From an uncultured Chloroflexia bacterium (GTDB taxonomy: Bacteria > Chloroflexota > Limnocylindria > QHBO01), in contig CAWHAZ010000002.1 of NCBI GenBank assembly GCA_963827475.1, forward strand, positions 1 to 64,000: a stretch of 64,000 nt of DNA. Direction: 5' to 3'. This document shows positions 1 to 64,000 of this stretch, in pieces. Position 1 is the first letter of the stretch; the number at the start of each line of letters is the position of its first letter. The notes under the pieces were generated by a model. The model did not search any database and was not told the origin of the DNA. It saw only the letters and a program-made list of their open reading frames with translations. Made by a program: the position numbers and the translations under genes.

Positions 1-541
1 CCCCCGTGGCGGGGTCGAACGAGAACGCGTCGATCCGATGGGTCGCCGAGTCGATGAAGTACATCGTCCGGCCGTCCGCGCTCCAGGCCAGCCCGTTGGA
101 GATGGTCACGCCGTCCAGCACGCGGGTTGCCCGGCCGTCCGGCCCGAGGCGGTAGAGGGCACCCGCTACGGGCGACTCGTCGTAGGCGATGGTGCCCGCC
201 CAGAATCGCCCGGCAGGGTCGCACTTCCCGTCGTTGAATCGCAGGCTGGTGGAGGCCTCAGGGATCCTGGCGATGAGGACCGGCCGTCCGGACCCAACCG
301 CCCAGAAGCCGTCCTGCAGCGCGGCCACGTATCCGCCGGACGCGCGCGGGACGACTGCCCCGACGTGAGATGGCGTCGGAATCACCTCGTCGGCCCCGGT
401 GTCGACATCGGTGAGGTGGACTCGGCTGGCCAGGATGTCGACCCAGGCCAGGCGCCTCGAGCGGGCATCCCAGACCGGACCTTCGCCGAGCCGAGCACCC
501 CCGGCGAAGACGACGTCGATGCCATCGCCGCCGTCCATCAT
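1..541 (-). CDS. SMP-30/gluconolactonase/LRE family protein (3' end outside window)
   Basis: Manual translation from ATG 541: MMDGGDGIDVVFAGGARLGEGPVWDARSRRLAWVDIL, later RFNDGKCDPAGRFW; EGPVW and NDG motifs. Confidence 0.85.
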   Translation of the reverse strand, partial: MMDGGDGIDVVFAGGARLGEGPVWDARSRRLAWVDILASRVHLTDVDTGADEVIPTPSHVGAVVPRASGGYVAALQDGFWAVGSGRPVLIARIPEASTSLRFNDGKCDPAGRFWAGTIAYDESPVAGALYRLGPDGRATRVLDGVTISNGLAWSADGRTMYFIDSATHRIDAFSFDPATG

Positions 542-554
542 CGGTCCCTTCCGG

Positions 555-1371
<817 letters not shown>

Positions 1372-1388
1372 CTCCCTCTATCCTCCCG

Positions 1389-2717
1389 TCACCCTCGGCG
1401 CCGTCTGAGCCAGGAGTCGAAGCCGACGGCGGCAATCAGGACGACGCCGGCGACCATGTCCTGCTGCGCGTTGTCGACGCCGATCAGGGTCATGCCCGTT
1501 GACAGGGACTGCATGACGAGGGCCCCGAGGATGCCCCCAGCGATCGTCCCGATGCCCCCGGCGAACGACGTCCCCCCGATGACCGCGGCCGCGATGACCT
1601 GGAGCTCGGCGCCGGTGCCCAAGGCCGACGTCGCCGCGTTCAGGCGCGCAGTGACAATGACCGCGGCCACGGCGGCGAGCGCTCCCATCACGATGAAGGT
1701 CTTCATGATCGTCCAGCGCGTGTTGATACCGGCGAGGACGGCGGCTTCCGGGTTGCCACCGATGGCGTACACGTAGCGGCCGAACCGACGCCTGGACGCG
1801 ATGAACGCCATGAGGATCGCGATGCCGATCGCGATGAGCACCGGGTTCGCGATCCCGGTCGGGATGATGAGCCCGCCCGGCGGAATCGGGATCCCGTTCT
1901 CGATCGCGTACTGCTCGGCCAGGGCCTCTGGCCATGGGTAGGCGTTGGCGATGAAGACGGCAACCGCGACGAAGAGGCTGCCGACCACGCCGATCGCGGC
2001 GTCGGCCCAGATGGGCCGTACCGGGAAGCCGTACCGCCGGCGGCGGCGGCGGTTCAGGACCAGGCCGACGGCGAAGGCGACAATCGCGATGCCTCCGACC
2101 ACCCAGCTCAGGGTCGCCCCGATCGACCCCGAAGGCCCGCCGCCGAGGAGCTGGAACACGGGGTCGAGAGGAGCGATGGTCCGTCCGCTGGCCAGGGCGA
2201 AGGCAGCGCCCCGCCAGATGAGCAGCCCGCCCAGGGTCACGATGAACGACGGCACACCGATATAGGCGATGACGTATCCCTGGAGCCCGCCGATCAGAGC
2301 ACCGAGGGCGACGCCGATGATGACGACGAGGATCCAGGTCCCCGGCGCGTTCAACGGGAGGCCGAGGACGTCGGGGAGCCACTCCGCCTGGAGCAGCCCC
2401 ATGACCATCGCCGTGAAGCCGAGAACGGACCCGATCGACAGGTCGATGTTCCGGGACACGATGATCAGCACCATGCCGGTGGTCATCACCGCCACGGCGG
2501 CGGTCTGGACAGAGAGGTTCCACAGGTTGCGAGGCGTCAGGAACCGGCCGTCGGAGAGGACGTTGAAGATCACCCACAGCGCAGCCAGGGCGATGACCAT
2601 GCCGAGGAGCCGAACGTCTACCTCCAGGCTCGAGAAGGACGACCGAACGGCACGCCCGGCACCACTCCCCCGCCCGCCGGCAAGCGGTGTCTCCATCGGG
2701 CCGGCCTCGGTGGTCAT
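1389..2717 (-). CDS. Xylose-type sugar ABC transporter permease (XylH-like)
   Basis: IDLSIGS, GRYVYAIGGNPEAA, ELQVIAAAVIGGTS motifs; many TM helices. Confidence 0.9.
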   Translation of the reverse strand: MTTEAGPMETPLAGGRGSGAGRAVRSSFSSLEVDVRLLGMVIALAALWVIFNVLSDGRFLTPRNLWNLSVQTAAVAVMTTGMVLIIVSRNIDLSIGSVLGFTAMVMGLLQAEWLPDVLGLPLNAPGTWILVVIIGVALGALIGGLQGYVIAYIGVPSFIVTLGGLLIWRGAAFALASGRTIAPLDPVFQLLGGGPSGSIGATLSWVVGGIAIVAFAVGLVLNRRRRRRYGFPVRPIWADAAIGVVGSLFVAVAVFIANAYPWPEALAEQYAIENGIPIPPGGLIIPTGIANPVLIAIGIAILMAFIASRRRFGRYVYAIGGNPEAAVLAGINTRWTIMKTFIVMGALAAVAAVIVTARLNAATSALGTGAELQVIAAAVIGGTSFAGGIGTIAGGILGALVMQSLSTGMTLIGVDNAQQDMVAGVVLIAAVGFDSWLRRRRG

Positions 2718-2740
2718 AACGCCTCGACTGCTAGAAGGCT

Positions 2741-2781
2741 AAGAAAGGCGAGCGCCCCGCCCTGAGGGCGGGGCGCTCGTC
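2741..2781 (-). terminator. GC-rich hairpin between binding-protein and permease genes
   Basis: GGCGAGCGCCCCGCCC-TGA-GGGCGGGGCGCTCGTC inverted repeat followed by CTTTCTT on minus strand. Confidence 0.65.
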
Positions 2782-2798
2782 GTGTACTGACTACCGGG

Positions 2799-3869
2799 CT
2801 ACGGGCACTCGTCGACCGTTCCGGGGGGAACGTCGGCGCAGAGCTCCTCCACGGTGAGCCAATCGAGGTCGAGGGCAGCCTGGAGGTTGTCCCGCGTGAT
2901 CGGAAGCGGGTCAAGGAGCACTGCGTACCCCTCGATTCCTCCGACCGTGGTGCTCTCCACAGCCCCCTCTACAGCGGAGATGTCCGGGTTCTCGCAGAGC
3001 TGAAGGGCGGCCTCGCCGGCAGCCATGCCGAGCTCGGTCGCATCCTTCAGAACGCTCACCACCTGGGTGCCGAGCGCGACGCGGTTGATGGCGGCGATGT
3101 CGCCATCCTGGCCACCGACGGCGACCTCACCAGCGAGGCCCTGGTCGTCGAGCGCCGCAATGGCACCCCCCGCCATCCCATCGTTCTGCGCGAGAACGGC
3201 CTGAACGTCGTTGTCGTTCGCGGTCAGGATGTTCTCCATGTTCTCCTGGGCGTTGTCCGGGAGCCACTCGTCGGTGTACTCCTCGCCCACGATCGTGATG
3301 TCACCGGCGGCGATCAGAGGAGCAATGACCTCCTCCATACCCTCGCGCAGGAACAACGGGTTCGTCTGGCCTTCCTGGCCCTTGATGATCGCGTAGTTGC
3401 CGGTCGGCTGCGCCGCGGTCACGGCCTCGGCGATCATGCGGCCGACGCCGACGTTGTCGTGGGTCATGAACAGCGCATCTGCGCTCTCGAGCTCGCGGTC
3501 ATACGCGATGACGGGAATCCCCGCATCCACCGCTGCTTCGACCGACTGCAGGCTCGACTCCGGCTCAGCCGAGTTCAGGATGAGGACGTCGATACCGGCG
3601 TCCAGGAGAGCCTCGACATTCGACGCCTGGGTCTCCGCCGAGTTCGCGGCGTCATTGTCAGTGAGCTGGGCACCGGCCTCTTCGAGCGCGGCCTCGATCC
3701 CCGGCTTGTCACGGAGCCCGTAGCGCTCCTCCTGGAAGGTCGCCCATGCGACGCCGACGTGGCAGTCGCCGGACGCGCCTCCGGACGCACCTCCGTCACC
3801 GGACGGGCTACAGGCCGCCAAGATGACGACCAAGACCGTCAGGCCGACGGCCGTCCTTCGAATGGACAC
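2799..3869 (-). CDS. Sugar ABC substrate-binding lipoprotein (XylF-like)
   Basis: Lipobox LAAC; IPVIAYDR, NDGMAGG, GQDGD motifs. Confidence 0.9.
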   Translation of the reverse strand: MSIRRTAVGLTVLVVILAACSPSGDGGASGGASGDCHVGVAWATFQEERYGLRDKPGIEAALEEAGAQLTDNDAANSAETQASNVEALLDAGIDVLILNSAEPESSLQSVEAAVDAGIPVIAYDRELESADALFMTHDNVGVGRMIAEAVTAAQPTGNYAIIKGQEGQTNPLFLREGMEEVIAPLIAAGDITIVGEEYTDEWLPDNAQENMENILTANDNDVQAVLAQNDGMAGGAIAALDDQGLAGEVAVGGQDGDIAAINRVALGTQVVSVLKDATELGMAAGEAALQLCENPDISAVEGAVESTTVGGIEGYAVLLDPLPITRDNLQAALDLDWLTVEELCADVPPGTVDECP

Positions 3870-3990
3870 AGATCCTCTCCTCCTCTAACCGATGCACCAC
3901 ACATGGATGGCGGAATCGCGTTGGAAATCACACTGTAGCGGGTTGGATGGCGATCGCCAACCGGTTTTGGCTGCGTGACGGCGGACGGCT

Positions 3991-5464
3991 TCAGCCCAAG
4001 GTTGCTGCGTAGAGGGCCCGCTGGCGGGCGCGGGCCGCGCGGTAGCGAGCGACCCGCTCGGGGTCGGGCCGAACCGTCCGCGACCGCGGTCCGGAAATGG
4101 CGTCGAGATCCTCGAGCGGCCCGGATCCGCGCAGAGCCATGAGGGCGGCACCGTGCCGCGATGCCTCGAACGTCGGGGCGACGGCGACCTCCCGTTCCAG
4201 TGAGTCGGCGATCATCTGGGCGAGGATTGGCGACTGGGCCAACGCTCCGCCGGTCGCGGTTACGGTCGGAGGCTGGCCCAGCAGGGCCGACAGCCGATCG
4301 TCGACCGCGGCGAAGCCGAAGGCGATCGACTCCAGGACCGCCCGATACACGGCGGCTGGATCGGTATCCGCGTGGAGGCCCGCCAACGTTGCCCGAGCGT
4401 CGTCGTGGTACCCGAGACCTCGCTCGCCAAAGGGGTATGGCAGCACGGTCAGCCCGTGGCCGTCAGCCGGGAATCTGGGCTGCGGCGCGTTCCAGCGACC
4501 GGCGCGAGCGACCGAGCAGGCGGCTCGCCCAGTCGAGGACGCCGCCTCCCTCGCTGAGCTGTCCGCCGGCCACCGTTCCCGGGCCGAGCCGATACGCGAA
4601 CAGGCCTGGCGGGATCGGTGGATCGGGATCGGCCAGGAAGGCGCGGAGCGCGCCCGAGGTGCCGACATTGAGCGCCGCACGACCCGGGGTGGTCGCGCCC
4701 AGGCCGACGTTGCCGCAGATCCCGTCACCCCACGGCGCGAACCAGGACAGGTGCGCCAGTCGTGGCCAGCGCCGTCGCCGCGGCCGCCGACAGCCGACCC
4801 AGCGGCTCATCGTCGGCGACGATCGGGGGCAGGTCTCCGGCGTCGATGTCCAGATGTCCGAGCAGCCCGGACGACCACGTTCCCCGGGCCCGGTCGAGGA
4901 GACCTGTTCCGGATGCCATCGACCGGCTCACGGCGGCGCGCCCGGTCAGGGCCTCCGCGAGCAGTTCGGGGAACCCGGCCCAGCGCCGGATCCGGGGTTC
5001 CTCCCGCCGGAGCCGAAGCACGCGGGCCGGCCAGTAGCTCGCGTGGATCGGTACCCCGGAGACCTGATGGGCCCACTCGGCGTCGATCTGTTCCCGGAGC
5101 CTGGCTGCCTCGGCGGCGCTCGTCGAGTCAGCCCACGACAGGACGGGCGTGACCGGCCGTCCCGACCGCGTCCAGCCCGGCAATGCTGTGGAAGAAACAG
5201 GAGATCCCGCCCGCGACGACGTCCTGTGCGAACGATCCGGCGACGGTCCGAGATCTGGTCGAGGACCTGGCCGACCACGTCGAGGAGCGCCTGGTGTGGA
5301 AGCCGAACCGAGTGGTTGGGTGCCACGTTCCAGGCATAGGCAATCTGGACGGCGGTCCCCCGGATCATCCGACCCCGGCCGTCATGGATGGCAGCCCGGA
5401 CCGATGACGAACCGATGTCGATGGCCAGGACCAGGGGCGGCTCCCCTCGACGGGCGGACGTCAC
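3991..5464 (-). CDS. FGGY-family carbohydrate kinase, gluconokinase-like (several frameshifts)
   Basis: LAIDIGSSSVRA N-terminus; PVLSWAD, ASGTGL, LNVGTSGALR, YRAVLESIAF, TGGA in successive frames. Confidence 0.8.
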
Positions 5465-5480
5465 ACCCGGCGCACCGGAT

Positions 5481-6095
5481 TCAGGAACGCTCGACCTGGC
5501 GACGTCCCTGGAGGGAGCGGATGAGGGTCACGTCATCGGCGTACTCGAGGTCCCCGCCGACCGGCACGCCACGCGCGATGCGGGTCACGGCCGGGACGGA
5601 GGTGCCGAGCAGGTCGGCGAGGTACATCGCGGTCGCCTCTCCCTCGAGGGTCGGGTTGGTGGCGAGGATGACCTCCTCCAGCCCCCCGTTGCGGGCGCGG
5701 TCCACCAGCTCGCGCGCCCGGATCCGCTCCGGACCAATGCCGTCCATGGGGCTGATGGCGCCGTGGAGGACGTGGTAGCGGCCGCGGAACTCACGGGTCC
5801 GCTCGATGGCCAGCACGTCCAGCGGCTCCTCCACCACGCAGATCCGGGTCGCGTCCCGCTGCGGGTCGGCACAGATGACGCAGGGGTCGACGCCGACGTC
5901 GGTGATGTTCCAGCAGGTCGAGCAGTAGGCCACCTGCTCCTTGACCGCGATGAGCGCCTCGGCGAGCGCCCGCGCCTCATCGGTCGGGCTGCGGAGGACA
6001 TGGTAGGTCAGCCGCTGCGCGGTCTTCGGGCCGACGCCCGGGAGGCGGTTGAAGGCCTCGATCAGCCGGGCGACGGGCGCGATCAGGCCGGCCAT
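5481..6095 (-). CDS. recR: Recombination mediator RecR
   Basis: LPGVGPKTAQR, C4 zinc finger, TOPRIM ILATNPTLEGEAT, GGDLEYAD. Confidence 0.97.
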   Translation of the reverse strand: MAGLIAPVARLIEAFNRLPGVGPKTAQRLTYHVLRSPTDEARALAEALIAVKEQVAYCSTCWNITDVGVDPCVICADPQRDATRICVVEEPLDVLAIERTREFRGRYHVLHGAISPMDGIGPERIRARELVDRARNGGLEEVILATNPTLEGEATAMYLADLLGTSVPAVTRIARGVPVGGDLEYADDVTLIRSLQGRRQVERS

Positions 6096-6114
6096 GGACC
6101 GATGTCGGCAGGTG

Positions 6115-6432
6115 TCAGCGGAGGCCCGGGAAACCAGGCAGGCCCATGCCGCCGGTGACGGCCGCCATCTTGTCGGCGGCCAGCTGCTTGCTCTGAGAAA
6201 GCGCATCGGTCATCGCGGCGAAGACGAGATCCTGGAGGATCTCGACGTCGTCCGGGTCCACCGTGGCCGGGTCGATCGTGATCTCCCGCAGCTCCTGGGT
6301 GCCGGTCATCACGACCCGTACCGCTCCCCCGCCGACGGTGGCCTCCACCGTCGCGACCGCCAGCTCGGCCTGGACACGGGCCATGTTGGCCTGCATCTCC
6401 TGCGCCATCTTCGTCAGCTGACCGATGTTCAC
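6115..6432 (-). CDS. ybaB: YbaB/EbfC nucleoid-associated protein
   Basis: AQEMQ...GGGAVRV...DPDDVEILQDLV; lies between dnaX and recR. Confidence 0.95.
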   Translation of the reverse strand: MNIGQLTKMAQEMQANMARVQAELAVATVEATVGGGAVRVVMTGTQELREITIDPATVDPDDVEILQDLVFAAMTDALSQSKQLAADKMAAVTGGMGLPGFPGLR

Positions 6433-8115
6433 CTAACGCACCTCCGGCGCGTCGACCAGCTGTCCGCCGGTGATCTCGAGCGTGCGCTGGAGCAGGGCGT
6501 TGGCGTCGTCGCTCTCGCCGGGGGCGAGTGCCTGCTCGACCGTGAGCGGCTCGAGGTCGACCGAGGCGGCCACGCACTCGACGGCCCAGGAGCTGCCGAA
6601 CATCTGGCCGAGGAGGTCCTCGATGGCGCGGGAGCGCTCGACGACCCGGCCGCGGAGGAACTCGCGACCCTCGGGGAAGGCGAGGGTCAGCCGCGCGCCG
6701 TCGAGCTGGTACGGGCGGCACTCCTTGATCAGCGGCTTGACGACGGGGCTCGCTCGGTCGACGACGTCTCCCCACCGGCCGCGGATCGTCTCGAGGCTCG
6801 GTCGCTCCCCGTTCGGGACGGCCGGGATCGGCGCAGGCTCGGCCGGGGGGCTCTCGGCGGCAGTGGCAACCGGGACCTCGGCGGCGACCGGGACCTCGGC
6901 GGCGGCTCGACGGCGGCGGGCGCGCTCACAGGGGGCGCCACCGGTTCGGGGGCAGGTCGCGGAGCGCTCGGCGTCGCCTTCGGAGCCGTAGGTTTCGCTG
7001 GCTGGCGCTACCGCTCGCGCCTCCACGTGCACGGGCGCAGTGGTCGCGGGCACCGGCGAGCCGACATCGATGGCGGTCAGCTCGAGCAGCAGGCGGGCCC
7101 GGCCCTCGCGGGCGCCGGCGGTGCCGGCCTCCGACGTCGCGCGCAGGATGGCGGCCAGGCGGCGGGCGGTCGCCGGATCCGCGGCCACGGTCAACAGCCG
7201 CCGGCGTCCCTCGGTCTCGAGCTGCTGGGCGACCTGGCCAAGGTCACGTCCCGCATCGGACAGGTCCGCGATCCGCTGCAGCGCGTCGGGTGCGGCGCCG
7301 GCGACCAGCGCGTCGAGCAACCCGCCGATCGCCTCCTCGTCGGCCAGGCCGACGGCGTCGCGGACGGAGGACTCCTCCACCCGGTCGCCGGCGTAGGCCA
7401 TCACCTGGTCGAGCAGCGACTCCGCGTCGCGCATCCCGCCATCGGCCAGGCGGGCAATCAGCTCCAGCGCCTCCGGATCGGCGGCCACGCCCTCCGTGCT
7501 CGTGATGCGGGTCAGCTTGGCGGCGATGACATCGGTCGGCAGGCGACGGAAGTCATGACGCTGGGTGCGGCTGATGATGGTGGGCGGGACACGGTGGGTA
7601 TCGGTCGTGGCCAGGATGAAGACGACGTGGTCCGGGGGCTCCTCGATCAGCTTGAGCAGCGCGTTGAACGCGTGCGGGCTGAGCATGTGGACCTCGTCGA
7701 TGATGTAGACGCGCCGCCGAAGGTCGGCGGGGGCGGTGAGTGCCCGCATGACCAGGTCGCGGGCGTCGTCGACCAGGCCGTGGGACGCGGCGTCGATCTC
7801 GATGACGTCGAGCGCGCGACCGTCACGAATGGCGACGCACGCCGCACAGGTGTCGCACGGCTCGCCGTCCTCCCCCCGGTTCAGGCAGTTGATCGCCTTG
7901 GCCAGGATCCGGGCGGTCGAGGTCTTGCCGGTGCCGCGCGGACCGACGAACAGGTAGGCATGCACGATCCGGTCGGTGGCCACGGCCCGGCGGAGGGTGT
8001 TGACGATGGGGTCCTGGCCCACGACCTCGGCAAAGCGCTGTGCGCGCCAGCGGCGGTAGATGGCCCGCCGCGGATCGGCCACGGCGGGCTGGTCGGGGGT
8101 GGTGGGATCGGTCAA
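6433..8115 (-). CDS. dnaX: DNA polymerase III subunit gamma/tau (start approximate, TTG)
   Basis: YRRWRAQRF, GPRGTGKT, zinc Cys cluster, IIDEVHML, DGGMRDA. Confidence 0.95.
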   Translation of the reverse strand: MTDPTTPDQPAVADPRRAIYRRWRAQRFAEVVGQDPIVNTLRRAVATDRIVHAYLFVGPRGTGKTSTARILAKAINCLNRGEDGEPCDTCAACVAIRDGRALDVIEIDAASHGLVDDARDLVMRALTAPADLRRRVYIIDEVHMLSPHAFNALLKLIEEPPDHVVFILATTDTHRVPPTIISRTQRHDFRRLPTDVIAAKLTRITSTEGVAADPEALELIARLADGGMRDAESLLDQVMAYAGDRVEESSVRDAVGLADEEAIGGLLDALVAGAAPDALQRIADLSDAGRDLGQVAQQLETEGRRRLLTVAADPATARRLAAILRATSEAGTAGAREGRARLLLELTAIDVGSPVPATTAPVHVEARAVAPASETYGSEGDAERSATCPRTGGAPCERARRRRAAAEVPVAAEVPVATAAESPPAEPAPIPAVPNGERPSLETIRGRWGDVVDRASPVVKPLIKECRPYQLDGARLTLAFPEGREFLRGRVVERSRAIEDLLGQMFGSSWAVECVAASVDLEPLTVEQALAPGESDDANALLQRTLEITGGQLVDAPEVR

Positions 8116-8170
8116 GGCAGGCTCATCGGTACGTCGGTCTAACCCTACCGCGACTGGCGGAGGGCGGTTC

Positions 8171-8443
8171 GGCCGTGCGCCCGGCATCGGGCATCGGGCC
8201 ACCCGCCATCGTCACGGAGCCCGGCTCCAGCCAGGTCGTCCCACGGCACTCGACGGAGGACCGCTTACCGCTGCTTCCTTCCGGACCTGACGGGGTTCAC
8301 GGGCCGTCGCTGCGTGGGACCCGACTCTCAACGTCGGGCGCCGTCACGGGAGGCGGAGGTCGACGACCTCAGCCGGGATGTCAGCCCCGCTAGAGCGGAT
8401 TGCGGGTCACAGGGCACCGCTAACTCCCCGCCTGAGCACGGCC
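8171..8443 (-). ncRNA. ffs: Large (Alu-domain) bacterial SRP RNA
   Basis: Core GTCAGGTCCGGAAGGAAGCAGC; 5' GGGGAGTTAGCGGTGCCCTGTGACCCGCAATCCGCT; paired ends GCCGTGC/GCACGGC; upstream of dnaX. Confidence 0.93.
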
Positions 8444-8464
8444 GGGCCGGATGGTACCCGAAGG

Positions 8465-8552
8465 TGGCGGAGAGGGGGGGATTCGAACCCCCGACGGGTT
8501 GCCCCGAACCGCATTTCCAATGCGGCGCCATAGGCCTCTAGGCGACCTCTCC
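8465..8552 (-). tRNA. tRNA-Ser(GGA)
   Basis: Anticodon arm CCGCA-TTGGAAA-TGCGG, long variable arm, GTTCGAATC, CCA end. Confidence 0.96.
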
Positions 8553-8577
8553 ACGAGGCGCGGGAGACGGGTTCAGG

Positions 8578-8664
<87 letters not shown>

Positions 8665-8670
8665 GGCGGC

Positions 8671-9161
8671 CGAGTCTAGCAGAGGGTCAGGCTCAGGCCG
8701 GGAGCGCGGCCTCGTCCTTCAGCCGGCGCGCTTCCGCCTCGCGCACGCCGGAAATGACCGATATCTGGTGTCCCAGCTTCGGGTTGCGGGCGAGGTCCAG
8801 GACGGACCCGGCGCAGCCGCGGTCGGGGTCGGGGGTGGCGAAGACCAGGACCTCGACCCGGGCCTCGACGAGCGCGCCGACGCACATCGCGCATGGCTCG
8901 CAGGTCGCGAAGATCGTGACCTCCGACAGGCGGTGGCCCTCGAGCTTGCGGGCGGCGGCCTGCACGGTGAGCAGCACGGCATGGGCGGTCGGGTCGCTGT
9001 TCTGGAGGCGGCGGTCGTGGTCGCGACCGATCATGGCGTCGTCGAGGACGGCCACGGCGCCGATGGGACTTCCACCCTCCTCGGCGCCTCGCCGGGCCTC
9101 GGAGATGGCCTCGGCCATGAACAGCTCGTAGTTCACCGGACGGCGAGTCTAGCAGAGGGTC
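8671..9161 (-). repeat. 18-bp direct repeat CGAGTCTAGCAGAGGGTC (8671-8688, 9144-9161) flanking tadA; contains extended -10 TGnTAGACT
   Basis: Identical copies upstream of tRNA-Ser(CGA) and of tadA on the minus strand. Confidence 0.8.
8693..9136 (-). CDS. tadA: TadA-like tRNA adenosine deaminase homologue with degenerate active site
   Basis: PIGAV, DPTAHAV (normally HAE), EPCAMC, GCAGS; location among tRNA-Ser genes and ffs. Confidence 0.85.
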   Translation of the reverse strand: MNYELFMAEAISEARRGAEEGGSPIGAVAVLDDAMIGRDHDRRLQNSDPTAHAVLLTVQAAARKLEGHRLSEVTIFATCEPCAMCVGALVEARVEVLVFATPDPDRGCAGSVLDLARNPKLGHQISVISGVREAEARRLKDEAALPA

Positions 9162-9191
9162 CGGAGCGCCCTGCCGTATCCTCATTGACCG

Positions 9192-10634
9192 ATGCCGGCC
9201 TGGACGCGCCTCGACACCGTGCTGCTGGTGACGGTGACCGGGGTCGCGGCGGCGCTCCGGTTGTGGGACCTGGGACAGCCGGCCGCACTCGTCTTCGACG
9301 AGATCTTCTACGCCCAGAACGCCTGCCTGCTGGTCGCGTCGCCGGACATCTGTGGCATCACCGAGCCGGTCAGCAACGCCCATCCGCCACTCGGCCAGTG
9401 GCTCATCGCGGCCGGGATCGCGATCGTCGGCTATGACCCCTTCGGCTGGCGGCTTGCGGCGGCCGTCGTCGGGTCGTTGACCGTGGCCCTCACCTTCGTC
9501 CTGGCCCGGCTCGTGATCCAGACCGATTCGGCGCGGGCCGCAGCCATCGGTGCCGCCGTCGCGGCGGGCCTGCTCGCGGTGGACCTCCTGCACCTGGTCC
9601 AGTCGCGGGTCGCGATGCTCGACGTGTTCCTGGCGCTGTTCGTGGTCGCCGCGTTCGTGGCCGTCGTGCTCGACCTGCGCAGCACGCCGCGGCCTGGCCG
9701 CGGCATCGGTCAGTGGCTGTTCGGCCGGCCCTGGCGGCTGGTGGCGGGCGTGCTGATCGGGGCAGCGGTGGCGGTGAAGTGGAGCGGCGTGTACTCGGCC
9801 CTGGGGGTCGTGTTCCTGGTGGTGGCCTGTGAAATCGTCGCCCGCCGGCGGGCGGAGGACGGCAGCCCGCGCGGATGGGGAGCGGCGTTCGGGATGGCGC
9901 TGCGGGCGGAGGGGCTGCGGACGGCGGTGCTCCTGGGCGTGGTCCCGCTCCTCGTCTACCTGGCCACCTACATCGGGGTCGCGGAGGGTGCACTCGTGGC
10001 AGTGCCCTGGCGCGAGGGGAGCTGGCTGTACGACGTGGCCCAGCACCAGCTGGCCATGGCCCGATTCCATGTCGGGCTCGAAGGGCAGCACCCGTACGAG
10101 TCGCCCTCGTGGTCGTGGTTCCTGCTGAAGCGCCCGGTCGCGTTCTGGTTCGAGGAGAGCTCGACCTACCGGCACATCCTCTCGATGGGCAACCCCCTGG
10201 CCTGGTGGCCGGCGCTGGCGGTCCTCGGCTGGCTCGGCATCAGATGGATCCGCGGCAACCGGAGCCTGGGCGCATCGGTCATCCTCGTGGGTGCCTTGTC
10301 GGCCTACCTGCCGTGGCTCGTGCTCGGCTTTGCCCGGAGCCAGATCTTCCTGTGGTACGTGTTGCCGGCCCTGCCGTTCCTCTATGCCGCGGTCGGGATC
10401 GCCGCGGTCCGCTGGCGCGGCTGGGCGCGGGGGCTGCTCGTCATCGGCCTCGTCGGGGCGCTCGCCGGATTCGTGTTCTTCTGGCCGATCGCGACGGCTT
10501 CACCACTGGCGCCGGACGACTGGCGGCTCCGGATGTGGTTCACCGACTGCGAGCGGCCCGGCGCGGAGACCCTGGAGCTCCCCGACGACACGATCAACAC
10601 CGGTCCCCCGCCCGACGGGTGGTGCTGGATCTGA
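9192..10634 (+). CDS. Polyprenol-phosphate-mannose protein O-mannosyltransferase (PMT/GT39-like)
   Basis: VFDEIFY, HPPLG, SRVAMLD, KWSG, HPYES, GNPLAWW motifs. Confidence 0.88.
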   Translation: MPAWTRLDTVLLVTVTGVAAALRLWDLGQPAALVFDEIFYAQNACLLVASPDICGITEPVSNAHPPLGQWLIAAGIAIVGYDPFGWRLAAAVVGSLTVALTFVLARLVIQTDSARAAAIGAAVAAGLLAVDLLHLVQSRVAMLDVFLALFVVAAFVAVVLDLRSTPRPGRGIGQWLFGRPWRLVAGVLIGAAVAVKWSGVYSALGVVFLVVACEIVARRRAEDGSPRGWGAAFGMALRAEGLRTAVLLGVVPLLVYLATYIGVAEGALVAVPWREGSWLYDVAQHQLAMARFHVGLEGQHPYESPSWSWFLLKRPVAFWFEESSTYRHILSMGNPLAWWPALAVLGWLGIRWIRGNRSLGASVILVGALSAYLPWLVLGFARSQIFLWYVLPALPFLYAAVGIAAVRWRGWARGLLVIGLVGALAGFVFFWPIATASPLAPDDWRLRMWFTDCERPGAETLELPDDTINTGPPPDGWCWI

Positions 10635-10638
10635 TCGT

Positions 10639-11229
10639 CTAGCCCCCGAACAGCCCTTCGAGCAGCTGCTGGAAGAACTCGCTGCGGTCGATGTTGGCGA
10701 CGTGGGTGAACCACTCGTCCTGGAGCTTGTAGACGACGATGAGAATCCCGAGCGGCCACCGATACTGGTGCAGGGCGGCGAACCCGACCTCCTGCCAGTT
10801 GGGGTGATGGCGGACCACCCGCTGCCAGGCCAGGATGGTCGCCGTCACCAGGAACAGCGGCTCGAGGAAGTTCGGGAACAGGGCGAGGAACAGCTCCTCC
10901 TCGGTCAGCAGGAAGGCGACCTGGCCGATGGAGCGGAACAGGAACAGCCCGAGCATCAGCCGTCTGATCGGCCACTGGTTGCGGTATCCGACGACGACGA
11001 TCGCCACGTACGTCACCCAGTCGGAGATCTTGTCGACCGGCTGGTAGATGTCGTTCGGCAGGCCTAAGGGGATGAGCAGGTCGCCGTCGATCCCGTCGAG
11101 GGCGAAGTTGGCCCAGCCGGCCGCGAACGGGAAGCGGATGATGAGCAGCGGGAGCGCGAACTTCAGCGCGACGATCAGCACGATCGCGGCCGTTTCGAGC
11201 GGACTGCTACGCATCTCGCGCCACGTCAC
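10639..11229 (-). CDS. Hypothetical membrane protein
   Basis: Hydrophobic ORF with LDGIDGD and YQPVDKISD (DxxD pairs reminiscent of CDP-alcohol phosphotransferases). Confidence 0.7.
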   Translation of the reverse strand: MTWREMRSSPLETAAIVLIVALKFALPLLIIRFPFAAGWANFALDGIDGDLLIPLGLPNDIYQPVDKISDWVTYVAIVVVGYRNQWPIRRLMLGLFLFRSIGQVAFLLTEEELFLALFPNFLEPLFLVTATILAWQRVVRHHPNWQEVGFAALHQYRWPLGILIVVYKLQDEWFTHVANIDRSEFFQQLLEGLFGG

Positions 11230-11254
11230 CAGTGTGAGGCCTGGCCACGAGGGA

Positions 11255-11330
11255 TGGCGTGCCCGAGAGGACTCGAACCTCCGACCTTTAGGTCCGCAAC
11301 CTAACGCTCTATCCGCTGAGCTACGGGCAC
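11255..11330 (-). tRNA. tRNA-Arg(GCG)
   Basis: Anticodon arm TTAGG-TTGCGGA-CCTAA; A20 in D-loop (Arg identity element), G73, CCA. Confidence 0.93.
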
Positions 11331-11341
11331 CCGAGACGATC

Positions 11342-11433
11342 TGGCGGAGAGGGAGGGATTCGAACCCTCGGAAGAGGAAACCCCCTTCAACGGTTTAGCA
11401 AACCGCCGCACTAGGCCACTATGCGACCTCTCC
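11342..11433 (-). tRNA. tRNA-Ser(GCT)
   Basis: Anticodon arm GCGGT-TTGCTAA-ACCGT, long variable arm, CCA. Confidence 0.96.
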
Positions 11434-11544
11434 GGAAGCGGCGCCGATGATAGCATCTGCCCCTCTGGAACCGGCCCTCCCCGGCTGGCCCGACACGCCC
11501 CGCAGACGGCCGCCGGAAAGAGCATCCGAACGAGAAACCGACCT

Positions 11545-12421
11545 GTGACGCGCCTACTCATCATCGGCTCACCCGTTGTCCCTGGACCCGCCGAAGCGGT
11601 CCAGCGGGCCGCATTGAAGGCTGCCGGTCGACCAGATCGAGATCGAGCGCTGGGAACGCCGCGCCCACCAGCTCAGCGCGTCCCTGGGCGAGGTCGTCAA
11701 CCCCGATGTGGTGGGGGCGATGATCGGCTCGCCGCACAAGGAGAAGGCCGCCTCGCTCATCGGCATGCTCGCCGACGAGGCCCGCGCCAGCGGTGCGGTC
11801 AACACCGTGGTGAACCGCGATGGCCGCCTGCACGGGTACAACACCGATGTGGCCGGCGTGCGCGCCGGCCTGGAATCGGTCCTGCCCGAGAGCGCGTCCC
11901 GGTGGCCGGCCCAGGCGCTGGTGCTGGGGGCCGGCGGTGGAGCGCGAGCGGTCGTATCGGTCCTGCTGGAAGCCGGGGTGGGGCGGATCGCCGTCTTCAA
12001 CCGTCACCTCCACCGGGCCGAGGCGGTCGTTGCCCACTTCGACCGGGCCGCTCGGCAGTCCGACCTTCGAGCCCTGCCATGGCACGAGACGATCATCGAG
12101 GCCGAGCTCTCGAAGGCGCGGCTGCTGGTCAACGCGTCGGGGGTCGGGGCCGAGAGCGAGGAGAGCCCGATTCCGGCAGACCTGCTGCCCGACGACCTGA
12201 TCGTCCTCGACCTGGTCCTGAACCGGGCCGAAACGCCGCTCATGCGAGAGGTCGCTGCCCGGGACGGGACGGTGGCCAACGGTCAGGGCTCGTTCCTCGT
12301 GGCGCAGGCCGCAGCCTTCACCCTGTGGACCGGCGCGGAGGCGCCCACTGAGGTCATGCGCGCGGCGCTGGCCGCCCACCTGGGACTGCCGGAGGAGGGG
12401 CTCGCTGTCGTCGGCGACTGA
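11545..12421 (+). CDS. Shikimate dehydrogenase-like protein, divergent substrate site (frameshift near 11630)
   Basis: PHK, GAVNTV, GYNTD, GAGGGARA, FNR motifs. Confidence 0.8.
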
Positions 12422-12442
12422 GCCGCACCGGCGGGGCGGATC

Positions 12443-13030
12443 GTGATGTTCTACACGTCGGGCTGGGTCCATGTCATCTGCGGCTGCATGTTCTGCGGCA
12501 AGACCGACGAGATGCTGCGCCTGCTGCGCCGCTTCGCCATTGCCGGGCGCCAGGTGGTGCTGGTCAAGCCGCGGGTCGACACGCGGACGGCGGAGGAATC
12601 GGTCGTCTCCCGTTCCGGTGCCCAGCACCGCGCGGTGACGGTGGAGGGATCGGCGGATATCGAGGGCGTCGTCGGGATGGCCGATATCGTGGCGATCGAG
12701 GAAGGTCAGTTCTGGGACGCTGATCTGCCCGCGGTCGTCGAGCGACTGGCGGAGGGAGGCAAGCAGGTGCTCGTCACCGGGCTCGACCAGGACTTCCGCG
12801 GGGTTCCGTTCGGACCGATGCCCGCGCTCATGGCGCTCGCCGACCAGGTCACCAAGCTGACGGCCATCTGCATGGTCTGCGGCGAGCCGGCGACCCGGAC
12901 CCAGCGGCTGATCGACGGTCAGCCGGCCCCGGCGGATTCGGCCCTGATCATGGTCGGCGGGATGGGAGACGAGAAGTACGAGGCGCGCTGCCGCCTGCAC
13001 CACGAGGTTCCGGTCGCCGCGTCGGTCTAG
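12443..13030 (+). CDS. tdk: Thymidine kinase
   Basis: GCMFCGKT, IEEGQF, GLDQDFRG, CxxC and YEARCRLH. Confidence 0.95.
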   Translation: MMFYTSGWVHVICGCMFCGKTDEMLRLLRRFAIAGRQVVLVKPRVDTRTAEESVVSRSGAQHRAVTVEGSADIEGVVGMADIVAIEEGQFWDADLPAVVERLAEGGKQVLVTGLDQDFRGVPFGPMPALMALADQVTKLTAICMVCGEPATRTQRLIDGQPAPADSALIMVGGMGDEKYEARCRLHHEVPVAASV

Positions 13031-13037
13031 CGTCGCG

Positions 13038-13125
13038 TGGCGGAGGGGGTGGGATTCGAACCCACGGAAGCTTGCGCTTCAACGGTTTTCAAGACCGCCG
13101 CATTCGTCCGCTCTGCCACCCCTCC
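13038..13125 (-). tRNA. tRNA-Ser(TGA)
   Basis: Anticodon arm GCGGT-CTTGAAA-ACCGT, long variable arm, CCA. Confidence 0.96.
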
Positions 13126-13133
13126 GGCGCGGA

Positions 13134-14409
13134 TTATCCGCCGATCGCGTCGGCTCCGAAGTGCGGCCGGAGGGCCTCTGGGAGGCGGATCGAGCCGTCG
13201 GGCTGGAGGTGGGTCTCGAGCAGGGCGGCGACGGTGCGGGCCAGGGCGACACCGGAGCCGTTCAGGGTGTGGACCAGCTCCGGCTTGGCGTCGGCGGCTG
13301 ATCGGTACCTGACGTTCATGCGCCGGGCCTGGAAGTCGGTGTAGTTCGAGCACGAGCTGATCTCCAGCCAACGCCCGACGCCGGGGGCCCAGCCCTCGAT
13401 GTCGTAGCCGCGCGCCTGGGAGAAGCCGACGTCACCGGTGCAGCGCTCCACGGTCCGATACGGGAGCTCGAGGGCCTGGAGGACGGACTCCGCGTCGGCG
13501 GTCAATGTCTCGAGCTCGGCGTCCGACGTCTCGGGGGCGACGAACTTCACGAGCTCGACCTTGTCGAACTGGTGGACGCGGAGCAGCCCGCGGGTGTCCT
13601 TGCCGGCGGCCCCCGCCTCGCGCCGGAAGCACGGCGTGTACGCGGCGTACCGGATCGGTAAGGCGTCGGCTGCCAGGATCTCGTCGCGGTGGATGTTCGT
13701 GACCGGAACCTCCGCCGTGGGGGCCAGGTACAGGCCGTCGCTCTCGACGACGTACATCTGGCCCTCCTTGTCCGGCAGCTGCCCGGTGCCCCGCGCCGAG
13801 TCGGCGTTGACCAGGACCGGCGGCCAGACCTCGGCGTAGCCGCGCTCGGTCGCCATGTCCAGGAACAGACCGATGAGCGCGCGCTGCAGGCGCGCGCCGG
13901 CCCCGGTGTACAGGACGAAGCCGGAGCCGGCGATCTTCGCCCCGCGCTCGAGATCGAACAGGCCGAGCCGGGCTCCGATCTCCCAGTGCGGCGGTCGATC
14001 GTCGGCGGGGCGTGGCTCGCCCCAGGACCGGACCACGGGGTTGTCCTCCGGCCCGGCGCCGTCCGGCACCTCGTCGCGGGGCGGGTTCGGGACGAGCAGC
14101 AGGTCAGCCTCGATCGCCGCCTCGACGAACGCGAGCTGGGAGTCCAGCGCCGCGATCTCGTCACCGATCGAGGAGAGGGATGCCTTTCGGGCTTCCGCCT
14201 CGTCGGTCCGGCCGGCTCGGATGAACTCCCCGACCTCGCGGCTGCCCTCGTTCCGCTGGTGCTTCGCGGCGTCGGCGGCGGCGAGGAGCTCACGGCGACG
14301 GCCGTCGGCCTCCAGCAGGCGGTCGATGACCGCCGGGCTCCTCCCCCTTGCGGGCGATGGCCCGCTTGATGCGGTCGGGGTCGTCGCGGATGGCCTGGAT
14401 CGAGATCAC
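13134..14409 (-). CDS. serS: Serine--tRNA ligase (frameshifts in 5' part)
   Basis: GTGQLP, PTAEVP, FRREAG, RVHQFDKVE, EISSCSN, HTLNGSG; N-terminus MISIQAIRDDPD in another frame. Confidence 0.95.
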
Positions 14410-14422
14410 GCCGGTTGTCTCG

Positions 14423-16039
14423 TCACGCTTCTCCTGCCGCGCGGAGCCGTTCGACCACGAATCCGCGGTCCAGCGACGCGAGCAGCCAGCCGGCCCGTGG
14501 ACCAGACGACCGCCCGAGGAACGCAGCGTACAGGGCGGCGAAGCCTGCCCCGGCCCCAAGGCCGCTCTCCTTGGCCGTGGTGAAGACGGCCGACTGGAGC
14601 GCCTCGCCGGCCCACTCGGCAGCAGGAAGCGCGTCGACGGCGCCGGCCAGTGCCGCGAGGAACCCGCGCTGCTCCGCCGCCAGGTCCCGCACGGCGGCGG
14701 GCACGGACTCGCGGTGGACCTCGATCCGAGCCTCGGGCGGTGCGTAGGCATCGAGCCAGGTGCGGACCGCGCGGGTTCGCGCTTCCAGGATGGCCAGCTC
14801 TCGTTCGTCCAGGGGAGAGCCCTTCTCGGCGGCGACCCGCTCAGGCAGGTCGGCGCCCGGCAGCTGGGCGAGGAGCGCGAGGTGGGCGAAGGCGGGCCGG
14901 TAGGCGGCGGCCTCGGTCGCGACGTCGGCCGCGGGATCGACCAGGGAGGCGGCGAAGATGCGTGTGGCGTCGGCGGGCAGCTCCCCGCGGACCAGGCGCC
15001 CGGCCGTGGCTGCCGCCAGGCGGTCGAACTCGTCGACCTGGCGCGGGATGGCATCGGTCTGGTCCGGGTCGAAGTCGAACGCCACGTTGGGGCGGTGGCG
15101 AACGAAGAGCAGCCGCAGCTCGTCCGGCGGCATGACCGCGGCGATCTCGTGGGCCGGCACGCCCCGGCCGCGCGAGGTGCTCATCTTCCGACCGCCGACG
15201 TTGATGAACTCGTGCGGGACGTTCAGCGGCGGCTCGCGACCGAAGACCTGGCGCGCGATCGCATCGGAGCGGTCGCGGGACCCGCCGGCCGTGGCGAGGT
15301 CCTTGCCGCAGCCCTCGATCGTGATCCCGAACAGGGACCACTTCGCCGCCCAGTCGACGTTGAACGGCAACTTGGCCGCCCCGCCGAACGGCGAGAGTCT
15401 TCCCGACGTCCCGCAGCCGGCAGCCCAGGTCACCAGGTCCGGCCGGCACTCGAACGCCACCGTCTCCCCGTCCCAGTCGGTGGCGATCGTGGTTCCGACC
15501 CGCCCGCAGGTGGTGCAGATCACGGACAGCGGCAGCCAGCCGGGCTCCTTGTCGACGCGGCTCACCACGCGGTAGATGGTTCGGATCGTTTCGCCCTCGT
15601 CGAGGGCGGCGCGGATGTATCGGTCCATGTCGCCGGCGGCGTAGACCTCGCTCATCCAGTAGATCTGCGGGTGGAGCCCGAGCGGCTCGAATGTGCCGAG
15701 GAACAGCTCACCGACGAAGTGGCGGGCATAGCTCGGAGCGTCCGATCCGGGCGGGGCCGGGACGTGAGCCAGCGGCACGCCCATGTATCGGTCCACCGCG
15801 TCCGGGGTGAGCAGGGCCTGGGAGTCCATCGGGTCGAGGTCGTCGACCCCGTAGCGGAAGGTCGCCTCGTGGCCGGCTCGAAGGAGCGCGCGATAGATCT
15901 CGTCGGAGATGACCGGGCCGCGGAGGCTCCCGACGTGGACCGTGCCCGACGGGGTCTTCGAGTCGTTGATGACCTGGGGCGCGCCGGAACCCTCGGCCAG
16001 CTCAGCCGCTCTGGCCGCGATCTCGTCGGCCCAGAACAC
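14423..16039 (-). CDS. lysS: Class I lysine--tRNA ligase
   Basis: MFWAD, TPSGTVHVGSLR (HIGH), EGCGKDL, KMSTSRG, GPRAGW. Confidence 0.92.
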   Translation of the reverse strand: MFWADEIAARAAELAEGSGAPQVINDSKTPSGTVHVGSLRGPVISDEIYRALLRAGHEATFRYGVDDLDPMDSQALLTPDAVDRYMGVPLAHVPAPPGSDAPSYARHFVGELFLGTFEPLGLHPQIYWMSEVYAAGDMDRYIRAALDEGETIRTIYRVVSRVDKEPGWLPLSVICTTCGRVGTTIATDWDGETVAFECRPDLVTWAAGCGTSGRLSPFGGAAKLPFNVDWAAKWSLFGITIEGCGKDLATAGGSRDRSDAIARQVFGREPPLNVPHEFINVGGRKMSTSRGRGVPAHEIAAVMPPDELRLLFVRHRPNVAFDFDPDQTDAIPRQVDEFDRLAAATAGRLVRGELPADATRIFAASLVDPAADVATEAAAYRPAFAHLALLAQLPGADLPERVAAEKGSPLDERELAILEARTRAVRTWLDAYAPPEARIEVHRESVPAAVRDLAAEQRGFLAALAGAVDALPAAEWAGEALQSAVFTTAKESGLGAGAGFAALYAAFLGRSSGPRAGWLLASLDRGFVVERLRAAGEA

Positions 16040-16050
16040 GGCGGCGAGCG

Positions 16051-16512
16051 TTACTTGATGCTGACCAGCGTGTAGGTCACCGGGCCGGCGGGGGCGTTGA
16101 CGGTGACCTCTTCCCCCTTCTTGTGGCCCATCAGCGCCGACCCGACCGGGGACTCGTTGCTGATCCGGCCCTCGCGGGGAGCGGCTTCGGCCGAGCCCAC
16201 GATCGTGAACGTCTCCTTGCCGTCCGGCCCGGAGATGACGACCGTCGAGCCGATCCGGACCTTGTCCCCGTTCTGGTGCTCGATGACCTCCGCGTTCTTC
16301 AGCTGGGCCTCGATGGTCGCGATCCGTCCCTCCAGGAACGACTGCTCCTGCTTCGCGTCCTCGTACTCGGCGTTCTCGGTGATGTCACCGTCCAGCTTGG
16401 CGTCGTGGATGCGCGCGGCGACCCGCGGCCGCTCCTCGGTGATGAGGTGCTTCAGCTCGACCTGCAGGCGCTCCACGCCCTCGGGAGTCAGGTACACCGG
16501 CTTGTTGTTCAT
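16051..16512 (-). CDS. greA: Transcription elongation factor GreA
   Basis: LTPEG, GDITENAEYEDAK, ISNESPVGSAL. Confidence 0.96.
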   Translation of the reverse strand: MNNKPVYLTPEGVERLQVELKHLITEERPRVAARIHDAKLDGDITENAEYEDAKQEQSFLEGRIATIEAQLKNAEVIEHQNGDKVRIGSTVVISGPDGKETFTIVGSAEAAPREGRISNESPVGSALMGHKKGEEVTVNAPAGPVTYTLVSIK

Positions 16513-16534
16513 GGACTGTCGTTGCGTCCCCGAT

Positions 16535-16576
16535 AACAAAAAAGCCCCAGCTCCCGCGGTCCCGGGATGCTGGCTT
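16535..16576 (-). terminator. Intrinsic terminator in greA 5' leader (putative attenuator)
   Basis: CCAGCATCCCG/CGGGAGCTGG stem followed by GGCTTTTTTGTT, between promoter and start codon. Confidence 0.65.
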
Positions 16577-16593
16577 CGTGCTGGCGTCGGCGG

Positions 16594-16622
16594 ATTGTAG
16601 GCTCGGGCCGGGTCAGTGTCAA
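16594..16622 (-). promoter_or_regulatory. Sigma70-type promoter of greA
   Basis: TTGACA-17 nt-TACAAT. Confidence 0.8.
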
Positions 16623-16649
16623 AAACAGACCGCGCCCCGGCCGGGCGTG

Positions 16650-17495
16650 TCAGTGACCGAGGGCGAGGAGAACGACGACCAGCGCGGCGAGCAGGACGCG
16701 CTCGAGGCTGAAGACGGCCATCGACCGGGTCCGGAGCCAGCGCAGGAGAAAGCCGATGGCCAGGGCGCCGGACACCGCCGCGGCCACGAACCCCGCGGCG
16801 ATCGCGACCCACTCGGTGGAGGTGTGGCTGGCGGTGAGGAGGTGGCGCGAGCCGTAGAGCCCGGCCCCGAGGGTGATCGGCGTCGCGAGCAGGAAGCTGA
16901 AGCGCGCCGCGGTCTCGCGGGTCAGGCCGAACGCCAGCCCGGTGGACATCGTGGCGCCCGACCGGCTGATGCCGGGCAGCAGGGCGGCGGCCTGTGACAG
17001 GCCGATGGTCAGGGCCCGTCCGGCACCGACATGGTCGAGGTCCCGCTGCCGCGATCCGAATCGGTCGGCGACGAACAGGACCGCGGCCCCGATCACCAGG
17101 AACCCGCAGATCGCGAGTCGGGACATGTCGTCATCGCCGTGGAAGGCCGCCTCGATGGCGTCCTCGAAGGCGAACCCGATGAGGGCCGCCGGGATGGACG
17201 CCAGGACGAGGAGCCAGCCCAGCGTCCGGTCGCGGTCATCGCCGATGCCTCGCTCCACGATGGAGCGCCACATCGCCCGCAGGAGGCGGAGCCAGTCCCG
17301 CCAGACGTTGACCAGGAGGGCGATCAGCGTCCCGAGGTGGAGGAAGACGTTGAACGAGAGGCTGCCGATGAGCGCGTCCTGCTCCCAGCCGAGGATCCAG
17401 GGGACGAGCTCCAGATGGGCCGATGAGCTGACCGGGATGAACTCGGTCAGCCCCTGGACGAGGCCCATGACGATGGCCTGGAAGATCTCCTCCAC
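16650..17495 (-). CDS. uppP: Undecaprenyl-diphosphate phosphatase
   Basis: QGLTEFIPVSSSAH, PGISRSG, AARFSFLLATP. Confidence 0.95.
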   Translation of the reverse strand: MEEIFQAIVMGLVQGLTEFIPVSSSAHLELVPWILGWEQDALIGSLSFNVFLHLGTLIALLVNVWRDWLRLLRAMWRSIVERGIGDDRDRTLGWLLVLASIPAALIGFAFEDAIEAAFHGDDDMSRLAICGFLVIGAAVLFVADRFGSRQRDLDHVGAGRALTIGLSQAAALLPGISRSGATMSTGLAFGLTRETAARFSFLLATPITLGAGLYGSRHLLTASHTSTEWVAIAAGFVAAAVSGALAIGFLLRWLRTRSMAVFSLERVLLAALVVVLLALGH

Positions 17496-17510
17496 CGGGC
17501 CGCTCCGCGG

Positions 17511-19712
17511 CTACCGAATGAACAGCGGGGCGAGGACGAGGGTGATGGTGGCGAGGAGCTTGACGAGGACGTGGAGCGACGGGCCGGCCGTGTCCTTGAA
17601 CGGGTCGCCGACCGTGTCACCGACCACCGCCGCGGCGTGGGCCGGCGACTTCTTGCCGATCACGTTGCCGTCGTCATCGAGCAGGTGGCCGGACTCGATG
17701 TACTTCTTCGCGTTGTCCCACGCCCCACCGCCGTTGTTCAGGACGGTGGCCAGCATGACGCCCACGATGGTCCCGACCATGAGCATGCCGGCGACCGCCT
17801 GGTGGCCAAGGAGGAGCCCGACCAGGATCGGGGTGGCCACGGCGACCATGCCGGGCAGGATCATCTGCCGCAGCGCCGCGGCGGTGGTGATGTCCACCAC
17901 CCGCGCGTAGTCGGGTCGCTGGGTGTAGTCCATGATCCCCGGCATCTCGCGGAACTGGCGGCGCACCTCGACGATGATCGACTGGGCGGTCGTGCCCACC
18001 GCCCGGATGGCCAGCGAGCTGAAGAAGAACATGAGCATCGCGCCGATGAGGGCGGCGATGAACACGCTGACCTCGGCCAGGTCGACCGATTCCATCGGCG
18101 GCCGGCCCTGGCGGGCGAAGATGAGGTTCACCTTGTCGATGTAGGCGCTGAACAGGAGGAACGCGGCCAGCGACGCGCTGGCGATGGCGTAGCCCTTGGT
18201 CAGGGCCTTGGTCGTGTTCCCCACCGCGTCGAGCCGATCGGTGATCTCGCGGGCGCCGCCCTCGGCCTTGGCGAACTCGGCGATGCCGCCGGCGTTGTCG
18301 GTGATCGGTCCGAAGGTGTCCATGGCCAGGATGTAGGCCGTGGTCATGAGCATGCCCATGGTCGCCACCGCGGTCCCGAAGATGCCGCCCACGTCGTGAC
18401 CGGCCTCGTTGACGAGTCCCGTCTGGGAACCGAGCCAGTGGCTGGCGAAGAGCGCGATACCGATCGTGATCGCGGTGACCGCCGTCGTCTCGAAGCCCAC
18501 GGCGGTGCCACTGATGATGTTGGTCGCCGGGCCGGTCTTGCTGGCCTCGGCAATCTCGCGCACCGGGCGCCACGCGCCTGAGGTGTAGTACTGGGTGATG
18601 TACACGAACGCGACGCTGGTGGCCAGGCCCACAACGCCGGCGAAGAAGAACCAGACCCAGACAGGGATCCCGTACGCACCTGGCTCGCCACCGGTATTCA
18701 TCATCACGTTGGTGACGAAAGCCAGCGCGACGACCGACAGAGCGGTCGTCACCCAGTAGCCGCGGTTCAGCATGCTCATCGGGTCGTCGGTCTCTTTGCC
18801 GCGGACGAAGAAGATGGCGATGATCGTCGCGAACAGGCCGAAGGCGCGGATCACGAGCGGGAAGAAGATCCACGCCTCGGGGTTCGGCCAGCCGGCGCCC
18901 AGGGCGATGACGTAGACCCCGACGCCCAGGATCATGGCGCCGATGTTCTCCGCCGCGGTGGACTCGAACAGGTCGGCGCCACGGCCGGCGCAGTCCCCGA
19001 CGTTGTCGCCAACGAGGTCGGCGATCACCGCGGCGTTACGCGGATCGTCCTCGGGGATGCCGGCTTCGATCTTGCCCACCAGGTCCGAGCCGACATCGGC
19101 GGCCTTGGTGTAGATCCCGCCGCCGAGCTGGGCGAAGAGGGCGACGAAGCTGGCGCCGAATCCGAAGCCGACGATCAGGAACGGGGCGATGGCCGGGTTC
19201 GTGAACCCGCCGTACGCCACGAAGATGCCCCACACCCCGAGCAGCGACAGGGCCACGACCAGGAAGCCGGAAACCGCGCCGCCGCGCATGGCGACCTGGA
19301 CCGCCTCCACCAGGCTGTGCTGCGCGGCCGCCGCGGTGCGGAGGTTCGACTTGACCGAGATGTACATCCCGATCACGCCCGAGGCCATGGAGCACAGCGC
19401 GCCGACGAAGAACGCCACCGCGGTCATCACGCCCAGCTGGATGCCGAACACGTCGGTGTCCGCCACCTCCTGGGTCTCCACCAGGCCGATGACGACGCCG
19501 ATGATCAGGGCCCCCACCACCGCCAACGCCAGGATGGTCGTGTACTGCCGTCGAATGAAGGCCACCGCGCCCTCGAGGATGGTGCCGGCGACGTCCTGCA
19601 TGGCAACGGTCCCGGTGTCGCGGCTGAGGACGTCGCGGGCGAGATAGATGGCGAACAGGACGGCCGCCAGGCCGGCAACCGGGATCACCCAGGTGATGGG
19701 CTGGATCTCCAT
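17511..19712 (-). CDS. hppA: Membrane pyrophosphatase, K+-independent H+-pump type
   Basis: DVGSDLVGKIE, DNVGD, GNTTKA (Lys typical of K+-independent class), GDTVGDPFKD. Confidence 0.93.
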   Translation of the reverse strand: MEIQPITWVIPVAGLAAVLFAIYLARDVLSRDTGTVAMQDVAGTILEGAVAFIRRQYTTILALAVVGALIIGVVIGLVETQEVADTDVFGIQLGVMTAVAFFVGALCSMASGVIGMYISVKSNLRTAAAAQHSLVEAVQVAMRGGAVSGFLVVALSLLGVWGIFVAYGGFTNPAIAPFLIVGFGFGASFVALFAQLGGGIYTKAADVGSDLVGKIEAGIPEDDPRNAAVIADLVGDNVGDCAGRGADLFESTAAENIGAMILGVGVYVIALGAGWPNPEAWIFFPLVIRAFGLFATIIAIFFVRGKETDDPMSMLNRGYWVTTALSVVALAFVTNVMMNTGGEPGAYGIPVWVWFFFAGVVGLATSVAFVYITQYYTSGAWRPVREIAEASKTGPATNIISGTAVGFETTAVTAITIGIALFASHWLGSQTGLVNEAGHDVGGIFGTAVATMGMLMTTAYILAMDTFGPITDNAGGIAEFAKAEGGAREITDRLDAVGNTTKALTKGYAIASASLAAFLLFSAYIDKVNLIFARQGRPPMESVDLAEVSVFIAALIGAMLMFFFSSLAIRAVGTTAQSIIVEVRRQFREMPGIMDYTQRPDYARVVDITTAAALRQMILPGMVAVATPILVGLLLGHQAVAGMLMVGTIVGVMLATVLNNGGGAWDNAKKYIESGHLLDDDGNVIGKKSPAHAAAVVGDTVGDPFKDTAGPSLHVLVKLLATITLVLAPLFIR

Positions 19713-19880
19713 GCAACCTCCGAGGGGAACGTGGGCGAGCGCGCCGAGGGCGCCGATTCAGGGGGACACACACGAATCGCCGGCGGGACGCCCATCTCGG
19801 GTTCCGCCAGCGAGGCCGCGCCATGGTAGCGCGGGGCCGCGAGCAGGGTCAACCGCGCGAGCGATCCGGGGTTCCGGGTT

Positions 19881-20630
19881 ATGCTTCCGCCCGTTTTGAC
19901 CTACGTGCAGCCAGCCGCGGAACCCACCGCCGGTGACCGTTCTGCGGCGCGGCGCGGCGCGGGCTGCCTGCTCGAGATCGTCGAGACGATCGTCCTCACC
20001 CTCGTCATCTACCTGCTGATCCACAACTTCGTGGCGCAGCCGTTCGAAGTCGAGCAGAACTCGATGGTTTCCACCATCGTGGAGCACGACTACGTCCTCA
20101 TCGACAAGCTCACGCCGCGCTGGAACGACTACCAGCGCGGCGACATCGTCGTCTTCCAGCCTCCGGAGGCCTACGGGCAGGGCGGCGTGCCCTTCATCAA
20201 GCGGGTCATCGGTCTGCCCGGCGAGACCGTTCGCCTGGAGAACGGGTCGGTGTTCGTCACCCAGCCCGGCGGGGTGGAGGTGCGCGTCACCGAGCCGTAC
20301 GTGGTGACCGGGACCGACGGGCGCCCGGCGCCGACCCTGCCGCGCGACGCGCAGGGCACATCGGAGTGGGTCGTCCCCGACGGGCACTACTTCGTGATGG
20401 GCGACAACCGGCCGGAGAGCCAGGACTCCCGCTTCTTCGGACCGATCGACCGCGAGCTCATCGTCGGTCGGGCCTTCGTCCGCTATTTCCCGCTCGACCG
20501 GATCACGCTGTTCGAGGTGCCGGACTACCCCGGCCTGGACGAGGCGATCCGGGACCGATGGTGGGGCGGGTGGCCTCAGCCGGTGGGCGGCTCCTCGGCC
20601 ACGATCCAGGTGTCGGCCGCGCGTTCGTAG
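19881..20630 (+). CDS. lepB: Signal peptidase I (ends approximate)
   Basis: TM then SM, FIKRVIGLPGE, GDNRPESQDSR. Confidence 0.92.
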   Translation: MLPPVLTYVQPAAEPTAGDRSAARRGAGCLLEIVETIVLTLVIYLLIHNFVAQPFEVEQNSMVSTIVEHDYVLIDKLTPRWNDYQRGDIVVFQPPEAYGQGGVPFIKRVIGLPGETVRLENGSVFVTQPGGVEVRVTEPYVVTGTDGRPAPTLPRDAQGTSEWVVPDGHYFVMGDNRPESQDSRFFGPIDRELIVGRAFVRYFPLDRITLFEVPDYPGLDEAIRDRWWGGWPQPVGGSSATIQVSAARS

Positions 20631-21043
20631 TCCACCAGGTCGTCAGGGCCGAACCACAGCGCAAGCTCCGCTTCGGCGGTGTCCGGCGCATCCGAGGCGT
20701 GGATGAGGTTCCGCAGGCCGCTCAGCCCCAGGTCGCCGCGAATGGTTCCGGGGTCGGCCTGGTTCGGCATCGTCTGGCCCACCAGCCGGCGGACGACGGC
20801 AACCGCGTCGGGACCGGCGACCGCGATGGCGGCCACCGGGCCGGAGGTGATGAACTCGACGAGCCCGGGGTAGAAATGCTTCCCGGCGTGGACGGCGTAG
20901 TGGCGCTCGGCCATGTCGCGGGGCACCCACAGCAGGCGCAGGCCGATGACCTTGAGGCCCTTCCGCTCGAGGCGGCCGAGGATCTCGCCGATGAGCCCCC
21001 GCTGCACGCCGTCGGGTTTGACCAGGACCAGGGTGCGCTCCAT
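20576..21043 (-). CDS. ndk: Nucleoside-diphosphate kinase
   Basis: ERTLVLVKPDGVQR, PGTIRGD, NLIHASD. Confidence 0.96.
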   Translation of the reverse strand: MERTLVLVKPDGVQRGLIGEILGRLERKGLKVIGLRLLWVPRDMAERHYAVHAGKHFYPGLVEFITSGPVAAIAVAGPDAVAVVRRLVGQTMPNQADPGTIRGDLGLSGLRNLIHASDAPDTAEAELALWFGPDDLVDYERAADTWIVAEEPPTG

Positions 21044-21066
21044 GGGCAACGGCTCCTCGGGCGGGA

Positions 21067-21769
21067 TCAGGTGCGGGCCGCGCGGTCGTAGGCGGCCCCC
21101 GCGTCACGCTCCCGGCCGGCCGCGCGGAGGAGGTCGCCGTACAGTACCAGACGCTCCGCGGCGGGCTGGCTGCCGAGGCTGGGCTCGAGCAGCACGATGC
21201 CGGCCGGGGCGATGCGCGGGTCGCGCCGGAGGGCCAGTGACAGCTCTCGGTCGCCGGTGACGAGGTCGCCGGTCCCGTAGGCCACGGCCGCCGCCGCCAG
21301 TCGGTCCTCGGCCGGGGAGGCGTCGGCGGTGCCGGCCGGCGCGCCGGACCACGAAGGACTCGGCCATTCGAGCCGGCTCGGCGCGCCCGCGACGGAGGCG
21401 CCACGCCTCGTCGGCGCCGACGGCGGTCACCACCCGCTCCAGGAGGCCCTCCGCCTGACGGGACTCCCCGATGGCCGCCAGCCCCTCCGCCTCGACCATC
21501 ATCGTGATCGGCCGCCGCCGCTCGATACCCCGGGGCCGGACGGCGGTCACCGCGTCGTAGGCGGCGGCCGAGCGTCCCGAACGCCACAGCGCTTCCGCCA
21601 GCAGGGCGCGCGCCGCGTCAAGCTCCTCCGGGTTGCGGCCGGTGGCCTCCAGGGTCGCGATCCGGCGACGGAGGGTGCCCTCCACCACGCCGTACTGGGC
21701 GGCGTCCAGCTGGGCGCGGGCCAGGGCCAGCTGGTCGGGAACGAGGTCGATGCCGGTCTCCGGGGTCAC
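21067..21769 (-). CDS. Hypothetical TPR-like helical protein (frameshifted)
   Basis: LLAEALWRSGR and YGDLLRAAGR..AAYDRA TPR-like segments; overlaps the peptidase stop. Confidence 0.55.
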
Positions 21770-23085
21770 GCGGCCAGCAGGGCCTCCACCTGGCGCCGGC
21801 TGCGGAACGGGCCGAGCAGGACGATGCGGGCCAGGTCGGGCCGCAGGTAGGTGCGGGCGGCTCGGAGCATGTCGTCGGCGCTGACCGCCTCCAGCCGCTC
21901 GACGACCTGGTCCACGGTGAGGATCCGCGGCAGCAGGCTCGCCCCGGTCCCCAGCCAGGCGGCCACCGCGCTCGACTCCTCGAGTCGGAGCTCGATGCGG
22001 CCCCGGGTGTATGCCTTGGCCCGGTCGACCTCGGCCTGGCTGATCGGCTCCTGGACCACGCGCTCGAGCTGCTCGAGGGCGGCCTGGATGACGGCCGTGG
22101 CCTGGGGCGGGTCGAAGCCGGCGTGGATCCCGACCGTGCCGCAGTCGGCATACGAGGTCGCGAACGTCCCAATGTCATAGGCCAGCGACCGTCGCTCCCG
22201 AAGCTCGATGAACAGCCGGCTGCTCATCCCATCGCCGAGGACCGCGGTCAGCAGGTCGAGCGCCCAGCGGTCGGGGTGGGTCCGGGCCACGCCCGGCATG
22301 CCGAGGCACAGGTTGCCCTGGCTCAACCGACGGAACCCGACCCGCACCGCGCCGGGGGCGGCGGCTGACGGCGCGGTGAGCCGGGGGCCACGCCCGGTCG
22401 CCGGACGCGGCCGGGCCGCGGGCGCGAACCACTTCCGCGCCGCCCGGCGCACCGCGGCGTGCTCGATCGAGCCGGCTACGGCGAGGACCATGTGCTCGGG
22501 GGTGTACCACCGCCGCCAGTGCCGCTCTACGCCGGCGTGCGTCGTCCGCCGCACGGTCCGCGGCGACCCGGCAATCTCCCGGCCCAGGGGATGGGACCCG
22601 AAGAGCAGCTCGTCGAACAGGGAGAAGACGTGGTCCGACGGCGAGTCGATGTAGGCGCGGATCTCGTCCACCACCACCGGCTTCTCGGCGACCAGGTCCG
22701 CGGGCCGGAGGAGCGGATGGAGCACCAGCTCGGCGACGACCTCGAACGCCCGATCCGCGCGGCTGCGCGGCACGCGGGCCGAGTACACGGTCAGCTCGCG
22801 GTCGGTGGAGGCGTTCACCGTGCCGCCGCAGGCTTCGATCGCCTCGGACAGGCCCCCCGCCTCCGGATACCCCGCCGTCCCCTTGAACGCGAGGTGCTCG
22901 ACCATGTGCGACATCCCTGCCTCGGCATCGGTTTCGTGCCGGGAGCCGACGCCGACGAACACCGCGACCGACACCGATCGGGCGTGGGGCATGGTCTGAC
23001 TCACCACGCGAAGGCCGTTGGGCAGGATGCTGCGCTCGTGAGCCGGAGCGCGCCGGCTAGCCGTCCTCGTCCTCGTCGGAGGCAT
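21766..23085 (-). CDS. M16 family zinc peptidase
   Basis: GSRHE, HMVEH (HxxEH), NASTDRE, GMSSRLFIELRE. Confidence 0.92.
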   Translation of the reverse strand: MPPTRTRTASRRAPAHERSILPNGLRVVSQTMPHARSVSVAVFVGVGSRHETDAEAGMSHMVEHLAFKGTAGYPEAGGLSEAIEACGGTVNASTDRELTVYSARVPRSRADRAFEVVAELVLHPLLRPADLVAEKPVVVDEIRAYIDSPSDHVFSLFDELLFGSHPLGREIAGSPRTVRRTTHAGVERHWRRWYTPEHMVLAVAGSIEHAAVRRAARKWFAPAARPRPATGRGPRLTAPSAAAPGAVRVGFRRLSQGNLCLGMPGVARTHPDRWALDLLTAVLGDGMSSRLFIELRERRSLAYDIGTFATSYADCGTVGIHAGFDPPQATAVIQAALEQLERVVQEPISQAEVDRAKAYTRGRIELRLEESSAVAAWLGTGASLLPRILTVDQVVERLEAVSADDMLRAARTYLRPDLARIVLLGPFRSRRQVEALLAA

Positions 23086-23527
23086 CAGGCGAGTGCAGCA
23101 GCTCCATCTGGATGAAGTCCGGGTCGAGCGCGATCTCGTCGGCGCTGGCTGGCAGACGGGTTGGTGCCTCGTCCTCCAGGCCGATCTCGGTGGCCGCCTG
23201 GGCGAACTCGATGACCACCTTCTCCGAGCCGATGACGAGGGTGTAGGTCAACAGCTGGTCGGAGGTCGTGTCGAACTGGAGGTAGTCGAACGAATCGAGG
23301 TTGAGGCAGATCGACAGCGGGGTGAAGTAGGAGGCGATCTCGGGGTGGTCCACCACCAGGCGCTCGACCCACCCGGTGCCGCCGCTGGCCACCTTGTTTT
23401 CGCGGAAGTACGCGTACGTCACGGTCTGCTTCAGGAGCGGACGAAGGATGTTGTAGATGTCGCTCTTGTCGGTGACCAGACCGGTGTTGATGTAGAGCTT
23501 GGCGCGCGGTTCGGGCGTGGGCTCCAT
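23057..23527 (-). CDS. Hypothetical protein
   Basis: MEPTPEPRAKLYINTG..., strong codon bias, GGAG RBS, TGnTAGACT upstream. Confidence 0.75.
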   Translation of the reverse strand: MEPTPEPRAKLYINTGLVTDKSDIYNILRPLLKQTVTYAYFRENKVASGGTGWVERLVVDHPEIASYFTPLSICLNLDSFDYLQFDTTSDQLLTYTLVIGSEKVVIEFAQAATEIGLEDEAPTRLPASADEIALDPDFIQMELLHSPDASDEDEDG

Positions 23528-23602
23528 CGGTGACTCCTGCGGGATCGCGCGGAGTCTAGCACCGCCGGAATCGGTCAAGACGGCTGTTACGATGTCTCGC
23601 TG

Positions 23603-24415
23603 ATGCGACTCCTGGCGGCCGATATCGGCAACTCGAACACCGGGCTCGGGCTGTTCGAGGACGACATCATGGTGGGCTCGTGGTCGGCGGAGACCGATGC
23701 CCGTGCGACCGATGACGAGCTGGCGGCCACGGTCGCCGGTCTGCTCGCCCTCGACGGGCACCGATTCGAGGACGTGGAGGCCGCCGCAGTGGCCAGCGTC
23801 GTGCCCCCACTCGTCGCGCGCTGGACCCGGATGCTTGCCCGGCGAGCCCGGCTCCGGCCGGTCGTGGTCGATGCGGCCGCGCTGGACGGGATCCTCGCCA
23901 TCGAGATCGACCGCCCCGCCGAGGCGGGGGCCGACCGCCTGGTCAACGCCCTCGCCGCCCGCGAGGAGTTCGGCGGGCCGGCGATCGTGATCGACCTCGG
24001 CACGAGCACGAACTTCGACGTCCTCAGCGCGGACGACGCGTACATCGGCGGCGCGATCGCGCCCGGTCTTGGCATCTCGATCGACGCGCTGGTCGGCCGA
24101 ACCTCGAAGCTGCCGCGCATCGAGCTCGTGCGCCCGACCGACGCCATCGGGACGAATACGATCGCCGCCATGCAGAGCGGCACGGTGAACGGCTACATCG
24201 GCCTGCTGAGCGGGCTCCTGGCCGCCATCCGCGGGGAGCTGGTGGAGCGCTCGCCGGACCGAGCGCGGGTCACGGTCATCGCCACCGGCGGGTTCGCGCT
24301 TCAGCCGTGGCTGGCGGACGTGCCCGGCATCGACCGGGTGGAGCCGGAGCTGACCCTGCGCGGGGTCCGCTACGCGTACCAGCTGATCAACGCACGGTCG
24401 GAGGCGCGGACGTGA
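23603..24415 (+). CDS. coaX: Type III pantothenate kinase
   Basis: DIGNSN, ASVVP, GADR, DLGTST, GGAIAPG, ATGG. Confidence 0.95.
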   Translation: MRLLAADIGNSNTGLGLFEDDIMVGSWSAETDARATDDELAATVAGLLALDGHRFEDVEAAAVASVVPPLVARWTRMLARRARLRPVVVDAAALDGILAIEIDRPAEAGADRLVNALAAREEFGGPAIVIDLGTSTNFDVLSADDAYIGGAIAPGLGISIDALVGRTSKLPRIELVRPTDAIGTNTIAAMQSGTVNGYIGLLSGLLAAIRGELVERSPDRARVTVIATGGFALQPWLADVPGIDRVEPELTLRGVRYAYQLINARSEART

Positions 24416-25710
24416 CCGAGGGCACCGACGGGACGCTGGTCGGCCGCCGGGTGGTGGTCGGGGTCAGCGGCAGCATCGCGGCCTACAAGGCGGTCAGCCT
24501 CGTTCGCCAGCTGATGAGCGCCGGGGCCATCGTCGACGTGGCCATGACCCCGGCGGCGACCGCGTTCGTGGCGCCGCTGACCTTCGCGTCCCTCACCCAC
24601 CGTCCGGTGGTGACCGACGTCATGGCCCTCGACCAGGACCAGCACATCGCCCACATCGAGCTGGCGGAAGCGGCGGACGCGATCGTGCTGGCCCCGGCGA
24701 CCGCCAATCTGATCGGGGAGCTGGCCGCGGGGCTGGTCGACGACGCGGTGACCGCCATCGTGGCCGCCAGCCGCGCCCGGGTGGTCGTCGCCCCCGCCAT
24801 GGATGCGGGGATGTGGACCCATCCGGCGACCCAGCGCAACGTCGAGACCCTGCGCGGCTTCGGCTACCTGATCGTGGACCCCGAGGTCGGAGCCCTGGCC
24901 TCCGGCCTGACCGGCATCGGTCGCCTGGCGGAGCCGGAAACGGTGCTCGCCGCCGTGGAGCGGTTGTTCGCGCGGGCCGGCGACCTCGACGGGCTGCGGG
25001 TCGCGATCAGCGCCGGCGGCACGCGCGAGCCGATCGACCCGGTCCGGTTCATCGGCAACCGCTCCAGCGGGAAGATGGGTGTGGCCCTCGCCGAGGCCGC
25101 TCGTGACCGCGGCGCAGCGGTCACCCTTGTCGCCGGAGCCATGTCGGTCACCACCCCGCGGGGCGTCAACGTGGTCGACGCCACGACCGCGTCCGACATG
25201 CGCGACGCCGTCCTCCGGATCGCCCCCGCGGCGGACATCCTGGTCATGGCCGCGGCGGTCGCGGACTACGCCCCGGCCAAGGCCAGCGGACGGAAGATCA
25301 AGCGCGGCTCCGAGAGCCTCCGCCTGGAGCTCGTCCCGAACCCGGACATCATCGCGGAGGTCGGCGAGATGCCCGATGCCATCCGGCCGTTCCTCATCGG
25401 CTTCGCCGCCGAGAGCGACGACCTTGAGGCCAACGCCACCGGCAAGCTCCGTGACAAGGGTCTGGACCTCATCGTCGCAAACCGCGTGGGTGGGCCGTTC
25501 GACGCCATCGGCTCGGAGGAGAACAAGGTCGAGGTGTTCGGAAGGGAGGGTGCCCTGACCGATTGGCCGATGCTCCCCAAGCGGCAGGTCGCGGAGCGGC
25601 TGTGGGACCTCATCGCCGACCGCTATCGCGCCGGGCGCGGTCCCGCCACGCCGACCCGGACTCCACGCGCCCGGACCGCTCGTCGCAGCAGCAGGCAGCA
25701 GGACCGCTGA
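24412..25710 (+). CDS. coaBC: Phosphopantothenoylcysteine decarboxylase/ligase
   Basis: GSIAAYK, HIELA, PAM, EPIDPVRFIGNRSSGKMG, GFAAES. Confidence 0.95.
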   Translation: MTEGTDGTLVGRRVVVGVSGSIAAYKAVSLVRQLMSAGAIVDVAMTPAATAFVAPLTFASLTHRPVVTDVMALDQDQHIAHIELAEAADAIVLAPATANLIGELAAGLVDDAVTAIVAASRARVVVAPAMDAGMWTHPATQRNVETLRGFGYLIVDPEVGALASGLTGIGRLAEPETVLAAVERLFARAGDLDGLRVAISAGGTREPIDPVRFIGNRSSGKMGVALAEAARDRGAAVTLVAGAMSVTTPRGVNVVDATTASDMRDAVLRIAPAADILVMAAAVADYAPAKASGRKIKRGSESLRLELVPNPDIIAEVGEMPDAIRPFLIGFAAESDDLEANATGKLRDKGLDLIVANRVGGPFDAIGSEENKVEVFGREGALTDWPMLPKRQVAERLWDLIADRYRAGRGPATPTRTPRARTARRSSRQQDR

Positions 25711-25712
25711 CC

Positions 25713-26525
25713 GTGGAGGTCGTCCGCGGCGTCGATCAGCTGCGGGACGCGATCCTCGAACTGCGTCGAGCCGGGCACTCCATCGGCTTCGTGCCGACGA
25801 CGGGCCTGGTCCACCCCGGACAGCTGTCCCTCGTCCGGCGCGCCCGACAGACCGATGGCGGGGTGGTGGTCAGCAACCAGGTCGATCCCGCGGGGGCGGC
25901 GACGGAGGAGGAGCGGCTCCTGGCCTTGCTGGAACGGGAGGGCGTGGATGTCGCCTTCCTGCCGGGCCACGGGACGGTGGACCCGCCGCATGTCACCCGG
26001 ATCACGGTCGACGGGCTCACCGGCCGGCTCGAAGGCGCGTCGCGGCCGGGGTACCTCGACGAGGTGGCGACGACGACCATGAAGCTCCTCCACCTGGTCG
26101 GGCCGGCGCGCCTGTACCTCGGCCAGAAGGACGGCCAGCGGGTCGTCGTCATCCGGCGGATGCTCGCCGACCTGTTCGTCAACGTGGAGCTGGTCGTGTG
26201 CCCGGTCATGCGCGACCCGGACGGCCTCGCGGTCTCGGCCGCGAACATGGGCCTGTCCATCGAGGAGCGTCACGCGGCCACCTGCCTGTTCGTGGCCATC
26301 TCCTCCGCGGAGGCGGCCTACGACGGCGGGGAGCGGTCGGCCGAGGTCGTGCGGGCGCGGATGTCGGAGCGGATCAGCGCGGAGCCGCTGGCCCGCGTGG
26401 ACTACCTCAGCGTGGCCGACGGGGAGTCACTGGCCGAGCTGTCACGACTCGAGGGGCCGGCGCTGGCCATGGCCGCGGTCTGGATCGGTCGCGTGAGGCT
26501 CACCGACAGCGTCCTGCTGGGCTGA
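25713..26525 (+). CDS. panC: Pantoate--beta-alanine ligase homologue with degenerate active site
   Basis: GFVPTTG, LEGASRPG, GQKD, RDPDGLA, YLSVAD; key motifs altered. Confidence 0.8.
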   Translation: MEVVRGVDQLRDAILELRRAGHSIGFVPTTGLVHPGQLSLVRRARQTDGGVVVSNQVDPAGAATEEERLLALLEREGVDVAFLPGHGTVDPPHVTRITVDGLTGRLEGASRPGYLDEVATTTMKLLHLVGPARLYLGQKDGQRVVVIRRMLADLFVNVELVVCPVMRDPDGLAVSAANMGLSIEERHAATCLFVAISSAEAAYDGGERSAEVVRARMSERISAEPLARVDYLSVADGESLAELSRLEGPALAMAAVWIGRVRLTDSVLLG

Positions 26526-26568
26526 AAGTACTACTGACCGTCGTCTGCGGATGGGTAGGATGGGTTGG

Positions 26569-26603
26569 GGAGGCCGGCGAGTGCCCACGTCCGGCCTCCT
26601 TTT
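26569..26603 (+). terminator. Intrinsic terminator after panC
   Basis: GGAGGCCGG...CCGGCCTCC-TTTT. Confidence 0.7.
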
Positions 26604-26633
26604 CGCTGCCTGATTCCCCCGGTCCCGACCGGC

Positions 26634-27233
26634 TCAGCGACTCGTGCCGCTCGTTCCCTCGGCCGCCGCGGCGGCGCGGAGCTGCGCCTTGTAGGCACGC
26701 TTCTTCGCCTGGTACGCCTCGAGCGCCTCGGTGCTGTCGACGTCACCGAGCGTCGGCCAGGTCGGCAGGCGCTCCTCGAGACCGGGGAGCCGGACTCCGA
26801 ACCGCCTGTACAGGATGGCGAGCAGGCCGGAGACCTTCATCTGCCCGATCGACGGCAGGGCCAGCAGCCGCTTCTCGAGATCGGCCCCGTCCCGGGCTTC
26901 GGTCCAGATCCGGCTCGCGTCGCCGTCGTATCGGTCGACCACGACCTGGCACAGCGCCTGCACCCGCGTGGCCATGGACGCCGGATACCGATGCAGGGCG
27001 GGCCGGTCGCGGAAGACGCGCTCCAGCTCCCCAGGGTCCATGGCCGCGATCCGGGCGGGCTCGAGATGGCCGATGCGCCGCCGCAGCTCCCACGGACCGC
27101 TGAACGCGTGCTGCACGGTGACCTGCTGGTCCAGCGCGTACCCGATGAGCAGGGCCAGCGGATCCTCCCCGAGCAGCCGGTTCGCGTCGGGGTTGTCGGT
27201 GAAGGGCAGGACAACGGCGGTGGTCGTGGCCAT
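26634..27233 (-). CDS. HhH-GPD-type base-excision repair protein (actinobacterial-like family)
   Basis: DPLALLIGYALDQQV, PALHRYPASMA, YDGDA, LPSIG, GDVDS. Confidence 0.85.
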   Translation of the reverse strand: MATTTAVVLPFTDNPDANRLLGEDPLALLIGYALDQQVTVQHAFSGPWELRRRIGHLEPARIAAMDPGELERVFRDRPALHRYPASMATRVQALCQVVVDRYDGDASRIWTEARDGADLEKRLLALPSIGQMKVSGLLAILYRRFGVRLPGLEERLPTWPTLGDVDSTEALEAYQAKKRAYKAQLRAAAAAEGTSGTSR

Positions 27234-27236
27234 CGG

Positions 27237-27863
27237 TCAGTCCTCGGTCGTGGTCGGGGCGACCGGGGTGCCGGCGCGGCGCTCGATCCGCTCGACGGCC
27301 TCGCGCAGGCGGGACACCAACTCGGCGTCGACCATGTCCGGCTCGAGGTGCTCCCCGAGCTGCTCCATCAGGTCGCCCGCGATGTGGAGCAGGATGTCGG
27401 CGTCCGCGATGAAGAACTGGGGCTCGTTGTTGTAGCGGACCAGGGTCAGGCGGCCCTGGAGCGTCGAGCCGGTGTCGCCGTGGAGCACCTGGGTCCCGAA
27501 GTTGTGGCCCTGGATGCCGTCGGGGTTGTTCAGGAAGTTCAGGGCGTTGTCGATGGCCAGCCCGAAGCGGGCGCGCCAGCCGACGATCCGCTCCCCGATC
27601 TCCGGCGCCAGGCCGATCTGGCCGACCTCCTCGAACACCTCGCGGGTGACGGTCAGCAGACCGATGAGGGTCGACCCCGCCCGGTTGCCGAGCATGACCT
27701 GCAGCGACCGTTCCAGGGTGAAGACATCCGCGTCGAAGCGGGGGCTGGTGGTCACGTCGGCCAGCAGGTCCTCGACGTTGTCGAGCTGGCCCGGCTCGCC
27801 CAGGGCGTTGCCGAGGGTCAGGATCTCCTCGCGGAAGAGGAACCGCTCCTCGTGGTCGAGCAT
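27237..27863 (-). CDS. Hypothetical protein (possible COMMD-like architecture)
   Basis: MLDHEERFLF..., strong codon bias, 5 bp after gdh stop. Confidence 0.75.
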   Translation of the reverse strand: MLDHEERFLFREEILTLGNALGEPGQLDNVEDLLADVTTSPRFDADVFTLERSLQVMLGNRAGSTLIGLLTVTREVFEEVGQIGLAPEIGERIVGWRARFGLAIDNALNFLNNPDGIQGHNFGTQVLHGDTGSTLQGRLTLVRYNNEPQFFIADADILLHIAGDLMEQLGEHLEPDMVDAELVSRLREAVERIERRAGTPVAPTTTED

Positions 27864-27868
27864 GGGCC

Positions 27869-29137
27869 CTACGGGTAGAGGCCCCGCAACGTGGTGGCCT
27901 CCGCGACCCGCGACACGGCGAGCATGTAGGCCGCGGTCCGCATGTGGACCTCGTGCAGCTCGCTCATCTGGTACACGGCCTCGAAGGCGCGATCCATGAT
28001 CTCCTTCAGGCTCTCGTTGATCCGCGACTCGGTCCAGAAGAACGACTGCATGTCCTGGACCCACTCGAAGTAGCTCACCGTGACCCCGCCCGCGTTGCAC
28101 AGGATGTCGGGGATCAGGAAGATGCCGCGGTCGTACAGGACGTCATCGGCGTCCGGGGTGGTGGGTCCGTTGGCCGCCTCGGCCACGACCTTGGCCTGGA
28201 TCTTCTCCGCGACCCGGGCGCTGATCTGGTTCTCGAGGGCGGCCGGGATGAGGATGTCGCAGGGGAGGGTCAACAGCTCCTCGTTGCTCACGTCATCCGC
28301 GCCGGGGAACCCAACCACCGTCCCGTGCTCCGCCTTCCACGAGTTCAGGGTGGACGGGTCGAGGCCCTGCGGGTTGTAGATGCCACCGGTGGAGTCGCTG
28401 ACCGCGACCACCGTGGCGCCTTCCGCGCAGACCAGCTGGCAGGCGATCGACCCGGCGTTGCCGAAGCCCTGGATGACGACCTTCGCGCCCTCCAGCGGCA
28501 GGTTCAGCACCTTCGACGCCTGGAGCAGGGTGAAGACCGTGCCCCGCGCGGTGGCTTCGTTCCGGCCCAGCGAGCCACCGACCGCGATCGGCTTGCCGGT
28601 GACCACGCCCGAGATGGTGTAGCCGTTGTGCATGGAGTAGGTGTCCATGATCCAGGCCATGGTCTGGGCGTTGGTGTTCACGTCCGGCGCGGGGATGTCG
28701 CGGTCCGGACCGATGAGCGGGCTGATCTCGGTCGCGAACCGCCGGGTCAGGCCCTCGAGCTCGCGGATGGTCAGCTGCTTGGGATCGACGATGACCCCGC
28801 CCTTGCCGCCGCCGTACGGGATGTTCACCACCGAGCACTTCCACGTCATCCACATCGCCAGCGCCCGGACCTCGTCCAGGGTCACGTCCTGGTGGTAGCG
28901 GATACCGCCCTTGGCCGGTCCGCGCGAGAGGTTGTGCTGGACCCGGTAGCCGGTGAAGACCTCCACGTGCCCGTCGTCCATCGTCACCGGGAAGTGGACC
29001 GTCAGCTCGCGCTTGGGGACCCGGAGCACGCGGCGCAGCCCCTGATCGAGGTCGAGCTTTTCGGCCGCCTGGTCGAACTGCTGCTGGGCGACGGCCCAGA
29101 TGTTCGGGGCTTCGGCGACGGTCTGCTGGTCGGTCAT
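27869..29137 (-). CDS. Glutamate dehydrogenase (Glu/Leu/Phe/Val family), catalytic type
   Basis: GPAKGGIR, MTWK, GGGKGG, DIPAPD, GFGNAG, EAANGP. Confidence 0.93.
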   Translation of the reverse strand: MTDQQTVAEAPNIWAVAQQQFDQAAEKLDLDQGLRRVLRVPKRELTVHFPVTMDDGHVEVFTGYRVQHNLSRGPAKGGIRYHQDVTLDEVRALAMWMTWKCSVVNIPYGGGKGGVIVDPKQLTIRELEGLTRRFATEISPLIGPDRDIPAPDVNTNAQTMAWIMDTYSMHNGYTISGVVTGKPIAVGGSLGRNEATARGTVFTLLQASKVLNLPLEGAKVVIQGFGNAGSIACQLVCAEGATVVAVSDSTGGIYNPQGLDPSTLNSWKAEHGTVVGFPGADDVSNEELLTLPCDILIPAALENQISARVAEKIQAKVVAEAANGPTTPDADDVLYDRGIFLIPDILCNAGGVTVSYFEWVQDMQSFFWTESRINESLKEIMDRAFEAVYQMSELHEVHMRTAAYMLAVSRVAEATTLRGLYP

Positions 29138-29242
29138 GTGAGGCGGATGCTCTCCTTGGCGGTACGGGACACCGGGCATGACGGGCAGATGCGGGCCCGG
29201 CAGGGCGACCGGCGAAAAGGCGCGCCGATTATACGAGTGCGC

Positions 29243-30427
29243 CTAAACCAACTCCAGAGCGAGGGCCACCGCTCCCCCACCGCCGAGGCACAGGGTCGCG
29301 AGCCCGCGCTTGCCGCCCCGATGACGGAGGGCGTACAGGAGGGTCGTCAGGACCCGGGCCCCCGACGCCCCGATGGGATGGCCCAGCGCCACCGCCCCGC
29401 CATTGACGTTGACCTTGTCCCAGTCGAACCCGAGGGCGTTGCCGTCGGCCAGGACCTGGGCGGCAAACGCCTCGTTGATCTCGATCAGGTCGAAGTCGGC
29501 CAGAGGAATGCCGACCCTGTCGACCAGTCGCTGCACGCCCTCGATCGGCGCTTCGAACAGCCACTCGGGGGCGACGTCCGCCTGCGCGTAGCCGGTGATC
29601 CGGGCCATGGGCGTGAGGCCATCGGCCTTCACGACCTCGGACGAGGCGAGGACCAGGGCCGCGGCGCCATCGGTGATGCCGGGGGAGTTGCCGGCCGTGA
29701 CGGTGCCGTCGCCATCGGTCTGGAAGGCAGGCTTCAGCTTGGCCAGGGCCTCGGCTGACGTGTCGGCCCGGGGACCCTCATCGGTGTCGACCACGGTCGG
29801 GCCCTTCTTGCCGGGGACCTCGACCGGGACGATCTCGTCGGCGAAGGCGCCCGAAGCCTGGGCGGCCAGCGCCCGCTCGTGGGAGCGGAGGGCGAACGCG
29901 TCCTGCGCCTCGCGGCTGACGTTGTGCTTGGCCGCCACCCGCTCGGCGTGGATGCCCATGTGCACGTCGCAGGCGGAGCACCACAGGCCGTCGTACACGG
30001 TGGCATCCACCAGCTCCTGGTTGCCGAGCCGATAGCCGGCGCGCGCCCCGGGGAGCAGGTACGGCCCGAGGTTCATGTTCTCCATCCCGCCGGCCACGAT
30101 CACGTTCGCGTCGCCGGCCCGGATGGACGCCGCGCCGAGCATCACCGCCTTCAGGCCGGAGCCGCAGACCTTGTTGATCGTCGTGGCGCTGACGCCGTCC
30201 GGCAGCCCGGCCTTGCGAGCCGCCTGGCGCGCCGGCGCCTGGCCGGCGCCGGCCTGGATGACCTGGCCCATGAGGACCTCGTCGATCCGGCTCGGGTCGA
30301 CGCCCGACCGCTCGACCGCGGCGCGGATCGCGACCGCCCCCAGGTCCGTGGCCGGCACCGTGGACAGCCCACCGCCGAACTTGCCGATCGGCGTTCGGGC
30401 GGCGGACAGGATGAAGACGTCGGTCAC
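29243..30427 (-). CDS. Acetyl-CoA acetyltransferase (thiolase)
   Basis: NKVCGSG, NEAFA, GHPIGASG, CLGGG. Confidence 0.95.
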   Translation of the reverse strand: MTDVFILSAARTPIGKFGGGLSTVPATDLGAVAIRAAVERSGVDPSRIDEVLMGQVIQAGAGQAPARQAARKAGLPDGVSATTINKVCGSGLKAVMLGAASIRAGDANVIVAGGMENMNLGPYLLPGARAGYRLGNQELVDATVYDGLWCSACDVHMGIHAERVAAKHNVSREAQDAFALRSHERALAAQASGAFADEIVPVEVPGKKGPTVVDTDEGPRADTSAEALAKLKPAFQTDGDGTVTAGNSPGITDGAAALVLASSEVVKADGLTPMARITGYAQADVAPEWLFEAPIEGVQRLVDRVGIPLADFDLIEINEAFAAQVLADGNALGFDWDKVNVNGGAVALGHPIGASGARVLTTLLYALRHRGGKRGLATLCLGGGGAVALALELV

Positions 30428-30493
30428 GGCAACATGGTACCGAAGCGGCCGGCCGTCACCGGCCGGCCGCCAGGCCGCGTGTCGCGTCGACCG

Positions 30494-30994
30494 CTAGCCC
30501 AGGGAGCCGGCCACTCCCTCGAGCAGGTCGTAGGCGTCCTGCATTCCGGCTTCCATGCCGGTGGCCAGGATCGCGTCCCGTGCCTCCATGGTCGGCAGGT
30601 CGGTGACGGCGACCATCGAGCGTTCGGCCGTCGATCTCGGTGAAGGTCATGGTGTTCACCGCCGCATCGGCCGGGTCGGTGGGCATCCCCTCGAAGATCT
30701 CGGTGTAGACGAGCTTCTCGTCCGGGACGATCTCGCGGTACTCCCCGTTGAACGCGACCTCGTACCCGTCGGGGGTGACCATCACCCACCGCCACCTGCC
30801 GCCGACCCGCAGGTCGACATCGGTGGACGTGATCTCGCCGCGGTTGGCGTGCCACCAGCTTCGCGATCAGCTCCGGCTCGGTGAACGCGCGCCACACGAG
30901 GTGCGCGCGGCGCGGCGAACTCGCGGGTGACGTGGATCTGGGTGTCGGTCGGGAGGGTCACCACCGCCGACTGGCTAGTCGTCATTGCCACCAT
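30494..30994 (-). CDS. SRPBCC/AHA1-like ligand-binding protein (frameshifted)
   Basis: LPTDTQIHVTREFAAP, VWRAFTEPEL, GEYREIVPDEKLVYTE, GMEAGMQDAYD in successive frames. Confidence 0.8.
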
Positions 30995-31331
30995 TGTCGT
31001 TCTCCTGTTCCTTCAACTCTTCCAGCACCTCGTCCAGCACCTCGAACCGCTCGTTCCACGACTGCTCGTAGGCCTTCACCCAGTCGTGGATCGGCTTCAG
31101 CGACTGGCCGTTGAGCCGATACATCCGCTGCCGTCCTTCCTCCCGGACCGCCACCAGGTCCACTTCCCGCAGCACGCGGAGGTGCTTCGACACCTGGGGC
31201 TGGCCGAGACCGAGCAGCAGCACCAGGTCGTTCACCGGCCGCTCCCCCTCCGCCAGCGCGTCGAGGATCTGGCGTCGGCGGGGCTCGGCCACGGCGTTGA
31301 ACGCATCGGTGGTGGTCGCTGCTCGGGGCAT
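30975..31331 (-). CDS. ArsR/SmtB family regulator
   Basis: AFNAVAEPRRRQIL, QPQVSKHLRVL, GRQRMYRL. Confidence 0.92.
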   Translation of the reverse strand: MPRAATTTDAFNAVAEPRRRQILDALAEGERPVNDLVLLLGLGQPQVSKHLRVLREVDLVAVREEGRQRMYRLNGQSLKPIHDWVKAYEQSWNERFEVLDEVLEELKEQENDNGGNDD

Positions 31332-31339
31332 GTCGCGTC

Positions 31340-31367
31340 ATCATATACCGATATCGGTATATGTCAA
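31340..31367 (-). promoter_or_regulatory. Promoter TTGACA-16-TATGAT overlapped by a perfect 22-bp palindrome (putative ArsR operator)
   Basis: CATATACCGATATCGGTATATG at 31342-31363. Confidence 0.75.
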
Positions 31368-31461
31368 CCGGTCGGCGGACGTCAGGTGAACCGATAATCG
31401 AACCGCGGCCACCCTCCCGCGACTCCTCCCATCGTGCGGACCTCCCAGGAGGGCCGTCCGA

Positions 31462-31992
31462 GTGGACCAGGTCCTGCACAGGCACACGGCGATGAGAGGC
31501 GTTCACCGATCTCGCGCGCGCCCTCTCCGGACGGCTGTACGCGATCGCCTATCGGATCCTCCGCGACCACGATGCCGCCGACGAGGCGACCCAGCAGGCG
31601 ATCGTTGCCATCTGGCGCGACCTGCCGAGCCTCCGCGACCCGTTCGGTTCGAGGCCTGGGCCTACCGGATCGTGGTCAATGCCTGCTACGCGGAGGCCCG
31701 TCGCCGGCGCCACGACCTGGGCCCATCACCCTGGACACCGACTCGCCGGTCCCGGACGACTCGCTTTCCGTCGCCGACCGCGACGAGCTGGACCGCGCCT
31801 TCCGCCGGGTCCCGGCCGACCAGCGGGCGGTGCTCGTCCTCCAGCACTACCTCGACATGGCACTCCTGAGATCGCCGAGACCCTGAACGTCCCGCTCGGG
31901 ACGGTGAAGTCCCGCAGCCACGCCGGCCGGCAGGCGCTGCGCGCCGCGCTCGAAGCGGATGCCCGACCCGCGCGAGGAGCACACCGGCATGA
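31462..31992 (+). CDS. ECF sigma factor 1 (multiple frameshifts)
   Basis: AYRILRD, ATQQAIVAIWRDLP, FEAWAYRIVVNACY, DQRAVLVLQHY, EIAETLNVPLGTVKSR. Confidence 0.85.
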
Positions 31993-33462
31993 GCACTTCC
32001 GTCGCGAGTTCACCGAAGCCGGCGCTGACCCGGACCCTCGATCACTGGCTGGACGAGGGACCGACGTCGGCGCCCGACCTCACCGTCGAGGCCGCGCTGC
32101 GGACCGTGGCCACCACCCGCCAGCGCCAGCTCCGGGGGCGACTGCTGCGGATGGCCGACTTCCACGGCCCCGTGGTGCCGGTGAGCCTGACCCTGGCCGG
32201 CATCACCGCCGTCGTGCTGGTGGCGATTGGACTCGGGCTGAACAATGAGCCGGTCCCCGGAGTCGAAGACTCTCCCCCACCGGGTGTCGCGACCGAAGAG
32301 CCGGTTCCGACCGACATCCCGTACGGCTACGTCATGTTCCGGAATGAGGCCGACGGCTACGAGATCGCCCTCCCGCGGGCATGGGAGGTCAGGTCGAGCC
32401 CGCATACGGCGAGCCACACCCTGGGCGTAACACGCTTCGGCAGCGGCGACGAGGAATCGCCCGCCTTTGGTGGTGAGCGTCGGTACCACGAGCGGGACCG
32501 TCTTCCTCTGCCAGCACCTCGCATGCTCATCCGGAGGTCGCTCGATCGCTGGACGAAATCGAGAACGAGATCCAATCAGAGTGGCCGCTCCCGCGCGAGC
32601 TCGGGGGGATGTCCATCGACGAACGGATCGTCAGCACCACGCTCGGCGGGGAGCCGGCGCGGTTCCGGTATCCGACAAGCACAACGCGGCCGCACGATCA
32701 TGGGCTTCACCACCACCTGTACCGCCTATGCCCTTCACGCGGGGCGTCCGGTGATCCTGTCATTCCCGTGTGGCCGCTACTTCACCCGCAACCAGGATGG
32801 GGCCGAACCGGCAACCCTCGAGCAGCTGAACGCCATCATCGCCAGCTTCCGCTTCCTCGACGATCCGGCACCGAGTGGCCCCGCAGAAGCATCCAACCCG
32901 CCATACGTTCAGTCAGGGCTTGAGCTGTTCCGCAACGAGGGGGACGCGTACGAGGTCCTTGTCCCTGAGGCCTGGGATCTGGCCGTCGAGCCGGTCTATG
33001 GCGAACCACGCGGCGTGAGCCGATTCGTGGGATACGTAAGCGGATTCGAGGGGCAGTCTTCGAGCCTTCCGTCGCCGTTGGTCATCAGTGTCGGCTCGCC
33101 GGACGGGAGTCTCTACCTATGTCAGTCGCGGGCTTGCCGCCAGGTGGTCGTCCGGAACCCGGCCGACCTCGAGTCGAAGATCGAGGAGCACCTGGCCCCT
33201 CGATGGGGCGGCGTTCGACGAGCAGATCTCGGAGACGACCTACAGCACCCTCCTGGGCGGGGAAACGGCTCGCGTCCGGTATCCGACCATCAGCCTCACG
33301 GGAACGGTCGGTTTGTCCACGTCGCTCCCCTGCTCGGCCTCTGCCTTCCACGACAGCCGACCGATAGTCCTGACATTTGAATGCGCTCAGTTCCGACAGG
33401 GGAAGCCAGCCCTCATCTGGACGATGAAGGACATGGTCGAAAGCTTCCGCTTCCTCGATTGA
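31989..33462 (+). CDS. Putative anti-sigma membrane protein 1 with two extracellular repeat modules (frameshifted)
   Basis: ATGA overlap with sigma; WLDEGPTSAPD N-terminus, TM, Pro linker, two FRNE..YE...SFRFLD modules. Confidence 0.7.
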
Positions 33463-33582
33463 GCCGCCAGGCGACATCAGGCAGGGGGCTTCCGATGCAT
33501 CTCGATTTCGATACGAATCAGGATCCGCTGCGTCAATAGAGTGAGCGGGACTGGTTAAGAGGCCCGCAGCGAGGCGAAACGC

Positions 33583-34132
33583 GTGGAGCGTGACCTGGTG
33601 ATACGAGCGCAACAGGGCGATGAAGATGCCTTCTCGACCCTCGCGCTGTCGCTGGGCGACCGGTGGCTCAACCTCGCGCAGCGCATCCTCCGGGACGACG
33701 ACCTCGCCGAGGACGCCACCCAGCAGGCCATCGTCGCGATCTGGCGACAGCTCCCGCGGCTCCGTGAGCCGGACCGGTTCGAGGGTTGGGCCTACCGGCT
33801 CCTGGTCAACGCCTGTCGGACGGAGATGCGTCGCGAACGGCGTGCCATGCCGAACCTCGAGCTCGTGATAGCCGATGGATTGGTCCATGACGGCATCGCC
33901 GGACTGGCCGACCGCGACCAGCTGGAGCAGGCCTTTCTTCGGCTCCGGATCGAGCATCGAACCGATCCTTGTGCTCCAGCACTACCTCGGGCTGACCCTG
34001 GACCAATGTGCCGAGCGGCTCGACATCCCGGTCGGCACCGCTCGGTCGCGCAGCCACTACGCCAAGCGCCAGCTACGGGCGGCCCTGGAGGCCGATGAGC
34101 GGGCGGTCGCGAAGGAGGCGACCTCGGCATGA
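33583..34132 (+). CDS. ECF sigma factor 2 (frameshift near 33960)
   Basis: RAQQGDEDAF, AEDATQQA, FEGWAYRLLVNAC, LDIPVGTARSR. Confidence 0.88.
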
Positions 34133-35952
34133 CCGAACTGACCGATCAGCCCTTCGACCTCGACGGCCGCCTGGACTCATCTGTTCCGGGACGCGCCGCG
34201 ACTTTCGCCGACCGCGTGGTTGTCGCCGCCCTGACCGATATCTCGGCGACCCCCCAGGCACGCAATCTGTTCGCGATCGATGGGACCGCCCTCCGGGTGA
34301 GCCTTCTCGCGGCCTCCCTGGCAGCGCTGGCGATCGGGCTGGGACTCGGGCTCGGGCCGCAGCTGATCGGTACCGACGCATCTCCGTCCCCGGAGGCATC
34401 GGAGGCGTCAGCGGTCCCGTCGGACCTGCCCGACGGCTACGTGCGGTACCGCAATGAGGCTGACGGCTACGAGATCGCGGTACCGGGCTCCTTCCAGGTG
34501 TTGGTCGAGTCTGGAGACGGCGAGCTCCGCGAAGGCGTCACGCGGTTTGGTTCCGACGTCAAGGGAGACTTCCCGCTCCGGACTGAACGTCAGCGTCGGT
34601 ACGCCGGACGGAACCGTGTACCTCTGCCAGAGCACCGCATGCTAGCCCGGTCGTCGTCACGAGCACGGAGGAACTCGAAGCCGCCATCCAGGCTCGATGG
34701 CCCACCCTCGAGGCCCGCCGTGAACGGATTGTCGCGACGACGCTGGGCGGCGAGGCTGCGCGCCTGCGGCATCCGACAGCCAAGTCCCCGGGGTCCTCTG
34801 GATAGGCGCCAACCAGGCCTGTTCCGCATATGCCATGCACGGCGCGCGGCCAGTCGTGCTCACGGTTCCCTGCGACGAGCTTCCGCGGCGGAAGCCGACG
34901 AACCTCTCGACCCTCGAGCGGATCGTCGACAGCTTCCGCTTCCTCTCTCCGACCGCCGACGCTGCAGCGGATGACTGGCAGACAATCGAGACTCCCGAAG
35001 CCGGTCTGTCCCTCCAGGCGCCTGTGGACTGGGAGCTTGGGCCGACGGACGAGCGGAGCCGCGAAGTTCGTTTGATCGGACCCAACGTAGCGCTGGCGAT
35101 ACGACTCTCCGATCCAAACGGTCCGATGTGGTCGTGCGTTAGTTCCAGATGCCCTGCGAGGATGTCGACGCGGCCTCGATCGATGACCTGGTTGCAATCG
35201 CAAAGGCGGATTACCGGCGATCCATCGGTTCAGGTGGGGCCGCGCTCGACGTCCGTCGCGAGGTGATGGACCTCGGCGACAGAGAGGCAACGTACCTCCG
35301 TATCGGGCTGAGGCAGCCGCCGGCCCTGTATCCGCTTGAACGCCCCTATCTTGTCGCGCTCCGAGACGGATCATCCTTGCTGGTCTCCTGGTCCGGCTCG
35401 TCCGTCGGCCTCTTCGGCGAGATCATCCCCGATCAGTGCAATACGTAGACCCAGCTCCTCGGGGATGGCAAAGACACGGCTTCCCAGAAGCCGGCTTCGC
35501 GGTAAGCGTCCAGAGCGGGTGGGCGGTCACGGAAATCGCGGGCCTGGACATGCGCTCGATGTCTGGGCCCGGTGCGATCCTGCGCATCAGATCGGGAAAC
35601 GAGCAGAATCGGATCAAGGGAATCCTCCGCGTGGAGGAGGCTCCGTTGTTGCCAGGCTCGACGGAAGACCTTGTCGACCTCATTGCCCGCGAATACCAAG
35701 ATCTGCGAGGCCTACCGGCCTTATCCGACGTCTCGACCGAGACCACCGATCTCGCCGGGCTCGCCGGCAGTCTGGGTTTCGCTCACCACTCCGTCCGGCG
35801 CGACCGGAACCTACAGCGACCTCTTCCCGGCCTACGAATACGCTGTCGTCGCTCTCCATGGCGATCGGCCCTTCGTTATCTCCTTCACGGGCAGCGCGGG
35901 CTACGAACAAACGTTCCGTGACATCCTCGCCACCTTCGAATTCCTCGACTAG
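34129..35952 (+). CDS. Putative anti-sigma membrane protein 2 with about three extracellular repeat modules (frameshifted)
   Basis: ATGA overlap; TM, SPSPEAS linker, YRNEADGYEI...SFRFLS and further modules ending TFEFLD. Confidence 0.7.
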
Positions 35953-36063
35953 CCACCGGAAGCTCCGGGCGCAGGGCGCCTTCGATAATCGAACCGATCC
36001 ACGGGTCCGCGCATCTAACGCGCTGAGCGGGCCTGCCCAAGAGGCCCGCACTGAGGTACCCAC

Positions 36064-36613
36064 GTGGAGCGCAGCCTGGTGGAGCGGGCCCAACGAGGAG
36101 ACAGAGAGGGCGTTTTCCGAGATCGCCTTCGCGATCAGCCCTCGCTTGTTCCCGATCGCCCAGCGGATCCTGCGCGACTACCACCGAGCGGAGGACGCCA
36201 CCCAGCAGGCGCTGGTCCTGATCTGGCGTAAGCTGCCGAAGCTGTCGGACCCGGACAAGTTCGAGGGCTGGGCGTATCGGATCCTGGTCAACGCCTGCTA
36301 CGCCGAGGTCCGCCGCGGAAAGCGCAATCCCGACGGGCTCCACCTGCTGGAGACCGATGCGGGCCTCGATCGACTCCCAGCTCAGCGTCGCCGACCGCGA
36401 CATGCTGGAGCGGGCATTCGAGCGACTACCCGCTGAGCAGCGTGCCGTCCTCGTCCTCCAGTACTACCTCAGACCTCGGACAACCCCAGATCGCCGAGGT
36501 GCTTGGCGTGCCCCTCGGGACCGTCAAATCGCGCGCCGCAAGCGGGCGCAGCGCCCTGAGGGCTGTCCTCGAAGCAGACGCGCGGCCGGCGGTCGGAGGG
36601 CGGACCGGCATGA
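36064..36613 (+). CDS. ECF sigma factor 3 (frameshifted)
   Basis: AQRILRD, AEDATQQA, FEGWAYRILVNACY, QIAEVLGVPLGTVKSR. Confidence 0.85.
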
Positions 36614-38248
36614 GCGGCACCGAGCGACCGATGAACGACGAGCAGCTCGACGCAATGCTGGGTGAGTGGCTGAGCGACGGGGTGACGTCGGCGCCGGATC
36701 GCATCGCCGAGCGGGCCATGCTCGAAGTCGCGACCACCCCGCAGGAGGGCACCCGGATGGCCGCCATGTGGTCCTCCGCGAGCCAGGCCCCGCTGGCATG
36801 GGCGGCCGTCCTACTGGCCCTCGCCATCGGTCTTGGTGTCGTCATTGGACCGCGTCTCGTCACCGACGAACCGTCACCGAGCCCAGCCCGTCGGCGAGTC
36901 CCTCCGCCGAACCGAGCCCGGACGGGTCAACAGTCCATCGGTCTGAAACACCGGTCGGCACGATCGAATGGCAGCGGACCGAATCCGAGCGGCGGATCTT
37001 CCCCGAGATGGAATACCTCGGCCAGGTCCTCGGGTCTGAGCTCGATGCGAACTTCGAGCGCGTCGGCTACTGGGCCACCTCCGATGGCATCGCCTGGGAG
37101 CCGACCGATGGACCGGAGTTCGGCACGGGGGCAGACTACCTCGCCGGCGGTGTCGTGGCCGTCGTCTCCCAGATAGCTACGGCGTATCGATGGGGCCGAT
37201 TTCGCATCGGCAGGTGATCTACCTCGACTGGTTCGACGAGGCCGGCGACGCGGCCATTTATCGGCAGGACGGCCCGGAGTGGGTGCCACTTCCGCTACCG
37301 AACACCACGCCAACGCCGGTCGATGGGCTCCGGACGTACAGCGCGATGTTCAGTGGGGCCGTCGAGCTCGACGAGTCGAACTGGGTGGCCCGGTCCTTCA
37401 TTTCACTGAACTCCCGTGGGATGAGATCTATGGCCGGGATTCGGACGTCTGGCCGATGTGGAATTCGCGCACTCAGCAGCTGGACCTTCATCGAGGCGGC
37501 AGCGCACCCGGTGGCGCCACCTTTGCGGAACTGACCGTTGGACTGGCGGGCGATCCGCAGGTCATCGAATTCCGCGATGCGACCACAGGTGAACTGGTGC
37601 ACGAGGTCCCGGCCACACGGCCCGGATGGACACCGACCGGCTTGCTCGAGGCCCTCAGAGGCTGGGGGCTGGTGGATGTCTCGTTCATCGTGAGTGTCGA
37701 TGGCGAGATCACGTCCGTTCGCGCCCCGTGGGCGCAAGGCGAGGAGTGGCACGCCAGCAACCGTATGGTCAGCGCCTTGGGCCGGTACTACACCGTGACG
37801 ATGCCCATCGCGCAGGACTACTCGGCCACTGACATCCATCTCTGGGAGTCTGTGGACGGGGTGAGCTGGACCAGCGTCGATCTCCCCCAGCTGTGGGAGG
37901 GCACCTTGGGGACGGCCGCGGTGGCGGGGTCGAGCCGATTCACTGATGTTGACCGTGGACGGAAGCGAGGCTTCGGCATTGTGGGCGTCCGCCGATGGCC
38001 GGAACTGGACGCAGGCGGACGTCGACCCGAGCCTGGTCGGCCAGCCCCAGGGCACCGATTTCGGCTGGCTGATGAATGCTTTCGATGCCGCTGCGATCTC
38101 GGCTGACGGTCGCACGTGGGAGGCTATCGATCTGCCGAACCTGCCTGCTGAGCCATCGGTGAGCTACTTCGACAGGATCTTCTTTTATGGACCCGAGCTC
38201 ATCGGCCCGACGATTTCCGCCACTTGGATTGGTGAGCTCCAGGACTGA
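36610..38248 (+). CDS. Putative anti-sigma membrane protein 3 with Asp-box/BNR-like repeats (frameshifted)
   Basis: ATGA overlap; WLSDGVTSAPD, TM, repeats ATSDGIAW, ESVDGVSW, ASADGRNW, ISADGRTW. Confidence 0.7.
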
Positions 38249-38312
38249 TTGAGCGGGCCGGCCAGGAATTCGAATTTCGAACCGAAAGGTCTTCGCGCGC
38301 ATCGTACGTTGC

Positions 38313-39073
38313 ATGAGCAGCAACCAGCGTGGTCCACTCGCGTTCTAATCTCGGTAGTGGTCGCCATGGGGATTCTTGCCTTGGTGCTGATCGCTCCGCA
38401 GGTCACCACGCCGTAGTCGGACGCGGTGGGTGGCGCTCCTCAGCCCAGCCTGTTAGCCGAACGATCCTTCGCCGAGCACAGGTTCCACCGAGCCGGATCC
38501 GTCCGAAGTGCATTGACGCAACGTGGGCCATCGGAATCCGGATAAGGCCCCGAACCCACGATGACCTACCCATGGGTAAGCGGCAAGCGCAGTTTTCCGG
38601 CGGAAGAGTTTGAAATCAGCATCCCGGAGCACTGGTCGATCTACGAGGACGGGACAGTCGATCCGCATAAGGGGTCACGGCACCAGCCTGACGATCCGGG
38701 TCGGCCGAGCCGGACGGGCAGCTGCTCACGTGCCAGGAGCCTGCGCGACCGTGGGAACGATGTCGTAACGCACGGATCACGAACCTCGACGACTTCCGCG
38801 AGGCCGTAGCCGTCGGTCCTACCCGAGGGCTGCGATTGGTGCGTGCCCGGGAGGTTGGCCAGGGAGGCCGCTCGAACCTCGCCGGTGAAGACGCCGTGGA
38901 CATTAGGTTCTAGGGCTACGAGTACCCGGCTCACGGCGCAGAGAGCGCGCTCTACGTGCTGACGATCCACGAGGGTCGCCCGTACTTCATCCGGTTCCAC
39001 ACCTCGGCCGAAAGCGCCGTCGCCACCACCGCTCTGGGACGAGATGCTCGAGACGTTCGCGTTCCTGCCGTAG
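38313..39073 (+). CDS. Stand-alone membrane-anchored protein with one repeat module (heavily frameshifted)
   Basis: TM VLISVVVAMGILALVLIA; FPAEEFEISIPEHW; YVLTIHEGRPYFIRF; ends MLETFAFLP. Confidence 0.55.
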
Positions 39074-39107
39074 GTTTACGTCATTGGATGATTCAAATCA
39101 CGAGTTC

Positions 39108-41034
39108 CTAGGCCGGGACGGCGTCGTCCTCGAACAGGCGGTCGATCTGGGCCGGCCAGTTCTCCTGGACGACCCGCAGCTTGGTCTTCAGGGTCGGGGT
39201 CAGCTCCCCGTTCTCCTCGGATAGGGCGCGGGGCAGCAGCGCGATGCGCCGCGGCCGCTCGAAGACGGCAAAGTCCTCCAGCAGGTCCCGCACGTCACCT
39301 TCGATGAGCTGGCGGACGGCCTTCTCCTCGACCAGCTTCTCCGGCGCCATCCCGCCGAGCCCATTGGCCTCGGCCCATGGCTTGAGCTCGTCAAAGTTCG
39401 GCGCGATCAACGCCCCGGTGTACGGGTGCCGGTCGCCGAGGATCACCGCCTGGGCGATGTACTTCGACGCGGACAGCGCCGCCTCCATCGGTCCGGGGGA
39501 CACGTTCTTGCCGTTGGCCAGCACGATGATGTTCTTCAGCCGGTCGGTGATCTTGATCCGGCCGATGGGATCCAGCTCCCCGATGTCCCCGGTGTGGAAC
39601 CAGCCGTCCGGGTCGATGGCCTTGGCCGTCTCCTCCGGCTGGTTCAGGTAGCCGAGCATGATCTGCGGCCCGCGGACCTGGATCTCCCCGGTCTCGGGGT
39701 CGATCCGGACCTCGGTCGCCGGCGCGGGCCGTCCAACCGTCCCGAACACGAAGTCATTCGGGCGGTTGATGCGACACCAGCGGGCTCGTCTCGCTCAGCC
39801 CGTACCCCTCCAGGATGAGGATGCCCAGCGCGTAGAAGAACTCCCCCACCTCGCGCGACAACGGGGCAGAGCCGGAGACGAAGTACCGCACCCGCCCGCC
39901 GGTCCGGGCCTTCACCCGGTGATACACGAGCCGGTCGGCGATGGCGTGCTGGATCTTCAGGCCGATGCCGTCGCCTTTCCCCGCCACGTGGTTCTCGTAC
40001 CGCTTCCGCCCGACCCCGATCCCCCAGTGGAAGATCCGGCGTCGCATCGGCGGCGACGCCTCCACCGACGCCAGCACCCGGCCGTACACCCGCTCGTAGA
40101 AGCGGGGCACGGCGGCCATCACCGTGGGCTTGACCTCGACCATGTTGTCCGCCAGCCGCTCGATGAGTGGCTCGGCGTAGACGACCGTCGACCCGTGGGC
40201 CAGCGGGATGATCTCGCCGGTCAGCCGCTCGAAGATGTGGGACAGCGGCAGCCAGGACAGGAAGACATCGGTCTCGTAGAAGTCGATGATCTGGACCGCG
40301 GCCTCGTAGTTGTAGAGCAGGTTGCCGTGCCGGATCGACGCGCCCTTCGGGTTGGCGGTGGTCCCCGAGGTGTGGATCACCGTCGCGAGGTGCTCGCGTT
40401 CGATCGATCGCCAGTGCTTCTCCCAGGCCTGACGCCGCGCGTCGTCCCCACCCCGGCTCGCCAGCTCCTCCAGGGTCAGGGTGCCGGCCGGGAACTTGCC
40501 ACCGGTGTCGAAGGTGATGACGTGGCGCAGGGTGGGCACCTGGCCACGGATCGACTCGATCTTGGCGGCCAGCTGCGCGTTCTCCACGAACACGGCCACC
40601 GCGCCGACGTTGTTCAGGATGAACGCGGCCTGCCCGGCCTCGGTCTGGGGATAGATCGGGCATGACACCGCCCCCAGGGCCCAGCTGGCGATGTCCGCCA
40701 CCAGCCACTCGGGACGGGTACGGGACATGATGCAAACCGAGTCGCCGTCCTTGACGTCGAGGCCCTGGAGTCCGAGCGAGGTCCGAGTCACCCAGTCCCA
40801 GAACTCGGCGTAGGTCTTGCTCACCCAGCCGCCGTCCTTGGGCAGCTTCCAGCGCAGGGCTTCCTTGTCCGGGATGCGGTCCACCGACCGATGGATCAGC
40901 TCCACCACGTTCCGCGCCTTCTCGGCCTCCGGCATGAGAAGCGGCTCGACCTCGTTCCACATCCGGCGCCCGCCGGGCGAGGTTGAAATCCCGTCGGTGG
41001 CGGCCGCGGGTGGGGCAGGTGCCGCGGTGGTCAT
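39108..41034 (-). CDS. Long-chain fatty acid--CoA ligase (frameshift near 39760)
   Basis: HTSGTTANPKG, LPLSHIFE, EGYGLSET, GWFHTGDIG, GKNVSP, LTPTLK. Confidence 0.92.
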
Positions 41035-41082
41035 CGGTATCTCCTCTCCTCCGGCGTCAGTTCCGGCCTCAGCCGGTCAGGC

Positions 41083-41955
41083 TCAGGCGATCTTATTCCC
41101 CTGCTCGTCGTACCGATAGAACCCGCGACCCGTTTTCCGCCCCAGGTGGCCGGCGGCCACCATCTGCCGCAGCAGGGGCGCGGCGCGGAACTTCGGGTCG
41201 CCGAATCCCCGGTGGAGCACGTCCATGACGTTGAGCATGACGTCGATCCCGACGAAGTCGGCCAGCTCCAGCGGGCCCATGGGGTGGTTCAGGCCCAGCC
41301 GGGCGCCGGCGTCGATATCCTCGGCCGTGCCGGTACCCTCGGCCAGGGCGAACACCGCCTCGTTGATGAACGGGCCGAGCATCCGGTTGACCAGGAAACC
41401 GGGGTAGTCCTTCGAGGAGATCACCGTCTTGCCCAGGTCCGCGGCGAGCTCGCGGCACGCCTGCTCGGTGGCGTCCGACGTCTCGAGGCCGCGGATGATC
41501 TCGACCAGCTTCATGACCGGCACCGGGCTGAAGAAATGCAGACCGATAAACCGATCCGGGCGGTCGGTGGCGGTGGCCAGGGCGGTGATGCTGATCGAGG
41601 ACGTGTTGGTGGCGAAGAGGGCTGTCGCGTCCGCGGCGTCGGTCACGGCCGCCCAGGTCTCGCGCTTGAGCGCCTCGTCCTCGAAGACGGCCTCGATCAC
41701 GATGTCGTGGCCGGCGACCGCCTCGACTCCGACCGCGGTCGCAACCCGGTCCATGATCGCGTCCGCGTCGCCCGACTCGATCCGTCCTTTGACGACCTGT
41801 TTGGCGAGGTTGCCCGCGATCCGCTTGCGGCCCTTCTTGGCGAGGTCCTCGGTCCGGTCGGCGAGGGTCACCTGCCTGCCGGCCGCGGCGCTGACCTGGG
41901 CGATGCCGTGGCCCATCAGGCCGGCCCCGAGGACGTAGACCCGGTCCAGGCTCAT
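41083..41955 (-). CDS. hbd: 3-hydroxybutyryl-CoA dehydrogenase
   Basis: GAGLMGHGIA, EAVFE, TNTSS, HFFSP, HPMGPL, GRKTGRGFY. Confidence 0.92.
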   Translation of the reverse strand: MSLDRVYVLGAGLMGHGIAQVSAAAGRQVTLADRTEDLAKKGRKRIAGNLAKQVVKGRIESGDADAIMDRVATAVGVEAVAGHDIVIEAVFEDEALKRETWAAVTDAADATALFATNTSSISITALATATDRPDRFIGLHFFSPVPVMKLVEIIRGLETSDATEQACRELAADLGKTVISSKDYPGFLVNRMLGPFINEAVFALAEGTGTAEDIDAGARLGLNHPMGPLELADFVGIDVMLNVMDVLHRGFGDPKFRAAPLLRQMVAAGHLGRKTGRGFYRYDEQGNKIA

Positions 41956-41965
41956 CGGGCGTGGC

Positions 41966-42886
41966 TCATCGATCGAAGCCTAGCAGTCGGTCCGCGGCGC
42001 TGAACGGATCCTCTCGGTGCTCCGCGACGGCCGTCACGGCGTCCTCCCAGGCATCCGATGCGGCCGCCTGAGCCTGGGCGCGGGTGGCCAGGGCGCGGCG
42101 CAGGAGGGCCTTGGCGCGGTCGCGGGTTTGGGCCGGGGTCCGGGCGGCACGATGCGCGTCGATCGCGTCCCGCAGCGCCTCCACCCCTTCCCCGCTGGTC
42201 GCGGTCGTCATGAGCACCGGGGGCGCGGGTCGGGTCACCCGGCCGCCGGCGGTGGACAACATCGCCTTCAGCTGGCGGGCGGCGCGGTCGGCGCCGGGGC
42301 GGTCGCCCTTGTTCACGGCGATGATGTCCGCGATCTCCAGCAGCCCGGCCTTGATGGCCTGCACCTCATCCCCCATCTCCGGCACCTCGACCACGACCGT
42401 CGTCTCGGCCAGGGATGCGATCTCCACCTCCGACTGCCCCGCGCCGACGGTCTCGATCACGACCGGGTCGTAGCCGGCCGCGTCGAGGCCCGCGGCCGTC
42501 ATCCAGGTGGTGGCGGCCAGGCCGCCGAGCGCGCCCCGCGACGCCATGGAACGGACGAACACGCCCTCGTCCCCGGCGTGGTCCATCATCCGGATCCGGT
42601 CACCCATGATCGCGCCCCGGGTGAGCGGGGAGCTGGGGTCGACGGCGATGACCCCGACCCGCCGGCCCTGTCCCCGCCAGGACGTGATCAGGGCGCTGAC
42701 CAGGGTGGATTTGCCGCTCCCCGGCGGACCGGTGATCCCCACCAGGTGCGCGTCGCGACCGGCGGCGAACAGGGCGCCGCGATCTGCCACGTCCACCGCT
42801 TCGTCCTCGAGGTCGGTGAGCAGCCTCGCCAGCGCCCGCCGGTCGCCGGCCTGCGCGTCTCGCAGCCGCTCCGCCAGGTCAGGCAC
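41966..42886 (-). CDS. meaB: MeaB/ArgK B12-mutase-associated GTPase
   Basis: [43 protein letters not shown]. Confidence 0.93.
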
Positions 42887-43295
42887 GCCGCCGGGCGTGC
42901 TCCCGGAAGTAGGTCGCCACCTGCCCGATGGTCGTGCCCGGCCCGAAGACCTCCGCCACCCCGGCGGCCTTGAGCTTGGCGACGTCGGCGTCCGGGATGA
43001 TCCCGCCGGCCGCCACCAGGACGTCGTCCAGCCCCTTGGCCCGCACCAGCTCCACGATCCGCGGCAGCAGGGTCATGTGGGCGCCGGACAGGATCGAGAG
43101 GCCGACGACGTCCACGTCCTCCTGCTCCGCCGCGTCGGCGACCATCTCAGGCGTCTGGCGGAGCCCGGTGTAGATGACCTCGAACCCCTCGTCGCGCAGG
43201 CCGCGGGCGAGCACCTTGGCCCCGCGGTCGTGGCCGTCCAGGCCCGGCTTGGCCAGCAGGACGCGGATCGGCCGGGCGGAGGCGTCGGCGGTCAT
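42879..43295 (-). CDS. Cobalamin-binding small subunit of acyl-CoA mutase (IcmB-like)
   Basis: [10 protein letters not shown] (DxHxxG), [14 protein letters not shown]. Confidence 0.92.
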
Positions 43296-43328
43296 CGGCA
43301 GCGCGCAGCGGTCATCGGCGCCGCGATT

Positions 43329-43634
43329 CTAGTCCGGCCACTCGTCCGGAACGAGCCCGTCGATGGCGCCCGCCATGTCTCGGTCGCGGAACGTGAGGCC
43401 GCCGGCGGCCTTGGTGGTGAGCCTGAACGTGACCCGCCGCCAGCGGATGTCGATGTCGGGGTGGTGATCGGCCGCCTCGGCGGCATCGGCCACCCGGTTC
43501 ACGAGTCGGATGGCGTCCATGAACGTGGGGCACCGGATCTCCCGAACCAGCTCCGCCCCCTCGCGGTGCCAGGCCGGTCGCTCCCCGAGTGCGGCGTCGA
43601 TCTCCGCCTCGGCCAGGAGCGGGGCGTACGGCAT
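43329..43634 (-). CDS. Pterin-4-alpha-carbinolamine dehydratase
   Basis: AEAADHHPDI, LTT..GGLT..D. Confidence 0.88.
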   Translation of the reverse strand: MPYAPLLAEAEIDAALGERPAWHREGAELVREIRCPTFMDAIRLVNRVADAAEAADHHPDIDIRWRRVTFRLTTKAAGGLTFRDRDMAGAIDGLVPDEWPD

Positions 43635-43638
43635 CGGT

Positions 43639-44220
43639 CTAGGTCTCGAAGGAGCGACCGATGAAGGCCAGGAACTCGGCGCGGGTCTTGGGATCGCGAC
43701 GGAACGTGCCGAGCATGGCGGAGGTGACCATCTGGGCGCCCGGTCGCCGCACGCCGCGCATGGCGGTACAGAGGTGGGTCGTCTGGAGGACGACGCCCAC
43801 GCCCTTTGGCTCCAGCCGGGTCATGAGGAAGTCGGCGATCTGCTGGGTCATCCGTTCCTGGACCTGCAACCGATGAGCGAACAGGTCGACCACCCGCGGG
43901 ATCTTCGACAGACCGATGACCTTGCCCCGCGGCAGGTATCCGACGTGCGCGTGGCCGAAGAACGGGACGAGGTGGTGCTCGCACAACGAGTAGAGCTCGA
44001 TGTCCCGCACGACGACCATCTCGTCGTATTCGACGTCGAACTGGGCGCCCTCCAGGATCGTGTCGGGGTCGACCCGGTAGCCGTCGGTGATCTGCTCGAA
44101 CATGCGCCGTACGCGAGCGGGAGTGGCCTCCAGCCCCTGGCGGTCGGGGTCCTCCCCAATGCCCTCCAGGATGGTGCGGACGGCCGCCTCGAACTGGCCC
44201 GGGTCCGGTTGGTCGCTCAT
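43639..44220 (-). CDS. folE: GTP cyclohydrolase I
   Basis: CEHHLVPF, GLSKI, RLQVQER, HLCTAMRG. Confidence 0.96.
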   Translation of the reverse strand: MSDQPDPGQFEAAVRTILEGIGEDPDRQGLEATPARVRRMFEQITDGYRVDPDTILEGAQFDVEYDEMVVVRDIELYSLCEHHLVPFFGHAHVGYLPRGKVIGLSKIPRVVDLFAHRLQVQERMTQQIADFLMTRLEPKGVGVVLQTTHLCTAMRGVRRPGAQMVTSAMLGTFRRDPKTRAEFLAFIGRSFET

Positions 44221-44231
44221 TGCCGCCGATG

Positions 44232-46541
44232 CTAGCAGCGCGCCGTGGCCGGCTCGTTCACGCGGTTCCGTCGATCACGGAACCGCGGCCACGCCACCCA
44301 TCCGATGCCGAAGGCCAGCGCGCCGACGCCAACGAGCGCACCGAGCCCGACCTCACGGGGGACGAGGGCAGCCTCGATCTCGTGCCTGCCCGCCGGAACC
44401 CGGACGATCTGCGACCCCCACGTCTCGTGGACGGTGACGGGCTGACCGTCCACGGTGACCTCCCAGCTAGGCCACCATGCCCGATCGATCAGGAACCAGC
44501 CCTCCGCCGGGGCGTCGATCGTCCAGTGGTCTCGGAGGGGCGACGATTCGGACCGCGTCGCCGGCACGGCGTCCTCGACGGCCTCGGCCAGGTCGAGGCG
44601 CACGCTGGGGAGCTCCCCGTCACCGTCGACGACCCCGGCGGCGGAGGAGGGCAGCCAGTACGGGGTGACGGCCGGGTCATCGGCCCGGCAGACGTATGCA
44701 TCGTTGTCCTCGACGTAGCTGGCTGGGCGGCCGTCGCACTCCTCGCCAAACCTCACCAGGACGTCGATCCCGAGCGCCCGGCGAAGAACCCCGTCTGGGT
44801 CGTTCCGCCGGAGGTTGATCACGGCCTGGTTCACGTGGCCAAGGTTGAGCGAGCTGAACATCTCGATGTCAGGAATGCCCGCCGCGGCGAGCCGGTTCGG
44901 GAAGGCGTCGCCTCCGGCGGGCCGGTCGATGGTCAGCACCCGATGCGGATGCTCCGCGGCAATCGCGACGGCGATCGGGGAATCCGCGAACGAGAAGGCG
45001 TCCTCGCCGCGGACCAGGTTCGCGGCAGGCATGAACAGGGCCAGGGGAGCCACGGCCAGCGCGACGGCGCCGATCACGGTGATCACGGATCGCGGGCGGA
45101 CGAGGAGCACCGCGGTGGCGAATCCGAGGGCGAGCTCCGCGACGAAGGGCCACGGGCTGACCAGTGCCTGGCGAGCGAGGCCGAGCGCAGCCGCGAGGGT
45201 TTCCTCGGTGGGCTCGTTCGAGGCGAAGGCATGGAGGGCGATGAAGATCGGTGGCGCGATGAACACCACCGCGGTCAAGAGCATGTAGGCGACGATCGGG
45301 ATCGTCATCGCCGCCAGCCCCCACACCACGCCCTTCGGGGTGCGACCCAGGCGGGAGACCCCGACCGCCGCCAGGATCGCCACCGCCAGGGAGAGGACGA
45401 GGTACGCACGGACCGGCGCGCGCAGCCCGTTGACGATGGGAATGTCCGTCCAGACGTCCGGCCGGAAGGCGGCGACGATCGCGACCAGGGCCGCGACCAC
45501 CGCGAGCCACAGCCAGCGACGGGCCCGGCGCGCCGGAACGGACAGCCCAGCCAGGGCGAGGACCGGGAGGCCGAGGTAGATCCCCGCCTCGAGGATCGGG
45601 AACCGGCCGTCCGGGAACCACGAGGTTCCGTAGTCCCACCCATCGGGCGTGGAGCGGAGGAACGTGTTCACGAATCCGACACTGACGAGGTCGAACGGCG
45701 TGGCCGTGTTGGTGAACAGGTCCTGAGCGTCAAGGCCCTCGGCGCGACCCGACAGCCGGCGGATCATCTCGGTCGGGATGAGCTGGAGCGCTCCGACCCC
45801 GACTCCGATCACGCCGAACACCACGACTCGACCCAGCGAGGCGAGCAACGGCCGCCTGACCAGCAGGAACGCGGCTGCTGCCCCGGTCAGGAGCCACGTG
45901 TTCGGGTGCCCGGTCAGCGCCTGCACCCCCCACAGGACGCCGGCGATGGCCACCTCCGCGCGGCGCGGCGCCCGACGCCCCACGAGCGGCAGGAGGACCC
46001 ACGGCATCCAGGCGTATGCCGCCACCACGTTCCACCATTCCAGCTTGGTGACGATGGCGCCGCTCATGACCACGATCAGTGCCGCCAACAGGGCGCCATA
46101 CCGCGAGCCCGACACGCGCAGGCCAATGAGGCCGGCGCCGACGCCGGCGAAGGTGAGATGACCAAGGCGCACCAGGTCGAGGGCGAGAAGCGGCTCGACC
46201 TGGAACGCGACCCAGTGCGGCGGGTAGAAGGCCCCGATCTGTCCCTCGGCGTACAGCGGGAAGCCGAGGCCCAGGTTGGCCTCCCACAGCGGCAGACGGC
46301 CGGCCGTCAGGGCCTCGTGGTAGAACAGCGCCATGGGGTAATGGATCTTCGGCAGGTCGAGGTTCCAGAGCCACCCGTCGGCGCCGAAGGTGATCCGGGC
46401 CGAGATCATCGCGCCCGCCGCGCTGACCGCGGCCAGCACCAGCACGATGAGGATGTCCGACCCATGCCGAGAAGCCCACGAGGCGGTGGATACGGGCGAC
46501 GCCTTCGATTGTGCGGAGCGGTTCACCCGGCGGTCGGACAC
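44232..46541 (-). CDS. YfhO-like GT-C membrane glycosyltransferase (start approximate)
   Basis: LPLWEANLGLGFPLYAE..GAFYP, YLGLP, LRAPVR, WWPSWEVTVDG, VPAGRHEI. Confidence 0.75.
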   Translation of the reverse strand: MSDRRVNRSAQSKASPVSTASWASRHGSDILIVLVLAAVSAAGAMISARITFGADGWLWNLDLPKIHYPMALFYHEALTAGRLPLWEANLGLGFPLYAEGQIGAFYPPHWVAFQVEPLLALDLVRLGHLTFAGVGAGLIGLRVSGSRYGALLAALIVVMSGAIVTKLEWWNVVAAYAWMPWVLLPLVGRRAPRRAEVAIAGVLWGVQALTGHPNTWLLTGAAAAFLLVRRPLLASLGRVVVFGVIGVGVGALQLIPTEMIRRLSGRAEGLDAQDLFTNTATPFDLVSVGFVNTFLRSTPDGWDYGTSWFPDGRFPILEAGIYLGLPVLALAGLSVPARRARRWLWLAVVAALVAIVAAFRPDVWTDIPIVNGLRAPVRAYLVLSLAVAILAAVGVSRLGRTPKGVVWGLAAMTIPIVAYMLLTAVVFIAPPIFIALHAFASNEPTEETLAAALGLARQALVSPWPFVAELALGFATAVLLVRPRSVITVIGAVALAVAPLALFMPAANLVRGEDAFSFADSPIAVAIAAEHPHRVLTIDRPAGGDAFPNRLAAAGIPDIEMFSSLNLGHVNQAVINLRRNDPDGVLRRALGIDVLVRFGEECDGRPASYVEDNDAYVCRADDPAVTPYWLPSSAAGVVDGDGELPSVRLDLAEAVEDAVPATRSESSPLRDHWTIDAPAEGWFLIDRAWWPSWEVTVDGQPVTVHETWGSQIVRVPAGRHEIEAALVPREVGLGALVGVGALAFGIGWVAWPRFRDRRNRVNEPATARC

Positions 46542-46581
46542 ATCGGTCTTCCTATCATCGTTCCGCAATCCCCGTGAGCGC

Positions 46582-48606
46582 GTGACCTTTCGGAATCCTG
46601 TAGCTCGATTCGTGGTGGTGGCTGCCGTGCTCGGCGCCGGCTTGGCCGCGGCCTGGTTCTGGCCGCCACTGGCGGTGGCCACCGTGTGGCCGCTGTTCCT
46701 CGTCGTGCCCGGCTGGGCGCTGGTGGCGTGGGGCACCCGCGCGGGAGCGCGGATCTCCTCGACCGGGCGGGCGGGGCTGGCGATCGTGCTGTCGGTGGCC
46801 GTCTCCGCCCACCTCGTGTGGTGGCTGGCGACCGTGTTCGGCGGCTATGGAAGGGAGGTCGTCTTCGCAGCCGCCGCCATCCTCGCGCTGCCCCTCCCGC
46901 TTGCGGTGGCGCGGCGGACGGGCCCAGCGGGCGGTGTCCTCGCGGCGTGGAGCTCGGTTGTCAGGGCCGTGCGGCGGCGGCCGGGCGCCTTTGCGCTGGC
47001 CCTGGGGGCCGTGGTCTGGGTCGGGGCGGTCCTCGTCCTCGGGCTGTGGCGGGTAGAGGAGACGGGGGTCTACGTCGGCGGCTCGAACTGGAGCGACATC
47101 GGCGTCCACCTGTCCATCGCGCAGTCGGTGAACGCGGGCAACTTCCCGCCGCAGGTGCCGTTCTACGCGGGCGAGCCCCTCGTGTACCACTGGTTCGCGG
47201 ACTTCCACGCAGCAATCCTGGCGGAGGCGGCCGGGCTGTTCGCGATCCCGGTCTTCATCGTCCATTCCGCCATCCTGGCGGGAGCCCTCGCCCTCGTCGT
47301 CCACGGTCTCGCCCTGTCCCTGTTCCGCGACCGATGGGCGGGCCGCGCGGCGTGGCTGGCGGTGTTTCTGGTGATCCTCGGCGGCGGGCTGGGCTGGATC
47401 CGGCTGGTCGGCGACCTGGCCAATGGCCTGGGCGGGGCGTGGGACCTGCTGCTCATCCACGCCTACGACAACGAGTGGCTGTCGGAATGGCCGTACTTCT
47501 CCATCCCCTCGGTCATGACCACCGGGCTCCTCGTCCACCGGGCCACGACCGCCGGCCTGCCGCTGCTGGTCGGCGCCGTGCTGCTGGCGGCGGCCGGCAT
47601 CCCGGCCGCCCGCCGCGCCGGGGCCGGGTCGCGGGACCGTCCCCGCCTCGTCGCCCTCTCGGGACTCGCCGGCGCCCTCCTTGCGCCGTTCCACTTCTTC
47701 TTCTTCCCGATCGTCCCACTCCTCGTCCTGGCCTGGGTCGCGCTCGGCCGCCGGCTGTTCACCCGCGCCGCCGCCCGACTCGCGCTCCTGTTCGCCGCGC
47801 CGTACCTGCTCGCGCTTCCCTTCGCGCTGGCTGCCGTCGGACAGGCCACGAATTCGGGATGGCTGCGGCCGGTGATCGCCTGGCAGACCGCGCCGGTGGC
47901 CGATGGGCCGCTGGCCGTCCTGTTCTTCTACCTCACCAACCTCGGCCTGCCGTTCATCCTCGCCATCGCGGCCCTGGTCCTGGTTCGGACGCCGGCGCGA
48001 GCGTTCCTCGCGGCCTGGATCGCGATCCTGTTCCTCATCCCGAACGTGGTCCAGGTCAGCTACGTGTCGTTCGACATGAACAAGTACTTCCAGGCGATGT
48101 GGATCGCGGTCGGCATTGCCGCCGGGACGCTGCTCGCCCGCTGGCCGGCGCCAATCGTCGTGCTGGTGGTGGCGGTCAGCGCCGTGTCTCCCGTCCTGTC
48201 ATCGGTCCATCACGCCTTCTCGCGCAACTTCCTGATGCGGACCGATGAGCTGGTCGCGGCGGAGTGGATCGCCGACCACACACCGCAGAGCTCGGTCTTC
48301 GTCACCGACGAGTGGATCATCTCGCCGACGGACCCGGCCGGGCGGCTCAGGCTCATGAGCTTTGCCCCGTACGTCGCCAACCTGGGCTACGACCCTTCCG
48401 CCCGACAGGCGCTCATCGCCGAGATCCGGTGTGGCGGGGACGCGGAGCGCTCGGCGCGGCTCATGGAGGAGCTGGGCGCGACGTACGTCTTCCCGACTGG
48501 CGGCGGAGGCTGCGCAGCGCCGGTCGATTTCGCCGGCAGCCCGCTCTTCGAGGCGGCGTACCGCGAGGGGAGCGTCGTGATCTACCGCCTATCATCGGCT
48601 CCATGA
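46582..48606 (+). CDS. Polytopic GT-C-like membrane protein (start approximate)
   Basis: WSDIGVHLSIA, FPPQVPFYAGEPLVYHWFAD, many TMs, C-terminal WIADHTP domain. Confidence 0.7.
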   Translation: MTFRNPVARFVVVAAVLGAGLAAAWFWPPLAVATVWPLFLVVPGWALVAWGTRAGARISSTGRAGLAIVLSVAVSAHLVWWLATVFGGYGREVVFAAAAILALPLPLAVARRTGPAGGVLAAWSSVVRAVRRRPGAFALALGAVVWVGAVLVLGLWRVEETGVYVGGSNWSDIGVHLSIAQSVNAGNFPPQVPFYAGEPLVYHWFADFHAAILAEAAGLFAIPVFIVHSAILAGALALVVHGLALSLFRDRWAGRAAWLAVFLVILGGGLGWIRLVGDLANGLGGAWDLLLIHAYDNEWLSEWPYFSIPSVMTTGLLVHRATTAGLPLLVGAVLLAAAGIPAARRAGAGSRDRPRLVALSGLAGALLAPFHFFFFPIVPLLVLAWVALGRRLFTRAAARLALLFAAPYLLALPFALAAVGQATNSGWLRPVIAWQTAPVADGPLAVLFFYLTNLGLPFILAIAALVLVRTPARAFLAAWIAILFLIPNVVQVSYVSFDMNKYFQAMWIAVGIAAGTLLARWPAPIVVLVVAVSAVSPVLSSVHHAFSRNFLMRTDELVAAEWIADHTPQSSVFVTDEWIISPTDPAGRLRLMSFAPYVANLGYDPSARQALIAEIRCGGDAERSARLMEELGATYVFPTGGGGCAAPVDFAGSPLFEAAYREGSVVIYRLSSAP

Positions 48607-49772
48607 CCGATCCGTCGCCCGCGGCGGCTCCCGCCGCCAGCGGCTCGGTGGTCGCTTTCGAGCACGTCACCAAGCGGTACGGCGACGGTCCGCCGGCCGT
48701 GACGGACCTGACCATGGAGATCGGCGCCGGGGAGGTCTGCGTGCTGGTCGGGCCGTCGGGCTGCGGCAAGACCACGACCATGAAGATGGTCAATCGGCTG
48801 GTAGAGCCGACGAGCGGCCGGGTCACCATCGACGGACAGGACGTGGCGAGCCTGCCGGCGGTCGAGCTGCGGCGCCGGATCGGGTACGTCATCCAGCAGG
48901 TCGGGCTGTTCCCCCATCTCACGGTCGCGGACAACGTGGCCGTCGTCCCCCGCCTGCTCGGATGGTCCGCGGCTCGGATCACCGAACGGGTGGAGGAGCT
49001 GCTCGAGCTGGTTGGCCTTGACGCGGCGACGCATCGCGGCCGCTATCCAGCAGCCCTCTCCGGCGGGGAGCGCCAACGGGTCGGGGTCGCGCGGGCGATG
49101 GCCGCCGACCCGACCGTGTTGCTCATGGACGAGCCGTTCGGGGCCGTGGACCCCATTCGCCGGGAGCGGCTGCAGAACGACCTCCTCCGTCTCCAGGCGC
49201 GGCTGCGCAGGACCATCGTGTTCGTGACTCACGACGTGGACGAGGCGATCAAGATGGCCGACCGCATCGCGATCCTCCAGGTCGGCGGGGTCCTCGCCCA
49301 GTACGACGCGCCGAACCGGTTGCTCGCCGCACCCGCCAGCGAGTTCGTCGAGCGGTTCGTGGGCGCCGACCGCGGGCTCAAACGCCTCTCCCTGGCCCGG
49401 GTCCGTGACCTCGAACTTTCGACGCCGGTCACCGCGACCGTCGGCGAGCCACGAGGCGCGGTGCGCGCGAGGATGACCGATGACGCCGGCTGGGTCCTGG
49501 TCACCGATGCCGACCGGCGGCCGCTGGGCTGGGCGGAGGCCTCGGCGCTGGCGGGCGACGGCGCGGTCACCGCCGACATGGCCGTCCCCGGTTCCGCGCT
49601 TCTCCAGCCGGAGTCGACCCTGCGCGACGCGCTGTCGGCGATGCTCGCGTCGTCCGCCCAGGTCGGGGTCGTGGTCGATGAGCGAGACGAGCTGCTGGGC
49701 GTCGTCAGCGTGTCGGCCATCTCGGCCACGCTCCAGGACGGCGCCGGCCCGGCGCTGGAGGATCGCGCGTGA
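48603..49772 (+). CDS. Osmoprotectant ABC transporter ATP-binding protein with CBS pair
   Basis: GPSGCGKTT, GYVIQQVGLFPH, LSGGE, MDEPFGAVD. Confidence 0.92.
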   Translation: MTDPSPAAAPAASGSVVAFEHVTKRYGDGPPAVTDLTMEIGAGEVCVLVGPSGCGKTTTMKMVNRLVEPTSGRVTIDGQDVASLPAVELRRRIGYVIQQVGLFPHLTVADNVAVVPRLLGWSAARITERVEELLELVGLDAATHRGRYPAALSGGERQRVGVARAMAADPTVLLMDEPFGAVDPIRRERLQNDLLRLQARLRRTIVFVTHDVDEAIKMADRIAILQVGGVLAQYDAPNRLLAAPASEFVERFVGADRGLKRLSLARVRDLELSTPVTATVGEPRGAVRARMTDDAGWVLVTDADRRPLGWAEASALAGDGAVTADMAVPGSALLQPESTLRDALSAMLASSAQVGVVVDERDELLGVVSVSAISATLQDGAGPALEDRA

Positions 49773-50437
49773 ACGACGAGCAGCCGTTCTTCCGGATCGA
49801 CTGGATCATCGACAACGCCGACGTGCTGGCCCAGGCCACCGTCGAGCACATCGCGCTCACCCTCATCGCGGTCGTTGGCGGGGTGCTGATCGCGTTCCCG
49901 GTCACGATCTTCATCCAGCGCCGGCGCCGGCTCATCGGTCCGGTCCTCGGCTTCACGGGGATCCTGTACGCCATCCCCAGCCTCGCCCTGTTCGCGGTCC
50001 TGATCCCGTTCACCGGCATCGGCCTGCTGACCGCGGAGATCGCGCTGATCAGCTACACGTTGCTGATCCTCATCCGGAACGGCGTGGCCGGCCTGGACGG
50101 CGTCGAGCCCGAGGTGGTGGAGGCTGCGACCGGGATGGGATTCAGCCGCCGGCAGCGCCTGTGGCGGGTCGAGATCCCGCTGGCCACGCCGGTGATGATC
50201 GCCGGCCTGCGGATCGCGGTGGTCACCACCATCGGCCTGGTGGCGGTGACCGCCCTCATCGGCCAGGGCGGACTTGGGTTCGTGATCATCACCCTGGGCA
50301 TCCGTCGCGCCTTCGAGACCGCGATTCTGGTCGGCGTGGCGCTGTCGGTCCTGCTCGCGGTGCTCGCCGACCGGGGCCTCGTCATCCTCGAACGGGCGCT
50401 GACCCCCTGGGCGCGCGCTCGGGCGAGGGCGGGCTGA
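49769..50437 (+). CDS. Osmoprotectant ABC permease
   Basis: YAIPSLALF, EAATGMG, VEIPLA. Confidence 0.9.
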   Translation: MNDEQPFFRIDWIIDNADVLAQATVEHIALTLIAVVGGVLIAFPVTIFIQRRRRLIGPVLGFTGILYAIPSLALFAVLIPFTGIGLLTAEIALISYTLLILIRNGVAGLDGVEPEVVEAATGMGFSRRQRLWRVEIPLATPVMIAGLRIAVVTTIGLVAVTALIGQGGLGFVIITLGIRRAFETAILVGVALSVLLAVLADRGLVILERALTPWARARARAG

Positions 50438-50440
50438 CCG

Positions 50441-51179
50441 ATGGAGATCTTCGGGGAGGTCATCGCCTGGCTCACCGATCCGGCGAACTGGACCGGTCCA
50501 AACGGGATCCCGACCCGAATGGAGGAGCACGTCCTGATGTCCGGCATCTCGCTCCTGATCGGGCTGGCCATCGCGCTGCCAGTCGGCCTGGCCATCGGTC
50601 ACACGGGCAGGTGGGCCGGCGGGGTGGTCGCCATCACCAACCTCGGCCGAGCGGTTCCCTCCGTCGGCATCCTCGGCATCGCCTTCACGCTCACGCTGCC
50701 GCTGGTCGCGGCGCTCGACCTGCGCAACATCGGGACGCCGGCGGCGGTGATCGCGCTCATTGCCCTTGCCATCCCGCCCATCGTGCTCAACGCCTACACC
50801 GGCATCCGCGACGTGGATCCGGACATGGTGGAGGCGGCCCGCGGCATGGGCATGCGCGAGCGACAGGTCCTCCGGCGCGTGGAGTGGCCGCTCGCCCTAC
50901 CCGTGATCCTGGCCGGTGTCCGGACCGCCTCGGTCCAGGTCATCGCCACCGCCACCCTGGGCGCCATCCTGTCGACGGGTGGGCTCGGCCGCTACATCGT
51001 CGACGGCTTCGCGCGGCAGGACTACCCGATGATGGTTGGCGGCGCGGTCCTGGTCATGATCCTCACCCTCACCAGCGAGGGACTGTTTCGCCCTCGCTCA
51101 GCGGTGGGCCGTCTCGCCGGGCCTCCGAGCCGCACGGGTGCCTCACGTTTCGGAACCGGCGCCAGGCTTCGGCCTCTAA
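50441..51179 (+). CDS. Osmoprotectant ABC permease (frameshift near 3' end)
   Basis: RAVPS, EAARGMGM, GGLGRYI. Confidence 0.88.
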
Positions 51180-51260
51180 CCAGCGTACCAGTTACGCTGG
51201 TAACTGCTAGACTCGTTCGGACGAGTCGCGCCCGCGGCTCCCAACCAGAGGAGGGACCCA

Positions 51261-52208
51261 ATGCGGAACCCCCGCATACTCGCTGCCGGGGCGGCTCTGG
51301 TGCTGCTGGTCAGCGCCTGTCAGCCGGGTGGCAGCGACAGCCCAAGCCCGAGTAGTCCGAGTTCCGGCGAACCTTCAACCGCCGCCGAACTCCCCACCGT
51401 AATCGTGGGGTCAGCCAACTTCGACGAATCGGCCATCGTGGCCGAGATGTACGCCCAGGTCCTCGAGGCCGAGGGGTTCACCGTCGAGCGCGAGCTGTTC
51501 CTGGGACCGCGCGAGACGACGCTTCCCGCCCTCGAGAGCGGCGAGCTGAACCTCATGCCGGAGTACCTTGGGGGACTGCTCAATGGTCTCGAAGGCACAC
51601 CAACCGCCGATTCGGCCGAGACCCACGAGGCATTGCTCACCGCCCTCGAGGAGCGCGGCCTGACCGCCTTCGAATACTCCCCCGGCGCGGACTCCGACGG
51701 TTGGGCCGTGCGGGCCGAGACCGCGGAGGAGTTTGGCCTCGAGACGGTCAGTGACCTCGCGGAGGTCGCCGACCAGCTGACCTGGGGCCTGCCCCCCGAG
51801 TGCGCGCCACGGCCGCAGTGCGGCGTCGGGCTGAATGACCTGTACGGGATCGACGTCAACACCCTGACCGTCGAGACCATCGACCCGTGCAGTCAAGGCA
51901 TGGTCGATGCCCTCGACCAGAGCGCCATCGAGGTGGGACGGGTGTGCACCACCCAGCCGCAGATCCAGCTGTACAACCTCGTCGTGCTGACCGATGACCA
52001 GGGCCTCGACCCGGCGCAGAACCTCGTGCCGGTGGCCACGGCGGACCTGGCGGAGGCCGGAGGCGACCTGCTGGCCTCCACGCTCAACGCGGTATCCGCC
52101 GAGCTGACGACCGCGGACCTCATCTCGCTGCAGGTTCTGGTCACCGTGGAACAGGGCGATCTCGAGGAGGTCGTGACCGAGTGGCTGGAGGACCACGGCC
52201 TGCTATAG
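51261..52208 (+). CDS. Glycine betaine/choline-type ABC substrate-binding lipoprotein
   Basis: Lipobox VSAC, VGSANFDES, PEYLG, PAQNLVP. Confidence 0.88.
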   Translation: MRNPRILAAGAALVLLVSACQPGGSDSPSPSSPSSGEPSTAAELPTVIVGSANFDESAIVAEMYAQVLEAEGFTVERELFLGPRETTLPALESGELNLMPEYLGGLLNGLEGTPTADSAETHEALLTALEERGLTAFEYSPGADSDGWAVRAETAEEFGLETVSDLAEVADQLTWGLPPECAPRPQCGVGLNDLYGIDVNTLTVETIDPCSQGMVDALDQSAIEVGRVCTTQPQIQLYNLVVLTDDQGLDPAQNLVPVATADLAEAGGDLLASTLNAVSAELTTADLISLQVLVTVEQGDLEEVVTEWLEDHGLL

Positions 52209-52236
52209 GCCCGACTGCTCAGTCTCCAGACCGATG

Positions 52237-52270
52237 GTGGCCGGCCGCGAGGCCGGCCACCGTATTCTTG
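52237..52270 (+). terminator. GNRA-capped hairpin after ABC operon
   Basis: GGTGGCCGGCC-GCGA-GGCCGGCCACC then GTATTCTT. Confidence 0.65.
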
Positions 52271-52289
52271 GGTCGATGAGCCAGGCCCC

Positions 52290-52907
52290 ATGACCGAGCA
52301 CCTCGACCTCGCCGACTGGCGCCGGCGGGTGGCGGAGATGTATGCCGATCTCCGCGCCGATCCGACACCCGCCGCCGAGCGGCTGGCGACGTTCCGCGCC
52401 GAACGGGATCGGCTGTTCGCCAGCCATCCCCAGTCCCCCATCGCCGAGGCGGCGCGACCTGGCTTCCGGGGTCTGTCGTACTGGCCGTACGACGCCGCAT
52501 GGCGCCTCACCGGGCGGTTCGAGCCCGATCCAGCCGCGCCAGCGACCGACGTGCCGGTTTCGACCGGCGATCCGTTCGCGTTCAGTCGCATCGGTTGGGC
52601 CTCCGCCGACGCGCCAGGCGGGACTCTTCGGCTGGGCGTCTACTGGCTGTCGGGATACGGAGGCGGCATCTTCATCCCGTTTCGGGATGCCACCAGCGGC
52701 TCGGAGACCTACGGCGGCGGGCGGTACCTGTGGGACTCGGTCAAGGGCGCGGACCTCGGATCGGGGGGCGGTGGCGGAGCCCTCGTCCTCGACTTCAACT
52801 ACGCCTACCACCCCTCCTGCACCTACGACCCGCAGTGGAGCTGCCCGCTCGCGCCGCGCGAGAACTGGCTGGAGGTGCCTGTCCACGCCGGGGAGCGGCT
52901 CCCGTGA
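52290..52907 (+). CDS. DUF1684 family protein
   Basis: HPQSP, FRDATSG.ETYGGGRYL, LDFNYAYHPSC..WSCPL. Confidence 0.9.
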   Translation: MTEHLDLADWRRRVAEMYADLRADPTPAAERLATFRAERDRLFASHPQSPIAEAARPGFRGLSYWPYDAAWRLTGRFEPDPAAPATDVPVSTGDPFAFSRIGWASADAPGGTLRLGVYWLSGYGGGIFIPFRDATSGSETYGGGRYLWDSVKGADLGSGGGGGALVLDFNYAYHPSCTYDPQWSCPLAPRENWLEVPVHAGERLP

Positions 52908-53382
52908 CCGGCTCCCCCGAGGGCCTGCCCGCGTTCGGCACGCCCGGCCTGTGCCTGAAGTGCGGCCGCCCGATCGACCCCGAGGAAACGATGTGCGAGG
53001 TCTGCAACCGAGCCGGGATGACCTCGCCGGCCGCAACCCAGATGCACGGCACGGTGGCGGTCGCCATCATTGGCGCCGTGGTCGGGATGGGCCTCGTGGC
53101 GGGCTTGCTGGTCGGTGGAGCGGGGCCGTACGGTGCTGAGGTCGTCGCCGTGGGGCCGGTGGCGGAGGCCGCGGTGGTCGTGACCGTGGACGTGGCGAAC
53201 GACGGCACGCGGGAGGGCCGGGCCCGATGCGAGCTCACGGCCGTCGACGCGGTCTGGGCACCCCCATCGCTCGAACGGTCGCGCTCTCGCCGGCCGTTCC
53301 CCCGGGCGAATCGGTCCCGTTCGATGCCCAGATCCCGGGCCTGACCACTGACCCGGCGGGAGTGGAAGTGCGCTGCCAATGA
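52904..53382 (+). CDS. Hypothetical zinc-ribbon plus TM protein (frameshifted)
   Basis: CLKC-x10-CEVC, TM helix, beta-rich C-terminus; coupled to both neighbours. Confidence 0.6.
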
Positions 53383-55077
53383 ACGTCGGACCAAGGCGCG
53401 GGCTGGCCCTTGCGGCAGCCATGGCTGGTGCCGTGCTGATCGTTGGTCCGGCGCTGGCGGGCGCCCCGTTCCCGGATCCGGTCGTCGACCAGGCGGTCTA
53501 CGACGAGGCAGGCATCCTCGACCCGGCCACCGAGGCGGAGCTCGAGTCGCGGATCGACGCGCTCGAGGCCCGCAGCGGGGCGGAGGTGGTCATCTACCTC
53601 CAGCTCGACCCGTTCCAGGACAACGAGTCGAACCTTGCCGCGGCGGAGAGCCTGATGAACCAGTGGGGCATCGGTCGGCTGGGCTACGACGACGGATTCG
53701 TGATCCTGGTCAGCTTCGAGGAGGACCTGGTCCACGGCGTCCTCAGCACCTACGCCGGCAGCGGGTTCGAGGTCTGCGTACCTGTCGGAGGACGAGCAGA
53801 CCGAGCTGCGCGACGAGGTGATGGTTCCCTTGTTCCAGGCAGAGCGCGTGGGGGACGGTCTGCTGGCCGCGATGGACGTCATCGAAGACGAGGTCACCCC
53901 GGAGGCGACCGCCAGCATGGACACCTACCGCTTGGTGAACGCGGTGGTCGGCATCCCGGGGGCGGCCATCATCCTGGTCGCGACCGTCGGGACGGCTGTC
54001 TTCCAGTGGCGTCGCCACGGGGACGATCCGGACCTGGTCGACTCCCCGTCGGTGCTCATGGCCGGGCCGCCGGCCGACATGACCCCGCCGCTGGCGACCG
54101 TCCTGCGCGAGGGCCGCGCCACCGGCAACGCGCTGCGGACCATACTCGTTCAGCTCGCCGGCAGTGGGCTGATCCGCTTCCGTAACCTCGATCAGGCCAA
54201 GGAAAAGAAGCGCGACGACGAGGCGGACCCGGAGACCGATCCGGCGATCGACCTGCCCGATCCCCCGCTCGACGCCGCCGCCCCGGTGGGTCCACTCGGC
54301 GAGGCGTACCGCGAGCTCCTGGCCCGCGGCGGATCGAGTCGAACCCTGAGCCGCGAGCCGCTGTGGGGCGTGAACGAGGGCCTCGACCCCATCAAGCGCC
54401 AGCTCGAGCAGGAGGTGGTCCGCCTCGGCTGGCTCACGCGGCTGCCGACGCCGGTCATCCGGAAGTGGGTCTTCGTCGGCGTCGGGGAGCTGGTTCTCGG
54501 CGGCCTGAGCCTCTTCTTCGGCTTCTCGATCCCGATGAGCGGGCTGACCCTGGTCGGGATCGCGCTCATCGGCGGCGGGCTGGTCACGATGGCGTTCGGC
54601 GGCCAGATGTCCAAGCGCACCCCGAACGGGGCCTACGTCGACGCCATGCTGAAGGCGTACCGGCGCACGCTGGAGAAGACCCTGGCCCAGGCCCGCTCGA
54701 TGGCCGAGGTCGCGACAGAGCCCACCGTACGAGTCCTGGCCGACACGCCGGACAAGGCCGTCGTCTGGGGGGTGGCGCTCGGGCTCCACAAAGAGGTTGG
54801 CGAGGTGCTGGCCCGGGAGCTCGCGGATCCGCAGATGCGGGCCATGGCCCAGGCGTCGGGCTCGTACTACCCGGTCTACCTGGGCTCGTCGTCATCGTTC
54901 GATGGTTCGGGGAGCGGCGGCAGTGGCAGCCTGTTCTCGGGGTCCGGCATTCCCGACGTGGGCGGCATGATCGGGACCCTGGGCAGCATCGGGTCCGCGC
55001 CGGCCTCGTCGAGCAGCGGCGGCGGCTTCGGAGGGGGTGGGGGCGGGGGCGGAGGCGGTGGGTCGAGCGGCTTCTGA
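53379..55077 (+). CDS. TPM-domain / DUF2207-like membrane protein (frameshift near 53780)
   Basis: VYDEAGIL, WGIGR..DDG, TMs, WGVALGL, Gly/Ser-rich tail. Confidence 0.8.
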
Positions 55078-55125
55078 GCCATTACAAACTTTGCGCGGGT
55101 TTCAAAACTTCGGTATGGTGGGTCC

Positions 55126-55956
55126 ATGGCCTATGACCGCGACCGTCGCCCACCACGCCGGCGACCCGATGACCGGCGACCGGGACCCGATCGCTATCGA
55201 CCCTCCGACCGTCCTTCCGACCGGCCTTCCGATCGGCCCTCCGACCGCCCTTCCGACCGCCCGTATCGTGGCGGCCGACCTCCGTACCAGTCAGGACCCC
55301 GCCCGCCGCGTCCGATGGCCGACGAAGGGGGCATGAACATCCGCCTCGACCCGCGCCACCTCGGCACGCTGCGCGCCCTTGCCTCCGAGGCGGGAGTGCG
55401 GCCCGGCGAGCTGGTCACGCTGTGGGTCACCGAGCGACTGGATGCCGAGCGAAGCGGCGCGCCGTCACCCGGCGCGATCGGGCCGGTGCTCGAGTCGCTG
55501 AACGACCGGATCGAGGCCCTGTCGCGCCGGGTCGACGCCCTGGCCGGGGGCCCCGTCCCCTCGAGCGTGGAGCACGTGCCGCCAACGAGTGACGGGCAGG
55601 ACGCAAACGGCAAGAAGAAGAAGAAGCGGGGCCGGCCCGCGAAGGCAACCACCGCTGACACGTCCGACAGCGCGGAGGCGGCACCGGCGAAACGGCGTCG
55701 GGCCACCGGCTCGAAGACGAAGAAGACGCGCGGCAAGAACCCGGCAGTGCCGCTCCACGAGGAGATCGCCGCGATCCTCGCCGAGCGCGGGCCGATGAAC
55801 GCGGCCGAACTGGCCGAGGCCGTGACCGAGCGCGGGATCTACGCCCCGCCCCGCAGCAGCAAGGCGCTGGACGCGACCGCCGTCAGCGTGCGGGTTTCGA
55901 ACCCGCGCTATCGGTCCCGCTTCACCCGGGCCGAAGGGAAGATCGGGCTCGCCTAG
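55126..55956 (+). CDS. Putative multi-domain DNA-binding protein (RHH-like, AT-hook, winged helix)
   Basis: RPSD repeats; MNIRLDPRHLGTLRALA; KKKRGRPAK; LHEEIAAILAERGPMNAAELA; promoter TTGCGC-17-TATGGT just upstream. Confidence 0.7.
   Translation: MAYDRDRRPPRRRPDDRRPGPDRYRPSDRPSDRPSDRPSDRPSDRPYRGGRPPYQSGPRPPRPMADEGGMNIRLDPRHLGTLRALASEAGVRPGELVTLWVTERLDAERSGAPSPGAIGPVLESLNDRIEALSRRVDALAGGPVPSSVEHVPPTSDGQDANGKKKKKRGRPAKATTADTSDSAEAAPAKRRRATGSKTKKTRGKNPAVPLHEEIAAILAERGPMNAAELAEAVTERGIYAPPRSSKALDATAVSVRVSNPRYRSRFTRAEGKIGLA
55198..55263 (+). repeat. 12-bp coding tandem repeat (RPSD x5)
   Basis: CGNCCYTCCGAY units. Confidence 0.85.
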
Positions 55957-56156
55957 TCTTCGAGGACGAACGTCACCAGGATGTTGGCCTGGAATTCGAT
56001 CTCCCCATTGCCCCCGACGTTGACCCGCTGCTCCTTGACCCACGCCCCCTTCACACCGCGCAACGTGCGCTGGGCGCGCTCGACTCCCTGACGGACGGCA
56101 TCCTCGAAGCTCTCGCTCGAGGTGCAGCTCAGCTCGGTGACCCTGGCGACCGACAT
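55953..56156 (-). CDS. Dodecin family protein
   Basis: SVARVTEL..S.ESFEDAV..A.RTLRGV..WVKEQ..VTF.LE. Confidence 0.9.
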   Translation of the reverse strand: MSVARVTELSCTSSESFEDAVRQGVERAQRTLRGVKGAWVKEQRVNVGGNGEIEFQANILVTFVLED

Positions 56157-56193
56157 CGGTATCTCCTCCAGATCAGACGGGTGAGCCGCCAGT

Positions 56194-57135
56194 CTACGGG
56201 AGGGTCAGGATCCGGCGCGGATTGTCGACCATGATCCGCTCCAGCTCGCCCTCCCCCACCGCCGCCGTGCGGAGCGCCGGCAGGAAGTGCTGCTGGAGGT
56301 ACGTGTAGCCGAAGCCACCGTTCGCCTTCAGCTGCATGTCGTGGCACACGTCCTGGCTGAGCAGGACCTGGGCGCCGTAGCCACGATCCAGCAGGTCGAC
56401 CAGCAGCTCGACGACCCGTGGCTCGCGCGCCTCGTCGACAGGGTCGAACCGATGCCCGAGGAAGTCGAACTGGAGGTTCGCCCCGCGGTCGAGGATGGCG
56501 AGGTAGTGGTCAAGGTCGGGCCACGAGTCGGCATGACCGATGACGATGCGGGCCGGATCCAGGCCCTCGGCCAGCAGGAGGTCGAGCTGTGCCTGGCCCA
56601 CCGTGGACTGCACGCCGTGGGTGGTCACCGCCATCCCGGTTCGCAGCGCGGCACGAGCCGCGGCCCGGTGGACTCGCTCCTCGACAGCGGCGATCCACGG
56701 CTTGTCGGTCCCGATCTCGCCGATGATCCCCGGCCGGATGCCCGTCTCCCCCACGCCGTGCTCGAACTCGGCGACGAGCTCGTCGGCGAGGTCATCCACC
56801 GAGCGGCGATCGATCAGGGCCTCGACCGGGAAATACGGCGCCCGATACCAGCCGCAGCCCATCACGATCTGGACGCCGGTCCGGCCGGCCAGTCGGCGCA
56901 GGCGCTCCGGGTCGCGGCCGATGCCCGGCACGGTGAGGTCGACCAGGGTGCGCCCGCCGCGTCGGCGGAAGTCCCGCAGCTCCTCGGCCACCGTCAGCTC
57001 GTCCGCGGCGAGCTCCCAGTAGTCGAACCGACCGGGGATATGCCACAGCGAGATCCTGGTGTGCTCGTGGGGGAGGGCGAAGCCGACGCGGTCGGGTGGG
57101 ATCGGCCCAGAGACAGTCATAACCCGGGGAGCCAT
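56194..57135 (-). CDS. Phosphotriesterase-homology (PHP) amidohydrolase
   Basis: HEH, GIIGEIG, TTH, IGHAD, LLSQD. Confidence 0.9.
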   Translation of the reverse strand: MAPRVMTVSGPIPPDRVGFALPHEHTRISLWHIPGRFDYWELAADELTVAEELRDFRRRGGRTLVDLTVPGIGRDPERLRRLAGRTGVQIVMGCGWYRAPYFPVEALIDRRSVDDLADELVAEFEHGVGETGIRPGIIGEIGTDKPWIAAVEERVHRAAARAALRTGMAVTTHGVQSTVGQAQLDLLLAEGLDPARIVIGHADSWPDLDHYLAILDRGANLQFDFLGHRFDPVDEAREPRVVELLVDLLDRGYGAQVLLSQDVCHDMQLKANGGFGYTYLQQHFLPALRTAAVGEGELERIMVDNPRRILTLP

Positions 57136-57324
57136 GGCGGTACCTCGGTTCGGGCGCCGGTCGGGATCAGCGGACCGCCGGCGTCACAGGTGGATGGACC
57201 GATCCATGGTGCCACTCTGCACCCCGCGCGCGCAAAGGGGCTTACACGTGATCCCGGCAAGTGCTACAACACCCCGGACGGCCGCCCGATTCGACGGCCA
57301 GGACCAATTGGAGGTCAGTGGACG

Positions 57325-57906
57325 ATGAATCAACGGCCAACCGGGGTCACCATCCTGGCCATCCTCGCCTTCATCGGCGGGGCCTTTGGCATCCTGGGTG
57401 CGTTGGCTCTCCTGGGGCTCGGCTTCGCATTCGCCGGGGTTGCCGGAGGTGGACTCAGTTTCATCTTCGGGATCGTGCTCCTCGCCCTCAGCATCCTGTA
57501 CCTGTGGATCGGCTGGGGCTTCTGGAACCTGAAGCGCAGCGCGTGGAGCCTCGGCCTCGTGGTATTCGGGGCCGGAATCTTGATCACCTTCATCGAGTTC
57601 CTTCTCGGCTACGCGACGCTCACCAACGTGATCGTCACCATCGTGATCAACGGGATCGTCATCTACTACCTGTTGACACCGGCTGTGAAGGCCGCCTTCG
57701 GGGTCACCGGTGACCTGCAGAGCGCGGTGATGGGCGGACTGCCGGGAGGTTCGGGGGCGGCTGCCGCCTCGGCTCCCCCGACGGCTCCTCCGGCCGCGCC
57801 CCCCGCCGAGCCGCCTGCGGCGCCGCCGCCGGCCAGCACCTGGACCGGCGATTCCGCCGGCGGGTCTGCATCGGGCGGGACCGAAGACCGCGACCCGAAC
57901 GCCTAG
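57325..57906 (+). CDS. Small 4-TM membrane protein with Pro/Ala tail
   Basis: MNQRPTGVTILAIL..., YYLLTPAVKAAF; GGAGG RBS. Confidence 0.8.
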   Translation: MNQRPTGVTILAILAFIGGAFGILGALALLGLGFAFAGVAGGGLSFIFGIVLLALSILYLWIGWGFWNLKRSAWSLGLVVFGAGILITFIEFLLGYATLTNVIVTIVINGIVIYYLLTPAVKAAFGVTGDLQSAVMGGLPGGSGAAAASAPPTAPPAAPPAEPPAAPPPASTWTGDSAGGSASGGTEDRDPNA

Positions 57907-57996
57907 TCGTTCAGCCAGCCGGGTTCGCATCTCGCGCCCGGTCGTGGGCGCCCGGCGGTCAGCCGCCGAGGCGCCCACCGTGGTCTCTAGCCGCCG

Positions 57997-59265
<1,269 letters not shown>

Positions 59266-59271
59266 CGGTGG

Positions 59272-60675
59272 GTGGCAGACCAGCATCACACCGCCGAGGC
59301 GCACGACGGGCCCGAACGCTACGGAGGCGACGGGCTCGACTTTGACCGCGACCGGCTGACCCTTCGATTCGAGAACCGCGAGCTGGAGCGCGCCTTTCAG
59401 CTCGACCTCGGCTCACGCCTGATCCTCCAGCTCAGGCTCGGCCTGCTCCTGGCCGTCGGACTTTGGATCACCTCCGGCCTGCTGCTGATCGTGATCTACG
59501 CGATCGATCCGGTGACCATGGCCCTGGCGGTATCGGTCCCGATCGCGATCGTGCTGGGCGGAATCGCGATGATGCCCCGCTTCCAATCGTGGGACGCGCA
59601 GCAGATCGTGAACGGCGTCATCAACCTCTCCGGCGGTCTGTCGATGATCTTCATCTCGACCCGCATTGCCCCGGTTCCCGAACTGTTGGGGACGGTCCTC
59701 ATCCTGAACTCGATCTTCGCCTTCAGCGTGGTCCGGATCGGGTTCGTCGTCGGTTTGGCCGCCGGGCTGCCGGTCCTCATCTGGCTCGGCGCCCTGGCGT
59801 GGATCGGGACATACTCGGAGATCGGGTGGTTCACGGTCTTCCTCGTCGCTTCCGGCCTGGGGGCAGCCGCCTTTGGGGCGTACATGCTCGAATCCTCGAG
59901 CCGGGCCCGCTTCCTCCAGCGCCAGGACCTGGCCGATCAGGGCGAGGCGCTCGCCGTCGAGAAGGCGAAGTCCGATCGCCTGCTGCACACGATGCTGCCC
60001 GCGTCCATCGCCGACCGGCTGCGGGAAGAGGAGAAGGTCGCCGACGCGATCCAGGACGCGACGGTCATCTTCGCCGACCTGGTCGGCTTCACCTCCATTG
60101 GCCAGGATCTGGCACCTACCGAGCTGGTCGACGTTCTGAACCGGCTCTTCGGCCGCTTCGACGAGCTCGCCGAGCACCATGGGCTGGAGAAGATCAAGAC
60201 CATCGGCGACGGCTACATGGCCGTGGCCGGCGTCCCGCTGGCGGTCGATGACCATGCCGATCGGGCGGTCCGCTTCGCGCTCGACATCCTGCCGGTCACC
60301 GAGGAGCTTGCCGTGGAGCTCAAGCTGCCGCTGCGGCTCCGGGTCGGGATCCACAGCGGACCGCTGGTGGCGGGCGTCATCGGCAAGGACAAGCTCGCCT
60401 ACGACCTATGGGGCGACACCGTGAACGTTGCCAGCCGGATGGAGTCCCAGGGCATGCCCGGCCGGATCCAGGTCAGCGAGGCCACCGCCGAGCGGCTGAC
60501 GACCGGGGTCGGGCTGGAGCCGCGCGGCACGATCGAGGTCCGCAATCGCGGACCGATGCGGGTGCTCCTGGTCAGCATGCCGGACGAGGCGACGACCGAC
60601 CTGCCGACATCCGCGGAGACCGATACGGCCGAAGGCACTGGGCCAGCCGAGCTGGCCGAGACCGCCCGGAGCTGA
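59272..60675 (+). CDS. Membrane-bound class III adenylate cyclase
   Basis: About 6 TMs; FADLVGFT, KTIGD, YDLWGDTVNVASR (K/D pair indicates ATP specificity). Confidence 0.9.
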   Translation: MADQHHTAEAHDGPERYGGDGLDFDRDRLTLRFENRELERAFQLDLGSRLILQLRLGLLLAVGLWITSGLLLIVIYAIDPVTMALAVSVPIAIVLGGIAMMPRFQSWDAQQIVNGVINLSGGLSMIFISTRIAPVPELLGTVLILNSIFAFSVVRIGFVVGLAAGLPVLIWLGALAWIGTYSEIGWFTVFLVASGLGAAAFGAYMLESSSRARFLQRQDLADQGEALAVEKAKSDRLLHTMLPASIADRLREEEKVADAIQDATVIFADLVGFTSIGQDLAPTELVDVLNRLFGRFDELAEHHGLEKIKTIGDGYMAVAGVPLAVDDHADRAVRFALDILPVTEELAVELKLPLRLRVGIHSGPLVAGVIGKDKLAYDLWGDTVNVASRMESQGMPGRIQVSEATAERLTTGVGLEPRGTIEVRNRGPMRVLLVSMPDEATTDLPTSAETDTAEGTGPAELAETARS

Positions 60676-60678
60676 CCG

Positions 60679-62298
60679 ATGGCCGAGCGGGAGCCGATGC
60701 CGGAGCGCAAGCCGCGGTTCACGACCCAGTCGGGAGTCGAGATCAACCGCCTCTACACCCCGACCGACCTGGCGGAATGGAATGCGGAGCGCGACCTCGG
60801 GCAGCCCGGTGCGCCGCCGTTCACCCGCGGCATCCACCCCACCGGCCACCGCGGGCGGCTGTGGACGATGCGGATGTTCGCCGGCTTCGGCGCGGCAGAG
60901 GACACCAACGCCCGCTTCCATCGGCTCATCGCCGAGGGCGGGACCGGGCTGTCGATCGCCTACGACATGCCGACCCTGTACGGCTACGACCACGACGATC
61001 CCCACGCCGCGGGCGAGTTCGGAACCTGTGGGGTCGCGGTCAGCAGCCTGGCCGACATGGAGATCCTCCTCGCGGGGCTGCCGATCGGCGAGATCAGCAC
61101 CTCGATGACCATCAACTCGCCGGCGGCCATGATCTGGGCGATGTACATCGTGGCCGCCGAGAAGATGGGCGTGCCGCGGGCCGAGCTGAGCGGGACCCTC
61201 CAGAACGACATCCTCAAGGAGTTCATCGCCCAGAAGGAGTACATCTTCCCGCCGGCCCCGTCGTTGCGGCTGGTGACCGACACGGTCGAGTTCGGGACCC
61301 GGGAGCTGCCGCGCTGGAACACGATCAGCATCAGCGGCTACCACATCCGCGAGGCGGGCTCGACCGCGGTCCAGGAGCTCGCGTTCACCCTCGCCGACGG
61401 GATCGCCTACGTGGAGGACGCCCTGGCGCGCGGGATGCGGTTCGACGACTTCGCGCCACGCCTGTCGTTCTTCTTCAACAGCCACAACGACTTCTTCGAG
61501 GAGATCGCGAAGTTCCGCGCCGCGCGCCGGATCTGGTACCGCCTCTGCACCGAGCGGTTCCGGGCCGAGAACGAGCGGTCGACCTGGATGCGCTTCCACA
61601 CCCAGACCGCAGGGGTGTCGCTCACCGCGCAGCAGCCGCTGAACAACCTGACCCGGGTCGCCATCCAGGCCCTGGCCGCGGTCCTGGGCGGGACGCAGTC
61701 ACTCCATACCGACGCGTACGACGAGGCGTGGGCCGTCCCCTCGGAAGCCGCCGCCCTGCTCGCCCTGCGCCAGCAGCAGATCCTGGCCGAGGAGTCCGGC
61801 GTGGCGAACACCGTCGACCCGCTCGGCGGGTCGTACTTCGTCGAGGCGCTCACCAACCAGACCGAGGCGGCCGCGTGGGAGTACCTGCGCCGGATCGACG
61901 AGATGGGCGGCATGCTGCGGGCCGTGGAGGCTGGATACCCACAGGCCGAGGTCGCGGACGCGGCGTACGCCCAGTCCCGTGCGCTGGAAACCGGGGAGCA
62001 CCAGATCGTCGGTGTCACGAAGTACGCCGATCCCGGCGAGGAGGTAGGGATTCCCCTCCTCGAGATCACCGAGGAGATGGAACGGCGCCATCTCGACCGC
62101 CTGGTCCGGGTCCGCGCCGAGCGGGACGCGGACGCGCATGCGCGCGCCCTCACCCGCCTCCACGAGGAGTCGGTCCGCGACGGGGTGAACCTCATGCCCG
62201 CGATCGTCGAGGCGGTGGAGGCCTACGCCACGATCGGCGAGATGTGCGGCGTCCTGCGCAAGGTCTTCGGGGAGTACCGCGAACCCCTGGCGGTCTGA
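60679..62298 (+). CDS. B12-dependent acyl-CoA mutase large subunit, isobutyryl-CoA mutase-like
   Basis: [41 protein letters not shown]. Confidence 0.9.
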
Positions 62299-62320
62299 CC
62301 GAGTAGCTATCTTCGGTCTC

Positions 62321-63657
62321 ATGCCTCGGCCGACCCGACGCTCGGAGGTGCCTCATGGGCCGATCCGCGTTCGCGTGGTGGCCACGACCCTGCTCGTCGT
62401 CCTCGTCGGGTGCGCAGTCGCGAGCCCCTCGCCGGATCTATCCGGTGAGCGGCAGCGCGCTCCCGTCGCCCGGCAGGCGCCTCCGCCCTCGACGCGCGCG
62501 GGCTGACCTCGACCTGCTGGTCGACCGGCTGGAGGCGATCCATCCCGAGCCGTGGCACGGCATCAGCCGCGAGGATTTCGTCGCGGAGGTCGAGGCGCTC
62601 CAGGCCGAGTTGCCGGACTGAGCGCCGACAGTCCCTGGTGGCGGTCATGCGTCTGGTGGCGCTGATCAGCGCGAACGGGCGGGACGGGCACATGTTCGCG
62701 TTGCCCATCGACGAGCAGTACGGCACGGCGCTGCCGCTGAGGATCTACGAGTTTGCCGACGGCGTGTTCGTGACGGATGCGATGCCGCCGCACGAGGACC
62801 TCGTCGGGCAGGAGATCGTCGCCGTCGGCGGACGGCCGATCGGCGTCGTCTTGGACGCGCTCGACCCGCTCGTCCCGCGGGACGGGCCTGCAACGGTGCC
62901 GGGTTTCCGCCCGAACTTCTTCCTTCGGGTGGAGGTCCTCCGCGGGCTCGGCCTGGTCGGCCCGGGAGCGGTGGAGCTCACGGTGGCCAAGGACGGCGCG
63001 GAGACCACGGTCGCAATCGAGCCGGTGCCGATGGCCGAGCACGCGGCGTGGGCCGGGCCGGGCGGGATGCGGGCGCTGCCGATCCGCGCCGCGCACTGGC
63101 TCGCTCGGCCGACGGACGTCTTCTACCTCGAGTACTTGCCCGACAGCCGAACCCTGTACGCGCGGTACCGGCAGGTCCAGCCAGTCCCGCAGACCCTGGT
63201 GACCGAGCTCGAGGCTCGCGCCGACGACCCGGACGTCGACCGCGTCGTGCTGGACCTGCGCCAGAACGGTGGCGGCGACAACACGTCCTACGGCCCGTTG
63301 CTGTCGGCGGTGCGCTCCGCGGCCGTGGACCGTCCCGGGCGCCTGTTCCTGTTCACCGATCGGCTGACGTTCTCGGCCGCCGCGAACTTCTCGACCGAGG
63401 TCGAGCAGACCACCACCGCTCGGTTCGCCGGCGAGCCGATGGGCGGGGGCCTGAACTTCTGGAACGACACGACTCCGGTCGAACTCGAGCACCTGCCCGT
63501 GCCGATGCGGGTCGCAGTCAGCTTCCGCTACTGGCAGAAGTCGACGCCGGACGACCCGCGGCTGACGATCGAGCCGGAGATCGGCGTGCCATCGGTCTCC
63601 GCCGACTACTTCGCGGATCGGGACCCGGTGCTGGAGGCGGTGCTCGCCGCCGACTAG
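62321..63657 (+). CDS. S41-family peptidase-like lipoprotein (frameshifts in 5' part)
   Basis: Lipobox LVGC, IHPEPW, DGH, DLRQNGGG, TFSAA, GEPMGG. Confidence 0.75.
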
Positions 63658-63670
63658 CCCTACGATTCGC

Positions 63671-64000
63671 GTGCACGTCCACCTCGTCGACGCAACCTTC
63701 GAGCTGTTCCGGGCGTATCACTCCCGGCCCGCCGAGAAGGGCCCGGACGGTCGTCCGGTGAACGCCGTCCGCGGCGTCATCGACTCGATGCTGAGCCTGC
63801 TCCGCGAGCCGGACGTGACCCATATCGGGGCGGCGACGGACTACGTCATCGAGAGCTGGCGGAACGACGTGTACCCCGGCTACAAGTCGAGCGCGGGCCT
63901 GCCGTGGGACCTCACCGCCCAGTTTCGCGACGTCGAGCGGGCGATCCGCGCCCTGGGCGTGACCTGCTGGCCGATGGTCGAGGACGAGGCCGACGACGGT
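63671..64000 (+). CDS. 5'-3' exonuclease / flap endonuclease (runs off window)
   Basis: MHVHLVDATFELFRAY, ESWRNDVYPGYK, EDEADD. Confidence 0.85.
   Translation, partial: MHVHLVDATFELFRAYHSRPAEKGPDGRPVNAVRGVIDSMLSLLREPDVTHIGAATDYVIESWRNDVYPGYKSSAGLPWDLTAQFRDVERAIRALGVTCWPMVEDEADDG

Follow-up and report, generated by a model that had tools for sequence, protein, structure and literature searches.

The window analysed here is a stretch of 64,000 nucleotides from a metagenome-assembled genome (MAG) of 1.92 Mb and 90% completeness, referred to below as the source genome or G000. It belongs to the Limnocylindria (phylum Chloroflexota), a large bacterial group of soil and fresh water whose members are uncultured. 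The features considered are listed in Table 1. Central among them is a TadA-like open reading frame (ORF), followed downstream by tRNA-Ser(CGA), tRNA-Ser(GGA) and the large SRP RNA, and then by ORF 6433-8202(-), which from its translation we take to be dnaX; upstream of it lies a tRNA cluster that includes a tRNA-Ser(GCU)-tRNA-Arg(GCG) tandem. Scanning 8100-9400 for promoters and terminators gave no match, with consensus patterns that may not fit the Chloroflexota.

Table 1. Features of the window discussed in the text, in order of position.
Feature	Position	Strand	Evidence and remarks
Large SRP RNA	8173..8441	-	Rfam RF01854, 151 bits
tRNA-Ser(GGA)	8465..8552	-	ARAGORN, Rfam
tRNA-Ser(CGA)	8578..8664	-	ARAGORN, Rfam; 28 nt downstream of the TadA-like ORF
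TadA-derived predicted pseudo-deaminase, positional tadA ortholog, 147 aa	8693..9136	-	ORF translation, Pfam, NCBIfam, PDB/fold matches, dN/dS, trees
Short acidic C-terminus ...RRLKDEAALPA, without the TadA FFxxxR helix motif	8693..8737	-	comparison of C-termini
Cys82-x-x-Cys85 zinc motif, kept	8882..8893	-	His52 codon at 8981-8983
Val54 codon GTG, in place of the TadA proton-shuttle Glu	8975..8977	-	+ strand reads cac; H-A-V versus TadA H-A-E
Asp41 codon GAC, Asn in canonical TadA	9014..9016	-	window sequence and database representatives
tRNA-Arg(GCG)	11255..11330	-	ARAGORN; Rfam tRNA, 69 bits; anticodon 11295-11297; present at 29/29 relatives' loci
tRNA-Ser(GCU)	11342..11433	-	ARAGORN; tandem with tRNA-Arg(GCG), 11 nt between
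tRNA-Ser(UGA)	13038..13125	-	ARAGORN, Rfam; in one cluster with the two preceding tRNAs, upstream of them

Decoding of CGN codons in the source genome

The anticodon loop of the tRNA-Arg reads UUGCGGA, and as the + strand carries cgc at the anticodon position, the anticodon is GCG. A first-pass annotation of this DNA had described this loop beside tRNA-Ser(GCT); ARAGORN calls both tRNAs, and Rfam supports the tRNA-Arg. On the whole source genome ARAGORN made 48 tRNA calls, among which, at the 90% completeness of the assembly, there was no tRNA with A34 and no tRNA-Arg(ACG); the arginine anticodons present are GCG, UCG, CCG, UCU and CCU. The absence of an ACG tRNA and the presence of a UCG tRNA had both been predicted, and the former extends to the 206 other genomes of the families f1, f3 and f4 introduced below, none of which gave an ACG match. 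Rfam (E<=1) recognised no tRNA in a second "gcg" call, of 83 nt, or in three other odd ARAGORN calls. Missing from the source genome are also tRNA-Ile(GAU) and tRNA-Ala(UGC), so that the assembly probably lacks the rRNA operon.

Each of the four CGN codons is in use (CGC 40%, CGG 36%, CGA 10.5%, CGU 7%). By the wobble rules, tRNA-Arg(GCG) would be expected to read CGU and CGC, tRNA-Arg(UCG) to read CGA and CGG, and tRNA-Arg(CCG) to read CGG. Jointly these three would cover the CGN box, and as such inosine would not be required. The UCG tRNA was matched by pattern in 23/26 genomes of f1 and 19/23 of f3.

Sequence and predicted structure of the TadA-like protein

The translation of the ORF holds DPTAHAV...CEPCAMC, with a GTG codon where the glutamate of the canonical HAE motif is expected. 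Pfam assigns it to MafB19-deam (6e-27) and dCMP_cyt_deam_1 (1e-19), and it scores 117 bits against the NCBIfam TadA equivalog NF008113, below the 150-bit cut-off of that model. The closest solved structures are TadA (7cph at 2e-30, 2b3j and 1z3a), aligned without gaps over 130 residues at 36-40% identity, and ADAT3 chains were matched at 7e-14 in the PDB search. An AF2 model that drew on 17 of 29 clade sequences is of moderate confidence (pLDDT 73.7, falling below 50 at the C-terminus), and in Foldseek it superposes on TadA with a TM of about 0.8. In public annotation the protein is called "tRNA(adenine34) deaminase", which is probably wrong.

The zinc ligands H52, C82 and C85 are invariant in our alignment of 17 sequences (A1). 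Position 54 is Val in 29/29 sequences (28 relatives from f1 and f3, and the window) and Val, Ile or Leu in 8 further orthologs, and is thus aliphatic in 37/37 clade members; the first-pass annotation was right about Val in the window, but the clade-wide residue is Val, Ile or Leu. Of the other 129 top database representatives, 127 carry HAE, with one HGE and one CFS. Position 41 is Asp in 17/21 HAV representatives, versus Asn in at least 124/127 HAE representatives, and is not invariant within the clade, where Q, R, S, L and E also occur. The aromatic-basic motif of the C-terminal helix was absent from all 23 clade C-termini inspected by eye, while the FF motif is kept in 20/20 canonical Chloroflexota TadAs and in 7/8 of the HAE copies from Limnocylindria and G020 (see below). 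The f1 proteins end in ...DEAALPA and the f3 C-termini differ, in a region where the pLDDT of the model is below 50; in ADAT3 it is an Asp-Pro at the C-terminus that caps the zinc site. The EVP motif has become xxP, TLE is variable, and the median pI is 5.2 for the clade proteins versus 6.6-6.9 for canonical TadAs.

Two other CDA-fold proteins with the Glu intact are encoded in G000. One of these, an HAE-type deaminase (C5:322380-322862), was considered as a second TadA and rejected, since it is a guanine deaminase: it matches PDB 1tiy over its full length at 1.5e-37 and the TadA profile at only 79 bits, over positions 5-106. A search of G000 (90% complete) found no canonical TadA, in keeping with the prediction that a second HAE-type tadA would be lacking. 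Nor was a conserved second match to the query found among the relatives searched, the HAV gene standing alone in G018, G019 and G021-G024 (f1) and in G034, G036 and G040 (f3).

Authenticity of the two states

As the source genome is a MAG, one may ask whether a sequencing error, a mis-assembly or a contaminating contig lies behind either feature; we found no other support for such a reading, which the recurrence of both states in dozens of independent assemblies has already refuted and to which we attach practically no probability. The HAV motif in 28/28 f1 and f3 relatives and the GCG anticodon at 29/29 relatives' loci exclude sequencing error, and both features share one 158-kb contig. Over the interval 8970-9133, which includes the Val codon, a contig from an independent public run shows 0 differences; the identity to public runs is claimed for this one contig and interval. 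The Logan contigs over the region stem from RNA libraries of one study and from one DNA run, with one RNA-library contig spanning 8614-9133, and contigs of this kind cannot prove transcription or co-transcription. The GCG anticodon and the HAV motif, which the first-pass annotation had reported, are both real, neither an error nor a local oddity.

Distribution in Limnocylindria and across the Chloroflexota

We surveyed 301 Limnocylindria genomes, all MAGs, from five families (f1 to f5). Families f1 and f3 combine tRNA-Arg(GCG) with the HAV gene, f4 has GCG and no TadA-like gene, and f2 and f5 have ACG with a canonical HAE TadA. The underlying pattern tallies miss variants, an ortholog being present in 8/10 pattern-negative genomes, and are as follows: the ACG pattern matched 0/103 genomes in f1, 0/91 in f3, 0/12 in f4, 60/92 in f2 and 2/2 in f5; the A-or-G pattern matched 89/103 in f1, 83/91 in f3 and 10/12 in f4; the HAV pattern matched 86/103 in f1, 77/91 in f3 and none in f2 (0/92), f4 (0/12) or f5 (0/2), with 0 matches for reversed-pattern controls; and the HAE-TadA pattern matched 68/92 in f2, 2/2 in f5, 3/103 in f1, 1/91 in f3 and 0/12 in f4. 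The predicted co-occurrence of GCG and HAV is thereby borne out on the taxonomy of f1 and f3.

Several genomes merit individual mention. In f1, G020 carries a canonical TadA besides its HAV gene; the ORFs of the 7.6-kb contig in question share only 31-44% identity with G000, for which reason this copy is probably foreign. In G115, also of f1, part of a Bacteroidota-like TadA, disrupted by a frameshift, lies on a contig that looks native. G026 (f3) reads HPV at the motif, after which the locus is masked, and it was left out of the analysis. In f2, three genomes with GCG gave only 41-47 bit matches, in ORFs of 358-658 aa; G152, which has TadA and no tRNA-pattern match, has ACG, and G031, G273, G054 and G147 are further f2 genomes with TadA and without a tRNA-pattern match. 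Two f4 genomes searched for a TadA homolog gave no match. The "ACG" pattern match of G033 (f5) resembles a tRNA but lacks the T arm, and ARAGORN and Rfam both made no call on it; it was rejected, and the ACG state of f5 therefore rests on G241.

A sample of 301 Chloroflexota genomes places these families in a wider setting. There tRNA-Arg(GCG) is the majority state of the phylum (219/301), and the TadA HMM (E<=1e-25) matched in 54/301 genomes. Thirty of these matches belong to the f1/f3 clade and score 95-128 bits; the other 24 are canonical, score 147-194 bits and fall without exception in genomes with 0 GCG matches, and tRNA-Arg(acg) was present in 5/5 TadA-positive genomes checked. Outside Limnocylindria, 0/186 GCG genomes had a tadA-family match at this threshold, and f1 and f3 are the only GCG groups in the sample that keep a tadA-family gene.

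Orthology and selection

The HA[VIL] proteins form one clade of single origin (SH-aLRT 99 and 100 in two trees). In free trees this clade fell near other Chloroflexota TadAs and not beside f2 and f5, on a weak backbone. An AU test did not reject one clade of the HA[VIL] and the Limnocylindria HAE TadA proteins (p 0.855), and the tree so constrained was better by 27 lnL, which shows that a better topology had escaped the quick unconstrained search. The order tadA to tRNA-Ser(cga) is common to f1, f3, f5 and other Chloroflexota; beside canonical Chloroflexota TadA, tRNA-Ser(cga) was found at 10/20 loci, at seven of them on the same strand and directly downstream. The gene occupies the ancestral tadA slot, directly upstream of tRNA-Ser(CGA), and the change of Glu to Val is older than the split of the f1 and f3 families.

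Median dN/dS of the gene is 0.127 over 120 within-genus pairs, with 0.24 in f1 genera and 0.32 in f3, versus 0.08-0.31 in five canonical TadA groups. The reading frame is intact in 37/37 orthologs read, 41 columns of A1 are invariant despite roughly 50% overall divergence, and the gene is kept in 164+ genomes of two families. Purifying selection on it is as strong as on active TadAs.

Discussion

The coupling of a GCG anticodon with a disabled TadA, as first proposed for this locus, is supported. The proposal that an A-to-G change at position 34 arose in place has the support of one outgroup, G532, in which Ser(tga)-Ser(gct)-Arg(acg) stand in the order of the window cluster. That the deaminase gene is retained also stands, but it is not merely kept, given the purifying selection, the Asn41 to Asp change, the loss of the helix motif and the acidic shift. 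The notion of a recent or local state fails, as GCG is the phylum majority and the Glu to Val change precedes the family split.

We consider it probable that the gene encodes a selected pseudo-deaminase, kept for a deamination-free job and convergent with ADAT3 though without an active partner, in a clade that decodes CGN free of inosine. The f1/f3 clade, whose tRNA state f4 shares, has no A34 tRNA and carries tRNA-Arg(GCG), (UCG) and (CCG); its tadA ortholog has stayed in the ancestral slot and has kept the predicted fold and the His/Cys/Cys zinc site. On this model, with the proton-shuttle Glu replaced by Val, Ile or Leu, the pocket Asn by Asp, the aromatic-basic helix motif lost and the protein turned acidic, it would have stopped deaminating and would no longer grip the anticodon loop. 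We infer that it is catalytically dead because of the role that the Glu plays in other CDA-fold enzymes. Our best guess for the retained job is the binding of a ligand or partner, with either the remodelled zinc pocket or the dimer surface as the site of contact; where selection for it lapsed, the gene may have been deleted, as in the streamlined f4, in those f2 genomes that have GCG and elsewhere in the phylum. A more tentative extension, possible though doubtful, is that TadA-family proteins have a second, deamination-free activity and that this clade has retained nothing else: its remodelled zinc pocket, with Asp41 for Asn and an aliphatic residue for Glu, would bind a purine or nucleotide, or else a protein partner, and leave it unconverted.

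The protein may, on the other hand, still be an enzyme, with a rebuilt pocket in which Asp41 stands in for Glu54 as acid/base, and may have changed its substrate, for instance to a guanine-type base, to a free nucleotide or to some other site in RNA. The invariant zinc ligands, the predominance of Asp at position 41 in HAV proteins against Asn in HAE proteins and a selection equal to that on active TadAs all fit this, and Asp41 could in principle serve as a substitute. Yet position 54 is always aliphatic, position 41 varies, and the anticodon-loop helix motif is gone; no CDA-fold deaminase is known to us that dispenses with the glutamate of the H/C-x-E motif, and we regard this alternative as unlikely. 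A role as the inactive half of a heterodimer, in which a different deaminase supplies the catalysis in the manner of ADAT2 with ADAT3, would fit the Glu to Val change and the shortened C-terminal helix that ADAT3 shares (PMC8216470), and G000 does encode two intact-Glu CDA-fold proteins. It is nonetheless very unlikely, since no partner is conserved across the f1 and f3 genomes searched, the HAE-type paralog in G000 is a guanine deaminase, the source genome has no A34 tRNA to edit, and the whole protein of 147 aa lacks an ADAT3-like N-terminal domain. A neutral relic, whether a decaying gene or DNA kept only for the promoter or transcript that it supplies to the tRNA-Ser genes downstream, is hinted at by the 28-nt distance to tRNA-Ser(CGA), without a terminator-like site between, and by the clean loss of the gene in f4 and elsewhere. 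The intact frames, a dN/dS of 0.13-0.32, the invariant columns at such divergence and the retention throughout two families already disfavour this reading, which we hold to be scarcely credible.

The selected pseudo-deaminase that we prefer may be set beside three known systems. With bacterial TadA (2b3j, 1z3a, 7cph) it shares the fold, the zinc ligands and the slot upstream of tRNA-Ser(CGA) seen for the TadA of related families; it differs in the Glu to Val/Ile/Leu and Asn41 to Asp replacements, EVP to xxP, the variable TLE, the missing FFxxxR, whose helix in TadA functions in anticodon-loop binding (PMC8216470), the lower pI, a score below the NCBIfam cut-off, and the lack of a substrate tRNA in the source genome. 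ADAT3/Tad3p, the inactive subunit of ADAT2/ADAT3, is described in the same source as having Val for the Glu and a C-terminal helix that is shortened, while its zinc site is retained and its surface is negative. The clade protein is likewise TadA-derived, with Glu to Val, the zinc site kept, a shortened C-terminal helix and an acidic character; unlike ADAT3 it lacks an N-terminal domain for tRNA binding, the genomes searched yielded no active ADAT2-like partner, and it arose independently, within the TadA tree of bacteria. Lastly, Mollicutes, Thermotogae, Spirochaetes and CPR are reported (PMC3711424, PMC8007984, PMC8629427 and PMC6063277) to decode CGN without inosine by tRNA-Arg(GCG) and (UCG), with the loss of ACG linked to the loss of TadA activity and with tadA itself lost. 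The tRNA-Arg set is alike, whereas in f1 and f3 a tadA homolog persists under selection, in free-living genomes of 70% G+C that are not reduced.

Inosine-free CGN decoding is thus already known, and the retained dead TadA appears to be new; our literature search found no description of a disabled TadA in Limnocylindria or Chloroflexi, though the supplementary tables of surveys may list Chloroflexi. The published rule that bacteria without A34 tRNAs are also without TadA (PMC8072771) holds in 186/186 GCG genomes outside Limnocylindria and breaks for f1 and f3, where a disabled TadA is under selection. Where annotation pipelines deduce I34 from the presence of tadA, decoding would be misjudged in these genomes. 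The two families offer a natural experiment on what the TadA scaffold does once it is unable to edit, and a second, independent instance of the Glu to Val route behind eukaryotic ADAT3. If the more tentative extension given above holds, the protein would be a reader or regulator and not an editor, a bacterial, partner-less counterpart of ADAT3, and a second activity of TadA could be the reason that tadA is not easily lost elsewhere.

Results

Both sites on which the first-pass annotation had rested were correct on re-reading: the GCG anticodon of tRNA-Arg, within the loop UUGCGGA, and the valine codon (Val54) replacing that of the proton-shuttle glutamate in the HAE motif of a gene resembling tadA, hereafter the HAV gene. 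On the minus strand this gene is followed after 28 nt by tRNA-Ser(cga) and then by tRNA-Ser(gga), the SRP RNA and dnaX. Four serine isoacceptor genes (GGA, CGA, GCU, UGA) lie inside 4.7 kb (8465-13125) in the company of tRNA-Arg(GCG), SRP RNA and the putative dnaX. An ORF of 196 aa, flanked by a mannosyltransferase-like gene and tRNA-Arg(GCG), looks hydrophobic and had no match in Pfam or NCBIfam searches.

Features of the window, of its genome (G000) and of related genomes (G, genome; C, contig; L, fetched locus; f, family)
Feature	Source	Position	Strand	Basis
Large SRP RNA	window	8173-8441		Rfam
tRNA-Ser(gga)	window	8465-8552	-	ARAGORN, Rfam
tRNA-Ser(cga)	window	8578-8664	-	ARAGORN, Rfam
HAV gene, 147 residues (DPTAHAV, CEPCAMC)	window	8693-9136	-	ORF translation
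GTG (Val) codon	window	8975-8977	-	
196-aa ORF	window	10639-11229	-	
tRNA-Arg(gcg)	window	11255-11330	-	ARAGORN, Rfam
Anticodon of tRNA-Arg(gcg)	window	11295-11297		
tRNA-Ser(gct)	window	11342-11433	-	ARAGORN, Rfam
tRNA-Ser(tga)	window	13038-13125	-	ARAGORN, Rfam
HGE protein (H-G-E, PCDMC)	G000:C2	134642-135106 (L003:1360-1824)	-	TadA profile, weak (54 bits)
HAE protein, guanine deaminase	G000:C5	322380-322862		PDB 1tiy, 1.5e-37, full length; TadA profile only at positions 5-106
Odd tRNA calls, 80-94 nt	G000:C5	417943-418025; 1061677-1061756		ARAGORN
Odd tRNA call, 80-94 nt	G000:C6	47050-47143		ARAGORN
Odd tRNA call, 80-94 nt	G000:C7	145354-145446		ARAGORN
tRNA-Arg(UCG) array	G053:C2	292926-297776		pattern scan
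tRNA-Arg(UCG) array	G065:C7	369264-388185		pattern scan
tRNA-Arg(UCG) array	G043:C4	346210-358231		pattern scan
TadA-like fragment	G115:C3	L175:4970-6046		
tRNA-Arg(ACG)-like sequence (L223)	G033:C140	14470-14560		

The whole G000 assembly (7 contigs, 1.92 Mb, 70% G+C, 90% complete) yielded 48 ARAGORN calls, none with A34, and its arginine anticodons are GCG, UCG, CCG, UCU and CCU, in line with the earlier expectation of Arg-TCG and no Arg-ACG. Also as expected, no second HAE-type tadA was found: the CDA-fold genes are three, namely the HAV gene, an HGE protein and a sole other HAE protein, which is a guanine deaminase. The four CGN codons all occur (CGC 40.4%, CGG 36.1%, CGA 10.5% and CGU 7.0% of arginine codons in 1077 long ORFs), and GCG, UCG and CCG take over their decoding from ICG and CCG, an ordinary arrangement that is known in kind. 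By pattern scan the UCG tRNA is also common in ACG-bearing families, which fits a published model (PMC3711424) whereby inosine can be dispensed with once this tRNA is present. In some f1 genomes the tRNA-Arg(UCG) pattern recurs in arrays of 4-6 copies at intervals of 1-12 kb; G000 has a single copy. Four odd ARAGORN calls, one a second 'gcg', were treated as false, no Rfam tRNA match being present even at E≤1; likely false positives in a 70% G+C genome, they would inflate tRNA counts. tRNA-Ile(GAU) and tRNA-Ala(UGC) are missing from the calls on this 90%-complete assembly, the rRNA operon is therefore probably unassembled, and a hidden ACG gene is thus possible on the evidence of G000 alone.

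A protein query against 40 relatives found an ortholog in 28 f1/f3 genomes, with HAV in all 28 at 49-95% identity, and canonical HAE TadA in G033 (f5) and six f2 genomes; each of the 29 loci scanned in relatives had GCG in its Arg tRNA, in most cases next to tRNA-Ser(gct). One fixed sample of 301 Limnocylindria genomes (G000 and 300 others) was put through four pattern scans, the reversed-pattern controls of the HAV scan giving 0. The proposed co-occurrence of the two traits was borne out, with HAV and no A34 Arg loop in f1/f3 and ACG with HAE in f2/f5.

Genomes matching each pattern, by Limnocylindria family
Pattern	f1	f2	f3	f4	f5
Arg loop, A or G at 34	89/103	63/92	83/91	10/12	2/2
Arg loop, A only	0/103	60/92	0/91	0/12	2/2
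HAV...EPCxMC	86/103	0/92	77/91	0/12	0/2
HAE...EPCxMCAG	3/103	68/92	1/91	0/12	2/2

The protein query was also run on ten HAV-pattern-negative f1/f3 genomes, of which eight proved to carry an ortholog (three HAV with a one-residue deletion, two HAL and three HAI) and two gave no match. Every ortholog read thus has HAV, HAL or HAI: an aliphatic residue always occupies the position, and Glu never does. As for the f1/f3 exceptions with HAE, the matches in G043 and G254 were rejected as non-TadA deaminases. That in G115 is a frameshifted Bacteroidota-like TadA piece fused in frame with superoxide-dismutase-like sequence, which could be a transfer, a chimera or an assembly error; register is lost past the zinc motif, and the neighbours of the fragment on its 195-kb contig match G000 at 55-58%. 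The canonical TadA of G020 lies on a contig of 7.6 kb that is probably foreign, since its ORFs are only 31-44% identical to those of G000. Three f2 genomes (G027, G232, G071) have GCG rather than ACG by ARAGORN, no HAE pattern, and TadA-family matches of only 41-47 bits within frames of 358-658 aa. A TadA-family search of two f4 genomes gave no match, and in the f4 genome G032 the interval from tRNA-Ser(cga) to tRNA-Arg(gcg) is occupied by unrelated genes. The ACG-like sequence of G033 has acceptor, D and anticodon arms without a T arm, and neither ARAGORN nor Rfam called it. Unpublished genomes account for two of the 28 HAV relatives and two of the 29 tRNA loci (G016 and G021, also among the within-genus dN/dS pairs), and others are counted in the class tallies (G086, G103, G108, G122, G127, G134, G169, G250, G302) and the phylum sample (G343, G439, G464, G551); no claim depends solely on them, each being one or two items in larger counts.

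Across a sample of 301 Chloroflexota genomes, the GCG pattern was found in 219, spread over most families, and the TadA profile (E≤1e-25) in 54 of the same genomes. Thirty of the 54 belong to f1/f3 (95-128 bits, all below the cut-off); the remaining 24 are canonical (147-194 bits; families f9, f19, f28, f26, f56 and f61) and have zero GCG matches. TadAs from 20 of these 24 all keep HAE, EVP, Asn41 and the C-terminal FF motif, and tRNA-Arg(acg) was present in each of five TadA-positive genomes checked. ACG with canonical TadA was confined, in the genomes sampled, to these six families and f2/f5. Outside Limnocylindria, 186 genomes have GCG, and none of them gave a TadA match.

The HAV protein has the cytidine/deoxycytidylate deaminase fold in Pfam, and its best family is the NCBIfam TadA equivalog (117 bits, the cut-off being 150). 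The closest solved structures belong to bacterial TadAs, with which it gives a gapless alignment of about 130 residues, and its predicted model superposes on them at TM ~0.8. We compared the clade of HA[VIL] proteins with the 127 HAE proteins among the best 150 of 12,306 database matches. His52, Cys82 and Cys85 are invariant in an alignment of 17 sequences. In the clade the Glu of HAE has become Val, Ile or Leu, the EVP motif is lost, one residue of TLE is variable, and Val replaces Ala after the second Cys. The C-terminal helix LLxxFFxxxR, present in seven of eight Limnocylindria/G020 HAE copies and 20 of 20 other Chloroflexota TadAs, gives way in the clade to a tail that is short and acidic. 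The clade has a median pI of 5.2 and a net charge of -6 (23 of its 37 sequences), against 6.6 and -1 in Limnocylindria HAE TadAs (n=7) and 6.9 and 0 in HAE representatives (n=69).

The order gene to tRNA-Ser(cga) is common to f3 HAV loci and f5 HAE TadA, and recurs at 10 of the 20 loci examined for canonical Chloroflexota TadA, the tRNA lying immediately downstream in the same orientation at seven of them. Both trees unite the HA[VIL] proteins in one long-stemmed clade (75 rows, SH-aLRT 99, stem 0.44; 70 rows, SH-aLRT 100, stem 0.86), with f1 and f3 subclades matching taxonomy. Unconstrained trees do not place it adjacent to the f2/f5 TadAs; a tree constraining them together was 27 log-likelihood units better and was not rejected (p-AU 0.855). 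These results are compatible with vertical descent from the Limnocylindria TadA. In f2/f5 the ACG gene adjoins Arg(tcg). In the TadA-positive genome G532 (f61) the genes run Ser(tga)-Ser(gct)-Arg(acg), matching the arrangement in the window, Ser(tga)...Ser(gct)-Arg(gcg), and this single case supports the A34-to-G34 change in place that the first-pass annotation had put forward. Another HAV TadA-like protein, P0026 (154 aa, from one contig of 5,993 nt), is a separate case: it retains EVP, and its C-terminal helix (LLEDFLAARR) is near-canonical, with Leu at TadA Asn41; it falls outside the Limnocylindria clade in the second tree, and may therefore represent an independent inactivation in another lineage.

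Discussion

That the HAV gene is a neutral relic is very improbable, as it is not decaying: the frame is open in all 37 orthologs read, and dN/dS (Nei-Gojobori medians) is 0.127 within the genus (120 pairs, range 0.05-0.24), 0.24 among other f1 genera and 0.32 within f3, against 0.08-0.31 in five groups of canonical TadA. The deaminase gene has indeed been kept, as first claimed. An active site rebuilt around Asp41 is unlikely; in its favour, Asp stands in 17 of 21 HAV representatives where at least 124 of the 127 HAE proteins have Asn. A heterodimer with another deaminase is very unlikely.

A study of ADAT3, an inactive eukaryotic deaminase, attributes its inactivity to Glu-to-Val replacement, shortening of the helix, capping of the zinc site and a negatively charged surface, and reports that TadA requires its long C-terminal helix to bind the anticodon stem-loop (PMC8216470). 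The HAV clade is a close parallel. We conclude that the HAV protein is probably a pseudo-enzyme, kept for a role that has no need of deamination and in which an anticodon loop is probably not gripped. Public sources name the window protein, whose 90%-identity cluster has 42 members, 'tRNA(adenine34) deaminase' at JGI and 'nucleoside deaminase' at NCBI; the JGI name is probably wrong for the clade.

Given GCG in 219 of 301 genomes and no TadA match in 186 of 186 GCG genomes beyond Limnocylindria, inosine-free GCG decoding is the common state of Chloroflexota, a rule of which we found no published statement in the literature as available to us. Such decoding is normally accompanied by loss of tadA, and f1/f3 are the exception, retaining a tadA homolog despite GCG. 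The decoding is the ordinary part; judged from sequence, the conservation of an apparently disabled enzyme is the unusual one.
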